From positions 19,592,001 to 19,656,000 of the forward strand of contig OZ024759.1 in NCBI GenBank assembly GCA_964016885.1: a stretch of 64,000 bases of DNA, in the 5' to 3' direction. Origin of the DNA: Eledone cirrhosa. Lineage: Eukaryota. Shown here piece by piece: positions 1 to 64,000 of this stretch. Every line of letters starts with the position of its first letter. The first letter of the stretch is position 1. The translations under genes were made by a program, and so were the position numbers. The notes under the pieces were generated by a model. It was given only the letters and a program-made list of their open reading frames with translations, had not been told where the DNA came from and searched no databases.

Positions 1-3000
1 ATCACTCGGACTTCCCTTTCTCTACCGTCTGTGCAGTTGAACTCATGATCTTGAGCCCCAGGCTCAAGGCAGGGCTAGACTAATCACTCGGACTATCTCT
101 TTCTCTACCGTCTGTGCAGTTGAACTCATGATCTTGAGCCCCAGGCTCAAGGCAGGGCTAGACTAATCACTCGGACTTCCCTTTCTCTACCTTCTCTACC
201 GTCTATGCAGTTGAACTCATGATCTTGAGCCCCAGGCTCAAGGCAGGGCTAGACTAATCACTGACTATCTCTTTCTACTGTCTGCAGTTGAACTCATGAT
301 CTTGAGCCCCGGGCTCAAGGCACTCTAGGCACTCTAGCCCTGCCTTGAGCCTGGGGCTGAAGATCATGAGTTCAACTGCACAGACGGTAGAGAAAGAGAT
401 AGTCCGAGTGATTAGTCTAGCCCTGCCTTGAGCCCCTGGGGCTCAAGATCATGAGTTCAACTGCACAGACGGTAGAGAAAGGGATAGTCCGAGTGATTAG
501 TCTAGCCCTGCCTTGCTGGCTCAAGGCAGGGCTAGACTAATCACTCGGACTATCCCTTTCTCTACCGTCTGTGCAGTTGAACTCATGAGCTAGACTAATC
601 ACTCGGACTTCCCTTTCTCTACCTTCTCTACCGTCTGTGCAGTTGAAGCCCTGCCTTGAGCCCCTGGGGCTCAAGATCATGAGTTCAACTGCACAGACGG
701 TAGAGAAAGAGATAGACCGAGTGATTGGTCTAGCCCTGCCTTGCAGGCTCAAGGCAGGGCTAGACTAATCACTCGGACTCTCTTTCTCTACCGTCTGTGC
801 AGTTGGAACTCATGATCTTGAGCCCCAGGCTCAAGGCAGGGCTAGACTAATCACTCGGACTTCCCTTTCTCTACCTTCTCTACCGTCTGTGCAGTTGAAC
901 TCATGATCTTGAGCCCCAGGCTCAAGGCAGGGCTAGACTAATCACTCGGACTATCTCTTTCTCTACCGTCTGTGCAGTTGGAACTCATGATCTTGAGCCC
1001 CAGGCTCAAGGCAGGGCTAGACTAATCACTCGGACTTCCCTTTCTCTACCTTCTCTACCGTCTGTGCAGTTGAAGCCCTGCCTTGAGCCCCTGGGGCTCA
1101 AGATCATGAGTTCAACTGCACAGACGGTAGAGAAAGAGATAGACCGAGTGATTGGTCTAGCCCTGCCTTGCAGGCTCAAGGCAGGGCTAGACTAATCACT
1201 CGGACTCTCTTTCTCTACCGTCTGTGCAGTTGGAACTCATGATCTTGAGCCCCAGGCTCAAGGCAGGGCTAGACTAATCACTCGGACTTCCCTTTCTCTA
1301 CCTTCTCTACCGTCTGTGCAGTTGAACTCATGATCTTGAGCCCCAGGCTCAAGGCAGGGCTAGACTAATCACTCGGACTATCTCTTTCTCTACCGTCTGT
1401 GCAGTTGGAACTCATGATCTTGAGCCCCAGGCTCAAGGCAGGGCTAGACTAATCACTCGGACTAACTCTTTCTCTACCGTCTGTGCAGTTGAACTCATGA
1501 TCTTGAGCCCCAGGCTCAAGGCAGGGCTAGACTAATCACTCGGACTTCCCTTTCTCTACCTTCTCTACCGTCTGTGCAGTTGAACTCATGATCTTGAGCC
1601 CCAGGCTCAAGGCAGGGCTAGACTAATCACTCGGACTATCTCTTTCTCTACCGTCTGTGCAGTTTTGATTCCCAGGCTCAAGGCACTCTAGCCCTGCCTT
1701 GAGCCTGGGGCTGAAGATCATGAGTTCAACTGCACAGACGGTAGAGAAAGAGATAGTCCGAGTGATTAGTCTAGCCCTGCCTTGAGCCCCTGGGGCTGAA
1801 GATCATGAGTTCAACTGCACAGACGGTAGAGAAAGAGATAGTCCGAGTGATTGGTCTAGCCCTGCCTTGCAGGCTCAAGGCAGGGCTAGACTAATCACTC
1901 GGACTATCTCTTTCTCTACCGTCTGTGCAGTTGAACTCATGATCTTGAGCCCCAGGCTCAAGGCAGGGCTAGACTAATCACTCGGACTTCCCTTTCTCTA
2001 CCTTCTCTACCGTCTGTGCAGTTGAACTCATGATCTTGAGCCCCAGGCTCAAGGCAGGGCTAGACTAATCACTCGGACTATCTCTTTCTCTACCGTCTGT
2101 GCAGTTGGAACTCATGATCTTGAGCCCCAGGCTCAAGGCAGGGCTAGACTAATCACTCGGACTTCCCTTTCTCTACCTTCTCTACCGTCTGTGCAGTTGA
2201 ACTCATGATCTTGAGCCCCAGGCTCAAGGCAGGGCTAGACTAATCACTCGGACTATCTCTTTCTCTACCGTCTGTGCAGTTGGAACTCATGATCTTGAGC
2301 CCCAGGCTCAAGACAGGGCTAGACTAATCACTCGGACTATCTCTTTCTCTACCGTCTGTGCAGTTGAACTCATGATCTTGAGCCCCAGGCTCAAGGCAGA
2401 GCTAGACTAATCACTCGGACTTCCCTTTCTCTACCTTCTCTACCGTCTGTGCAGTTGAACTCATGATCTTGAGCCCCAGGCTCAAGGCAGGGCTAGACTA
2501 ATCACTCGGACTATCTCTTTCTCTACCGTCTGTGCAGTTTTGAGCCCCAGGCTCAAGGCACTCTAGCCCTGCCTTGAGCCTGGGGCTGAAGATCATGATT
2601 TCAACTGCAGAGACGGTAGAGAAAGAGATAGTCCGAGTGATTAGTCTAGCCCTGCCTTGAGCCCCTAGGGCTCAAGATCATGAGTTCAACTGCACAGACG
2701 GTAGAGAAAGAGATAGTCCAAGTGATTGGTCTAGCCCTGCCTTGCAGGCTCAAGGCAGGGCTAGACTAATCACTCGGACTATCTCTTTCTCTACCGTCTG
2801 TGCAGTTGGAACTCATGATCTTGAGCCCCTGGCTCAAGGCAGGGCTAGACTAATCACTCGGACTTCCCTTTCTCTACCTTCTCTACCGTCTGTGCAGTTG
2901 AACTCATGATCTTGAGCCCCAGGCTCAAGGCAGGGCTAGACTAATCACTCGGACTATCTCTTTCTCTACCGTCTGTGCAGTTGGAACTCATGATCTTGAG

Positions 3001-3686
3001 CCCCAGGCTCAAGGCAGGGCTAGACTAATCACTCGGACTATCTCTTTCTCTACCGTCTGTGCAGTTGAACTCATGATCTTGAGCCCCAGGCTCAAGGCAG
3101 GGCTAGACTAATCACTCGGACTTCCCTTTCTCTACCTTCTCTACCGTCTGTGCAGTTGAACTCATGATCTTGAGCCCCAGGCTCAAGGCAGGGCTAGACT
3201 AATCACTCGGACTATCTCTTTCTCTACCGTCTGTGCAGTTGGAACTCATGATCTTGAGCCCCAGGCTCAAGGCAGGGCTAGACTAATCACTCGGACTTCC
3301 CTTTCTCTACCTTCTCTACCGTCTGTGCAGTTGAACTCATGATCTTGAGCCCCAGGCTCAAGGCAGGGCTAGACTAATCACTCGGACTATCTCTTTCTCT
3401 ACCGTCTGTGCAGTTGGAACTCATGATCTTGAGCCCCAGGCTCAAGGCAGGGCTAGACTAATCACTCGGACTTCCCTTTCTCTACCTTCTCTACCGTCTG
3501 TGCAGTTGAACTCATGATCTTGAGCCCCAGGCTCAAGGCAGGGCTAGACTAATCACTCGGACTATCTCTTTCTCTACCGTCTGTGCAGTTGAACTCATGA
3601 TCTTGAGCCCCAGGCTCAAGGCAGGGCTAGACTAATCACTCGGACTTCCCTTTCTCTACCTTCTCTACCATCTGTGCAGTTGAACT
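1..3686. repeat. Satellite array of 82-84 bp and 91 bp monomers (about 175 bp dimer) with internal inverted blocks; runs off the left edge
   Basis: Monomer ATCACTCGGAC(TATCT/TTCC)CTTTCTCTACC(TTCTCTACC)GTCTGTGCAGTTGAACTCATGATCTTGAGCCCCAGGCTCAAGGCAGGGCTAGACTA; starts at 1, 83, 166, 257 ... 850, 941, 1025; reverse-complement blocks at about 331-515, 647-745, 1074-1172, 1688-1870 and 2562-2745. Confidence 0.97.
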
Positions 3687-4700
3687 CACTACTCACTTTC
3701 CACCCCAAGACACCACCCAGACCCAGTATCCAACTTTCCACTCCAAGACACCACCCACACCCAGTACTCAACTTTCCATCCCAAGACACCACCCACACCC
3801 AGTATACACTTTCCAGCCCAAGCCACCACCCACAATTCGGCTGCTACCCCCACTACTCACTTTCCACCCCAAGACACCACCCACACCCAGTACTCAACTT
3901 TCCACCCCAAGACACCACCCACACCCAGTACTCAACTTTCCACCCCAAGACACCACCCACACCCAGTACACTTTCCAGCCCAAGCCACCACCCACAATTC
4001 GGCTGCTACCCCCACTACTCACTTTCCACCCCAAGACACCACCCACACCCAGTACTCAACTTTCCACCCCAAGACACCACCCACACCCATACTCAACTTT
4101 CCACTCCAAGACACCACCCACTCCCAGTACACTTTCCACCCCAAGCCACCACCCACAATTCAGCTGCTACTACACCCACCCACCTGCCACCACCCACCTT
4201 CCACCACCTTCCACCACCCACACCCATATTCACTTGCCACCACCCACACCCAGTACTCACTTTCACCCCAAGACACCACCCACACCCAGTACACACTTTC
4301 CACTCCAAACCACCACCCACAATTCAGCTGCTACTCCAAGCCACCACCCACACCCACTACTCACCTGCCACCCTGTACTACCCACACTGTCAATTAGGAA
4401 TGCACAGCTGGACTCTTCCATCTCGGGGAGGGGTGGGTGGCAGGTGAGTAGACTAGTCTACTCACCTGCCACCCACCCACTAGTCTACTCACCTGCCACC
4501 CCACCCACTAGTCTACTCACCTACCACCCCACCCCATGCCATAACCAACCACAACTCCACCCACCCACACCCACCCTCAATTCCTCCACCTCAACCACCT
4601 GTAACATTAGGAATGATACAGCTGGACCCTCCATCTCGGCTCCCAGCCATCCAACTACTTACCTGCCACCCCACCCAACCCCACCCCACCAACTACCAGT
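3687..4700. repeat. C/A-rich minisatellite (about 37 bp CCAAGACACCACCCACACCCAGTACTCAACTTTCCAC units) decaying rightwards
   Basis: Direct reading of repeated units; the overlapping ORFs are P/T/H low-complexity. Confidence 0.9.
4431..4478. repeat. Perfect 48 bp palindrome
   Basis: GGGTGGGTGGCAGGTGAGTAGACT|AGTCTACTCACCTGCCACCCACCC. Confidence 0.95.
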
Positions 4701-5054
4701 CACCTGTCCTTTTTCCCCACCTTCAAAAAAGACTTTGTTTTTCATTTGTTTATTCTGAAGGTTCCCACCCCTTTTCTTCCACCCCCCTCTCTCCCTCTCT
4801 CGATGTTGCCTTTTCCTGGTGGACTTGTCCAATACTCTTTCGGCTATTGAATGGAACTGGACTTACGTCAAATACTTTTTATTGTCATTCCTAAGAACGA
4901 ATGAAACTGGACTTATCAAATACTTTTTATTGTCATTCCTAAGAACGAATGAAACATGTCAAATACTTTTTATCGTCATTCCTAAGAATGAATGAAATAA
5001 AATTTGTATTTTTGTATCTCTTTGTTTGTTTCATATATTCTTGAATATATATTG

Positions 5055-5290
5055 TATATAATTATATGAGGGATAGACTGTAGTGTGCTGGAGAGAAGAC
5101 TGTGTTGGTATGGCCATGTGATGCACATGGAAGATGACTGCTGAAAACATGGGCGGAGGTGGTGAGAGCTGACACTCAGATCGCTGAAGCTCACAGGAGA
5201 TGACTAAGGACCGTGATGAATGGAGAGAGGAGCTGAAGAGGACCTATCCCACCCTTGCAAGCAGGGAAAAGCGGATGTAAAATGATGATT
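5055..5290 (+). mobile_element. 3' fragment of an RTE-clade LINE (degenerate)
   Basis: Encodes an RLxWYGHVxxM-like motif; homologous to 46233-46626, 60085-60333 and 60934-61185; (GAT)n tail. Confidence 0.75.
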
Positions 5291-5593
5291 GTATATATAC
5301 AGATCCACATGAACAAAGCACCTCTGCACCTGACATCTTATGACAACCCATCCAACCCATGAAAGCATGGAAAATGGATGTTAAACGATGGTGTGTATCA
5401 TCATTTTTACGTCAGTTACATACTGGGGTCGATTTACTCCCCCCCCCCAAAAAAATCCTACTGTGGTCAACTTTGCCTTGCATCTTTCCAAGATTGATAT
5501 AAAATACAGTACCAGTAACACTGGGGTCGATTAGGTAAGACTTTTCCAAAATTGTTGGCCTTGTCTAAATCAGAAATCCCTATTGTTAGGGAG

Positions 5594-5800
5594 GTGGATT
5601 GACATCAGTAATCGGTAGAGCGTTGGACACCCTACTTCATGACAGTTACGTCCCTTTATGTTCTGAGTTCAAATCCCACCGAGGTTAGCCTTGCCTTCCA
5701 TCCTTACGGGGTCAATAAAATAAAGCACCAGGCTTGAGTTTAACGACTTTCCCCTCCACACTTCAAATTGCTGGCCTTGTGCCTAAAGTAGAGACAATTA
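5594..5800 (+). mobile_element. tRNA-derived SINE, family 1 (a partial copy also lies at about 5460-5580)
   Basis: GTGGATTG...GGTAGAG A-box-like, GAGTTCAAATCCC B-box, then GCCTTCCATCCTTACGGGGTC; more than 20 copies in the window. Confidence 0.85.
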
Positions 5801-6029
5801 ATTAGTTTCATTGATTTCTTAACTAATTAACAAAACAAGGTTAATGAGTTGAGTGTGGCAAAAAAGCAATGCTTAATTTGTTTTTAAGCCAATCTTGTCA
5901 TGATGATGATGATGATGACACATCACAACACCACAACACAGGACACGAAACTACCCCGACCAAGCCACTTGGTCGGGGTAGTTTGGTGTAGTGTGATGTT
6001 GTGTTGGGCCATGTGGTGTCGTGTTCTGG

Positions 6030-6238
6030 TCGTTCACGCACATTGACATTGCACATCCAACGGAGCATACTTGATTCATTTCTCTCCAGTCGCCGCATAT
6101 CCTCTGCAGTTGCTGCCCATGTCTCACTACCATGCAGCATCGCACATCGGCATCATATAACTGTCCTTTCATATGCAAGGAGAAACCCTTTGTCAACAAA
6201 GGAAGCAGCTCCCTAAACTTCTTCCAACCCGTTACAGA
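6030..6238 (-). mobile_element. RTE-clade LINE RT C-terminal fragment
   Basis: Translations GWKKFRELLPLL and MLHGSETWAATAEDMRRLERNESSMLRWMC match the copy at 62052-62655. Confidence 0.85.
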
Positions 6239-6329
6239 TGGATATATATATGTATATATATATATTATACACAGATATAACATATATATATCATACTAGC
6301 AGCTTTACCCGGCGTTGCTCAGGGTTTGA

Positions 6330-6580
6330 AATTGGTACCACGACATCCAGTCCAAATAAATGAGAAAATGAGATCGAGATTGTGTAGGTGTCATGACAAA
6401 AAAAAAGAGTCCACGTTGTCCACACTAAATGTGGTTGGTGTTAGGAAGGGCATCCAGCCGTAGAAGACCTGCTAGATAGTCCTATATGAGCGAGACACTG
6501 TCACCCGACCAACCTTGCCTCAAATTGGGACAACTTCCGTCTAACACATGCTAGCATGGAAGATGGACGTTAAACGATAT
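6330..6580 (+). mobile_element. SINE 3' portion with Meta-domain-like central motif and RTE-type tail
   Basis: GGTGTTAGGAAGGGCATCCAGCCGTAGAA ... CATGCTAGCATGGAAGATGGACGTTAAACGAT; second copy at 62755-63042. Confidence 0.7.
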
Positions 6581-6603
6581 GCGTGTGTGTGTATATCTTT
6601 ATA

Positions 6604-6943
6604 TCTTTATATATATAAAAGCGAGGATGTGTGTGTGTCTTGTGTACAACTTAGAATACCTAAGGCTTTTACAATTACCAACCGAATTTGACCAAATTTT
6701 CTGTGCACGTTGCACAGGTCGCTAAGATGGTCATCACAAACATTTTTCCAATTGACCCACGAGCAATAAAAAATCGATATCAAAATTATCGGTAGCAAAA
6801 TTGATGTAAGGGGATAACCAACTTTATTGACAATCCTTATAAAGAGACTGCTTAAGTTGGAGACAAATAATGTTCTTTTACTTCCTAGCTGTATATTCTT
6901 AGCATAATTTCAAACCCCGAGCAACGCCGGGTAAATCTGCTAG
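6604..6943 (+). mobile_element. Non-autonomous Helitron-like element
   Basis: 5' TC...TATATATAAAAG start; 3' GC hairpin CCCGAGCAACGCCGGG then CTAG|T; a reverse-complement copy of the 3' end lies at 6296-6333. Confidence 0.65.
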
Positions 6944-7002
6944 TATGATATATATATATGTTATATCTGTGTGTATAAAATATATATATATATATATATG
7001 TG

Positions 7003-7062
<60 letters not shown>

Positions 7063-7159
7063 GCATATGTAGGTGTGGCAGCAAAAACTGTAGAGTAAAA
7101 AAGGGCTGGTCCCTTTAAAAGAAAAGTATCTGTTTCATGTCATGGCTGATCTGACAATG

Positions 7160-10060
7160 GGGTGGGTGGTGGTGGTTGGTGATGATGGTTGTGGTGATTG
7201 TGATGGTGGTAGTTGTGGTGATAGTGGTGGTGGTGGTGATGGCTGTGGTTGTGATGATAGTGATGATGGTGGTGGTGTTGGTGGTGGTGATAGTAATGGT
7301 TGAGGGTGGTTGTGTTGGTGGCAGTGGTGTTGGTAGAGGTAATAGTGATGGTTGTGTTGGTGGCAGTGGTGTTGGTAGTGGTGATAGTGGTGGTTGTGTT
7401 GGTGGAAGTGGTGTTGGTAGTGGTGATAGTGATGGTTGTGGTGTTGGTAGTGGTGGTAGTGGTAATAGTGATGGTTGTGTTGGTGGCAGTGGTAGTGATG
7501 GTTGTGTTGGTGGCAGTGGTGTTGGTAGTGGTGATAGTGATGGTTGTGTTGGTGGCAGTGGTGTTGGTAGTGGTGATAGTGATGGTGGTAGTGGTAATAG
7601 TGATGGTTGTGGTGTTGGTAGTGGTGATAGTGATGGTTGTGTTGGTGGTAGTGGTAATAGTGATGGTTGTGTTGGTGGCAGTGGTGGTGGTAGTGGTAAT
7701 AGTGATGGTTGTGTTGGTGGTGGTGGTAGTGGTAATAGTGATGGTTGTGTTGGTGGCAGTGGTGGTGGTAGTGGTGGTGGTAGTGGTAATAGTGATGGTT
7801 GTGTTGGTGGTGGTGGTAGTGGTGATAGTGATGGTTGTGTTGGTGGCAGTGGTGTTGGTAGTGGTGATAGTGATGGTTGTGGTGGTGGTGGTGGTAGTGG
7901 TGATAGCGATGGTTGTGTTGGTGGCAGTGGTGATAGTGATGGTTGTGTTGTTGGTAGTGGTGATAGTGATGGTTGTGTTGGTGGTAGTGGTAATAGTGAT
8001 GGTTGTGTTGGTGGCAGTGGTGTTGGTAGTGGTAATAGTGATGGTTGTGTTGGTGGCAGTGGTGGTGGTAGTGGTAATAGTGATGGTTGTGTTGGTGGCA
8101 GTGGTAATAGTGATGGTTGTGTTGGTGGCAGTGGTGGTGGTGATGGTTGTGTTGGTGGTAGTGGTGATAGTGATGGTTGTGTTGGTGGCAGTGGTAATAG
8201 TGATGGTTGTGTTGTTGGTAGTGGTGATAGTGATGGTTGTGTTGGTGGTAGTGGTAATAGTGATGGTTGCGTTGGTGGTAGTGGTGTTGGTAGTGGTAAT
8301 AGTGATGGTTGTGTTGTTGGTAGTGGTGATAGTGATGGTTGTGTTGTTGGTAGTGGTGATAGTGATGGTTGTGTTGGTGGTAGTGGTGTTGGTAGTGGTA
8401 ATAGTGATGGTTGTGTTGGTGGTAGTGGTAATAGTGATGGTTGTGTTGGTGGTAGTGGTGTTGGTAGTGGTAATAGTGATGGTTGTGTTGGTGGTAGTGG
8501 TAATAGTGATGGTTGTGTTGGTAGTGGTAATAGTGATGGTTGTGTTGTTGGTAGTGGTAATAGTGATGGTTGTGTTGTTGGTAGTGGTAATAGTGATGGT
8601 TGTGTTGGTGGCAGTGGTGTTGGTAGTGGTGATAGTGATGGTTGTGTTGGTGGTAGTGGTAATAGTGATGGTTGTGTTGTTGGTAGTGGTGATAGTGATG
8701 GTTGTGTTGGTGGCAGTGGTGTTGGTAGTGGTGATAGTGATGGTTGTGTTGGTGGTAGTGGTAATAGTGATGGTTGTGTTGGTGGCAGTGGTAATAGTGA
8801 TGGTTGTGTTGGTGGCAGTGGTGTTGGTTGTGGTAATAGTGATGGTTGTGTTGGTGGCAGTGGTGTTGGTAGTGGTAATAGTGATGGTTGTGTTGGTGGT
8901 AGTGGTGTTGGTAGTGGTAATAGTGATGGTTGTGTTGGTGGTAGTGGTAATAGTGATGGTTGTGTTGTTGGTAGTGGTGATAGTGATGGTTGTGGTGTTG
9001 GTAGTGGTAATAGTGATGGTTGTGTTGTTGGTAGTGGTGATAGTGATGGTTGTGTTGTTGGTAGTGGTGATAGTGATGGTTGTGTTGTTGGTAGTGGTGA
9101 TAGTGATGGTTGTGTTGTTGGCAGTGGTGATAGTGATGGTTGTGTTGTTGGTAGTGGTGATAGTGATGGTTGTGTTGTTGGTAGTGGTGATAGTGATGGT
9201 TGTGTTGGTGGCAGTGGTAATAGTGATGGTTGTGTTGGTGGTAGTGGTAATAGTGATGGTTGTGTTGGGGGCAGTGGTGGTGGTAGTGGTAATAGTGATG
9301 GTTGTGTTGTTGGTAGTGGTAATAGTGATGGTTGTGTTGGTGGTAGTGGTGTTGGTAGTGGTAATAGTGATGGTTGTGTTGGTGGCAGTGGTGTTGGTAG
9401 TGGTAATAGTGATGGTTGTGTTGGTGGTAGTGGTAATAGTGATGGTTGTGTTGTTGGTAGTGGTAATAGTGATGGTTGTGTTGGTGGCAGTGGTGTTGGT
9501 AGTGGTAATAGTGATGGTTGTGTTGGTGGTAGTGGTAATAGTGATGGTTGTGTTGGTGGTAGTGGTAATAGTGATGGTTGTGTTGGTGGTAGTGGTAATA
9601 GTGATGGTTGTGTTGTTGGTAGTGGTGATAGTGATGGTTGTGTTGGTGGTAGTGGTAATAGTGATGGTTGTGTTGGTGGCAGTGGTGTTGGTAGTGGTAA
9701 TAGTGATGGTTGTGTTGGTGGTAGTGGTGTTGGTAGTGGTAATAGTGATGGTTGTGTTGGTGGCAGTGGTAATAGTGATGGTTGTGTTGGTGGCAGTGGT
9801 GTTGGTAGTGGTAATAGTGATGGTTGTGTTGGTGGCAGTGGTGTTGGTAGTGGTGATAGTGATGGTTGTGTTGGTGGTAGTGCTTATAAGAGTGGGTGGT
9901 GATTGTAGAGGTTGCGGTGGTGATAGCATCACTGATGTATATTGTAGTGGTTTGTGATGGTGATGGTGATGTTGGTGGTGGTGCTATTGGTGCTGATGAT
10001 GCTGGTGGTGGTATTGGTGTTGATGTTGATGTTGCTGCTGTTTGTGGTGATGGTGTTGGT
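7160..10060. repeat. Triplet-phased G/T-rich minisatellite (27/39 bp units, GGTAGTGGTAATAGTGATGGTTGTGTT)
   Basis: Direct tandem units; open in several frames only because of triplet periodicity. Confidence 0.95.
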
Positions 10061-10252
10061 TAAGTGTCTGAGATTGGAAGGGAGGGGTTTATAAGTGATT
10101 GTATGTGTCATTGTAATGTGTGCAGATGTGCTCCCTATTTCATGCAGTGTGTGTGTGTGGGTGCGTGCTTGTATAAACTAAGATAGTTGTTTGTGAGTGT
10201 GTTATATTTACTTATGTATGCGGCATGCATTGGAATGCACGTATGAATATAT

Positions 10253-10289
<37 letters not shown>

Positions 10290-10433
10290 TTGTATATATT
10301 TCTTAAGATTTAAAGGAGAAATAGTGTGTGTATATATATATGTGTGTGTCTAAATAATATATATATATGTATATATTTCTTAAGATTTAAAGGAGAAATA
10401 GTGTGTGTGTGTGTATATAGATATGTGTGTCTA

Positions 10434-10490
<57 letters not shown>

Positions 10491-10979
10491 CAATCAACAA
10501 GTATGTCTATATATCTATTTGAGAGAGAAAGAAATAATGTGCGTGTGTCTGTCTCTGTGTGTGTGTGTGTGTTTTAAAACATTTATTATCAGCAAGAATG
10601 TATGTGTACATTTTAGGGTTGAGAGAGAGCGAGATGGAGGAGGAGGGAGAAGGAGAGAGAATTTGTTTGTTTGTTTGTTTGTTTGTTTATGTGTAAGTGC
10701 ATGTATATATATAAAACTATATTTGTTATAAACAAAGTGCTTCACAGAAGTCTTGTACAGTCCCATTGTTAAAAGAACTGTGGTGATGTCAACCCCAACT
10801 GAGAAAAGCTCTCTTCTACATCAACTCTGTTTTCCTACATATATCAGTCACAAGGAGTATTATTTATGGTACTCTGATTACTGGATTTTCCATGATGTAA
10901 GACACACTGGTGTATAAGGTATACCTTTATTTTGAAGTCGACGAAAAAAAGTTTAGTGGGTGAATAGTTTTGCGAGTAT

Positions 10980-11870
10980 TTAACCCTTTAGTTAACCATA
11001 TTTCTAATGAACGGCACTGCCTATAGTTTTTGATTAATTTTGGAAGGTTTTTGCATCAAATTACCATGGAGGATTTTTAGATAAATATAAACACTTATAC
11101 CTTTTTGTTTGGAACATAACTTTAGGTTCTTGCATTAAATTATGATGGGACATTTTTAGATAAATATAAACACTTATACTTTTTCGTTTGGAACATAACC
11201 TAAGGAAGGTTCTTGCATTAAATTATGATTGGAAATTTTTAAATTAATATAAAGACATACCTTTTTGTTTGGAACATAACAACTTACAGAAGGTTCTCGC
11301 AGCAAATTATGGAAATTTTTTTAGATAAATATAAATACTTAAACCTTTTCGTTTGGAACATAACTTAAGGAAGGTTCTTGCATCAAATTAGGATGGGAAA
11401 TTTTTCGTTTGGAACATAACTTAAGGAAGGTTTTTGTATCAAATTATGATGGGAAATTTTAAGATAAATACAAACACTTAAACCATTTCCTCACCACAAT
11501 TCTAATGAAAGACATTGTCTATGATTTTCAATCAGTTTTGAAAACAACCAAGAATTTGGAGGGATTTAGTAATATGACTAACTTTCCTATTATTAAGATG
11601 GTGTTTGGAACATAACTTAACAAAGATGCTCATAAAATTATGATGGAAGGTTTTGGATAAATATAAACACTTTAACCCTTTACTTACCATATTTCTAATA
11701 GAAATGGTTTTCAACTAATTTTAGAAATAACCAAGAATTTGGAGGTATTTAGTAAAATAAGTAACTTGCTCATTATTAAGATAGTGTTTGGAACATAACT
11801 TAACAAAGGTTCTCACGTAAAGTTATGATGGAAGGTTTCTAGATAAATATAAACATTTTCAAATAGACAA
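10980..11870. repeat. Diverged about 90 bp tandem repeats inside a TTAACCCTTT-initiated element
   Basis: Recurring GTTTGGAACATAACTTAAGGAAGGTTCTTGCATCAAATTATGATGG. Confidence 0.75.
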
Positions 11871-12189
11871 CTTTGAATCATAGTACCAGGGGCTGTTTGG
11901 TATAAAAGGGGTTGATATTTTTTATTTGATGTGTAGGAGGAAAGACATGAGTTAGCTTTTGGTGTAAATTTTTGGGGATTAAAAAAGAAAAACAAACTGT
12001 TTTATACATCGAAAAAAAAAAAAAAATTCAGTACCGTAGATAATAATGGCAATATTATTTATGTTACTACCTATACCATTGGTTTTAACATTCTTGGCCT
12101 GGTATCACCACCGACGACGACGCCACCATCATCACCATCGTCAAGTCTGGTAATTACTCGTTTTATTCATATTTTTAAATGTTTTATAA

Positions 12190-12194
12190 ATATG

Positions 12195-12232
<38 letters not shown>

Positions 12233-12544
12233 GATAAATGTATATAGATATAGATATATAGATATAGATATATATATATATATATAGATATATATATATA
12301 TATATATAGATATATATAGATATATATATATATATATAGATATATATATATATATATATAGATATATATATATATATATATAGATATATATATATCTATA
12401 TATAGATATATATATATCTATATATAGATATATATATCTATATATATACATATATAGATATATATATACATGGCATGGCCTCAGCTAGATGGCTGGAACG
12501 GGTAAAAGAGATATATATATAGATATATATATAGATATATATAT

Positions 12545-12587
<43 letters not shown>

Positions 12588-12799
12588 TAGATATATATAT
12601 ATGCATATATAGATATATATATATATACATATATAGATATATATACATATATATATATATAGTGAAAAATTGAACGGGAACAAAACAGAGAGGCAGTACG
12701 AACAAAGGTTTATTAGTTTCACGCTCTTGAGAGTGAGAAATATATAGATAGATATATATAGATATAGATATATATAGATATAGATATATATAGATATAG

Positions 12800-12830
<31 letters not shown>

Positions 12831-12847
12831 GATATATATATATATAC

Positions 12848-12904
<57 letters not shown>

Positions 12905-12940
12905 TAGATATATATAGATATATATATATACATATATAAA
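12190..12940. repeat. (TA)n/(TAGA)n microsatellite carrying an inserted 3' tail of the A-GGGC ribozyme-like family (12660-12740)
   Basis: AGTGAAAAATTGAACGGGAACAAAACAGAGAGGCAGTACG is shared with 26875-26940 (rc), 39696-39735 and 40060-40120. Confidence 0.8.
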
Positions 12941-12972
12941 TGTTTTTATATTTGTACTTTGAAGTGGCTCAT

Positions 12973-13003
<31 letters not shown>

Positions 13004-13184
13004 TATCCCTGTCTTTTTTTGATTGCCAGGCATAGTGTATCTAGGACTATATTGTGATCAAGTGTATTGTTCATCATTAGCCTGACCTCACCAGGTTCTT
13101 TGTTGAGATCTCTCTAGTGACCATACTCTCACCTTTGTCTATGGCGAGAGAGAGCGAGAACGAGCTGTTTATAACCACTAAATA

Positions 13185-13440
13185 GTGAAGGTGAATGACT
13201 TTGTGGTTAAAATATTGGACTCTTGATCGTGAGGTTTCAAGTTCGATTCCCAGACTGGACAGTGTATTATATCCTTGAGCAAGACACTTTATTTCACATT
13301 GCTCTTTCTGGCATGAGTTGCAACTGGTAGATAGTATCAGCCATGAGAAGACCAATGGAAACATTGTTTCCTTGGTCCAATCTGACAATTTCCACCCAAT
13401 TGGTAAGTAAATAAAGTTGTATCTTGTCGATCGATTAAAA
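13185..13440 (+). mobile_element. tRNA-derived CORE-type SINE, family 2
   Basis: GTTCGATTCC B-box then CCTTGAGCAAGACACTT (CORE-like); other copies at 13593-13745, 23320-23487(-), 43534-43750, 54998-55170 and 63085-63200. Confidence 0.8.
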
Positions 13441-13459
13441 AAAAAAATAAAAAAAATTG

Positions 13460-13567
13460 TTTCTACTCTTTGGCTCAAGGCCAGCAATTTTCTCAGTGTA
13501 TTACTGGTACTTTATTTTATCGACCCCGTAAGGATGAAAGGCAAAGTTAACCTCAGCGGGATTTGAA
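13460..13567 (-). mobile_element. SINE family 1, 3' half
   Basis: Reverse complement of GAGGTTAACTTTGCCTTTCATCCTTACGGGGTCGATAAAATAAAGTACCAG. Confidence 0.85.
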
Positions 13568-13809
13568 CAATAAAAATAATAACAATTAATAGTGAAGGTG
13601 ACTGGCTCGGTTGTTAAGATGTTAGACTGACACTCATAGGGTCGTGAGTTCAATTCCTGGGCCAGGGGACATGTTATATTCTTTTAGCTAGATATTTTAT
13701 TACATGTTGCTCCAGTCCACTCAGCTCACAAAATTGAGTACTGGAAGCTTCCAGAGGTTAACTGCTTAAACAGACTGGCATATAGCATTGGGAATAGGGG
13801 CAGTTTTTT

Positions 13810-14220
13810 TCATGATGGGACAGGGGTCCCTATCATTAAATCACCCAAGAAGCACTTTTATGAGATGTAACCTCATAGGAGGCCAGCTAAACCTATATAG
13901 GTGTGAACTGTAACTACATGATAGGACAGGGGTCCCTATCATTAAATCACCCAAGAAACCTTTTATGAGATGTAACCTCATAGGAGGCCAGCTAAACCTG
14001 CATAAGTGTGAACTGTAGTGACATGATACGACTGGGGTCCCTATCATTAAATCACCCAAGAAACACTTTTATGAGATGCAATTCTATAATATCAGCTGTA
14101 TCAGCATACATAAGTGTTTGTGTATGACAGAGATAGGACCTCTATCATTAAAACATCTGAGAAAGCTCCTATGAGAAACAATCTCATAGTAGGTCAGTTA
14201 AACTTACATAGGTATGATAG
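13810..14220. repeat. About 106 bp tandem repeat, 3-4 copies
   Basis: GGGGTCCCTATCATTAAATCACCCAAGAA recurs at about 13823, 13929 and 14035. Confidence 0.85.
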
Positions 14221-14249
14221 GTTCTATGAAACAAAACCATTTGTTCTAA

Positions 14250-14452
14250 CCCTTTAGCATTTAAACTGGCCATATCCAGCCAGAATTCCCTCACCTCTTT
14301 CTGTTCAAACCAGCCGTAACCGGCCACTCATACTGATGTTAGGTTATGTTCTCAAAATAAATATCAAAATCTCATAGATTCAATATTATGTGAGATAAAG
14401 CCTTTACTATGAAAATAGATTAGTAAATATAGAGTAATGTAATGCTAAAAGG
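14250..14452. mobile_element. piggyBac-like MITE (about 200 bp)
   Basis: Termini CCCTTTAGCATT ... AATGCTAAAAGG flanked by (C)TAA/TTAA; same family as 27637-27857, opposite orientation. Confidence 0.7.
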
Positions 14453-14699
14453 TTAAAGGGTTCCTATTTAAATTAAAATCTTCCAACATAACTTTATATA
14501 AAATACATGTACTAAGTTTCTCTCTCAGTAATAAAATAATTAATAAATTCTTTAAAATTTTTCATTGAGTAATTGAAGTGGGATGTATTTCATTATAAAT
14601 ACTATAACGAACTGGTTAAATAAATATACTTGTAAATATGTAAACAAATCAATAATATTGGTTGTTGAGCTAACTAATATATAGTATAAATATAGTACG

Positions 14700-15190
14700 G
14701 TTGTTCCCTGGTATTCGTGGGAGTTATGTTCCAAGAGAACCCGCGAACATGGAAAGGGAATGGCAAGGATTTTAGTGTCACAGAAGAATGGGGAAGGGGA
14801 GGACAAGACCGCAAAAGCATCCTTCGGACAATACCCAGCGATACTCGCTGCAACAGCCACCCCACCTCGCAGGGCTCTTTCCTCAGATAGGCTGCCGATG
14901 TTCCGATTTTGCGGAGGAGCTTGAATGTACAGGGTCCAAGAACACCTGAGGTCTCGACAGTGACCGATGTGGCCAGACGGTCCCCAGTATTTGTTTATCT
15001 CCCGTTCCTCTGCAAGGCGGGCTGTGGTACCGGGGTTTGTGGCCGAAGCGACTAAGTTGGAGGCGGAGAACATGTCGCAGCAGGTGGTGTCCCAGACGAG
15101 GGACCTACCTCCTCTGAATGGGAAGAGGGTGAGTCCATTGGGCCGCTTGCCATCTCCGCGGTCAAGTCCTGCTGGTTCCAGGTATACTAT
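14700..15190 (-). mobile_element. Degenerate GC-rich retroelement fragment (possibly the ORF1/gag-like region of an L1/Tx1 LINE)
   Basis: Clearly homologous to 46630-46890; frameshifted. The family assignment is a guess. Confidence 0.4.
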
Positions 15191-15240
15191 GCATTAGTTA
15201 ATTGACCAACCAATATTATTAATTAGTACAATGGTATAGG

Positions 15241-15430
15241 CGGTGGATTGGCAGTATCGGTAGAGGGTCGGAAGCCATGCTTTCCAGCATAGTTACGTCC
15301 CTTTACGATTTGAGTTCAAATCCTACCGAGGTTGACTTTGCCTTTCATCTTTACGGGGTCGATAAAATAAAGTACCAGTAATGCACTGGGTATTTGCTGG
15401 CCTTGTGCCAAAAGTAGAAACAATTATTAA
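15241..15430 (+). mobile_element. SINE family 1, full length, with duplicated 3' tail to about 15505
   Basis: Consensus match. Confidence 0.9.
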
Positions 15431-15978
15431 TTAGTACAATAAAGTACCAATAATGTACTGGGTAATTGCTGGCCTTGTGCTAATAGTAGAAACAATTATT
15501 AATTAGTAGGATTTCTAATTAGGGTTTTGATGTTCAGTTGTTTTGTGAAATATATGACCATTAACAATATACAATCTAGATAACCCACTCTCAGACCCTA
15601 ACTTTGTTGAGGGAAAGAGAGAGGGTGACTGTTTGAAGAGAAAGAGAGAGAAAGGGTATGAAGGGAGAGAGAGAGGGTGACTGTGAGGAGAGAGAGAGAG
15701 AGAGTGACTGTGTGAAGAGAGAGAAACAGGGTGACTGTGTGAAGAGAGAGAGACAGGGGGACTGAAGAGAGAGACAGAGGGGGACTGTGAAGAGAGAAAG
15801 ACAGAGGGTGACTGTGAAGAGAGAGAGAGAGAGGGTGACTGTGTGAAGAGACAGACAGAGGGTGACTGTGAAGAGAGAGAGATGGTGACTGTGTGAAGAG
15901 AGAAATGGTGATTGTGTGAGGAGAGAGAGACAGAGAGAGTAAAAGGAACTGTAGGAGTGTTGCTGAGAAAGTAGGAAT

Positions 15979-16014
<36 letters not shown>

Positions 16015-16151
16015 CCCTCGTGCACTTATGCATGCACACACACATACACATGCTATCTCTCTCTGATGCACACACACACTCATGTATCAATACACACACA
16101 TACACAAACAATAAAATCAGAGAGGAAATATTCTACATTGCTGAGATAAAG

Positions 16152-16908
16152 GTGTGGTGGTGGTGAAGGTGGTAATGATGGCAGTGGTGGTGGTGGTGAA
16201 GGTGGTAATGATGGTGGTGGTGAAGGTGGTAATGATGGCGGTGGTGAGGGTGGTAATGATGGCGGTGGTGGTGGTGAAGGTGGTAATGATGGCAGTGGTG
16301 GTGGTGAAGGTGGTAATGATGGCGGTGGTGAAGGTGGTAATGATGGCGGTGGTGGTGGTAATGATGGCGGTGGTGGTGGTAATGATGGCGGTGGTGGTGG
16401 TGAAGGTGGTAATGATGGCAGTGGTGGTGAAGGTGGTAATGATGGCGGTGGTGGTGGTGAAGGTGGTAATGATGGCGGTGGTGGTGGTGAAGGTGGTAAT
16501 GATGGCGGTGGTGGTGGTGAAGGTGGTAATGATGGCGGTGGTGGTGGTGGTGAAGGTGGTAATGATGGCGGTGGTGGTGGTGAAGGTGGTGATAATGATG
16601 GTGGTGGTGAAGGTGGTAATGATGGCGGTGGTGGTGGTGGTGAAGGTGGTAATGATGGCGGTGGTGGTGGTGAAGGTGGTAATGATGGCGGTGGTGGTGG
16701 TGAAGGTGGTGATAATGATGGTGGTGGTGAAGGTGGTAATGATGGCGGTGGTGGTGAAGGTGGTAATGATGGCGGTGGTGGTGGTGAAGGTGGTAATGAT
16801 GGCAGTGGTGGTGGTGAAGGTGGTAATGATGGCGGTGGTGGTGGTGAAGGTGGTAATGATGGCAGTGGTGGTGGTGGTGAAGGTGGTAATGATGGCGGTG
16901 GTGGTGGT
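16152..16908. repeat. (GGT)n-derived 24-33 bp minisatellite (GGTGAAGGTGGTAATGATGGCGGTGGT)
   Basis: Direct tandem units. Confidence 0.95.
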
Positions 16909-17118
16909 ATATTTGGGTATATACGGTATGTAAGAAGAGATTTTGAGAGAACGTTTACATGTTCTAATTGCCCTCAGAGGTGAGAGACCAGCAGCCAGTG
17001 GTCGGCTGAGAGACAATCCACAAGGTGGGTGGCTGGCAGATGAAATATAGAAAAGATTGAAAGATGGGGAGGACAAGGAGAAATATTTGATGTGTACCGA
17101 TTAAAGCTATATATAGCA

Positions 17119-18960
17119 CAGTGGAACCTCAGTTCACAAACTTCTCTCATCGCAAACAAATTGGTTCACAAACAAATTTTCTGAACATAAAATGTCTCAG
17201 TTCACGAACAGTGTCTCAAGTAATAAACACTCAAGCCAGCAACAACTGTTGGTGACATGCTGGGAGTATTGGCAGGAAAGCATTACTTGCTGTGTAGTTA
17301 GTTATTATGATGATATCTATCTATCTGTCTTTCACACACAGTCTCTCTCTCTCTCATGACAACAACGGTTGGTGACATGCTGGGAGTATTGGCAGGAAAG
17401 CATTACTTGCTGTGTAGTTAGTTATTATGATGATATCTATCTGTCTTTCACACACAGTCTCTCTCTCTCTCATGACAACAACGGTTGGTGACATGCTGGG
17501 AGTATTGGCAGGAAAGCATTACTTGCTGTGTAGTTAGTTATTATGATGATATCTATCTATCTGTCTTTCACACACAGTCTCTCTCTCTCTCATGACAACA
17601 ACGGTTGGTGACATGCTGGGAGTATTGGCAGGAAAGCATTACTTGCTGTGTTGTTAGTTATTATGATGATATCTATCTATCTGTCTTTCACACACAGTCT
17701 CTCTCTCTCTCATGACAACAACGGTTGGTGACATGCTGGGAGTATTGGCAGGAAAGCATTACTTGCTGTGTAGTTAGTTATTATGATGATATCTATCTGT
17801 CTTTCACACACAGTCTCTCTCTCTCTCATGACAACAACGGTTGGTGACATGCTGGGAGTATTGGCAGGAAAGCATTACTTGCTGTGTAGTTAGTTATTAT
17901 GATGATATCTATCTGTCTTTCACACACAGTCTCTCTCTCTCTCATGACAACAACGGTTGGTGACATGCTGGGAGTATTGGCAGGAAAGCATTACTTGCTG
18001 TGTAGTTAGTTATTATGATGATATCTATCTGTCTTTCACACACAGTCTCTCTCTCTCTCATGACAACAACGGTTGGTGACATGCTGGGAGTATTGGCAGG
18101 AAAGCATTACTTGCTGTGTAGTTAGTTATTATGATGATATCTATCTATCTGTCTTTCACACACAGTCTCTCTCTCTCTCATGACAACAACTGTTGGTGAC
18201 ATGCTGGGAGTATTGGCAGGAAAGCATTACTTGCTGTGTAGTTAGTTATTATGATGATATCTATCTATCTGTCTTTCACACACAGTCTCTCTCTCTCTCA
18301 TGACAACAACGGTTGGTGACATGCTGGGAGTATTGGCAGGAAAGCATTACTTGCTGTGTAGTTAGTTATTATGATGATATCTATCTGTCTTTCACACACA
18401 GTCTCTCTCTCTCTCATGACAACAACGGTTGGTGACATGCTGGGAGTATTGGCAGGAAAGCATTACTTGCTGTGTAGTTAGTTATTATGATGATATCTAT
18501 CTGTCTTTCACACACAGTCTCTCTCTCTCTCATGACAACAACGGTTGGTGACATGCTGGGAGTATTGGCAGGAAAGCATTACTTGCTGTGTAGTTAGTTA
18601 TTATGATGATATCTATCTGTCTTTCACACACAGTCTCTCTCTCTCTCATGACAACAACGGTTGGTGACATGCTGGGAGTATTGGCAGGAAAGCATTACTT
18701 GCTGTGTAGTTAGTTATTATGATGATATCTATCTGTCTTTCACACACAGTCTCTCTCTCTCTCATGACAACAACGGTTGGTGACATGCTTGGAGTATCGG
18801 TGGGAAAGCATTACTTGCTGTGTAGTTAGTTATTATGATGATGTCTCTCTCTCTCATGACAACAACGGTTGGAGTATCCGGTGGGAAATCGTCACTTACT
18901 CTGTAGTTAGCTATTAGGTTCATATCTATCTGTCTTTCACACACACAGTCTCTCTCTCTC
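17119..18960 (+). mobile_element. Tigger/pogo-like MITE left end whose internal 116/120 bp segment is amplified about 14 times
   Basis: CAGTGGAACCTC terminus at 17119; the unit ...GGTGACATGCTGGGAGTATTGGCAGGAAAGCATTACTTGCTGTGTAGTTAG... occurs once inside the intact copy at 22402-22892. Confidence 0.8.
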
Positions 18961-18971
18961 TCTCAACATTT

Positions 18972-20561
18972 TGTATACTGGGTGTGTTTATTGTGGCACC
19001 AAGCACTACCACTTTACAGAGTATACTGGGTGTGTTTTATTGTGGCACCAAGCACTCCCACTTTACAGAGTGTACTGGGTGTGTTTTATTGTGGCACCAA
19101 GCACTCCCACTTTACAGAGTGTACTGGGTGTGTTTATTGTGGCACCAACACTACCACTTTACAGAGTGTACTGGGTGTGTTTTATTGTGGCACCAAGCAC
19201 TCCCACTTTACAGAGTATACTGGGTGTGTTTATTGTGGCACCAAGCACTACCACTTTACAGAGTGTACTGGGTGTTTTATTGTGGCACCAAGCACTCCCA
19301 CTTTACAGAGTGTACTGGGTGTGTTTTATTGTGGAACCTACACTACCACTTTACAGAGTGTACTGGGTGTTTTATTGTGGCACCAAGCACTCCCACTTTA
19401 CAGAGTGTACTGGGTGTGTTTATTGTGGCACCAACACTACCACTTTACAGAGTGTACTGGGTGTGTTTTATTGTGGCACCAAGCACTCCCACTTTACAGA
19501 GTATACTGGGTGTGTTTATTGTGGCACCAAGCACTACCACTTTACAGAGTGTACTGGGTGTGTTTTATTGTGGCACCAACACTACACTTTACAGAGTATA
19601 CTGGGTGTGTTTATTGTGGCACCAAGCACTACCACTTTACAGAGTATACTGGGTGTGTTTATTGTGGCACCAAGCACTACCACTTTACAGAGTGTACTGG
19701 GTGTGTTTTATTGTGGCACCAACACTACCACTTTACAGAGTGTACTGGGTTTGTTTATTGTGGCACCACCACTACCACTTTACAGAGTGTACTGGGTGTG
19801 TTTATTGTGGCACCAAGCACTACCACTTTACAGAGTGTACTGGGTGTGTTTTATTGTGGAACCAAGCACTACCACTTTACAGAGTGTACTGGGTGTGTTT
19901 ATTGTGGAACCAAGCACTACCACTTTACAGAGTGTACTGGGTGTGTTTTATTGTGGAACCAAGCACTACCACTTTACAGAGTATACTGGGTGTTTTATTG
20001 TGGAACCAAGCACTACCACTTTACAGAGTGTACTGGGTGTTTTATTGTGGAACCAAGCACTACCACCTTACAGAGTGTACTGGGTGTGTTTATTGTGGAA
20101 CCAAGCACTACCACTTTACAGAGTATACTGGGTGTGTTTATTGTGGCACCAAGCACTACCACTTTACAGAGTGTACTGGGTGTGTTTTATTGTGGCACCA
20201 ACACTACCACTTTACAGAGTGTACTGGGTTTGTTTATTGTGGCACCACCACTACCACTTTACAGAGTGTACTGGGTGTGTTTATTGTGGCACCAAGCACT
20301 ACCACTTTACAGAGTGTACTGGGTGTGTTTTATTGTGGAACCAAGCACTACCACTTTACAGAGTGTACTGGGTGTGTTTATTGTGGAACCAAGCACTACC
20401 ACTTTACAGAGTATACTGGGTGTTTTATTGTGGAACCAAGCACTACCACTTTACAGAGTGTACTGGGTGTTTTATTGTGGAACCAAGCACTACCACTTTA
20501 CAGAGTGTACTGGGTGTGTTTATTGTGGAACCAAGCACTACCACTTTACAGAGTATACTGG
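18972..20561. repeat. 37-40 bp minisatellite derived from the Meta-type SINE body
   Basis: GTACTGGGTGTGTTTTATTGTGGCACCAAGCACTACCACTTTACAGAGT, about 40 copies; single-copy relatives at about 23010-23050 and 23255-23300. Confidence 0.93.
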
Positions 20562-21159
20562 GCACAGGTTGTCATGGCACCAAAACTGCCAATTTTCAAC
20601 ACTAGGGCAGTCATTGTGTTGTCTTTGGCCAGGTTGGGAAGGCAGTGATGTTTTTGATTATTTTCAAAATGATTTGAAAATGGTGGTCTTTCCTTTAGGA
20701 ATATGGAAATGAAAAAGTGAAAGTAACCCAGATCAGGAAACCGTTGTAGCGTAGCGTCCTGAAAGGTGTGGGAATGTGTAATAGTGTAACCCAACCTGAC
20801 AACTGATGACCTGGATGTATATTGTGTATGGTATTACTTCCTGTAACTTAATCTGGCAACCCATGTCACTCTCCACCTGCCCAAAGTAGTGGAATGTGTT
20901 TACTTTTTGTAACCTGACCTAACTTATTAGCAAACATTGTCTTGTCATGCCATAGTAGTTACTGCTCACTATGCACTGGGATAAACTTTGTGTTTCATCC
21001 TTCTGGGGGAAGTCGTCGATAAAACAAAGTACCAGTTATATACTGGGGTATATTTAATCAGCTTTCCCTTCCTTCAAAATTACAGGCCCTGTGCCTAAAT
21101 TAGGAACTGTTGTTATCGTGTTGTCTTTGTTTTTGCCCCTGTATCGTTTCCAGTATGGC

Positions 21160-21503
21160 CCTAGTGACCAATAAATAAATAAATATTATTCGACGGGCAC
21201 TTTTTCTGTGGTTTTGCCTGAGAAGGAAAATCAGAGCCAGTTTGTTGAAAGGTGGGTGAGAGAGGCAAGAATGGGTCGTGTGAATGGGCCTGCTCTGAGC
21301 GTGTGACTGTAGTGTCGTAGGAGGAAAACTGGGAGAGGGTACTTGCCCTATAAGTCAGGCTTTTGTAAGCTTTCTCCACGAGTAACCTTTGGAGGTCCCT
21401 ACCTTATTGGGAATTTTTCCTTTGTTTCCATTTTTTTACACTCAGAAACCCATTGTTGTACTGCCCTTAATGTATTTTTTGTAAACCTTGTAGTTAATAA
21501 AGA
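21160..21503 (+). mobile_element. Degenerate LINE 3' end (L1/Tx1-like)
   Basis: Ends CCTTGTAGTTAATAAAGA, resembling the ends at about 57720 and 63430. Confidence 0.4.
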
Positions 21504-21519
21504 CATCATTACTGAGGGT

Positions 21520-21930
21520 GGTGGGTTGACTGTATCGGTAGAGCATCGGACAATATGCTTTGCGCCAAAGAGTTACGGCCCTTTACGATATGAGTTCAAA
21601 TCCCGCCGAGGTTAGCTTTGTCTTTCATCCTTATGGGGGTCGATAAAATAAAGCACCAGTAATGCACTGGGGTCGATTTAATTGACTTTCCCCTCCCCAA
21701 AAATTGTTGGCCTTGTGCCTAAATTAGAAACCATTATAATCGGTGGATTGGCAGTATTGGTAGAGGGTCGGACGCCATGCTTTCCAGCATAGAGTTACGT
21801 CCCTTTACATTCTGAGTTCAAATCCCGCCGAGGTTAGCTTTGCCCTTCATCCTTACGGGGTCGATAAAATAAAGTACCAGTAATGCACTGGGATAATTGC
21901 TGGCCTTGTGCCAAAAGTAGTAACAATTAG
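21520..21930 (+). mobile_element. Two adjacent SINE family 1 copies
   Basis: Consensus matches at 21520-21735 and 21742-21930. Confidence 0.9.
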
Positions 21931-21957
21931 TATTATTGTTTTTGTTGTTTTTTCTAG

Positions 21958-21990
21958 CTTCAAGATGCCATCTCGGAGGAGGGGCACCCG
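21958..21990 (+). other. Candidate 33-nt micro-exon (LQDAISEEGHP in frame 0)
   Basis: TTGTTTTTGTTGTTTTTTCTAG acceptor, CCG|GTAAGT donor, length a multiple of 3. Confidence 0.45.
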
Positions 21991-22193
21991 GTAAGTACCA
22001 ATTTATTTTTGTTTTCTATCTTGTATGTTTATGAAGAGCAGTGTCGATGGTTATAGGTTTGGTAGGATGACCAAGGGGATTTTCTCAGTAATTCAGGTGG
22101 AGGAAATAACCACCACTAGGTATCTTTGGATTAGGGGCCCTGTTTTTCAGAAATTCTCTCATTGGTCTCTACCTGTATCTTAAGCCAATATAT

Positions 22194-22375
22194 GGATTGG
22201 CAGTATCGGTAGATGGTCGGACGCCATGCTTTCCAGCATAGAGTTACGTCCCTTTACGATCTGAGTTCAAATCCCGCCGAGGTTGACTTTGCCTTTCATC
22301 CTTACGGGGTCGATAAAATAAAGTACCAGTAATGCACTGGGTAATTGCTGGCCTTGTGCCTAAAGTAGAAACAAA
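22194..22375 (+). mobile_element. SINE family 1
   Basis: Consensus match. Confidence 0.9.
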
Positions 22376-22401
22376 TATATATCACCATCGTCAATATTTT
22401 A

Positions 22402-22892
22402 CAGTGGAACCTCGGTTCATGGACGCCTCTCATCACAAATAAATCAGTTCAGGAACAATTTTTCCAAAGAAAACAGTGCTGAATGAGCAGGATATGGTCA
22501 CCCGACCCAACCTGCCTCAAATGGGACAACCCGCCTAACCCATGCTAGCGTGGAAGGTGGGCGTTAAACGGCCGATGATGATAATGAAAACATGTCTCGG
22601 TTGAAGAACGGTGTCTCAAGTAATGAACACGCAGCCAGGCAACAATGGTTGGCAACAAGCTGGTAGTATTGACAGGAAATCGTCACTTGCTGTGTAGTTA
22701 GTTACTATGGTGATATCTAGCTGTCTTTCACACATTCTTTCTCTCTCTCTCTCTCCATATCTCTCCACCCCCTCTTTCTCTCTACCCCTCCTCTCTCTCT
22801 CTCTCTCTCTCAAAATTTCGTTTGGGAAAAATAGTTTTGAGTGACAAAAGTCTTCTAGGAACAAATTAAGTTTGTGCTCCGAGGTTCCACTT
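22402..22892. mobile_element. Tigger/pogo-like (Tc1/mariner superfamily) MITE with a nested SINE tail (about 22490-22585)
   Basis: TA|CAGTGGAACCTCGG ... CCGAGGTTCCACT terminal inverted repeats. Confidence 0.75.
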
Positions 22893-23509
22893 TGCATTGG
22901 TTTTCCATTACTTCCGTGGGTTAGAGGAATTTACGGGTTCTGATGCCCGATTACATCTGGCCTTGTTACTTTATGGCAAGTTATCCTTCCTAACACCAAC
23001 CACTTCATGATGTGTACTGGGTGCGTTTTCGTGTGGTACCACCACTACCACTGGCATGGACTGTTTTTGTTTGTCTTTTGCACCAGCACCAGTGTGGGCT
23101 GGGTGCTTTTTTTTTATCGTGGTACCAGCACTCTTTATATATAAATATCATCATCATCATCATTATTTTACGTCCACTTTTCCCTGCTTGCAAGGGTGGG
23201 ACGGGAACTGATTCTGGCTTGATTTCTACAGCTGGATGCCCTTCCTAACACCAACCTCATTTACAGTGAGTGCTGGGTGCTTTTTTTCCGTGGCACCTCC
23301 ACGACCACTTTGCAGTGGAATGATATGGACCCCAGTCCCTATCATCTCATTTCTACAGCTGAGTAAACTGGAGCAATGTGAAATAAAGTGTCTTGCTCAA
23401 GGAAACAACACATCACCCGGTCTGAGAATTGAACTCACAACCTTTCGATTGCAAGGCCTATGCTCTAACCACTAAGCCATGTGCCTCCATAATATATACA
23501 ATAAATTAT

Positions 23510-23960
23510 AGCAAAGGGCCATATGTATATTCCTCACACTCTACCAAGTGCTCAGATGTCCAGGGAGCCCAGATCTCAGTTATATACATACTTCACACTC
23601 TAACAAGTTGTCAGATGGGTCCGCGGCCAACAACTTGTTTATGTACATACCTCACACCCTACAAAGTTCTCTGATGGGTCTTGGCCCCACATTACAGTTT
23701 TGTATGTACCTCACACCCTACAAAGTTCTCTGATGGGTCTTGGCCCCACATTACAGTTTTGTATGTACCTCACACCCTACAAAGTTCTCTGATGGGTCTT
23801 GGCCCCACATTACAGTTTTGTATGTACCTCACACTCTACGAAGTTCTCTGATGGGTCTTGGCCCCACATTACAGTTTTGTATGTACCTCACACTCTACGA
23901 AGTTCTCTGATGGGTCAGGGGGTCTGCATCACAACTTAGCTACATTGCTCACACTCTACC
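23510..23960. repeat. 59 bp minisatellite
   Basis: CCTCACACCCTACAAAGTTCTCTGATGGGTCTTGGCCCCACATTACAGTTTTGTATGTA, 4-5 copies plus diverged flanks. Confidence 0.9.
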
Positions 23961-24482
23961 AAGATACTCTCATGGAATGACCAAATGAGGTTTATTTTTT
24001 AACATAGTCCCTGGAAAGAAACAATGCAGTTATTAATAAGAAGGGTTGAAATTAATGTATGCAAGATTTCACAGCCCTAGCATCACTCTTTCATAGTCAG
24101 CCTATGACCAAGATATCCTCATGGAATAACCAAATAAGGTTCATTTTTCAACATAGTCCGTGGTAAGAAACAATGCAGTTATTAATAAGACTCGAAATTA
24201 ATGCATGCAAGATTTCACAGCCCTAGCATCACTCCTTTATAGTCAGACTATGAAGTTTTCAGTCTACCGTCATATATTTATATATATATATGAGTTGCAT
24301 TAATAGATAAGTCACACCTCCATTTTATATATACATACTTTTACAATGTCCCATGTATTTTGAATTGAATGAAGTTTTGTAGGTCCTGGAGATAATTTGT
24401 TGCATGTGGCATCTTTTTATCTAATTTTTTTTCAATTTTTATGTATTTATTTATTTAAACTTACACATGAACATATTACTGT

Positions 24483-24486
<4 letters not shown>

Positions 24487-24533
<47 letters not shown>

Positions 24534-24966
24534 CACAGACGCATACTCACAAGCACATGCATTCTCACAAACTTACACGGGCACACTCTCAAACACAAGC
24601 ACACACACACACACACCCTCACACATGCACTCTCAAATACAAGCACCTCACAAACACACAGACACACACGCACTCTCTCAAACTTAGATAGGCACTCACA
24701 CACACAGCACACTCTCTCCCTCACACACACTCTTTCTCTCACTACAGGCACTCTCTCAAATACAAGCACACAAACACACTCACACACACACGCACACACA
24801 CTCTCTCTCCCTCACACACAGACTTTCTCTCTCTCACACACACACACTCTCTCTCTCTGTCGCACACACACTCTCAAACACAAGCAATCTCTCTCACACA
24901 CAAGCACTCTCTCTCAAACACAAGCACTCTCTCTCACACACTCTCTCTCACACACACACACACACT

Positions 24967-25008
<42 letters not shown>

Positions 25009-25102
25009 CTCTCAAACACAAGCACTCTCTCTCACACACACACACACACACACTCTCTCTCAAACACAAGCACTCTCTCTCACACACTCTCTCACACACA
25101 CA

Positions 25103-25144
<42 letters not shown>

Positions 25145-25470
25145 CACACACTCTCTCACACACTCTCTCTCAAAAACACAAGCACTCTCTCTCAAACACA
25201 AGCACTCTCTCTCACACTCAGACTCTCTCTCACACACACACTCTCTCTCAAACACAAGCACTCTCTCACACACACACTCTCTCTCAAACACAAGCACTCT
25301 CTCTCACACACACACTCTCTCTCAAACGCACACTCTCTCTCACACGCACACTCTCTCACACGCACACTCTCTCACACACACACTCTCTCACACACACACA
25401 CACACTCTCTCACACACCCACTCTCTCACACACACACACACTCACACACAGACACAATCTCACACACACA
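24487..25470. repeat. Compound (CA)n/(CT)n microsatellite
   Basis: Direct reading. Confidence 0.95.
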
Positions 25471-25714
25471 TGTTCGCGCCAAATTTTTTAATTGCTTTTT
25501 CACCTTCCCCCAGTTTTGTATGTACTAACTAAAATTTTATAAGGGTGTGGTTGTTGTAAGTCTAGAGGTAGTGGTAATATTAGTAGTAGTACTAGTTTTG
25601 GTGGTGGTAGCAGTAGTAATGGTGGTGGCTGTAGTAGTGGTATTGTGTCTGTGTGTCTGTCTATGCGAGGGAAAGGTTGTGGTTTTAGTAAACGTTTTGT
25701 GAATGGTGTAAATT

Positions 25715-26230
25715 TTAGTGTGTGGTGTGATGTGGTGTAGTGTGTATGATGTGGTGTAGTGTATGGTGTGGTGTGGTGAAGTGTGTGGTGTGATGTGTAG
25801 TGTATGGTGTGGTGTAGTGTATGGTGTGGTGTAGTGTATGGTGTGGTGTGGTGTAGTGTATGGTGTGATGTGATGTGGTGTAGTGTAGTGTGTGATGTGG
25901 TGTAGTGTGGTGTGGTGTGGTGTAGTGTATGGTGTGATGTAGTGTAGTGTGTGGTGTATGGTGTGGTGTGGTGTGGTGTGATCTGGTGTAGTGTGTGGTG
26001 TGATGTGGTGTAGTGTGTGGTGTGGTGTAGTGTAGTGTAGTGTGTGGTGTGGTGTGGTGTGTGGTATGGTGTAGTGTGTGGTATGGTGTAGTGTGTGGTG
26101 TGATGTGGTGTAGTGTATGGTGTAGTATGGTGTGGTGTGGTGTGGTGTAGTGTATGGTGTGGTGTGATGTGGTGTAGTGTAATATATAACGTGTTGTGGT
26201 ATCATTGTTGCAGTGGCGGTGTTGTGGTTG
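25715..26230. repeat. (GTGTG/GTGTA)n pentamer-like repeat
   Basis: Direct reading. Confidence 0.9.
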
Positions 26231-26425
26231 CTGTGTAGGGTTTTGGGTGTGGTGTGTGTGCTCTGACAAACGGTACAAACACGTATATATATATAATCCA
26301 GATATATATGATATATATATATATGTAGGAGGTGAGTTTTATTGTAGTACAAAACTATAAAACTATATGTTGATTTAAAACTGCACTATTTACAAGTGTA
26401 TTTTAACCTTCATATCATGTCTCCC

Positions 26426-26496
26426 TATTTTATCTGATGAAAACGCAAATGTTATTGCATGATGATATTTGTTTTTGAAATGCGCATAATAAAATA
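26426..26496 (+). ncRNA. Type I hammerhead ribozyme, minimal stem III, palindromic loop TGCGCA
   Basis: TATTTTAT-CTGATGA-aaacGCAAATGTTATT gcat GATGATATTTGTtttt-GAAA-TGCGCA-TA|ATAAAATA. Confidence 0.85.
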
Positions 26497-26578
26497 CATG
26501 GAACTCTTTTAACCATCTTTTGATCTTATGTATTATGATATATATATATATATATTTGGATTTATGTATATGCATGCA

Positions 26579-26633
<55 letters not shown>

Positions 26634-26811
26634 TTGCATATATATACATATATATATATATGCATGCATATATATATATATATATATAAATATATTATTT
26701 TGATCATGCCTTTATTTTTAATTTAATTTGCACCGTTTCCTCTCACCCCCTTTTTGCTATATGTCTCTCCACCACTCCCCTACACACCCTTTGAACTCTC
26801 TTTCCACACAC

Positions 26812-26850
26812 TTTTCACCTGAAGAAGGGCTTATGCCCGAAACGTCGTTC
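26812..26850 (+). ncRNA. Variant ultra-minimal hammerhead-like core (A-GGGC family)
   Basis: CTGAAGA-A-GGGC-TTAT-GCCC-GAAA-CG-TC; stem I only about 2 bp. Confidence 0.5.
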
Positions 26851-26933
26851 CCCACCACCACTCCACTCTCAAGAGCGTGAAACTAATAAACCTTTGTTCG
26901 TACTGTCTCTCTGTTTTGTTCCCGTTCAATTTT

Positions 26934-26992
<59 letters not shown>

Positions 26993-27124
26993 AGAAGTTA
27001 TATTTAATTTGTTGGAATTCCGACAAACATAAATGTTTATAACTGATATAGAGCACTCAACAGTGTACTGGAGTAAATATTCAAAGATATTAATAAATGG
27101 AAACCATATTTATGAAAACATATT

Positions 27125-27188
27125 TATTTTATTATATATATTTCAAGAGCAACCAACCCACCTTGGTGCGCTTTCATCAGATAAAATA
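27125..27188 (-). ncRNA. Type I hammerhead ribozyme (loop III TATATA)
   Basis: rc: TATTTTAT-CTGATGA-AAGCGCACCAA ggtggg TTGGTTGCTCTT-GAAA-TATATA-TA|ATAAAATA. Confidence 0.85.
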
Positions 27189-27315
27189 CAAAATTTATTT
27201 TATAAATAATGACATACCCATATATATATATTTACACTTTGTACTGCCTCTTCGCTTCATTTTTGTTTTCTGTACAAAGTGTAAATAATAGGTTCACGCT
27301 TGGGCGTAGGGTAGG

Positions 27316-27355
27316 GTGCGACGTTTCGGGCATAAGCCCTTCATCAGGAGAAAAG
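27316..27355 (-). ncRNA. Variant hammerhead-like core (A-GGGC family)
   Basis: rc: CTGATGA-A-GGGC-TTAT-GCCC-GAAA-CG-TC. Confidence 0.5.
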
Positions 27356-27436
27356 TGGGCAGGAAAAGAGTTCCGAGGGTGTGAAGGGGAGTGGTGGAAA
27401 GACATTAAAAAGTGGGGAGGAAAATACGATACATAC

Positions 27437-27563
27437 ATTGTTGTGCTCCATTATATCTTTGCGCCTGACAAGAGAGGCCGGAGGTCGGTTTTAGAATGGC
27501 TCTTCCACTATACTGTGTTGGCCATAACTGGACCCCTGCGAAATCTAAGGAGGTCACGCATAC
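27437..27563 (-). CDS. Candidate coding exon VCVTSLDFAGVQLWPTQYSGRAILKPTSGLSCQAQRYNGAQQ (phase 0-1)
   Basis: Unique sequence, CCCTTAACAG acceptor, T|GTATGT donor, open frame; 3' end identical to that of the exon at 35944-35989. Confidence 0.5.
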
Positions 27564-27636
27564 CTGTTAAGGGTTTTGAACATTAATATAAACTACATAG
27601 ACAGATAGATAGAAAGGTTTGTATGCGGATCCTTAA

Positions 27637-27857
27637 CCCTTTAGCATTTACATTAGTCTATATATACTATTGTATTTTCATGGTAAAGGCTTTACCTCAC
27701 GTAATTATTTCACATAATATCGAATCTATGGGATTTTGATATTATTTATTTTGAGATTAATACCTTAACATAAGTATGAGTGGCTGGTTCCGGGCGTTTT
27801 AAACAGAAAGAGGTGAGAGAATTCTGGCCGGATATGGCCAATTTAAATGCTAAAGGG
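27637..27857. mobile_element. piggyBac-like MITE with TTAA target-site duplication
   Basis: TTAA|CCCTTTAGCATTTA ... TAAATGCTAAAGGG|TTAA. Confidence 0.85.
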
Positions 27858-28247
27858 TTAAGTGTATGAACTTCAAGATAAACTAAATTGACAGATAGAT
27901 AGTAAGGTGTGTATGTGGATGCTTAACACCTGATGAAGTCGTATGGGGCACAAAGGAATTACGCAAACACAAACTGAGAAAATATAGAAAAAATATTTGA
28001 TTTGGAGATACATGGGTATCATTGCTGCTGCTGCGTGTGTGTGTGTATGTATATATATATATATAATAAAATGTGGAGAGGAGGCACACGAGTTAGAAAA
28101 AAGAGAGAGAGAGAGACAAAAAAAAAATGTTTTCTTCCTTATAATCGTCTCTGTCTCCCTATATATATATATATATATATAAAAGTAGCGAAACAAACGG
28201 TTATTAAACAATTTTCTAAATAAATTAAAAAATGATTAAATAATCAC

Positions 28248-28399
28248 CTGTTCAGATGCTGTTACCGACGGTTTCATCATTCCGAAAGATTGGAAATCCA
28301 ACGAATTTCCAATGGAAAGAAATGAATCTTCAGACAGCCCTATAAACAACTTGAATATTTCTACAAGTACATTGTACCTGTTGAAGTATCCATCCACTT
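28248..28399 (-). CDS. Candidate coding exon (E)VDGYFNRYNVLVEIFKLFIGLSEDSFLSIGNSLDFQSFGMMKPSVTASEQ (phase 1-0)
   Basis: Non-repetitive open frame, TATAG acceptor, CAG|GTGATT donor; phase-compatible with 29853-29928 and 27437-27563. One plus-strand frame is also open. Confidence 0.45.
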
Positions 28400-28447
<48 letters not shown>

Positions 28448-28494
28448 AAAGTTCTAATTAAATTGTTGGGATACAACAAGCAAATATTTTTATA

Positions 28495-28550
28495 AATGCG
28501 ACCATTTCTGTTGGAAGCTCCCGGGAGCTTCCAACAGAAATGGTCGCATT
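28495..28550. repeat. Perfect 56 bp palindrome at the 5' inversion junction of a hammerhead-bearing element
   Basis: AATGCGACCATTTCTGTTGGAAGCTCCC|GGGAGCTTCCAACAGAAATGGTCGCATT. Confidence 0.95.
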
Positions 28551-28595
28551 CGTTAAGGGTATGTCAATATTTATTTATAAAACTGATCTATATTA

Positions 28596-28660
28596 TATTT
28601 TATCTGATGAAAGCGCACCATAATTTGACTTGGTGTCCTTGAAATATGTATAATGAAATA
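28596..28660 (+). ncRNA. Type I hammerhead ribozyme (loop III TATGTA)
   Basis: TATTTTAT-CTGATGA-AAGCGCACCA taatttgact TGGTGTCCTT-GAAA-TATGTA-TA|ATGAAATA. Confidence 0.85.
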
Positions 28661-28843
28661 AATATGGTTTTATAAATATAGTTTCCATTTGTTAATATAT
28701 CGTATATATATATGGGGAGTGTGTGTGTAGTAAGATGTGATACCCTTCCCCTGTCGTATTTACACACAGTATGCAGAATACTGCTCTCCTCACTCCTTCA
28801 CTACCCAGGTACTTCTCCATCAGCCCATTGTTGATTATTATAC

Positions 28844-29797
28844 GTGGATTGGCAGTATCGGTAGAGGGTCTGACGCCATGCTTTGCAGCAAAGAGTTACA
28901 GCCCTTTACGGTCTGAGTTCAAATCTCGCCGAGGTTAACTTTGCCTTTCATCCTTACGGGGTCGATAAAATAAAGTACCAGTAATACACTGGGATAATTG
29001 CTGGCCTTGTGCCAAAAGTAGAAACAATTATTATTATAGATTGACAGTATCGGTAGAGCGCCGGACGCCATGCTTTGCGGCACAGAGTTATGTCCCTTTA
29101 CGTTCTGAGTTTAAATCCCGCTGAGGTTAACTTTGCCTTTCATCCTTACGGGGTCGATAAAATAAAGTACCAGTAATGTACTAGGTAATTGCTGGCTTTG
29201 TGCCAAAAGTAGAAACAATTATTATTATAGATTGACAGTATCGGTAGAGCGCCGGACGCCATGCTTTGCGGCACAGAGTTATGTCCCTTTACGTTCTGAG
29301 TTTAAATCCCGCTGAGGTTAACTTTGCCTTTCATTCTTACGGGGTCGATAAAATAAAGTACCAGTAATGTACTAGGTAATTGCTGGCTTTGTGCCAAAAG
29401 TAGAAACAATTATTATTATAGATTGACAGTATCGGTAGAGCGCCGGACGCCATGCTTTGCGGCACAGAGTTATGTCCCTTTACGTTCTGAGTTTAAATCC
29501 CGCTGAGGTTAACTTTGCCTTTCATTCTTACGGGGTCGATAAAATAAAGTACCAGTAATGTACTAGGTAATTGCTGGCTTTGTGCCAAAAGTAGAAACAA
29601 TTATTATTATAGATTGACAGTATCGGTAGAGCGCCGGACGCCATGCTTTGCGGCACAGAGTTATGTCCCTTTACGTTCTGAGTTTAAATCCCGCTGAGGT
29701 TAACTTTGCCTTTCATCCTTACGGGGTCGATAAAATAAAGCACCAGTAATACACTGGGATAATTGCTGGCCTTGGGCCAAAAGTAGAAACAATTATT
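28844..29797 (+). mobile_element. Head-to-tail array of five SINE family 1 copies (191 bp period)
   Basis: TTGACAG starts at 29041, 29232, 29423 and 29614, near-identical; the first copy at 28844 is more diverged. Confidence 0.95.
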
Positions 29798-29852
29798 ATA
29801 CACACACTATACACACATGCAATTCATCAGTCCAGTGTTTATATATACATAC

Positions 29853-29928
29853 CACACCCTACACATGTAAACATAGAGGCTGATGTTTTTTTGCGGACAG
29901 TGACAAAGACAGAGAGACGGGCTTCTTT
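29853..29928 (-). CDS. Candidate coding exon KEARLSVFVTVRKKTSASMFTCVGC (phase 0-1)
   Basis: Strong polypyrimidine acceptor GTTTTTCTGCACTTTTAG; G|GTATGT donor. Confidence 0.5.
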
Positions 29929-30014
29929 CTAAAAGTGCAGAAAAACACTCGAGAAAGGACAGACACAGACTGACATTCTGGCGGAAAGTAGGCACCGCCT
30001 ACTTGGGTCATTTT

Positions 30015-33000
30015 AGTGGTGTGGTTGTAGTGGTATGGTGGTGGTGTTAGTGTAGTGGTGTGGTGGTGGTGGTTGTGGTGGTTGTGGTGGTGGTGTTAGT
30101 CTAGTGGTGTGGTGGTGGTGGTTGTGGTGGTTGTGGTGTGGTGGTGGTGGTGGTGTGGTGGTGGTGGTATGGTGGTGGTGTTAGTGTAGTGGTGTGGTGG
30201 TGGTGGTTGTGGTGGTTGTGATGGTGGTGTTAGTCTAGTGGTGTGGTTGTGGTGGTATGGTGGTGGTGTTAGTGTAGTGGTGTGGTGGTGGTGGTTGTGG
30301 TGGTGGTGGTGGTGGTGTTAGTGTAGTGGTGTGGTGGTGGTGGTTGTGGTGGTTGTGGTGGTGGTGTTAGTCTAGTGGTGTGGTGGTGGTGGTTGTGGTG
30401 GTTGTGGTGGTGGTGTTAGTCTAGTGGTGTGGTTGTAGTGGTATGGTGGTGGTGTTAGTGTAGTGGTGTGGTGGTGGTGGTTGTGGTGGTTGTGGTGGTG
30501 GTGTTAGTCTAGTGGTGTGGTGGTGGTGGTTGTGGTGGTTGTGGTGTGGTGGTGGTGGTGGTGTGGTGGTGGTGGTATGGTGGTGGTGTTAGTGTAGTGG
30601 TGTGGTGGTGGTGGTTGTGGTGGTTGTGATGGTGGTGTTAGTCTAGTGGTGTGGTTGTGGTGGTATGGTGGTGGTGTTAGTGTAGTGGTGTGGTGGTGGT
30701 GGTTGTGGTGGTGGTGGTGGTGGTGTTAGTGTAGTGGTGTGGTGGTGGTGGTTGTGGTGGTTGTGGTGGTGGTGTTAGTCTCGTGGTGTGGTGGTGGTGG
30801 TTGTGGTGGTTGTGGTGGTGGTGTTAGTCTAGTGGTGTGGTTGTAGTGGTATGGTGGTGGTGTTAGTGTAGTGGTGTGGTGGTGGTGGTTGTGGTGGTTG
30901 TGGTGGTGGTGTTAGTGTAGTGGTGTGGTGGTGGTGGTATGGTGGTGGTGTTAGTCTAGTGGTGTGGTGGTGGTGGTTGTGGTGGTTGTGGTGGTGGTGT
31001 TAGTCTAGTGGTGTGGTTGTAGTGGTATGGTGGTGGTGTTAGTGTAGTGGTGTGGTGGTGGTGGTTGTGGTGGTTGTGGTGGTGGTGTTAGTGTAGTGGT
31101 GTGGTGGTGGTGGTTGTGGTGGTTGTGGTGGTGGTGTTAGTCTAGTGGTGTGGTTGTGGTGGTTGTGGTGTTAGTCTAGTGGTGTGGTGGTGGTGGTGGT
31201 GGTGGTGGTTGTTGTTGTGGTGGTTATAGTGGTGTGGTGCAGTGTGGTGGTGGTGGTTATAGTGGTGTGGTGCAGTGTGGTGGTGGTGGTTATAGTGGTG
31301 TGGTGCAGTGTGGTGGTGTTAGTGGTAGTGGCATGGTGATTGTGGTGGTGGTGTTAGTCTAGTGGTATGGTGGTGGTGTTAGTGTAGTGGTGTGGTGGTG
31401 GTGGTTGTGGTGGTTGTGATGGAGGTTGTAGGGTGGTGGTTATAGTGGTGTGGTGTAGTGTGGTGGTGTTAGTGGTAGTGGCATGGTGATTGTGGTGGTG
31501 GTGTTAGTCTAGTGGTGTGGTGGTGGTGTTAGTGTAGTGGTGTGGTGGTGGTGGTTGTGGTGGTTGTGGTGGTGGTGTTAGTCTAGTGGTGTGGTTGTGG
31601 TGGTGGTGGTGGTGGTTATAGTGGTGTGGTGCAGTGTGGTGGTGGTAGTGGCATGGTGATTGTGGTGGTGGTGTTAGTCTAGTGGTGTGGTGGTGGTGGT
31701 GGTGGTGTTAGTCTAGTGGTGTGGTGGTGGTGGTGGTGTTAGTCTAGTGGTGTGGTGGTGGTGGTGGTGGTGTTAGTCTAGTGGTGTGGTGGTGGTTGTT
31801 GTGATGGAGGTACTGGTGTTGGTGGTTATAGTGGTGTGGTGTAGTGTGGTGGTGGTGGTTATAGTGGTGTGGTGCAGTGTGGTGGTGTTAGTGGTAGTGG
31901 CATGGTGATTGTGGTGGTGGTGTTAGTCTAGTGGTGTGGTGGTGGTTGTTGTTGTTGTGGTGGTGGTGGTGGTTATAGTGGTGTGGTGCAGTGTGGTGGT
32001 GTTAGTGGTAGTGGCATGGTGATTGTGGTGGTGGTGTTAGTCTAGTGGTGTGGTGGTGGTTGTTGTTGTTGTTGTGGTGGTGGTGGTGGTTATAGTGGTG
32101 TGGTGCAGTGTGGTGGTGTTAGTGGTAGTGGCATGGTGATTGTGGTGGTGGTGTTAGTCTAGTGGTGTGGTGGTGGTTGTTGTTGTTGTGGTGGTGGTGG
32201 TGGTGGTTATAGTGGTGTGGTGCAGTGTGGTGGTGTTAGTGGCATGGTGATTGTGGTGGTGGTGTTAGTTGTTGTTGTTGTGGTGGTGGTTATAGTGGTG
32301 TGGTGCAGTGTGGTGGTGTTAGTGGTAGTGGCATGGTGATTGTGGTGGTGGTGTTAGTCTAGTGGTGTGGTGGTGGTTGTTGTTGTGGTGGTGGTGGTGG
32401 TGGTGGTGGTTATAGTGGTGTGGTGTGGTGTAGTGTGGTGGTGGTGGTTATAGTGGTGTGGTGGTGTTAGTGGTAGTGGCATGGTGATTGTGGTGGTGGT
32501 GTTAGTCTAGTGGTGTGGTGGTGGTTGTTGTTGTTGTGGTGGTGGTTGTGGTTATAGTGGTGGTGTTAGTGGCATGGTGATTGTGGTGGTTGTTGTTGTT
32601 GTTGTTGTGGTGGTGGTTATAGTGGTGTGGTGGTGTTGGTGGTGGTGTTAGTCTAGTGGTAGTGGTTGTTGTTGTGGTGGTGGTGGTGGTGGTGGTGTTA
32701 GTGGTAGTGGCATGGTGATTGTGGTGGTGGTGTTAGTGGCATGGTGATGGTGGTGGTGGTGTTAGTGGTAGTGGCATGGTGATTGTGGTGGTGGTGTTAG
32801 TGGCATGGTGATGGTGGTGGTGGTGTTAGTGGTAGTGGCATGGTGATTGTGGTGGGTGGTGTTAGTGGCATGGTGATGGTGGTGGTGGTGGTGATGTTAG
32901 TGGTAGTGGCATGGTGATTGTGGTTGTGGAGGTTGTAGTGGTCGTATGGTGGTGGCGATAGTGGTTATTGTGATGGAGGTACTGGTGGTGGTGTTAATGG

Positions 33001-33035
33001 TTGTAGTGGTGTTAGTGGTAGTGGCATGGTGGTGG
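30015..33035. repeat. (GGT/GTG)n-derived compound minisatellite with GTTAGTCTAGT and GTTAGTGTAGT spacers
   Basis: Direct reading. Confidence 0.95.
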
Positions 33036-33229
33036 TTAAGACAGGGACTTCTATTGTATACCTTGTTGACACAACACCCTCCCCCCCCCCTCTATCTCTC
33101 ACCATACGTAATATAGAAGTAGAACAACTAGAACAAGAATTTGAAAGCCATAAAGGCATAACGGTAAAACTGGGTCATCTCCCCCTTTCTCTTATTCTTT
33201 GGAAAGTTGTTCCTGATTTCCGTCGTGTG

Positions 33230-33950
33230 TTGTAGTGGTGGTGGTGGCGGTGGTGGTAGTGTCTTGTTGTTATGGTGGTGGTGGTGGGTAATGTGTGTTG
33301 TGGTAGTGGTGGTGGTGGTGTCTTGTTGTTATGGTGGTGGGTAATGTGTGTTGTGGTAGTCGTGGTAGTGTCTTGTTATGGTGGTGGGTAATGTGTGTTG
33401 TGGTAGTGGTGGTAGTGTCTTGTTATGGTGGTGGGTAATGTGTGTTGTGGTAGTGGTGGTAGTGTCTTGTTATGGTGGTGGGTAATGTGTGTTGTGGTAG
33501 TGTCTTGTTATGGTGGTGGTGGGTAATGTGTGTTGTGGTGGTGGTGGTGGTGGGTAATGTGTGTTGTGGAGGTGGTGGTAGTGTCTTGTTATGGTGGTGG
33601 TGGTGGGTAATGTGTGTTGTGGTGGTGTCTTGTTATGGTGGTGGTGGGTAATGTGTGTTGTGGTAGTGGTGGTGGTGGTGTCTTGTTATGGTGGTGGGTA
33701 ATGTGTGTTGTGGTGGTGGTGGTAGTCTTATTGTGGTGGTGGTGGTGGTAGTCTTGTTGTTATGGTGGTGGTGGGTAATGTGTGTTGTGGTAGTGGTGGT
33801 GGTGGTGTCTTGTTATGGTGGTGGTGGTGGTGGGTAATGTGTTGTGGTGGTGGTGGTGGGTAATGTGTGTTGTGGTGGTGGTGTACGGCGACGGTGGTAG
33901 TGGGTAATGTGTGGTGTGGTGTGGTGTGTGGTGGTGGTAGTAGCTGGAAG
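33230..33950. repeat. G/T-rich minisatellite (GTCTTGTTATGGTGGTGGGTAATGTGTGTTGTGG)
   Basis: Direct reading. Confidence 0.9.
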
Positions 33951-34239
33951 TAATGGTGGTAAGTAAGGTAGGGTGGTGTGATAGTGGTGTTGTCAAAGGT
34001 AGGCTTGGTTACGCATAAGTGCTTTCTCTTCTATCTCCTATAACTACCCAGACACAACACAATATTTGTATGTTTATATAAATATATATATTTATATATA
34101 TATATATATGCAGAAGTTATTTAATTTGTTGGGATTCAACAAGCTTAAAAGTTTTATAACTGATATAAAGCACTCAACAGTTACTGGAGTAAGTATTCAA
34201 TATATTAATAAATGGAAACTATATTTATAAAACCATAAT

Positions 34240-34304
34240 TATTTTATTATATATATTTCAAGGGCAACCAAGGCAATTTTGGTGCATTTTCATCAGATAG
34301 AATA
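34240..34304 (-). ncRNA. Type I hammerhead ribozyme (loop III TATATA)
   Basis: rc: TATTCTAT-CTGATGA-AAATGCACCAA aattgcc TTGGTTGCCCTT-GAAA-TATATA-TA|ATAAAATA. Confidence 0.8.
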
Positions 34305-34440
34305 CAAAATGTTTTATAAATGTTGACATACCCGTAGAAAAACAACCTTAACGGTTGCAAGTTCGCTGGATAGTCATATATATATATATTTAACACTTCA
34401 CTGCTCACAAGTGTTTTTTAAGCTTCATATCATGTCTCCC

Positions 34441-34511
34441 TATTTGATCTGATGAGAACGCAGATATCATCCCATGATGATATTTGTTTTTTAAATGCGC
34501 ATAATGAAATA
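34441..34511 (+). pseudogene. Degenerate hammerhead of the TGCGCA family (core GAAA mutated to TAAA)
   Basis: CTGATGA-gaacGCAGATATCATC ccat GATGATATTTGT-TAAA-TGCGCA-TA; paralogue of 26426-26496. Confidence 0.75.
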
Positions 34512-34751
34512 CTTGGAACTCTTTTAACCATCTTTTGACCTTATATTATATATATATGAGAGAGAGAAAGAAAGATTTATGGTACCCATTTACGTGTGTT
34601 GTATTGAGGCAAATAACTTTGTCTCCTCTGGGATTTTTACATAACCTTACCTATTGAGTACGCTGAGATGCAACCGGTACTAGCAGAGAAACTCTAGTCC
34701 AGTCAACTTATATATATATATATATTAATAAAATAGATGTTCTTTTGATCA

Positions 34752-34814
34752 ATTACATTTTATTATACATATTTCGGATGTACAACAGTACGTCCTCATC
34801 AGACAAAATATAAT
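34752..34814 (-). ncRNA. Type I hammerhead ribozyme with compact stem II
   Basis: rc: ATTATATTTTGT-CTGATGA-GGACGTAC tgtt GTACATCC-GAAA-TATGTA-TA|ATAAAATGTAAT (12 bp stem I including G-U pairs). Confidence 0.88.
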
Positions 34815-34992
34815 GATACGCGACATACCCTGAGATGCTAAATGGTTAAGATTTAATCAAGGTAGTATAATATTCCCCCCCCCCCACATATATATATATA
34901 TGGGGGGGGGGGGTAATATTAAATATCCACTTACAAGTATGAAAATAGCTGAATGTAAAGTAACTACTATATTACAGAATTACTTTATAAAT

Positions 34993-35180
34993 AGTTGTTT
35001 CTACTTTTGGCACAAGGCCAACAATTATCCCAGTGCATTACTGGTACTTTATTTTATCGACCCCGTAAGGATGAAAGGCAAAGTTAACCTCGGCGGGATT
35101 TGAACTCAGAACGTGAAGGGCCTTAACTCCTATGCTGCAAAGCATGGCGTCAGACCCTCTACCGATACTGCCAGTCCACT
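34993..35180 (-). mobile_element. SINE family 1
   Basis: Reverse-complement consensus match. Confidence 0.9.
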
Positions 35181-35229
35181 GAAATAATGAAAGAATGTTT
35201 AAAACATTTAATCACTTACGATATATATG

Positions 35230-35300
<71 letters not shown>

Positions 35301-35357
35301 TATTTAGATTTGAGTGTATGTGTATGTATATATATATGTATATATATATATATATAT

Positions 35358-35542
35358 AACGGAGGAAATGTGGTAAGGAACCAGGTGGACCATCACGCAC
35401 CAAAGTACTCAATACTTCGGGTAGTAGAGTGGATAATAGGAACAAGTAAGACCCCAACGGCTGAGCTCAAGCCGTTTCGACGGCTAATTCTGGACTGAAT
35501 TAGCCGTCGAAACGGCTTGAGCTCAGCCGTCGGGGTCTTGTT

Positions 35543-35548
<6 letters not shown>
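35358..35548. mobile_element. (TA)n-inserted element with fold-back; carries a 3' half-hammerhead GAAA-CGGCT-TGAGCTC-AGCCG-TC
   Basis: Inverted arms 35448-35490 and 35497-35539; family also at 43285-43506, 51813-51925 and 53890-54040. Confidence 0.7.
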
Positions 35549-35597
<49 letters not shown>

Positions 35598-35685
35598 TTT
35601 AGATTTGAGTGTATGTGTATATATATATATATATATGTATGTGTATATATATATATATATATGAGAGAAATTTAGATTTGAGTGC

Positions 35686-35722
<37 letters not shown>

Positions 35723-35863
35723 CACAGGCATAAATATATATGTATGTATATATTTATAACAATTTAGGTGTATTAAAGCAAGAGTTTGTAAAGTTCGTTA
35801 TGAACTTTACAAACTTGCTATAACGCCATTCATGTATGTACTGTGTGTGTATATATATGTATG

Positions 35864-35908
<45 letters not shown>

Positions 35909-35943
35909 ATATACACACACATATACATACATACCATACATAC

Positions 35944-35989
35944 ATTGTTGTGCTCCATTATATTTCATTGCACACATTTCTGTTGCATT
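35944..35989 (-). CDS. Candidate coding exon NATEMCAMKYNGAQQ (phase 0-1)
   Basis: CTTATATCTTAG acceptor, T|GTATGT donor; 28 nt identical to the 27437 exon end and donor. Confidence 0.5.
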
Positions 35990-36045
35990 CTAAGATATAA
36001 GTGGAATTTATATTATACATATATATATGTATATATGTGTGTGTG

Positions 36046-36095
<50 letters not shown>

Positions 36096-36815
36096 GTGTG
36101 TGTGTGTATATATATATATTACATGTGTGTGTATATATTACATGTGTGTATATATTACTTATACACGTGCATTGATGCCTGAACGTTGACACAATTAGAC
36201 GTGCAGACATCGTCTCTTTCTTTCTCTCCTACTTCCATAACATCTTACATAACAAGACTCCCTTTCTTTCCCTTTTTACCCCTCTCTCTCTATATATATA
36301 TATATATATATCTCTCTCACTCACTCTCTCACTATTTCTCTCTTCTTTCTATTGTTTTACGCTCTCGTTTTCTATTATTACATCTTTCCCCCTCTCTCTC
36401 TCAATCTATCTCTGCCCCCCCCCCCCTCCCCTCTCATTCTCTTTCTGCTCCTCTCTCTCTCTCATTTTCTCTGCCCCTCTTTCTCACTCTGCCTTTTCCT
36501 CTCTGCCTTCTCTTTGTTCCTCTCTCATTCTGCCGTTCTCTCTCACATTCTGTCTTTTCCCCATCCCTCCCCCTCTCTATCTCCAATCTCTTCCTCTCTC
36601 ACTGCTTCTCTTTCTCCCCCTCCTCCTCCCTCTCTACCCCATCTGTCTCTCTATGTTATGTTGTCGTACATGAAATTTACCAAAATTCTTTCGTTAGACA
36701 ATTCCGGTATGTTTTTCTTTTTTTCTTTACAAAAAAAAATAATAATAATAACAATAATAATATCTAAACATAAATACAAAACCAATAACCATGTTTATAG
36801 AATCATAATCGAAGT

Positions 36816-36847
<32 letters not shown>

Positions 36848-38047
36848 GATATTCTTGTTGCTAAACACTCTTCGTCTATGTAACATGTAAATATATTTCC
36901 GTCTAATGCCGTATATTTTATCGTCGTCTTTTTAGATTTTAGGGTTTAAAAGTTCGTTATGGAACTCGTCCGACCTTCTGGCATCGTTTAAAGCAACACT
37001 GCTTCTTTTAATTATTACCGTTTTTTTCTTCTTCTTCTTGTTCTTCTTCTTCATCTTCATCTTCTTGTGACCGACTCCCGCTCGACTCTTTGTTTGAAAT
37101 TTTGTCTTGTAACGTTCGTTCGTCACCTCATATTTTCTTTGTAACTCTCTCTCTCTCTCTCTCTCTCTATGGCATTGTATGTATGTATGTATATATGTAT
37201 ATGTATGTATGTCTCTCTCTCTGCCTGTCTGTCGATATGGCATGGTATATATATATATATACATATATATATATGTCTCGCTCTCTCTGCCTGTCTGTCT
37301 ATATGGCATGGTATGTCCATATAGACAGACAGGCAGAGAGAACGAGACATATATATATATATATATATATATATGTCTAGCTCTCTCTGCCTGTCTGTCT
37401 ATATGGCATGGTATGTATATACATGTGTATATGTGTCTGTCTATCTATGACATGAAGAAACATATCTATCTATAACATGACATCGTCTGTCTGTGTGGCT
37501 CTGTGTTTGGCATGCTATGTATGTATGTCATATGTATATACGACATTCGAGGTTAACTTTGCCTTTCATCCTTACGGGGTCGATAAAATAAAGTACCAGT
37601 AATGTACTGGTTAATTTCTGGCCTTGTGCCAAAAAGTAGAAACAATTATATATATATATGTGTGTAGATCCATCTGTTCTGCATGACATGGTATGTATGC
37701 ATCTATTAATGTGTGTTTGTGCATGTATGCCTCTGTATATATGTATATATATATATATATATATATAATGTGTGTGTTTGTGCATATATGCCTGTGTGTA
37801 TATATATATATGCCTGTGTGTATATATATATATGCCTGTGTGTATTTTATCGTAACCAAAAAGCGACATCAGTAACTCGGGGGCTTGGCATTTCGTCGTT
37901 AAGGGCAATCAGTTTGATAAGTCAAGTCCCCTTAACCGGCATGGCTTTGTATGTAATTAAGGAGTTCACCTTGCAACCACATGGCTCTGGTTTGGGTCCC
38001 CACTGCGCCAAACCCTTGCTAGCAGCGAACGCGAAGGTTAAAACGGC

Positions 38048-38078
<31 letters not shown>

Positions 38079-38430
38079 TGTAGTTCCTAGTGCAAGCCTC
38101 GGGTTGACCAATGGCTTGCTTGTGGGATTTCGTAGACTGAGACTGCAAAAGCCAGTCATATGTGTCTGTCTGTTGTCTGTGTGTGTTTATGTCCCGTAAC
38201 ATAGCGGTTCGACAGAAAAGAGATCGTTAAAATTACTACTGTCAGATCTTTGGGAAAATATGTACCGATGCCTGATATGACAGTCTAAATCAGGGCGTTG
38301 CCCCCGCATGGCCGCAGTCTAATGCCGGAAACCAGTAAAAGAATATACACACATACATACATTAAATATATATATATATGTATATATTCTTATTTGTTGT
38401 GCTCATAATTTTGGCATTTATTATACTGGC

Positions 38431-38617
38431 AGTGGATTGTCAGTATCGGTAGAGAGTCGGACACCATGCTTTGACGCATAGAGTTACGGCCCTTGCCATT
38501 CTGAGTTCAAATCCCGCCGAAGTTAACTTTGCCTTTCATCCTTACGGGGTCGATAAAATAAAGTACCAGTAATGTACTGGATAATTGCGGCCTTGTGCCT
38601 AAAATAGAAACAATTAT
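38431..38617 (+). mobile_element. SINE family 1 (partial copy also at 37548-37648)
   Basis: Consensus match. Confidence 0.9.
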
Positions 38618-38639
38618 ACTGGTTGGATGCCCTTCCTAA

Positions 38640-39310
38640 CACCAGCACCACTTTACAGCATGGACTGGGTGCTTTTATTCGTGCCACCAGCACTAGAGAG
38701 GGTGTCTTACTGGACTCAAGGGCCCTATCCATCCCTCCATTTTACAGCATGGACTAGGTGCTTTTATTCGTGCCACCAGCACTAGAGAGGGTGTCTTACT
38801 GGACTCAGGGGCCCTCTCTACCCCTCCATTTTACAGCATGGACTAGGTGCTTTTATTCGTGCCACCAGCACTATAGAGGGTGTCTTACTGGACTCAGGGG
38901 CCGTCTCTACCCCTCCATTTTACAGCATGGACTAGGTGCTTTTATTCTTGCCACCAGCACTAGAGAGGGTGTCTTACTGGACTCAGGGGCCCTCTCTACC
39001 CCTCCATTTTACAGCATGGACTAGGTGCTTTTATTCGTGCCACCAGCACTAGAGAGGGTGTCTTACTGGACTCAGGGGCCCTCTCTACCCCTCCATTTTA
39101 CAGCATGGACTGGGTGCTTTTATTCGTGCCACCAGCACCAGAGAGGGTGTCTTACTGGATCAGGGGCCCTCTCTACCTCTCCATTTTACAGCATGGACTG
39201 GGTGCTTTTATTCGTGCCACCAGCACTAGAGAGGGTGTCTTACTGGACTCAGGGGCCCTCTCTACCCCTCCATTTTACAGCATGGACTAGGTGCCACCAG
39301 CACTAGAGAG
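38640..39310. repeat. 89 bp minisatellite grown out of a Meta-type SINE (minus orientation)
   Basis: GGTGCTTTTATTCGTGCCACCAGCACTAGAGAGGGTGTCTTACTGGACTCAGGGGCCC..., about 7 copies, following GGATGCCCTTCCTAACACC. Confidence 0.92.
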
Positions 39311-39495
39311 GTCATATATATATATATAATAATTCATTTATTCATTATGGCTAAGTAGCGAGCCTTGTTGCTTTGTAGTTTCATCTGCGCACCCGCAGGG
39401 CCACCAAATTAACTAGACTCTGCACTTAGAATTTAAATATTCATTTATTATGGCTACTTCGGTATTGTGTTGTCATTCTCACGTCCGTCAATAAT

Positions 39496-39544
<49 letters not shown>

Positions 39545-39732
39545 AGGCTTCGTATTTTTAGGTTGCTTGACGGTGAATATGTCCCTATGTAAAGATGCTT
39601 GTGAAGCGTTCTTTTTAGAGTACTTTACTGGGATCTACCCGTCAGTGATTTTGTATACGATGTTTTCTTTCTCACTCTCTCTCTCTCTATATATAGTGAA
39701 AAATTGAACGGGAACAAAACAGAGAGGCAGTA

Positions 39733-39796
<64 letters not shown>

Positions 39797-40001
39797 CTTT
39801 CCCCTGTGTTGTGTACTTGTCTCACTCACTTTACGCGTTTTAATTGTCCTAATAACTTATTTTAGTTATTATTGCACCAACGTGAGGTATATGATTTTTA
39901 ATGCAATGAAATACCTATGACCGTTGACAAATCACTGATGAGGGACTCATTTTATAACATGTTATCCATGTGCAACCATGCAGTATTCTTCTCCCCATAT
40001 T

Positions 40002-40056
<55 letters not shown>

Positions 40057-40142
40057 GGAAACATTTGAACAGGGACAAAACAGAGAGGCAGTACAACAAA
40101 TGTTTATTAATTTCACGCTCTGGAGAGTGGGGTGTAGGTGGG

Positions 40143-40180
40143 GGACGACGTTTCGGGCATAAGCCCTTCCTCAGGTGAGA
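40143..40180 (-). ncRNA. Variant hammerhead-like core (A-GGGC family)
   Basis: rc: CTGAGGA-A-GGGC-TTAT-GCCC-GAAA-CG-TC. Confidence 0.5.
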
Positions 40181-40394
40181 AGTGTGTGGGAACAGAGTTC
40201 AAAGGGTGTGTAAGGGAGTGGTGGAGAGACATATAGCGAAAGGAAACGGTGCGAATGAAAAAATAACAAGTAAAAATAAAAATAAAGCATGATACAAGGA
40301 ATGAGATAAATTTAAAAATAAAGGCATGATCAAAATAAACTGAAATTAAAAGTGAGTTGGAATTTGGCCGGAGTATCGCTACTAGCTTTCTCCC

Positions 40395-40470
<76 letters not shown>

Positions 40471-40508
40471 ATTAAATAAATGGAAAACTATATTTATAAA
40501 ACCATATT

Positions 40509-40574
40509 TATTTCATTATATATATTTCGGGGATATCATATTAACAATATGCTATGCCTTCATCAGACAAAATA
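40509..40574 (-). ncRNA. Type I hammerhead ribozyme
   Basis: Reverse complement of 40747-40812. Confidence 0.85.
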
Positions 40575-40746
40575 CAATATAAACAGTTTTATAGATAAAT
40601 ATATTCGACATACCGTAATAAACATCAACTTCATTTGAAGAGGTTCACTCTCGCAGAGAAGTTGATGTTTATTACGGTATGTCGTAATAAAGTTGATGTT
40701 TATTACGGTATGTCGAATATATTTATCTATAAAACTGTTTATATTG

Positions 40747-40812
40747 TATTTTGTCTGATGAAGGCATAGCATATTGTTAATATGATATCCCCGAAATATA
40801 TATAATGAAATA
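40747..40812 (+). ncRNA. Type I hammerhead ribozyme
   Basis: TATTTTGT-CTGATGA-aGGCATAGCATATT gtt AATATGATATCCcc-GAAA-TATATA-TA|ATGAAATA. Confidence 0.85.
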
Positions 40813-40940
40813 AATATGGTTTTATAAATATAGTTTTCCATTTATTTAATATTGTAAATATACTCCAAGTATTTGTCGAGTGCTTTTATATCAGTTATAA
40901 ATATTTACTAGTTGTAACCCAACAATTTTAAATATAACTT

Positions 40941-40975
<35 letters not shown>

Positions 40976-41227
40976 GGGAGAAAGCTAGCAGCGATACTCC
41001 GGCCAAATCCCAACTCACTCAACAAACATTAGGAAATACCTGAGTATATTCCTAGTTAAACGTTCGGGGTGCTAACTATATTGTATTGTGTGGAGAATTG
41101 GCTGTATCATTTCATATGAGATTTTGAGCTGACTTTTGGGAGGCTCCTATACAGCTCCTATATATTTATGCAAAGATGGTCAAAATTGGGTCTTGACACC
41201 TTAGTTCTGTATATGAACATTAATTAA

Positions 41228-41410
41228 GATTGGCAGTATCGGTAGAGGGTCGGACGCCATGCTTTCCAGCATAGTTACGTCCCTTTATGATCTGAGTTCA
41301 AATCCCGCCGAGGTTGACTTTGCCTTTCATCCTTACGGGGGTCGATAAAATAAAGTACCAGTAATGCATTGGGTAATTGCTGGCCTTGTGCCTAAAGTAG
41401 AAACAATTAA
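41228..41410 (+). mobile_element. SINE family 1
   Basis: Consensus match. Confidence 0.9.
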
Positions 41411-41470
41411 TTAATATGTGTTTATGTATATATATATGTGTGTGTTTTTGTATATGTCTGTGTGTGTGTT

Positions 41471-41512
<42 letters not shown>

Positions 41513-41626
41513 CGTGTGTTTGTGTATATATATATATATATATGTGCGTGTGTTTGTGTATATATATATATATGTGTATATATATATATATGTGTATATA
41601 TATATATATATATATGTGCGTGTGTT

Positions 41627-41663
<37 letters not shown>

Positions 41664-41746
41664 ATATATATATATATATGTGCGTGTGTTTGTGTATATA
41701 TATATATATATATATGTGTATATATATATATATATGTGCGTGTGTT

Positions 41747-41786
<40 letters not shown>

Positions 41787-42029
41787 CGTGTGTATGTTTA
41801 TATATATATGTGTGTGCGTGTGTATGTTTATATATATATGTGTGTGTGTTTGTATGTATATATCTATATATATATTATATATGTGCGTGTGTATATCACC
41901 TTATATCCATTTTTCCACGCTTGCATCTGTTGTAGTTTGTTAATTTATAGTCTTAATTCTTCTAACCCTTCTTTGTATACAAAGACACACACACAGACAC
42001 AGACACAGACACAGACACACACACACACA

Positions 42030-42127
<98 letters not shown>

Positions 42128-42598
42128 CATAGCGATCGTTTTGTTATTGTCTATAAACACATTTAAACCGTCTTGCTCTCCACCCTCACCCCCACCTCCC
42201 CCCCGCATGAACCCACTTGCACTTTTATATTTGAGCCCCCTCCTCCCACCTCGTGCATTCATATAAGAATATAACAGCTAAATGCAGGAGCATCTGCGTG
42301 GTCGTTCTAAATGCTAGAAACAACAGCCAAATCTTTTTTTTTTTTCTCATATCGCACACAAAGACACTTCTTAATTTTCCGCCATGAAGACTAAGACTAA
42401 GGGTAAATATATATAATATTATTACACCCGTCATGGAAATGGATGAAATAGTAATTGTTTTTTTTTTTTATTTTGTAGTTAGAATTTTTGCCTGTGAAGT
42501 TTGATGTGTTTTTATTTATCTTTCTTCTGATCTTTTTTTCTTTTTTTTCTGTGTGTTGTTTTGAAACGAATATGGCCTACAAAGTCTTCGTAGCTTAC

Positions 42599-42659
42599 TC
42601 GTTTTCCGTGGTTCCCGCCACTCGCCGAGACAACTTCATAAAATCCATAACATTCGTCT
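42599..42659 (-). CDS. Candidate coding exon DECYGFYEVVSASGGNHGKR (phase 2-0)
   Basis: CCCGCCTTAG acceptor, CGA|GTAAGC donor; a second frame is also open. Confidence 0.45.
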
Positions 42660-42744
42660 CTAAGGCGGGTGTAATAATAAAAATAAGGATGTATATATAT
42701 ATATATATATATATGAAATCCATATTTAATACAAACCATGTTTT

Positions 42745-42812
42745 TTATTCATTCTGACGACTGAAGACAGACACAACATCTGTCTTCAAGAAACCACTGG
42801 TAAATGAAATAA
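42745..42812 (+). ncRNA. Type I hammerhead ribozyme, distinct family (CUGACGA)
   Basis: TTCATT-CTGACGA-cTGAAGACAGA cacaaca TCTGTCTTCAa-GAAA-CCACTGG-TA|AATGAA. Confidence 0.82.
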
Positions 42813-43114
42813 TTATCTTATGTTGTTTATTACATAACTAATAAGCTCTGTAGCCTACATAGAGCACTTTTTTTTCCTGTACCTTTCACACACACACGCA
42901 CGCACGCACGCGCGCGCGCACACACACACACACACACGTGTGTGTGTGAGAAAAATATCGTGTTTTTTTTACAGAAACAATATAAAAATTGGAAAGAGGT
43001 AGGTGGAGAGGTTAAAACAACTCAAGATACAGTAATTTATTATGATAAACAGTACAAAAGCTGTTTCACTCACACCCACACAGGGTGTCCCAGACCTCAC
43101 TCGACCATTATATA

Positions 43115-43148
<34 letters not shown>

Positions 43149-43284
43149 CATATATATATGTATATCAATAAAAACCCGATCCCATATTCATTTGGTTTTG
43201 GCTTATTAAAATCCGTAATGTACATTTCACTGAGCACTATCAGTTATGACAGCCTGAGTTTCTCAAACGGTATATATATATATA

Positions 43285-43504
43285 TAACGAAGGAAATGTG
43301 GTAAGGAACCAGGTGGACCATAACGCACCAAAGTACTCAATACTTAGGGTAGTAGAGTGGGTAATAGGAACAAGTAAGACCCCGACGGCTGAGCTCAAGC
43401 CGTTTCGACGGCTAATTCTGTACAATTCTCTCTCAACTCGTCTATGCAGTACAGAATTAGCGGTCGAAACGGCTTGAGCTCAGCCGTCGGGTCTTACTTG
43501 TTCC

Positions 43505-43506
<2 letters not shown>
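43285..43506. mobile_element. (TA)n-inserted fold-back element with half-hammerhead
   Basis: Arms at about 43364-43423 and 43447-43506; homologous to 35358-35548. Confidence 0.7.
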
Positions 43507-43536
<30 letters not shown>

Positions 43537-43774
43537 AGGCGTGTGGCTGAGTGTTTAGAGAATTGGATTCGCAATCGTAAGGTTGTGAGTTCGATTCCTG
43601 GACCAGGCGATGCGTTATGTCCTTGAGCAAGACACTTTATTTCACGTTGCTCCTACATGGAGTTGCGACCGATAGATAGTATTAGCAATTGGAAAGACCA
43701 ATGGAAACATTGTTTCCTCGGTCCGATTTGACGAAAGTCGATCGATTAAAAAAAAATATATATATATATAATAT

Positions 43775-44251
43775 ATATACACACACACACACACTCACAT
43801 GTATATATATACACACACACACACATGTATATATATACACACACACTCACACACATGTATATATATACACACACTCACACAAATGTATATATATACACAC
43901 ACTCACACACATGTATATATATATACACACACTCACACACATGTATATATATACACACACTCACACACATGTATATATATACACACACTCACACACATGT
44001 ATATATATACACACACTCACACACATGTATATATATACACACACTCACACACATGTATATATATACACACACTCACACACATGTATATATATACACACAC
44101 ACACACACACGTATATATATACACACTCACACACATGTATATATATATACACACACTCACACACATGTATATATATACACACACTCACACACATGTATAT
44201 ATATACACACACTCACACACATGTATATATATACACACACTCACACACATG

Positions 44252-44285
<34 letters not shown>

Positions 44286-44487
44286 TGTATATAAATACAC
44301 ACACTCACACACATGTATATATATACACACACTCACACACATGTATATATATACACACACTCACACACATGTATATATATACACACTCACACACATGTAT
44401 ATATATACACACACACACACACACATGTATATATATATACACACACACACACACACATGTATATATATACACACACACACACACATG

Positions 44488-44521
<34 letters not shown>

Positions 44522-45205
44522 TGTATATATATACACACACTCACACACATGTATATATATACACACACTCACACACATGTATATATATACACACACACAC
44601 ACACACATGTATATATATACACACACACACACACATGTATATATATACACACACTCACACACATGTATATATATACACACACTCACACACATGTATATAT
44701 ATACACACACTCACACACATGTATATATATACACACACTCACACACATGTATATATATACACACACTCACACATGTATATATACACACACACTCACACAC
44801 ATGTATATATATACACACACACACTCACACACATGTATATATATACACACACACACTCACACACATGTATATATATACACACACACTCACACATGTATAT
44901 ATATACACACACACTCACACACATGTATATATATACACACACACACTCACACACATGTATATATATACACACACACTCACACACATGTATATATATACAC
45001 ACACACTCACACACACATGTATATATATATACACACACTCACACACATGTATATATATACACACACACATGTATATATATACACACACACTCACACACAT
45101 GTATATATACACACACACTCACACACATGTATATATATACACACACTCACACACATGTATATATATACACACACACTCACACACATGTATATATACACAC
45201 ACTCA
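43775..45205. repeat. About 26 bp compound minisatellite (ACACACTCACACACATGTATATATAT)
   Basis: Direct reading. Confidence 0.95.
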
Positions 45206-46232
45206 CGTAAATCCCTTCTGTCTAGGTTATCACGACTTGGCTAATGAAACGTCTACAAGAATCCGTTCGCTCGATCAAGGTCGTTGACCTGAGGCTAATC
45301 TATCACAACAGAACAGATAGCGGCTTTGTTGTTCGTATCAATATTTATCTTGAGCAGTAATCGATAGAGTGTCGGACAACATGCTTTGCACCATAGAATT
45401 ACATCCCTTTACGTTCTGAGTTCAAGTGTCGCCGAAGTGAGCTTCACCTTTCATCCTTACGGAGTCGATAGAATCAAGAATTGGCGTGTTCAAAGTACGA
45501 TTGTTTTTAATAATCAGTGCTGGTAGTCCTTGTACACGAGTGAACAGCCGCCTTATATAGGGCCCCGACTTTAATATGATGTATTTACTCTATACTATCC
45601 CAAGTATCGAGTACTCTTGAATAATGGCCCTACTAGTTTTAAACACTGGTATAACCCTGATCCATATATTGCATGGAAGTGTGTGTGTGTGTGTGTGTCC
45701 GGTTCAACCGGGTGTAACCACAGTAAGTAAGGTACTCAATACATAGCAGAGTATAAATGTTTCATATAGAAATGGCTTCTACAGGACTAGAACTGTTTCA
45801 TTCGAAGAGATATATAAATATATATATAGAGAGAGAGAGAATGTGTGCATATGTATGTAATTCACAATAAAAATCTAAATACATGTATGTATATATTCTT
45901 TAAACCCGCCAAAACCTCTACATGTGTTTTTTGGCAGACCTGACAAACGAAGCTACCTATCTGCACTGTACATCTGTACATCTGTATGCACAAGTATATT
46001 GTCTGTTGTACATAACACAGTATCGGTTTAACCCACTTGGCACCTCACCAATCTATTGTCAGCAACACTCGCATACACACACAGGCGCACTTTTGATAAG
46101 ACAACGATAGATGTTATGGCAAACGATGTTTGGGTATCGACCTTGGTATTATATTTATTTATTAAACAACAATAATAAAAAAGAAAAATAAACAAAAGAA
46201 GAGAAAAAAAAAGGAAAATCATTACCATCATC

Positions 46233-46626
46233 ATCATATGTCCACCTTTCCCCTTTCCCTGCTTGCAAGGATGGGACGGGTCCTTTTCAGCACAGCATCT
46301 TCCAATTCGTCACGGTCCTTCGTCATCCTCTCTGTGAGCTTCAGTGATCTGGGGTCTGCTCTCACCACCTTCGCCCATGTTTTTCGTGGTCTTAGACTGG
46401 GATTTCTTGTCATTTCTTTACCCATCGGTCATCCTCCATGCGTATCACATGTCCATACCAACGCAGTCTTCTCTCCCACACACTACAGTTTATCCCTCTT
46501 AAACACAGTTTCTCTCTCAACTCGTCTATGCTTGGTCGTTCACGCACATTGGCATTGCACATCCATCGGAGCATGCTTGCTTCATTTCTCTCCAGCCGTC
46601 GCATTTCCCCCGCAGTTGCTGCCCTT
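46233..46626 (-). mobile_element. RTE-clade LINE 3' fragment, fused to an unrelated retroelement piece (46630-46890)
   Basis: RRLERNEASMLRWMC...ELREKL...RRLRWYGHVIRM. Confidence 0.85.
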
Positions 46627-47027
46627 AATATCGAGAAAAAGAATGAAAACACCGGGGAGGGAGATGGCAAGAACTCTAGTGTCGCAGAAGAGAGGGGAGG
46701 ATGATTAGGCTTTGGGCCTAGGGCGTGGAGGCAGAAGGGCTGAGTCCCGCGGACAATGGCCAGCGACACCCGCTGCAACAGCCACCCAACATCGCGGGGC
46801 TCCTTCCTCAGACAGGCTGCCGACGTTCCGATTTTGCGGAGGATTCTCACCTGTACGGGGTCCAAGTATGCCTGAGGTCTCGACGGCGACCGGTGCAAAC
46901 TATAAAAACTATAGTTTCATCACCGGCTGCTTTTTTTTGTGAATATATCCCCAGGGAAAGAGGCTTGTGAAGTGATTTTTTTTAGAGTACCTTACTGGTG
47001 GGATCTACCCCTTAATGATTTTGTTTG

Positions 47028-47144
<117 letters not shown>

Positions 47145-47351
47145 GCATTGTTGCATAATATATGCAGACAGATGGTGCAGTGCACCTTAGTGCGGCAGAA
47201 ACTCGAGTTCGGGAACCTAAAAGGCACCCGTTTTACGTGTGTTGTGTTAAGGCAAATAAGTATGTGTATACTCTGGTAATGTATCTTACATTGTGCGCTG
47301 AGATACAACCGGTACTGGCATTGATAAATATGCTGGGTCCGTCAACCCTTA

Positions 47352-47412
<61 letters not shown>

Positions 47413-47505
47413 TGTGTTAAGTATTTCCGTAGAAAAGGTAGAAAGAAGAGTGCTCTATGTGTAGTACAGAGCTATTTAATTACACAATAAACAACACAAT
47501 ATAAT

Positions 47506-47575
47506 TATTCCATTACCAAAGGTTTCAGCAAACAAGACAATCCTTACAGAAACGTCCGGCTCGTTCATCAGATTA
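47506..47575 (-). pseudogene. Degenerate hammerhead of the 42745 family
   Basis: rc: CTGATGA...GAAA-CCTTTGG-TA|ATGGAATA; downstream flank homologous to 42810-42870; stem I truncated by (TA)n. Confidence 0.55.
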
Positions 47576-47663
47576 TATATATATATTTGTATTTTTTTTG
47601 CGAAGTTTTTGATATGAAATCGTGTGTCGAAACAAATATTGTTATGTTGGGGAGGGTCATATT

Positions 47664-48061
47664 GATCTGCTCAAGCTCCCTGTGTGTGTATATAAATATA
47701 TATATTATTATACTTGGGGAGGGTCATATTGTTGTAATAATATTGCCAGAAATAACAACAGAACACACTCACTGGCGTAGACATACAATACAACAGGAGG
47801 AACATAATAGTATCACTGATGATGTTGCAGATGTGCAACGAAAGAACTTTGTTAGACTATATATATGTGTTTATATCTGTATATTTGACCGTTGGTCAGT
47901 CAATGAATTAACTATGGAGATAGAAAAGATACAGAAGCGAAAGCCAACCAAACAGTGAGTGTGTTCTGATATTATTTCTGGCAATATTATTACAATATGA
48001 CCCTCCCCAAGTATAATAATATATCTATTTATATACACACACAGGGAGCTTGAGTTGATCA
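47664..48061. repeat. Inverted repeat (about 110 bp arms), same family as 61499-61972
   Basis: Arms at about 47664-47773 and 47953-48061, with GGGAGGGTCATATTG motif. Confidence 0.75.
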
Positions 48062-48129
48062 ATAACGAAATGCACGTCACCAGTCAATAAACGTAATGAA
48101 GGCTTAACAAAAAGACCTTGTATTATTAA

Positions 48130-48303
48130 TATCGGTAGAGGGTCGGACGCCATGCTTTGACGCACAGAGTTACGGCCCTTTCCATTCTGAGTTCAAATCC
48201 CGCCGAGGTTAACTTTGCCTTTCATCCCTACGGGGTCGATAAAATAAAGTACCAGTAATGCACTGGGGTAATTTCTGGCCTTGTGCCAAAGGTAGAAACA
48301 ATT
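48130..48303 (+). mobile_element. SINE family 1 (partial copies also at 45353-45478, 51465-51570, 53380-53460 and 56106-56215)
   Basis: Consensus match. Confidence 0.88.
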
Positions 48304-49215
48304 ATATATATATATATATATATATATCTTCACTCTACCAAAACCCAGTCAGCATATCTGCTATTAACTATGTGCACTCTGAACAGCTGATTGCAGCTGC
48401 ATAACTGCAATTCGGCAGATTCATTGAGTGAGCTAGACGCTGGTCGGAGAACGTTGACTTAATACCAACGATCTTCGTTAAATTTATTATATATTTATAT
48501 AAACGGAAAAAATGAAACGAAATTTCATTTCTCGCTCTTAGTACGGCTGTTACTTAAATATAAGTATGTATACGCACATGGTGGCTGCCAACTCGTTTTC
48601 GAGTACGGCCACTACTTTATATCCATGTAGGAGAACCCCTACGGATGCGCTGAACGAGTGTGACTTTTTAGTCCAGCCAGCGATTTGAAAACTCTGGTAC
48701 AAACACTACACTTTTGACAATTATTGACACATAGTGCTGGGCCCATGGTACCATCTGACGACAAGTGCAGAGAGATCTCCAGATATAAAGCAATGCCTGT
48801 GCCGTGAAGCTTTTATAGTGAGCAAAGGCACTGCACAAAGCCAGTCCCACTCTCTTAAACAAGATGATATGTACCAAAAAGAAGAACAAGTCAACATCAT
48901 TGGATACCATCAGGGTTGCAGGTGTTATATCAGAGTTTTCCTTCTCCTAGAATTCTGCCTTGACAAAGGCTAAGGGGTCATCTCTCCCGGTGATTTTGGA
49001 TGGCCATTGACTCTTAAGAGCTCCTTTGCCCTTTGACAGGTTTTGTTTTTAGTCCTGCAGGATGTCCAAAGTCACCCTCCTCACCAAGAAACCTTGGTGG
49101 GGTTGCCAGTTTAGTCGCCAACGACCCGACCATGAGACAGGTTGTACTGGGATACATGTTACCAGTAGCACCAACTGGTGACCTGACATACATATATGTA
49201 TACAGACGTACAGTA

Positions 49216-49286
<71 letters not shown>

Positions 49287-49688
49287 CATGCACACATATA
49301 TATATGTACGTATTGATTCGCCGAACATTTATTATAATGCTCGGTGTGTTTGTAAACAAACATCCCGAATTAAGCCGTACAGTGTCAGAAATGAAATTTC
49401 GTTTCATTTTTTCTGTTTATCGTTTTCGGTACCCCGGCCGATTAACTCACTCGATATGCAAATTAGGCTGCTCAACCGTTAATATTCATATATTCCCAAT
49501 TAAACGTTTGGGGTGCTAACTATATTGTATTGTGTGGATAATTGGCTGTATTATTTTATGAGACATATTAAATATAAACCCCCCATTCCCAAGCGTTAAC
49601 CTAATAGCTAACACTTTTCGTAATTGTACTCCTTGTTGTTATTTACTTTTCCTATATAAATATATATATATAGATATAATATAGAAAT

Positions 49689-49739
49689 GGCTTCTACAGG
49701 ACTAGAACTGTTTCATTCGGGAGAAATCATCAGGAAGCC
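49689..49739 (-). ncRNA. Type I hammerhead ribozyme with a true 4 bp stem III
   Basis: rc: GGCTTC-CTGATGA-tTTC tccc GAAt-GAAA-CAG ttctagtc CTG-TA|GAAGCC. Confidence 0.85.
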
Positions 49740-49884
49740 CTGATATGTATGTATGTATATATATATATATATATATATATACAGAGAGAGAGAGAGAGAT
49801 CTGGAGTTGCGTCGGGGGTAACCACAGTAAAGAAAGTACTCAATACATATGTAGAGTGACGGCAAAGGTTTATATAGAAAAGAA

Positions 49885-49932
49885 GGCTTCTACAAGACTA
49901 GAACTGTTTCATTCGTATGAAATCATCAGGAA
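49885..49932 (-). ncRNA. Second hammerhead of the same family, stem I 5'-truncated
   Basis: rc: TTC-CTGATGA-tTTC atac GAAt-GAAA-CAG ttctagtc TTG-TA|GAA; core-less relatives at 45772-45808 and 53483-53525. Confidence 0.7.
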
Positions 49933-49940
49933 TGTATATA

Positions 49941-49978
<38 letters not shown>

Positions 49979-50112
49979 GGCGCGAAAACATTTACTTGTC
50001 ATGTAAACTTAACATATGTGTAATGTATTTGCCTAACTGCCTCTTTCCCCCTCCCTCCTTCTCTCTATATATATATCTCTCTTTATATATGTATATCTCT
50101 CCCCTCTCTCTC

Positions 50113-50146
<34 letters not shown>

Positions 50147-50340
50147 TACATACATACATACACACACATTCATATATGCACACATGTACTTTTACGCCAA
50201 TCACGCACTCATACATCCACTTAAACGAAAGCACTTGAACTGTTTGTTTGTCACGTGACTGTTGTTATGGAGCGCAGTGTTAGGAAGAATGTATGTTAAC
50301 TTAGTTGTACATTTCAGCGGAAGCCGCTTATTGTAATCAC

Positions 50341-50488
50341 AAATTTGTTATCAAGCTCTTATCATCATCATCATCATCATAGAAAATACGGATGTCCCCA
50401 AGTATCGGCGTTGTCTCAATAATTTCGGCAATAGCGTTGATTGTATTTCTCTGCTTAATGTAATCGCCAGTCAGTCGGTTAATGTTAT
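50341..50488 (-). CDS. Candidate coding exon NINRLTGDYIKQRNTINAIAEIIETTPILGDIRIFYDDDDDDKSLITN (phase 1-2)
   Basis: Unique protein-like open frame; GTTTAG acceptor, TT|GTGATT donor. Confidence 0.45.
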
Positions 50489-50819
50489 CTAAACTGCTTT
50501 GTCCTAATTAACGGCATTCCACTGTAACTTGAGGTGTGTATGTATGTATATATATATATATATATATACATTGGATCGTCAAGTATGAAATTTGTAGAAA
50601 AAAAAAAGAACAAATTTCTACAAATTTCATACTTGGCAACCCAATATACATACACATACACACACAAACACACATACACATACACACACACACTTGTTTA
50701 GCCCTGGGTCAATCGTGGTCGACCAAACCAATGATGATCGCAATCCATTCCACTAACTTGAGGTATATGTACATACATATATATGTGTATATATATATAT
50801 ATACACATACATATATATA

Positions 50820-50923
<104 letters not shown>

Positions 50924-50934
50924 GTATATATATG

Positions 50935-51071
<137 letters not shown>

Positions 51072-51705
51072 GTTTGTTGTTTAGCCCTGAGTCAGCCGTG
51101 TTCTACCAAACCAATGATGATCGCGATCCATTCCGCATACTTCAACAGCGTTCTTATAAATATTGCCTGTACAGGTATTCAAAGTGTGTACACATTTTTG
51201 GGGACGCCCTGTGTGTGTGTGTGTGTGTGTTGCAGCTGCTGTTATTGGTGTTGTTTAGCCCTGAGTCAGGCATGGTCGACCAAGCCAATGATCGCTATCC
51301 ATTCCTTTAACTTGAGGTATGTGTGTATGTATGTGTGTGTGTGTGTGTGTGTGTGTTGTTGTTGTTGTTGTTGTTGTTTAACCCTGAGTCAGCCATGCTC
51401 GACCAAACCTATGATGGCAATTCATTCCACTCTGGCGGCCAGCATGCCATTATATTTAAGACATCCCGTCGAGGTTAACTTTGCCTTTCATCCTTACGGG
51501 GTCGATAAAATAAAGTACCAGTGATGCACTGGGTGATTGCTGGCCTTGTGCCAAACGTAGAAACAATTATATTTAAGACATTGTGTGTAGCTGTGGGGTG
51601 GGGCTGGATGACTGCTGTGAATATTTAGCTGCTATTTCGAGCAAATGCAACGACCCCATAGAGGCTAGTTCATTGAGTCGTACGTTGATATTATTTAGTA
51701 AGCTT

Positions 51706-51746
<41 letters not shown>

Positions 51747-51991
51747 TATGTATATATATATGTGTGTGTGTGTATAGGTATGTGTATATATGAATATATA
51801 TATATATATATATAACAAAGAAAGTGTGGTAAGATACTAGGTGGACCATAACGTACCAGAGTACTAGATACTTGGGGTTGTAGAGTGGGTAACAGGAAAA
51901 TAGTCAGGACCCCGACGGTAGAGCTTCCAACAGTAATGGTTGCATTGTTTAAGGATATGTCAATATTTATTTATAAAACTGCTCTATATTA

Positions 51992-52056
51992 TATTTTATC
52001 TGATGAAAGCACACCATAATTTAACTTGGTGTCCTTGAAATATGTATAATGAAATA
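51992..52056 (+). ncRNA. Type I hammerhead ribozyme (loop III TATGTA)
   Basis: TATTTTAT-CTGATGA-AAGCACACCA taatttaact TGGTGTCCTT-GAAA-TATGTA-TA|ATGAAATA. Confidence 0.85.
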
Positions 52057-52184
52057 AATATGGTTTTATAAATATAGTTTCCATTTGTTAATATATCGTA
52101 TTTTTACTCCAATAATTTGTTGAGTGCTTTATATCAGTTATAAAAATATTTGCTTGTTGTATCCCAACAATTTAAATAGAACTT

Positions 52185-52241
<57 letters not shown>

Positions 52242-52334
52242 TTAAGGTAAACAGAAATAACAACACAATCAGTACAGTATATGGAAGGAATATATTAGGT
52301 TAACGCTTGAAATAGCAGGAAGAGAGTCTTAACG

Positions 52335-52586
52335 TATATATATAGTCGAGCAGATGTGTATGTATAAGTATATGTATGTGTATATATATATGTATATAGA
52401 CGATCATATGTGTATGTATGTATGAATATTCATATGTATATGTGTGTGTATATATGTATATAGACGATCGTATGTGTATGTATGTATGTATAAGTATATA
52501 TATATATATGAATATAGTCGATCATATATGTATGTGTGTATATATATATATGTATATAGTCGATCATATGTGTATGTATGTATGTA

Positions 52587-52617
<31 letters not shown>

Positions 52618-52733
52618 GTATATAGTCGATCATATGTGTATGTATGTATGTATGTGTGTATATATATGTATATTGTCGATCATGTGTATGTGTGTCTGTG
52701 TATATATATGTATATAGTCGATCATACTTGTAT

Positions 52734-52785
<52 letters not shown>

Positions 52786-52895
52786 GATCATATGTGTATG
52801 TATGTATAAGTATATATATATATATAGTCGATCTTGTGTGTATATATATATATATATGTATATAGTCGATCTTATGTGTATGTGTGTGTATATAT
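52335..52895. repeat. Compound minisatellite with TATATAGTCGATCATATG core and variable (TA)/(TATG) spacers
   Basis: Direct reading. Confidence 0.85.
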
Positions 52896-53186
52896 ATCCA
52901 CTTTCGCTTATTTCAGTCTGGTAAATCTTTTTATCGATCTCCGTCTATCGATTAGCCGAATTACGTTTATATATATTTGTATGTGTGTGTGCTCAAAGTA
53001 AAGGGAAGCAACAAAAACAAACAACACAGTACAACGAAGAAATATATTAGTTTCAACTCTTCACTTGATATATGAGAAGAGGGTTGGTTGTTCGTGTTGG
53101 GATGTAGTATTATGGGTATGAATTATAAATAACATTTATTGGTGGAGGTGGGTCCCACAGCATGTAGGGCTGCTGCGTTTGTTATA

Positions 53187-53262
<76 letters not shown>

Positions 53263-53267
53263 CTGTG

Positions 53268-53345
53268 TATTTTGCCTGAGGAGGAAATGTTTTGCTTCAG
53301 GTTTTACATAAAACCTTACATCTTCGTAATATATATAATGAAATA
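53268..53345 (+). pseudogene. Degenerate hammerhead (CUGAGGA; GAAA changed to GTAA)
   Basis: TATTTTGC-CTGAGGA-GGAAATGT...ACATCTTC-GTAA-TATATA-TA|ATGAAATA. Confidence 0.65.
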
Positions 53346-53653
53346 AATTGAGATGATATAAAGTATATATCTTTCGTTAGCCTTACGGGGTCGATAAAAT
53401 AAAGTACCAGTGATGCACTGGGGTAATCGCTGGCCTTGTGCAAAAAGTAGAAAAACTATTATTATTATTATTAAGATATATAAGGGCTTCCCGAATGAAA
53501 CAGTTCTAGTCCTGTAGAAGCCATTTCTATATTAAATATTTATACTCTGCTATGTATTGGGTACCTTATTTACTGAGGTTACCCCCGATTGAATCCGGGA
53601 TATATATATATATATATATATCACTTGTCTGAGACTGGAATTTGGAATCTCAC

Positions 53654-53735
53654 TGATACCAAGGAAGCTGATAGCCTGGCATCCAATATTAGCTATATCG
53701 AGTACTGTACCCTGATTTGATGTTTGCACGGTCCT
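53654..53735 (-). CDS. Candidate coding exon RTVQTSNQGTVLDIANIGCQAISFLGI (phase 0-1)
   Basis: CTCACGTTTAG acceptor, A|GTGAGA donor. Confidence 0.35.
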
Positions 53736-53831
53736 CTAAACGTGAGCACTCCATATGCCTACGACGGTTGGAAGGCCACTGATGAAGTACAAACTTTTTC
53801 ATATGTAACCCATTTGCAACGCCGCAGCTCC

Positions 53832-53863
<32 letters not shown>

Positions 53864-54431
53864 TATATATAGTGTGTGTGTGTATATATATAGGAAAAGA
53901 ACCAGTATCCCAACGGCTGAGCTCCGGTCGTTTCGACAGCTAGATTCGAACTATCATATTACCCACTCTACTACCTTAAGTATTGAGTACTCTGGCGCGT
54001 TATGGTCCACCTGGTATCTTACCATACCCTCTTTGTTGTATATATATATATTTATCTATATATCTATCTATCTATCTATCTAGATATATATATAACCGGT
54101 AAGAGTGTCAGACACCATGAGTTACGGCCCGAGTTAAGAGAATTTTAGACAATTTGAAATCTTTTCCACCATCAATTGTTAAAAAAGCAAGTTAAGATCA
54201 TTTAGTCGTCCATTCGTAACGTACGTTACGCTTTAGTTACATCCATACACACACAACTACACGTAAATATATAAACAGATACAGACAACAGAAGGAAGAG
54301 GCTGGTGAAACGCTATAGCGATGTGTGTTGCGTCCCTTTAGGGTTTGCCAGCTACATAGCCTATTAGATTATATATATATATCAATTAAAAAGTTCGTTA
54401 TTTGCTTCTAATAGTTAGAGACGTATACAGG

Positions 54432-54497
<66 letters not shown>

Positions 54498-54518
54498 ATG
54501 TTTATACACAACACAAAC

Positions 54519-54594
54519 TGGTACACCGGTGTTGTCAATGATTTTGGTAATAACGTCTAGATCCAGGATTGGCATGACATGTATACCAGGATTA
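54519..54594 (-). CDS. Candidate coding exon NPGIHVMPILDLDVITKIIDNTGVP (phase 2-0)
   Basis: Branch-like GACTAA plus ATATACCCAG acceptor; CCA|GTTTGT donor (weak). Confidence 0.35.
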
Positions 54595-54927
54595 CTGGGT
54601 ATATTTAGTCATACAAAATAAGAAATTTATGGTTTGCATAAGAGAAACCCTATAAATTATGTTGATTACTGATACGCAGAAGTGGTTAAAGATAAAAAAA
54701 TATATATTTTTATAATTTATTTCTATGACATAATTACATAAGTGTTCAGTGTATATATATATATATATTATATATATAATAAAATCAAGGTCTAGCAATA
54801 TATATATAAGCAGAAGGGATATTCAATTTGTTGGTAATTCAACAAATATAAATGATTCAGAGCACTCGACAAGTTTTCTAGAATAAATATGGTTTTATAA
54901 ATATAGTTTCCATTTATTTAATATCCT

Positions 54928-55001
<74 letters not shown>

Positions 55002-55284
55002 GGCTCGTGGCTGACTTAGAGAATTGGATTCGCAATCGTGAGGCCGTGCATTATGTCCTTGAGCAAGACTTTTTTTCACGTTGCTCCTTCTACCTGGAGT
55101 TGCAACCGATAGCTAGTATTAGCAATTGAAACAGTTTCTTCGGTCCGATTTGACGAAAATCGATCGACTGTCGATATATATATAACAACACACACACACA
55201 CATGAGAGAGTGAGGTTGCGGTGCTGTGACAGGGGAGTGTCTGTGTGTGTGTGTATATATATATATATATACAATTATATACAG

Positions 55285-55345
<61 letters not shown>

Positions 55346-55474
55346 GGAAAGTTATATTTAAATTGTTGGGTTACAACTAGTAAATATTTATAACTGATAT
55401 AAAAGCACTCAACAAGTATTTGGAGTATATTTACGATATTAAATAAATGGAAACTATATTTATAAAACCATATT

Positions 55475-55540
55475 TATTTCATTATATATATTTCAGGGAT
55501 ATCATATTAACAATATGTTATGCCTTCTTCAGACAAAATA
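55475..55540 (-). ncRNA. Type I hammerhead ribozyme (CUGAAGA)
   Basis: Reverse complement of 55660-55725. Confidence 0.85.
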
Positions 55541-55659
55541 CAATATAGACAGTTTTATAGATAAATAGATTTGACATACCGTTCAACATCGACTTGTATT
55601 TGAAAAAGTTGATTTGAACGGTATGTCAAATCTATTTATCTATAAAACTGTCTATATTG

Positions 55660-55725
55660 TATTTTGTCTGAAGAAGGCATAACATATTGTTAATATGATA
55701 TCCCTGAAATATATATAATGAAATA
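55660..55725 (+). ncRNA. Type I hammerhead ribozyme (CUGAAGA)
   Basis: TATTTTGT-CTGAAGA-AGGCATAACATATT gtt AATATGATATCCCT-GAAA-TATATA-TA|ATGAAATA. Confidence 0.85.
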
Positions 55726-55766
55726 AATATGGTTTTATAAATATAGTTTCCATTTATTTAATATCG

Positions 55767-55798
<32 letters not shown>

Positions 55799-55849
55799 AT
55801 GTATATACATACATACATACAAACACGTGGCGTATTATTATGGTTGATG

Positions 55850-56060
55850 TGCGCAACATTTCGTTTACTAAATATGTCGATTTCATTGTTTACATTCAGT
55901 CTTCCCCTTACTAAAGGCCGCTAGAATAAGTCCTACCCCACACAATCGTACAGCCTCGCCATCGTCCGTCCACGGCGGGTGCCGGCATAAACGCCATTTT
56001 GTCCACAAAGCCCACGAAACGTTTACATAACATAACGTGTTGTCTTTGTTGTCTTAGCGA
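55850..56060 (-). promoter_or_regulatory. CpG-rich unique island, candidate promoter or first exon of the minus-strand gene
   Basis: Locally dense CpG; rc CAAAATGGCG (YY1-type/start-context motif) at about 55992-56001; ATG at 55960-55962; donors GG|GTAGGA and A|GTAAGG. Confidence 0.4.
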
Positions 56061-56070
56061 AATAATATAA

Positions 56071-56101
<31 letters not shown>

Positions 56102-57109
56102 AAACAAATCCCGCCGAGGTTGACTTAGCCTTTCATCCTTACGCGGTCGATAAAATAAAGTACTAGTAATGTACTAAGTAATTGCTGGCCTTGTGCCTAA
56201 AGTAGAAACAATTATTATAAACAAATTTTTTTTTTTTTTTTTAAATCGAAAACAAAATTCTGTAAGATTTGTAAAAGCGGCGGTGGTTGTGATGATGGTG
56301 GTGGTGGTGGTGGTGGTGGTGGTGTTAGGGAAAAACTGGGAAATTAGGGTACTGGCAGGCGGACACATACAGTGTGGTGGTGGGGAGAAGTACTGCTAGT
56401 CAGATGTACAAACAGCGGCGGCGGTTGTGATGATGATGATGGTGGTGGTGTTAGGGAAAAACTGGGAAATTAGGGTACTGGCAGGCGGACACATACAGTG
56501 TGGTGGTGACAATGTCGGATGTGGTGGGGAGAAGTACTGCTAGTCAGATGTACAAACAGTGCTGGTGGTGGTAGCGGTGTAAAGAAGGTGAAATTGGGGT
56601 GGTGGGGGGGGGGGGGTACTGACAGACAGACTGACAAATATAGTTTGGTGTGATGGTGTCGGGTGTGGTGGGTGAGTACTGACAGTCAGATGGACAAACA
56701 GTGTTGGTTGTGCCGGTGTTGATGAAGAGAAAGATTTTTTTTTGGGGGGGGGGGGGTACTGACAGACGGACAAACACGGTGTGGTGGTGAAGAGGATCGG
56801 GAGTTCTGACAGACCGAGGACAAACAAACTATGGCGGCGGTTGTGTTGAAAAGGTGACACTGGGGTATTGGCAAACAAACTGACAAACATAATGTAATGA
56901 GAGTGGTGGTTGTGGTGGTGAGAGTGATTACGAGTATGAAAGTAATTGGTAAACAGGAATAGATTAGAAACTGGGGTACCGACAGACAGACAAACAGATA
57001 GCTTGGTAGTGATGGTGGTTATATTTATATATCGATGTAATGAGAGACAGGTTAGGTTCTATCTTCTCAGTCTATCACTCTCTATATCTACCACTCTCTG
57101 TCTATCTGT

Positions 57110-57728
57110 ATATCTATCTTGCGAGCAGGACATTGAAACCGTCTTGCACGCAATTGTACACTGCCCGGGCGTAACCGACCTGTGGAACTATGCAGAACAA
57201 CTGCTGTCGCGTATGGGACAATCCAGTTGACTGCCGAGTCCATAGTAAGGATTAAACCGCCAACCTCTTTCAAAAACGAAAGAGAGGTGGCTTTCCTCTG
57301 TACAGTGGCTATGGTGGACGAGATTGAGAGGACTGAGGACAGGTGCCTTTCTCTCCGGACAACTGCTCATTCCCTTCTTTAGGTACCACTTTAGAAGGAG
57401 AATCAGGGTGGAGAGAGAGGCACTGCACCCCAGTAAATTTACTGAAAGGTGGGTGAATGTGGCAAAAATAGCCCGAGTGATTGAGCCTTCTCTGTATATA
57501 AGCCTGTAGGTTAAAGAAGAGAGCAAAAGGAAGAAGGGAACACTTGCACAACACGCTCCTGAAGTTGAGGGTTGTTCTATCGACGGAGTATTAAACCTCC
57601 CTCCTATTGGGGATTTCGATTGTTAAAGTTGTTTGTTTCAATATTTTTACACGATTGTATGCAAAATCCCCGGCATGTGTCTTTGTAGTGTCCCCTTTTC
57701 TTGTGCACCCTTGTGGCAAGTAAAGAAA
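57110..57728 (+). mobile_element. L1/Tx1-clade LINE 3' fragment (C-terminal zinc-binding region), frameshifted
   Basis: CEQDIETVLHAIVHCPGVTDLWNY matches the C-x-E-T-x2-H-x4-C motif after RT; 3' end shared with about 63290-63430. Confidence 0.75.
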
Positions 57729-57977
57729 TATATCTATCTATGTATCTGTATATCTATCTATCTATCTATCTGTCCGAATGTCTACCTATATTATTATTCT
57801 ATATATCTATTTATACGCCTGTAAATGTATCTATCTATCTATCTATCTATCTTTATGTCTGTCTGTTTATCTAGCTATCTTTATGTCTGTCTGTTTATCT
57901 AGCTATCTTGGTGTGTCTGTGTGTAAATGTATCTAATGTGTCTATTGGTTTATGTCTGTCTGTCTGTAAAATTATCT

Positions 57978-58430
57978 ACCGTATATGCCGGCGCAAAGGT
58001 CAACCCCTAAAATTCTGAGGTGTAATTTAAGTTTTGGCCTATAATCGCCGGATAAGACGACCCCCAAAAAATCAGGCAGTTGCAGGGGAAATAATTCAAA
58101 ATATTTAGTGGCACCCTCAAAGCTAAGACACTTCAGTCACAATTGAGTTCTAACTCACTAAATAAACCAGCCTAGCCTAACCTTAACGGACCTATGGTAA
58201 CTTACCCTATGAGTTACAGCAAGTCGTTGATATTATTATAATCTCTATGTTAAATATACTTAACAAATATGAGATTCAGTAGGAAATAGTTATAGTAATT
58301 GGTGTACAACGAGTGTTAGGCATGTAGTTTCAGTTTACCCCTGGTCACATATTATATTTGGTGGACAAGTTGACCCCTGGTCTTGGAGAGATATTTTTAG
58401 GCTCCAAATGTGGACTTGTACGCCGGCATG
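57978..58430. mobile_element. Degenerate Tc1/mariner-superfamily (Tigger-like) MITE; related pieces at about 60845-60870 and 61230-61355
   Basis: TACCGTATATGCCGGCG ... CGCCGGCATG inverted termini. Confidence 0.55.
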
Positions 58431-59342
58431 TCTCTGTAAATCTATCTGTTTGTCTACAATATTCCAACATGACATCCACAAGATAGCCATAACTGAAGTC
58501 GGATCATTCAACTGTTCACCATGGCTGGTAGCCTGCCCAACTTATCAGTCAACAGTCAAGTCTTTCCTGGTTTGACCTGCCAACCCAAAAGAAAGTATAG
58601 CCACATCCTATTTCAGTTAGCTACCCCTCCTCCCTCCCCTGCCCCAGGCATGTTTGTCTTTGAGAGGGTATCATCCATCATCATCATCATCATTTAACAT
58701 CTGCTTTCCCTGCTCGCAAGTGTTGCACACTGGGTCAGATTTAATGGGGGAAAAGGGAGCAGTTGTCCCGGGCCCCCTGTAACGGGGGGTGGCCACCAGT
58801 GAAGGCTGTAGCAATTTATCTGTGCCCTCAGCTGGGCTTTTTAGTTTTAGGATGGTTAGAATTTTTGAATGTATAACTATGTGTAACTTTTCAATTCCAA
58901 TTACTTGTGTGAAGCTAACTTTGATATGTAAAATTGAGAGGTTTGCAGTGTATTCTAATTTTTTATGTATGAGGGCTCTCCCAAACCTGAAGTGGCCCGC
59001 GCCCTGCAAGATCTAAATCTAACCCTGCTTGCATGTGTCTTCACAGACAGTGTGAGTTCTCAAGTGGAGCTACTAACTTTCCTGTTGGTCTGAATGGCTA
59101 CATCTTGCTTGCACATAAGTCTCAGTGATTTGGGATTAGCTCTCACCACTGCTGCTCAGGTCTACCTTGGTTTCCTTCCACTGGGATTTGCTGATACTTC
59201 TTCACCCATTCATTATGATCCATTGCACATCACATGTCTGTACTCACACAGTTTTCTTTTCTTGCATACCACTTCGGATACTTCTTAACGCTTTAGCATT
59301 TACATTACTCTCTATTACTCTCTATATATATCTCTATAGAGA

Positions 59343-59812
59343 TCGGTGTGGAAGTCGGACCTTCGTAGAGACCTGAAAATCCGCCTCTTCATTGCTGTAG
59401 TGGAGTCTGTGCTGCTGTATGGGTCTGAGACTTGGACACTGACCAAGAAACTCACTCAGATGGTGGATGGGTGCTACACGAGAATGCTGAGGATGGCTCT
59501 GAACATTAATCAGTACACACTGAGGATGAAAAACTCAGAGCTGTATGGGAGCATCCCAAAAGTCAGCTCAAAAGTGACACAGAGGAGGCTGAGGTTAGCT
59601 GGACATGCTCAGTTAACTGGACATTGCACTCAGTGCTCCTTTGGGAGCCCCTACATGGACACACTAGAAGAGGAAGACTAAGGTTAACGTATGTTGATGC
59701 CCTAAGGACAGACACTGGTCTGTTGGAGACGCAGGACATGGCAGCGATAATGAGGGACAGAGACCGCTGGAGAGAACTCGTCCATGGATCTCGGGAATTT
59801 TACCCGCCTTAG
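59343..59812 (+). mobile_element. RTE/RTE-X-type LINE 3' fragment nested in a piggyBac-like MITE copy
   Basis: WKSDL...LKIRLF...VESVLLYGSETWTLTK...DGCYTRMLRMALNI...RRLRLAGH; MITE sequence stops at about 59340 and resumes at 59813. Confidence 0.85.
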
Positions 59813-60084
59813 AATACTATTGTATTTTCACGGTAAAGGTTTTATCTCACATAGAAGTGATTAAAGATAAAAATGATATTTTGATCATTTATTTCTGTGA
59901 TATAATTATATAAATGTTCAGTACATATGTACAAATAAGATACAGGATTAAATGTATGAGATACTTTGGAGACATAACTATTCACAGGGACAAACAAACT
60001 ATGGCGGTGGTTGTGTTGAAAAGGTGAAACTGGGGTATTGGCAAACAAACTGACAAACATATATGATATATATATATGGATATA

Positions 60085-60333
60085 TCATCATCATCATCAT
60101 CATTTTACGTCCGCTTTTCCCTGCTTGCAAGGGTGGGACTGGTCTTATTCAGCACAGCATCTCTCCACTCGTCACGGTCCTTCGCCATCTCCACCGTGAG
60201 CTTCAATGATCTGAGGTCTGTTCTCACCACCTCCACCCATGTTTTTCGTCGTCTACCTCTACCACGTCTTCCTTCAACTGGCATTTCCTGGCACTTCACC
60301 TATCGGTCATCCTCCATGCGCATCACATGTCCA
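60085..60333 (-). mobile_element. RTE-clade LINE 3' end with (GAT)n tail
   Basis: [22 protein letters not shown]. Confidence 0.8.
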
Positions 60334-60496
60334 TATATATATATATATATATGGATATATATATATATGGATATATATATATGGATATATATATATGGAT
60401 ATATATATATATGGATATATATATATATGGATATATATATATATGGATATATATATATATATGGATATATATATATGGATATATATATATATATAT

Positions 60497-60570
<74 letters not shown>

Positions 60571-60694
60571 ATATATATTTATGGATATATTTATAAGTTC
60601 AGTCTTCATGTTTATCTATCCCTCTATATTTTCATCTCTCTTTCTTACCTCATCATCTTGTTGACTGTTTGACCTTCCTTCGTATCTCTGACAG

Positions 60695-60787
60695 CGTGGT
60701 CAGCCCCCAACAATGGACAGCTGGGCATGATATGGTGTTTGAAAGTCCAATTCCCAAGTTGATAACTGGCACAAGGAAAACTGTCAG
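60695..60787 (+). CDS. Candidate 93-nt symmetric exon VVSPQQWTAGHDMVFESPIPKLITGTRKTV (phase 2-2)
   Basis: CTTCCTTCGTATCTCTGACAG acceptor, CAG|GTGAGA donor; exactly one open frame. Confidence 0.5.
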
Positions 60788-60933
60788 GTGAGATATATAT
60801 ATAGATGTCGTAACTCTCTATCTATCCACCTATCTATCTATCCACCATATATACTGGCGTATATGCCGAGAAATATGTGACCGCAAAAAAAGAAAAAGAA
60901 TCTATAGTGAGATAGATTTAGACGAATATAGAT

Positions 60934-61185
60934 ATGGTATGGCCATGCGATGCGCATGAAAGGTGACTACTGGGTGAAGATGTGCCAAAAGGCCTGATGG
61001 AAGGAAGACGCAGTAGAGGAAGAACACGCAAAACTTGGGTGGAGGGGGTGAGAACTGACCCCAGATCGCTGAAGCTCACAGAGGAGATGACGAAGGACCA
61101 TGGTCAATGGAGAGATACTGTGCTGAAAAGGACCCGTCCCACCCTTGCAAGCAGGAAAAAGCAGACGTAAAATGAGGATGATGAT
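60934..61185 (+). mobile_element. RTE-clade LINE 3' end
   Basis: WYGHAMRM...EGRRSRGRTRKTWVEGV. Confidence 0.8.
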
Positions 61186-61448
61186 AGATACAATTACTGA
61201 CATTGAAGCACAGACAGCTAGATAAAAATATTTCCCCTGCCTTATTTTTTGGGGGGTCGTCTTATCCACCAATTGTAGGCCTAAACACGATTTACACCTC
61301 GGAATTTTAGATCAACCTTTGCACTGGATCGATTTGTATGCCAGCATATACTGTAGATAGACAAATAGATTTACAGAGACATATAAATAGGTAGATAGGC
61401 TGATATATTTACATATAAAGATAGATAGATAGCTAGATAGACAGACAG

Positions 61449-61498
<50 letters not shown>

Positions 61499-61506
<8 letters not shown>

Positions 61507-61972
61507 ATACTTTGGGAGGGTCATGTTGCCAATAAGAAACACACGCACCAGTTGCTTTCACTTCAATTTATTATATATTTATAAATTTCTGGTTGGTTGG
61601 TTGGTCCCACAACCAGATAGTTGTTTATATATAGTCATAGTCCTTTCGTCACACACTCTGTGACCTCTTCAGTGACTGGGGATTCCTTTCTTTGTTTCTG
61701 TGCCTCTCCTTTGTTCTGTCCTACGCCAGAGAAACAAAATGGCGTAGGACAGAACAAAGGAGAGGCACAGAAACAAAGAAAGTAATCCCCAGTCACTGAA
61801 GAGGTCAGAGTGTGTGACGAAAGAACTATGACTATATATAAACTATCTGGTTGTGGGACCAACCAACCAACCAGAAATTTATAAATTTATAAATATATAA
61901 TAAATTGAAGTGAAAGCAACTGGTGCGTGTGTTTCTTATTGGCAACATGACCCTCCCAAAGTATAACAATAT
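61499..61972. repeat. About 230 bp near-perfect inverted repeat inserted in (TA)n
   Basis: Arms 61499-61728 and 61740-61972, 11 nt spacer. Confidence 0.92.
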
Positions 61973-62051
61973 CGGTTTCAACACACGATTTCAGATAAAG
62001 AATCTTGCTAAACAAATTCAGAAACGAAATATATATATATATATCTCATTA

Positions 62052-62655
62052 CATTGCACAGATGGTTCTATAGAAATAGTGGACACCTTCCGTTACCTGG
62101 GTGACAAAATCAGCAGTGGTGGAGGGTGCTCTGAAAGTACAGTAGCTAGTCAGAACGGGATGGAAAAAGTTCAGAGAGCTTATACCACTATTGGCCGCTA
62201 AAGGTTTCTCTCTAAAAATGAAAGGCAGGCTGTATGATGCCTGCATACGAATAACAATGTTACATGGCAGTGAGACATAGGCATTACGTGCAGAGGATCT
62301 ACGCAGACTGGAGAGGAACGAAGCTTGTATGCTCTGTTGGATGTGTAATAGTAATATACGTGAACGGCAAAGCATAAATGAACTAAGTGAGAAATTAGGA
62401 ATAAGAGGGATCAGATGCTGTTTACTCGAGAGAAGACTACGTTGGAATGGTCACGTGATGCGCATGAAAGACGACAGCTGTATAAAAATGTGCAGGGCGA
62501 TAAAAATAGACGGTAGCCACGGAGTAGGCAGACCCAGATAAATCTGGGACGACTTGATAAATTCCGACCTCACACACTTACACCTCTCCCAGACAATGTT
62601 ACTGGACCGAGATCTTTGGCGCTACGCAGTAATACAGAAGACCCAATTTGCCTAA
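62052..62655 (+). mobile_element. 5'-truncated RTE-clade LINE (RT C-terminus) with frameshift and stop
   Basis: IEIVDTFRYLGDKISSGGG...WKKFRELIPLL...KGRLYDAC...MLHGSET*...RRLRWNGHVMRM. Confidence 0.9.
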
Positions 62656-62754
62656 GTACAAAGCGAAACCTACAGTCAGTAGGCACCTCTTACAAAAATA
62701 CACCCCCGTCCCACTACCCCCACCCCCATCCACACCACCCCTTTCGATGTAAAG

Positions 62755-63042
62755 TTATGTTGGTACCACAACATCCAGTCCTAAATAAATGAGGTCGTGT
62801 AGGTGTCACGACAAAAAAACACACAGTCCACATTGTAATGTGGTCGTGTAGGTAACACGGTAAAAACTTCCCAGTCTACACTGTAAACGTGGTTGGTGTT
62901 AGGAAGGGCATCCAGCCGTAGAAAACCCGCCAGACAGTCCTATACGAGCTAGACAACCACTCTTGCCTCAAGTGGGAAAATTCCCGTCCAAACCCATGCT
63001 AGCGTGGAAGATGGACGTTAAACGATGATGATGATGATGATA
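62755..63042 (+). mobile_element. Meta-domain-like SINE 3' part with (GAT)n tail
   Basis: GGTGTTAGGAAGGGCATCCAGCCGTAGAAAA...GGACGTTAAACGATGATGATG. Confidence 0.75.
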
Positions 63043-63081
<39 letters not shown>

Positions 63082-63739
63082 GTGTCGGGTGATGTGTTGT
63101 TTCCTTGAGCAAGACACTTTATTTCACATTGCTCCAGTTTACTCAGCTGTAGAAATGAGATGATAGTGATTGGGGTTCCTATCATTCCACTGCAAAGCCA
63201 TGTAACTATCTACCTATCTATCTATCTTTGGATGTCTATATATGTGATTATATATCTATCTGCCTGTCTATCTATGTATTTATCGTACTCCTGGAGATGA
63301 GGGTTGCACATTTTTTCGACTAATTTTTAAATTGCATTTGTGATAATATTTTACACGTTTTTATTGTATGTAAACTTCCTCCTCTGTATTTGTCCCCTTC
63401 TTTTGTGCCCCTGTGGCTAATAAAGAAACGTATCTATGTATTTATCTGTCTGTCTGTCTGGAGAGAGGGGTGCTGTACCCCAGCAAGTTTTATGTGTTTG
63501 GCATGTGGATGTGTCTATGTCACCACCCATTACTGGGTAGATACTCTATTTCTGCATCGACCAAGAATGGGTCTAATGCCTGTCTCTGCTCTCCTTTGAT
63601 ATATTTCTTGTGTCATAATTTTTTTTTTTTTCTGTCATCATTCCCTAGGTTGTGGGGTTGTTGCTATTCCATTTCTGATTTTCATTCAGGGTTGGTTTAC
63701 TTTCTGTAATTTGTCTAAAGTCTATCTCAAGCTAGAATG

Positions 63740-63960
63740 CTTGTTAGGCCGGTGCTTATCCTGGTTTCAAGGCATGAATCGACTGAAGGTACAATATTTT
63801 CCCCCTGGACAGGATGCCAGTCCATTGCAGGGTTAAACCCTCAGCTATTGCTGGTACTCATTTTCAGCTGAGTATACTGAAGCAACATGAAAATGAAGTG
63901 TTTTGTTCAAGAACACAACACACAACCCAGCCTAGGAATCGAACCTACAATATTATGTGT
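63740..63960 (-). mobile_element. tRNA-derived CORE-like SINE (diverged)
   Basis: rc: GGTTCGATTCCTAGGCTGGG...GTTCTTGAACAAAACACTTCATTT...ACTCAGCTGAAAATGAGTACC. Confidence 0.65.
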
Positions 63961-64000
63961 ATAAGTTCTATACCCACTCCCATAAGTATAATAAGTACCA

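Follow-up and report, generated by a model that had tools for sequence, protein, structure and literature searches.

Palindromic helix III loops of type I hammerhead motifs in an Eledone cirrhosa window probably serve pairing with an identical partner rather than a dimerisation code

Why should the loop of helix III in a hammerhead motif remain able to pair with itself while its sequence changes from copy to copy? The question arises in a window of 64,000 nucleotides (the whole stretch of DNA analysed here) that is AT-rich (40% GC) and animal-like, and in which (TA)n and other simple repeats are abundant. A preliminary description of twelve sites had proposed that the loops form a code, each family being activated only by a partner of compatible loop sequence. 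The premise that minimal hammerheads can act as dimers is indeed published (Cervera and de la Pena 2014, PMC4209133; reviews PMC6765202, PMC6466107). Among the features that PMC4209133 lists for Penelope hammerheads is palindromy at positions 15.2-16.2 and in loop 3; in that study single motifs gave no cleavage and dimers cleaved, weakly.

At each of the twelve coordinates a type I hammerhead motif begins or ends, carrying the loop ascribed to it, with the layout CUGANGA ... GAAA-helix III-UH together with helices I and II. Five of the sites (27125, 34240, 34752, 40509 and 55475) lie on the minus strand, a detail the earlier list did not give. Since 40509/40747 and 55475/55660 form inverted duplicates, the twelve amount to ten insertions. 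A strict descriptor (intact core, at least 5 helix I pairs, helix II of -4 kcal/mol or lower) matched 12 times in the window, whereas 200 block-wise dinucleotide shuffles averaged 0.01 matches, with a maximum of 1. By hand we tabulated 23 hammerhead-like loci and sorted them into nine families, A to I (labels made here); the type I core (CUGANGA, GAAA, UH) is intact in 21 of them and broken at 34449 (TAAA) and 53276 (GTAA). The features are as follows.

26426..26496, plus strand: family B hammerhead; core 26434-26488, helix III ATGCGCAT at 26480-26487, predicted cut after 26488.
26816..26848, plus strand: family C minimal hammerhead, A-CG-T; helix I of only ~2 bp; relatives at 27347 (minus) and 40174 (minus).
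27125..27188, minus strand: family A hammerhead; core 27180-27133, helix III ATATATAT at 27141-27134.
27318..27350, minus strand: family C minimal hammerhead, 167 nt upstream of a same-strand family A motif.
28258..28338, minus strand: family G hammerhead, absent from the preliminary description; core 28333-28263, helix III ACCGTCGGT with one central mismatch.
~28445-28710: insertion unit of the 28596..28660 motif, with an inverted tail piece, a central hairpin and (TA)n flanks.
28596..28660, plus strand: family A hammerhead; helix III ATATGTAT at 28644-28651.
34240..34304, minus strand: family A hammerhead; helix III ATATATAT at 34256-34249, one helix I mismatch.
34441..34511, plus strand: family B copy with broken core (TAAA); helix III ATGCGCAT at 34495-34502.
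34752..34814, minus strand: family D hammerhead; helix III ATATGTAT at 34772-34765, 12-bp helix I, G10.1-C11.1.
40460..40950: family A inverted pair, cores 40566 (minus) and 40755 (plus), both with ATATATAT; ~90-nt tail on the plus arm only; (TA)n on both sides.
42745..42812, plus strand: family E hammerhead; helix III ACCACTGGT at 42793-42801.
47505..47575, minus strand: family E relative, likewise missing from the earlier list; helix III ACCTTTGGT, helix I 5' arm degraded.
49680..49935, minus strand: family H direct pair; cores 49929 and 49733, 196 nt apart; 4-bp helix III, 8-nt loop.
51920..52190, plus strand: family A copy and tail; helix III ATATGTAT at 52040-52047; ends in (TA)n.
53268..53345, plus strand: family I degenerate motif (GTAA core); helix III ATATATAT.
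55345..55770: family A inverted pair, cores 55532 (minus) and 55668 (plus), both with ATATATAT; tail on the minus arm only; (TA)n on both sides.
61500..61990: family F inverted pair, cores 61672 (minus) and 61796 (plus); helix III AGGACT / AGAACT, non-palindromic; relative at 47816 (plus).

The motifs are real, and they constitute further families of an already known class. Across the 8 related rows of family A, helix II pairs in 92.9% of cells versus 33-59% in slid controls, and three of its nine pairs show two-sided change, a count no better than in shuffles (346/500). In the copy at 34441, where TAAA replaces GAAA, most of the aligned reads of X12, a RAD library, carry G (939/953 and 444/460). 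The hammerhead fold is the minimum-energy fold in some copies only. The family A repeat also occurs in sequencing runs of the window's probable species and of several other organisms. Among the 150 of 262 Rfam matches listed for the window there was no hammerhead family; microsatellites and hairpins had drawn chance matches of microRNA type, none of which reached its gathering score. A strict family A pattern had no match in metagenome contigs, and with a looser one we obtained 117 loci in metagenome and 50 in viral contigs, or 124 distinct matches, with no convincing hammerhead among them (three passed the fold filter, none of the three palindromic); we kept these as a null set.

The copies are 150-500 nt long and (TA)n-flanked, and three inverted pairs are present (40460-40950, 55345-55770 and 61500-61990). 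In the family A pairs one arm stops ~50 nt past the predicted cut and the other runs ~90 nt longer, and sequencing reads show the same junctions. Penelope-like elements are described as showing truncation, adjacent inverted copies, one-sided tails and (TA)n targets (PMC8557442), and a truncated copy with an adjacent inverted copy and a one-sided tail is likewise seen at 40460-40950, 55345-55770 and 28445-28710, although the tail is ~90 nt here and 30-40 nt in the elements of that paper. A Penelope-like origin is likely from this layout and the type of motif. Neither RT nor GIY-YIG was matched by Pfam in 145 of the 201 selected open frames of the window, where C2H2 and DUF6451 were the sole hits, both sub-threshold, so that membership is no more than likely. 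No direct tandem of A, B, D or E motifs was found in the window, nor a head-to-tail array of hammerhead-bearing units of 150-450 bp; same-family neighbours are inverted, and family H alone is direct.

Details of the core are mixed. Family C has both G10.1-C11.1 and the extra base after A9, family D has the G-C pair without the extra base, and family B and most of A have A10.1-U11.1 where G-C is usual, again with no extra base after A9. Some rows of Fig. S3 in PMC4209133 also go without the extra base, these two features being frequent there and not universal.

A palindromic helix III that differs between families of one genome is already published. The consensus in Fig. S3 of PMC4209133 reads 'GAAAN Palind NU H', and its rows include two palindromes each for Aedes aegypti (CGCG/GGCC) and Schistosoma mansoni (GC/CG), as well as a Drosophila willistoni A-U-AGCU-A-U helix of the same size as those of the window. 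Common to the Penelope hammerheads of that paper and to the window are the type I core, a palindromic reduced helix III, several families per genome, mostly single dispersed copies, opposite-strand pairs 100-700 bp apart, a long helix II, and U-rich 5' and AU-rich 3' flanks, the nearest rows being those of D. willistoni, Aedes aegypti and Saccoglossus. Families with UAUAUA, UAUGUA or UGCGCA are, in contrast, absent from the Fig. S3 rows compared, and the window further differs in the A10.1-U11.1 pair of A and B, in a longer helix I (at least 8 pairs) and in that no linked RT was found. The connection between palindrome and dimer is repeated in several reviews (PMC6765202, PMC6466107, PMC7761336, PMC7229834), the first two of which describe small Penelope-like hammerheads with a short palindromic stem III loop that cleave as dimers, the tandem layout supplying the partner, as we likewise propose here. 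In avocado sunblotch viroid, newt satellite 2 and axolotl retrozymes, too, an unstable helix III is rescued by palindromic loop pairing (PMC6466107, PMC7229834), but these are tandem arrays or multimers with canonical loop-loop contacts, whereas the motifs of the window are dispersed or inverted. Non-LTR retrozymes, which likewise carry their type I hammerheads within AT-rich repeats that are short and non-coding and have been proposed to derive from Penelope terminal repeats (PMC7229834; bioRxiv 10.64898/2026.07.22.740005), are defined by head-to-tail arrays, to which only the family H direct pair (196 nt) compares. A claim of heterodimer or loop specificity was not found in the portions of the literature that our search covered; Lunse et al. 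2017 may hold loop-swap data.

Helix III is fully self-pairing, with G-U allowed, in 15 of the 23 loci; two loci have one central mismatch and six have two to four. Among the 180 GAAA-N6-T-H sites of the window 18 are palindromic, 10 of them these motifs, which leaves a background of 8/170, and the null set drawn from metagenome and viral contigs gave 5/124. Self-complementarity that is kept while the sequence changes, as the preliminary description put it, thus stands as an enrichment over a background of 4-5% of sites, and the exceptions had been left off its list. One loop on that list, CCACTGG, is no palindrome, since ACCACTGGT has a central C-C mismatch; its relative at 47571 (78% identity over 97 nt) is ACCTTTGGT, with three mismatches when dimerised. 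Self-pairing is complete in all 15 copies of families A, B, C, D and I and incomplete in F, H and copy 47571, which we keep out of the Penelope-type dimer class. Between the UAUAUA/UAUGUA group and UGCGCA the inner pairs change from AUAU to GCGC, remaining complementary yet unformable in a hairpin, which points to pairing between copies. This change would be the best local sign of such pairing; it is a single comparison, A/D against B, between families whose overall identity of 54-60% lies near the AT-rich background of 47-58% and thus amounts to weak homology.

The loop does not track the families. TATATA and TATGTA, which had been taken to switch between families, both occur inside family A, and TATGTA occurs again in family D (copy 34802, 55-60% identical to A). 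The TATGTA copies 28604 and 52000 align throughout with the TATATA copies and are 81-84% identical to 40755 and 55668, whereas the latter two share only 71-73% with the TATATA copies 27180 and 34296. TATATA recurs in the degenerate family I, such that the loops of A, D and I are the same or fully compatible, and both CCACTGG and CCTTTGG belong to family E. An A-to-G change at position 4 of the family A loop (34252 T>C) is carried by 1314/3438 and 14210/20607 X12 reads from ~224 start places, read shares that differ from copy shares because reads of this library end at restriction-like sites; the same change is present in 70 X1 contigs and in 4 X5 contigs, the latter from a second organism. These family A variants are drawn from the 40 of 200 differences listed, and reads of related families may contribute. 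Variation of the loop within a family and its sharing between families make drift likely, rather than a family-specific code.

In a double hammerhead, helix III and helix I are both formed between copies, as follows from the connectivity. Nearest-neighbour estimates, which leave out tertiary contacts and magnesium, predict that a lone A, B or D motif would form only two A-U pairs around four bases, at a cost of 2.0-2.9 kcal/mol, while two copies with swapped helix I arms and an 8-bp helix III would be 12-20 kcal/mol better than two active monomers. Predicted helix III homodimers amount to -3.2 (UAUAUA), -2.2 (UAUGUA) and -10.5 kcal/mol (UGCGCA). For H x H the dimer, predicted at -49.2, is favoured over two active monomers at -42.1, yet lies above the unconstrained fold at -60.2.

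We consider it probable that these are type I hammerheads in short, (TA)n-flanked repeats, likely truncated end-pieces of Penelope-like elements, whose palindrome likely serves pairing with an identical partner and likely drifts in sequence. The transcript of an intact tandem element would carry two identical terminal repeats, and the natural partner of a motif would be the other terminal repeat of the same element, identical by descent. A lone motif would lack a stable helix III, whereas two copies would swap arms and form a single 8-bp helix III, with the predicted cut following UA. With a partner that is identical, self-complementarity would be the sole demand on the loop. Its inner four bases could then drift by paired transitions via G-U states, from UAUAUA to UAUGUA and on to UGCGCA, and incompatibility between distant families would be a by-product of that drift. 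The copies in the window itself are likely inactive as dimers because same-family neighbours are inverted rather than tandem (family H excepted). For a Poseidon element, in which insertion in vitro could do without hammerhead cleavage, no RNA ends were seen at the cut (PMC11167929).

Perhaps, instead, the motifs cut as monomers with the help of tertiary contacts or of the element's protein, and the palindrome is a leftover or a by-product of mutation biased towards AT and (TA)n. We regard this as unlikely, though several features speak for it. In families E, G and H a single motif is predicted to form 3-4 bp of helix III (3 bp for CCACTGG), and the active monomer fold is predicted to be better than the open one by 2.5 kcal/mol in E and 1.7 in G, so that the 9-nt loops are no evidence of obligatory dimers. 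Helix III is not fully palindromic in F, H or copy 47571, the long intramolecular helix I of family A would need exchanging, and A, B and D have in common an unpaired C after three helix II pairs, which may be a contact. Moreover, a Poseidon hammerhead cleaved only upon addition of the element's protein (PMC11167929). On the other hand, GCGC is not TA-like and retains the two inner pairs, which are out of reach of a hairpin, helix III self-pairs fully in all four families in which it is 8 nt long, against ~5% in the background, and the published monomers of the Penelope class were inactive (PMC4209133).

Less likely still is a selected dimerisation code, in which loops diverge so that each family activates its own kind, blocking cross-cleavage between co-expressed elements. 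Family-specific activation as first proposed fares well for one pair of loops: UGCGCA x UAUAUA is predicted at +5.3 kcal/mol for helix III, and the whole dimer at 0.0 against -8.4 and -15.9 for the homodimers, an incompatibility that is large in the energy model (8-16 kcal/mol). Helix I arms are fully interchangeable, with 8/8 pairs in every A/B/D combination, leaving loop III as the sole discriminating part there; loops of unequal length do not pair across families; and 1125 of 2138 X12 molecules end at 34494, hinting that copies resembling family B include another loop variant. Beyond that pair the proposal gives way, most of the listed copies making up one compatible group. UAUAUA x UAUGUA (-3.2 kcal/mol predicted) is as stable as either homodimer, and whole dimers of A and D, relative to two open monomers, are predicted at -4.9 to -8.6 kcal/mol as heterodimers and -5.8 to -8.4 as homodimers. 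UAUGUA forms a partial bridge to UGCGCA with one mismatch (-0.1 for helix III; -4.6 for the whole dimer, where B x B gives -15.9 and B x A(UAUAUA) ~0); among the AU-rich loops set against TGCGCA only the TGCGCA/TATATA combination is predicted to be incompatible. The family E loops CCACUGG and CCUUUGG are predicted to pair with each other at -7.0, a value between those of their homodimers (-8.2 and -5.1, respectively). One loop per family without cross-family pairing was not what we found: A has two loops, A shares a loop with D and another with I, and heterodimers are compatible. A cis partner belongs to the same element in any case, which would make a code needless, and for a Poseidon element, whose cleavage needed protein, cleavage was dispensable for insertion in vitro (PMC11167929).

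Equally improbable is that loop III acts as a coarse compatibility group, in which the AU-rich A, D and I loops would freely cross-activate and would leave TGCGCA and the loops of 9 and 4 nt insulated. Under this reading co-active lineages would be held apart by selection, and compatible families nested within one (TA)n cluster may excise chimeric RNAs from read-through transcripts. The window holds one compatible cross-family pair on a single strand, D 34802 and A 34296, 516 nt from cut to cut. As a candidate cis heterodimer it gains no support: in its 651-nt native context the predicted dimer fold (-112.4) is not preferred over two active monomers (-115.9), and the unconstrained fold reaches -141.5.

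It is scarcely credible that TATATA was copied from the (TA)n target, or offers it a site for primer pairing, even though the inspected copies are (TA)n-flanked and TATATA is the commonest loop, as the family A copies and junctions inspected join (TA)n ~45-50 or ~140 nt downstream of the cut and not at the loop (junctions listed at 34210, 34202 and ~34152, cut at 34248), the window's one GAAA(TA)5+ site does not follow a hammerhead core, (TA)n likewise surrounds families whose loops are GC-rich, and a Poseidon enzyme starts in vitro at an RNA site non-homologous to the cut DNA (PMC11167929).

Were a selected code true, it would imply self-recognition between retroelement RNAs, and pairing in trans would matter in cells; the present data point away from this. 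Under pairing with an identical partner, the reading we favour, the window adds a few families to a described class. It also offers, in UAUAUA, UAUGUA and UGCGCA, a natural loop series on an interchangeable helix I that is suited to loop-swap tests of the dimer model.

The palindromic helix III, which likely serves pairing between two hammerhead copies, is absent from family F (61500-61990 and 47816), in which helix III reads AGGACT or AGAACT. For the AGGACT dimer, tandem G-A pairs give a predicted helix III energy of -1.7 kcal/mol, and the AGAACT dimer, with A-A, is predicted at +2.4 kcal/mol. In family H, helix III consists of 4 bp with an 8-nt loop, and a central CUAG palindrome is retained within that loop. 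The direct pair of family H motifs is also the closest approach in the window to a retrozyme-like tandem. The family G motif, an additional hammerhead, falls within the interval 26426-28660 considered in the preliminary description.

Family G and H motifs in the window
49680-49935, minus strand: family H motif pair, direct orientation, spacing 196 nt
45709-45804 and 53489-53588: family H fragments
28258-28338, minus strand: family G hammerhead motif, helix II 51 nt, helix III ACCGTCGGT

The sequencing reads hint at further loops and families. In the RAD library X12, 1125 of 2138 molecules terminate at 34494; since comparable ends elsewhere sit at AATT, this suggests that some family B-like copies carry T at the second loop position, a further loop variant not itself seen in sequence. 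Reads and contigs of runs X1, X12 and X5 (the last from a second organism) join the family A 3' side at 34259-34261 to the family D 5' side at 34786-34789, with approximately 20 other letters intervening, and suggest that more families, intermediate between A and D, exist.

The window also holds other features. The two open frames listed below gave no match in the Pfam search; they look like the ends of non-LTR retrotransposon proteins. One C2H2 zinc finger match (48642-48812, minus strand; E 0.00017) fell under the Pfam cut-off. The dispersed repeat is probably a short interspersed element.

Other features in the window
46413-46916, minus strand: open frame
14555-15193, minus strand: open frame
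53380-53470, with over 15 further sites (e.g., 21851, 28952, 35070): dispersed repeat, approximately 85 nt

The one-sided family A tail (40855-40945, 52100-52190 and 55345-55435) is approximately 90 nt, longer than the tails of 30-40 nt described for Penelope-like elements (PMC8557442). Families A, B and D retain an unpaired C after three basal helix II pairs, which themselves vary, and this nucleotide may make a tertiary contact or mark a site for a protein. Motifs of five families lie within 2.3 kb at 26400-28720, and those of three within 0.75 kb at 34100-34860, a clustering that fits nested insertion into (TA)n.

Follow-up and report, generated by a model that had tools for sequence, protein, structure and literature searches.

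The plan described for insertions of Penelope-like elements (PLEs) comprises a 5'-truncated copy that lies inverted at the 5' end and, at one end, a tail (PMC8557442; PMC3846280; PMC8969392), and palindromes have been described at the 5' ends of pLTRs (PMC3846280). The purified PLE protein PAc cuts and extends both strands of the target, and its RT starts at two internal sites which bound the tail; the protein favours AT-rich DNA and is predicted to form a dimer, and its insertion in vitro did not depend on hammerhead cleavage (PMC11167929). The production of siRNA from inverted Penelope copies has also been described (PMC3681739).

The locus analyzed here was compared with these insertions. 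It lies in a window of 64,000 nucleotides, the whole stretch of Eledone cirrhosa DNA that was analyzed (contig OZ024759.1, positions 19,592,001 to 19,656,000), which is AT-rich, microsatellite-dense eukaryotic DNA. The inner unit of the locus (Table 1) consists of two short 3' ends of one high-copy hammerhead-bearing family, designated family A, arranged head to head with a (TA)n run on either side, and is likely a dead 5'-truncated PLE insertion derived from two separately primed reverse transcripts. It displays a head-to-head 5'-truncated inversion, a one-sided tail, a type I hammerhead in the pLTR and an AT-rich, microsatellite target, and the original prediction, a Penelope-like insertion in which the 5' pLTR segment is inverted, agrees with the published plan (PMC8557442; PMC3846280). 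Both ends of the unit are situated inside (TA)n, where a target-site duplication is unreadable. A direct (tandem) pLTR, which is a trait of full-length copies and not of truncated ends, was not found, the direct duplication being just 26 nt. The plan of the focal unit is one already described for PLEs, and the locus is likely a truncated transposon remnant.

Table 1. Features of the focal locus and head-to-head units identified in the window
Feature	Position	Strand	Remarks
Family B, second hammerhead-bearing repeat	40055..40350	-	core 40174; 83% to 26681-26935
Outer pair, left copy	40351..40397	.	45/47 against right copy; directly adjoins 5' side of family B
(TA)n target run	40398..40464	.	7-nt interruption at ~40432-40438
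Left arm, family A 3' end	40465..40658	-	stops at short end (40465); includes 40632-40658
Type I hammerhead motif, left arm	40509..40574	-	core starts 40566; predicted cut after 40517
Extra 5' element sequence of left arm, 27 nt	40632..40658		upstream element sequence
26-nt duplicate of right-arm start and 5-nt linker	40659..40689	+
Right arm, family A 3' end, portion common to left arm	40690..40856	+	167/167
Type I hammerhead motif, right arm	40747..40812	+	core 40755-40761; predicted cut after 40804
Tail, 87 nt, right arm only	40857..40943	+	ends at long end
(TA)n target run	40944..40972	.
Outer pair, right copy	40973..41019	.	followed by unrelated mosaic sequence, not family B
Head-to-head unit, family A	40465-40943		focal
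Head-to-head unit, family A	55346-55768
Head-to-head unit, family A	28446-28704		internal deletion in one arm
Head-to-head unit, family E	61502-62028		different hammerhead family, hammerhead in both arms
Head-to-head unit, family F	43287-43504		cut off within probable hammerhead
Head-to-head unit, family F	35359-35546		cut off within probable hammerhead

The two arms of the inner unit, which had been predicted to form an inverted repeat of 167 bp, are perfect reverse complements over all 167 nt (40465-40631 against 40690-40856), and the same pair, when run into the TA flank, extends to 177 nt at 99%. The piece of the arm end thought to be duplicated in the spacer, originally estimated at roughly 27 nt, was found to be an exact repeat of 26 nt (40659-40684, identical to 40690-40715), beside which a perfect 9-bp local hairpin is formed between 40668-40676 and 40683-40691. 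The first reading had missed the 87-nt family tail which carries the right arm to 40943, the upstream element sequence of the left arm (40632-40658) and the recurrences within the window. Each focal arm therefore has element sequence that is absent from the other, and a simple fold-back copy cannot explain the unit.

A hammerhead had been predicted in each 167-nt arm, and both were recovered with a descriptor, which identified 11 cores in the window against none in each of 20 block-wise shuffles; with a looser pattern four further cores, belonging to other families, were found in the window. The left-arm hammerhead is the mirror image of that in the right arm. In the motif, stem I measures 8 bp, stem II is long and imperfect, and stem III, of 2 bp, is contained in a self-complementary 8-mer (40796-40803); in the right arm GAAA is located at 40793-40796. 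It matches the metazoan PLE minimal type in its conserved core, in the extra A (40762) which follows the first conserved box after A9, in the G10.1-C11.1 pair (40763/40792) and in the palindromic loop 3; the closing pair of stem II is A-U instead of G-C in five of the six family A copies. Rfam yielded nothing at gathering score in the whole window and, at E<=10, no hammerhead family over 40300-41100. The 23 Rfam matches obtained at E<=10, all far below gathering, were rejected as hairpin or TA-repeat noise. Because Rfam was silent, the hammerhead call rests on the descriptor and on the six-copy alignment. In the latter, stem pairing was held in 92% of 114 cells, compared to 37-54% in slid controls, while two-sided changes were present in 3 of 19 pairs among these six related copies, a count reached by 284 of 500 shuffles. 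Pairing across the six copies is supportive, rather than strong, backing for the hammerhead reading, and the covariation is weak.

None of the 217 frames scanned in the window reached any Pfam cut-off, and no RT or GIY-YIG frame was found; the scanned frames were drawn from 250 listed frames, the other 33 being satellite-derived or overlapping. Membership of the PLEs therefore rests on architecture, and the absence of coding sequence is expected for 5'-truncated ends. Searches for longer copies of family A gave no matches in metagenome contigs and none in viral contigs.

Family A is a dispersed repeat, with more copies at approximately 27.0, 28.6, 34.2, 52.0, 54.9 and 55.3-55.8 kb. Alignment of ten pieces revealed two fixed 3' ends, about 87 nt apart, with four pieces stopping at the short end and six at the long end; TA repeats follow each of them (in one case CA and then TA). 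The short end of the focal unit is also present in the 55k, 28k and 54.9k copies, and its long end in the 55k, 52k, 34k, 27k and 28k copies. Solo ends, which have no partner arm, were found at 34k, 27k and 54.9k.

All six same-family head-to-head units (Table 1) carry one short and one tailed end with TA repeats beyond each end, a result with a chance of 1 in 64 if the ends were independent at 50:50. The tails of the five intact units measure 87, 86, 59, 80 and 78 nt. Comparison of the focal and 55k units showed 8 differing internal positions in approximately 152. Since every one of the 8 is found in both arms of its unit, the inversion either has been made anew at each insertion, from one source sequence, or has been homogenised later, unit by unit. 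The arms of the family E unit have diverged (220/235 columns), and the 28k unit possesses a perfect 28-bp palindromic centre (28495-28550). Spacers in the five non-focal units are 0-25 nt long, and the argument from private 5' sequence is clear in only one of the six units, the focal one. At 51815-52187 a tailed end of family F (minus strand, 83% to 43287-43395) meets a tailed end of family A (plus strand) with an overlap of 5 nt, giving the only two-ended unit with two tails. Judged from its sequence, this is likely a two-family chimera resulting from a two-template event, the alternative being adjacent insertions with a deletion.

Within a subfamily, independent arms were observed to start at nearly equal 5' positions (40659/40690; 55588/55607; 28525/51921), which suggests that synthesis favours this stopping point or that the RNA itself begins there. 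The region 26400-27450 holds four hammerhead-bearing pieces from three families with (TA)n between them, including two family B-like copies placed face to face (85%). Nested inverted repeats related to family E ends surround a hammerhead-like core (47816) at 47560-48100.

Public sequencing reads were also consulted. Among 23 runs, three from a single sample share about half of the words of 40055-41230, and four runs (X1, X4, X5 and X21) were aligned to 40632-40943. Matches were found in 2,927 X1, 322 X4 and 10 X5 contigs and in 24,279 X21 reads, from which it follows that family A is abundant and high-copy. A loose end carried by 7,788 X21 reads had as its consensus the short end followed by TA repeats, and seven X1 contigs terminated in the long end, again with TA repeats behind it. 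Upstream of 40686, eight X1 and four X4 contigs carry a sequence agreeing with reverse-complemented 40632-40658 at 23 of its 27 positions, so that 40632-40658 is native element sequence running in the left-arm direction. A single X1 contig, of depth 13, connects 40656 with 40730; its short side is just 25 nt, and it represents either another head-to-head junction or an allele with a deletion. None of the four runs showed the exact focal junction (depth 0 at 40665-40675), a gap which in itself proves nothing but offers no confirmation. Opposite-strand joints in X21, a RAD library, were represented by 14 and 15 reads with 2-3 starts and were too weak to use.

Formation of the inner unit can be pictured as follows. 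The element enzyme would cut both strands of a (TA)n run, and each free end would prime a cDNA, starting at the tail site in one case and at the short site in the other, with the same RNA probably serving both. The two cDNAs would stop after about 200-280 nt, and their ends would be joined at the centre, where a snap-back slip may have produced the 26-nt duplication; the two hammerheads would be passengers of the pLTR. Snap-back synthesis in polymerase theta end joining would be expected to leave such a footprint, a local hairpin beside a duplication. In the twin priming of L1, cDNA is likewise primed from both ends of the target and the resulting pieces become linked at the centre, but the L1 pieces cover different parts of the RNA, whereas the focal pieces overlap almost fully and start at two fixed sites.

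Two separately primed cDNAs provide the better fit because each focal arm has private element sequence, and a joint between families F and A, as at 51815-52187, is the expected outcome if the ends are primed independently. The template switching during target-primed integration that had originally been suggested does not hold in the form of one cDNA folding back on itself, given the 27 nt of extra 5' sequence on the short arm and the 87-nt tail on the other, but it does fit the small 26-nt duplication. The focal unit's asymmetry, together with the chimera of two families, speaks for dual priming and against fold-back. A more specific version, proposed tentatively, is that one enzyme dimer primes both cut ends from two fixed start sites of one RNA; same-family units would then always be short plus tailed, and a rare event involving two RNAs would give the two-tailed chimera at 51815-52187. 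Were this true, the dual-site reading would link two-site initiation in vitro to the inverted pLTR in genomes and would count against self-priming; the mode of PLE inversion could be counted in a genome where such units are dense. The value of the locus lies in its evidence on how PLEs make inverted ends. A search by title and opening of the abstract, mostly in literature outside subscription, found no published twin-priming account of PLE inversions.

The inverted arrangement could also have arisen by self-priming, in which the strand folds at the point of 5' truncation and copies itself (or an antisense RNA primes its own copying), with one arm afterwards cut back by the endonuclease as far as the short end. 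This origin has been proposed for head-to-head PLE junctions with palindromes (PMC3846280), with the tail as a product of EN resolution (PMC8557442), and would suit the perfect palindrome at the centre of the 28k unit as well as the identity of arms within a unit, which later hairpin correction could also give. It is nevertheless unlikely, since in the focal unit the 5' extension belongs to the short arm and the tail to its partner, so that neither arm can template the other, and the likely two-family unit cannot be a self-copy. Transposition of a pre-formed non-autonomous fold-back element, either MITE-like or a fixed composite moving whole, is very unlikely. The focal and 55k units are nearly equal in size and both of their arms start near the same 5' position, which speaks for such an element, but their centres differ, and the other junction (40656 to 40730) is found in X1. 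In place of the symmetric TIRs and fixed structure of a MITE or fold-back DNA transposon, asymmetric ends, variable centres and the solo ends at 34k, 27k and 54.9k were observed. An assembly or library chimera, the artefact which the original prediction had envisaged raw reads might expose, was judged more doubtful again. Perfect arms and an exact junction absent from all four runs would be compatible with it, but in a fold-back read the tail and the flank should reappear as mirror images, and the left arm instead stops at a site fixed in the family; moreover, sister units (family E, for example) have diverged arms and the outer arms differ at two sites.

The least probable explanation is a regulatory hairpin under selection, acting as a ribozyme off switch or as a host source of siRNA or ADAR substrate. 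For a transcript of either strand a long hairpin is predicted at -274 kcal/mol, compared to -171 kcal/mol with the hammerhead kept folded, and the earlier claim that dsRNA would sequester the ribozyme is therefore sound as a folding prediction. Whichever strand is read, the antisense arm comes before the sense hammerhead, with the hairpin winning by approximately 100 kcal/mol, and siRNAs matching inverted Penelope regions have been reported in flies (PMC3681739). The built-in off switch, however, was not supported, since there is no ORF to regulate and the lone motif is already predicted to be misfolded: it prefers a wrong fold by 6-8 kcal/mol and would adopt its active secondary structure for some 1e-6 to 1e-4 of the time, tertiary contacts not being counted in this estimate. 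Each transcript would contain one sense hammerhead and thus no tandem dimer in cis, a lone minimal PLE hammerhead has been reported as lacking detectable cleavage in vitro (PMC4209133), and the same plan arises in family F with the hammerhead cut in half. If transcribed in host introns or UTRs, such hairpins would be sources of dsRNA, which is a generic and published consequence.

An outer inverted pair beyond the (TA)n flanks had also been predicted and was located, with adjusted boundaries, on both sides of the inner unit (Table 1). Its arms carry 2 mismatches in 47 positions versus 0 in 167 for the inner arms (Fisher p=0.047), and the outer pair is probably separate from the inner event and older. 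The 47-nt sequence has no third match elsewhere in the window, and the outer-pair pattern gave no matches in metagenome contigs. On a likeness of motif, these 47 nt might encode the end of a GIY-YIG domain. A search with the 95-aa frame at 40116-40400 gave one candidate and no match at E<=0.01 among proteins of 52-167 aa. The adjoining family B copy at 40055-40350 is, on its sequence, likely an older PLE end; relatives of this family are present at 27302-27405, 12664-12735 and 39688-39735.

For the outer pair, an older fold-back that took the family A insertion at its centre is likely. It may be what remains of the palindromic middle of an older family B unit, of which the other arm has been lost and into whose TA centre family A was inserted; this reconstruction is offered with reserve. 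Somewhat less likely, the flank was copied by snap-back across (TA)n, for which 37317-37406 offers a parallel. Interpretation of the pair as transposon TIRs was ruled against by the absence of a partner end in the window. Inverted flanks directly surrounding (TA)n with no inner insertion were noted at 37317-37406 and 34868-34921, of which 37317-37406 is the only clear second case, the controls for a general excess of such flanks being swamped by compound microsatellites. The same 7-nt T-rich interruption precedes TA runs at 40432-40438 and at approximately 39999-40005; its sequence is similar to the terminal bases of the family B end, and it could represent a minimal fragment.

Other repeats were observed in the window. 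A 42-nt inverted pair (95%) at 6292-6333 and 6906-6947, whose TA-rich flanks are also mirrored, looks like the end of a DNA element and may be similar to Helentron-type ends. An abundant SINE-like repeat, which may resemble an octopus SINE, occurs at 41228-41409 and at about 20 other places, with five tandem copies at 28847-29799. Positions 1-3688 are occupied by a satellite of 83-91 nt with internal strand switches at 333-515, 1687-1869 and 2562-2744.

Among known systems, non-LTR retrozymes are alike in being non-coding and PLE-derived and in carrying a type I hammerhead, but are described as tandem head-to-tail units (bioRxiv 2026.07.22.740005), whereas the focal pair is head to head. No tandem head-to-tail hammerhead array was detected over the focal locus and, retrozymes being tandem, the focal unit is not a non-LTR retrozyme. 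The Naiad and Chlamys PLEs are described as having no canonical hammerhead (PMC8557442), unlike the focal unit. The dual minimal hammerheads of Schistosoma mansoni, which lie on opposite strands 100-700 bp apart and were attributed to truncated PLEs (Cervera and de la Pena 2014; PMC4209133), are similar in arrangement and also share the extra nucleotide after A9 and the palindromic loop 3. With its 8-bp stem I and 2-bp stem III, family A differs from these and is nearer to the variant whose helix III is small and palindromic.

In the in vitro system of PAc (Poseidon from Anolis carolinensis), two fixed 3' ends likewise bound the tail, both strands are cut and extended, and AT-rich sites are used, although an inverted unit is not known to have been derived from its two start sites (PMC11167929). 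The tail is longer here, and no start codon for a long frame is evident in the family A hammerhead. Compared with the EN+ PLEs, the focal unit has no ORF between its ends, and the tails, 59-87 nt here, exceed the published 30-40 nt; it shares with the complex insertions of Penelope/Poseidon, of Neptune and of Nematis the head-to-head 3' ends, the one-ended tail, the pLTR hammerhead and the AT-rich target (PMC8557442; PMC3846280; PMC8969392).
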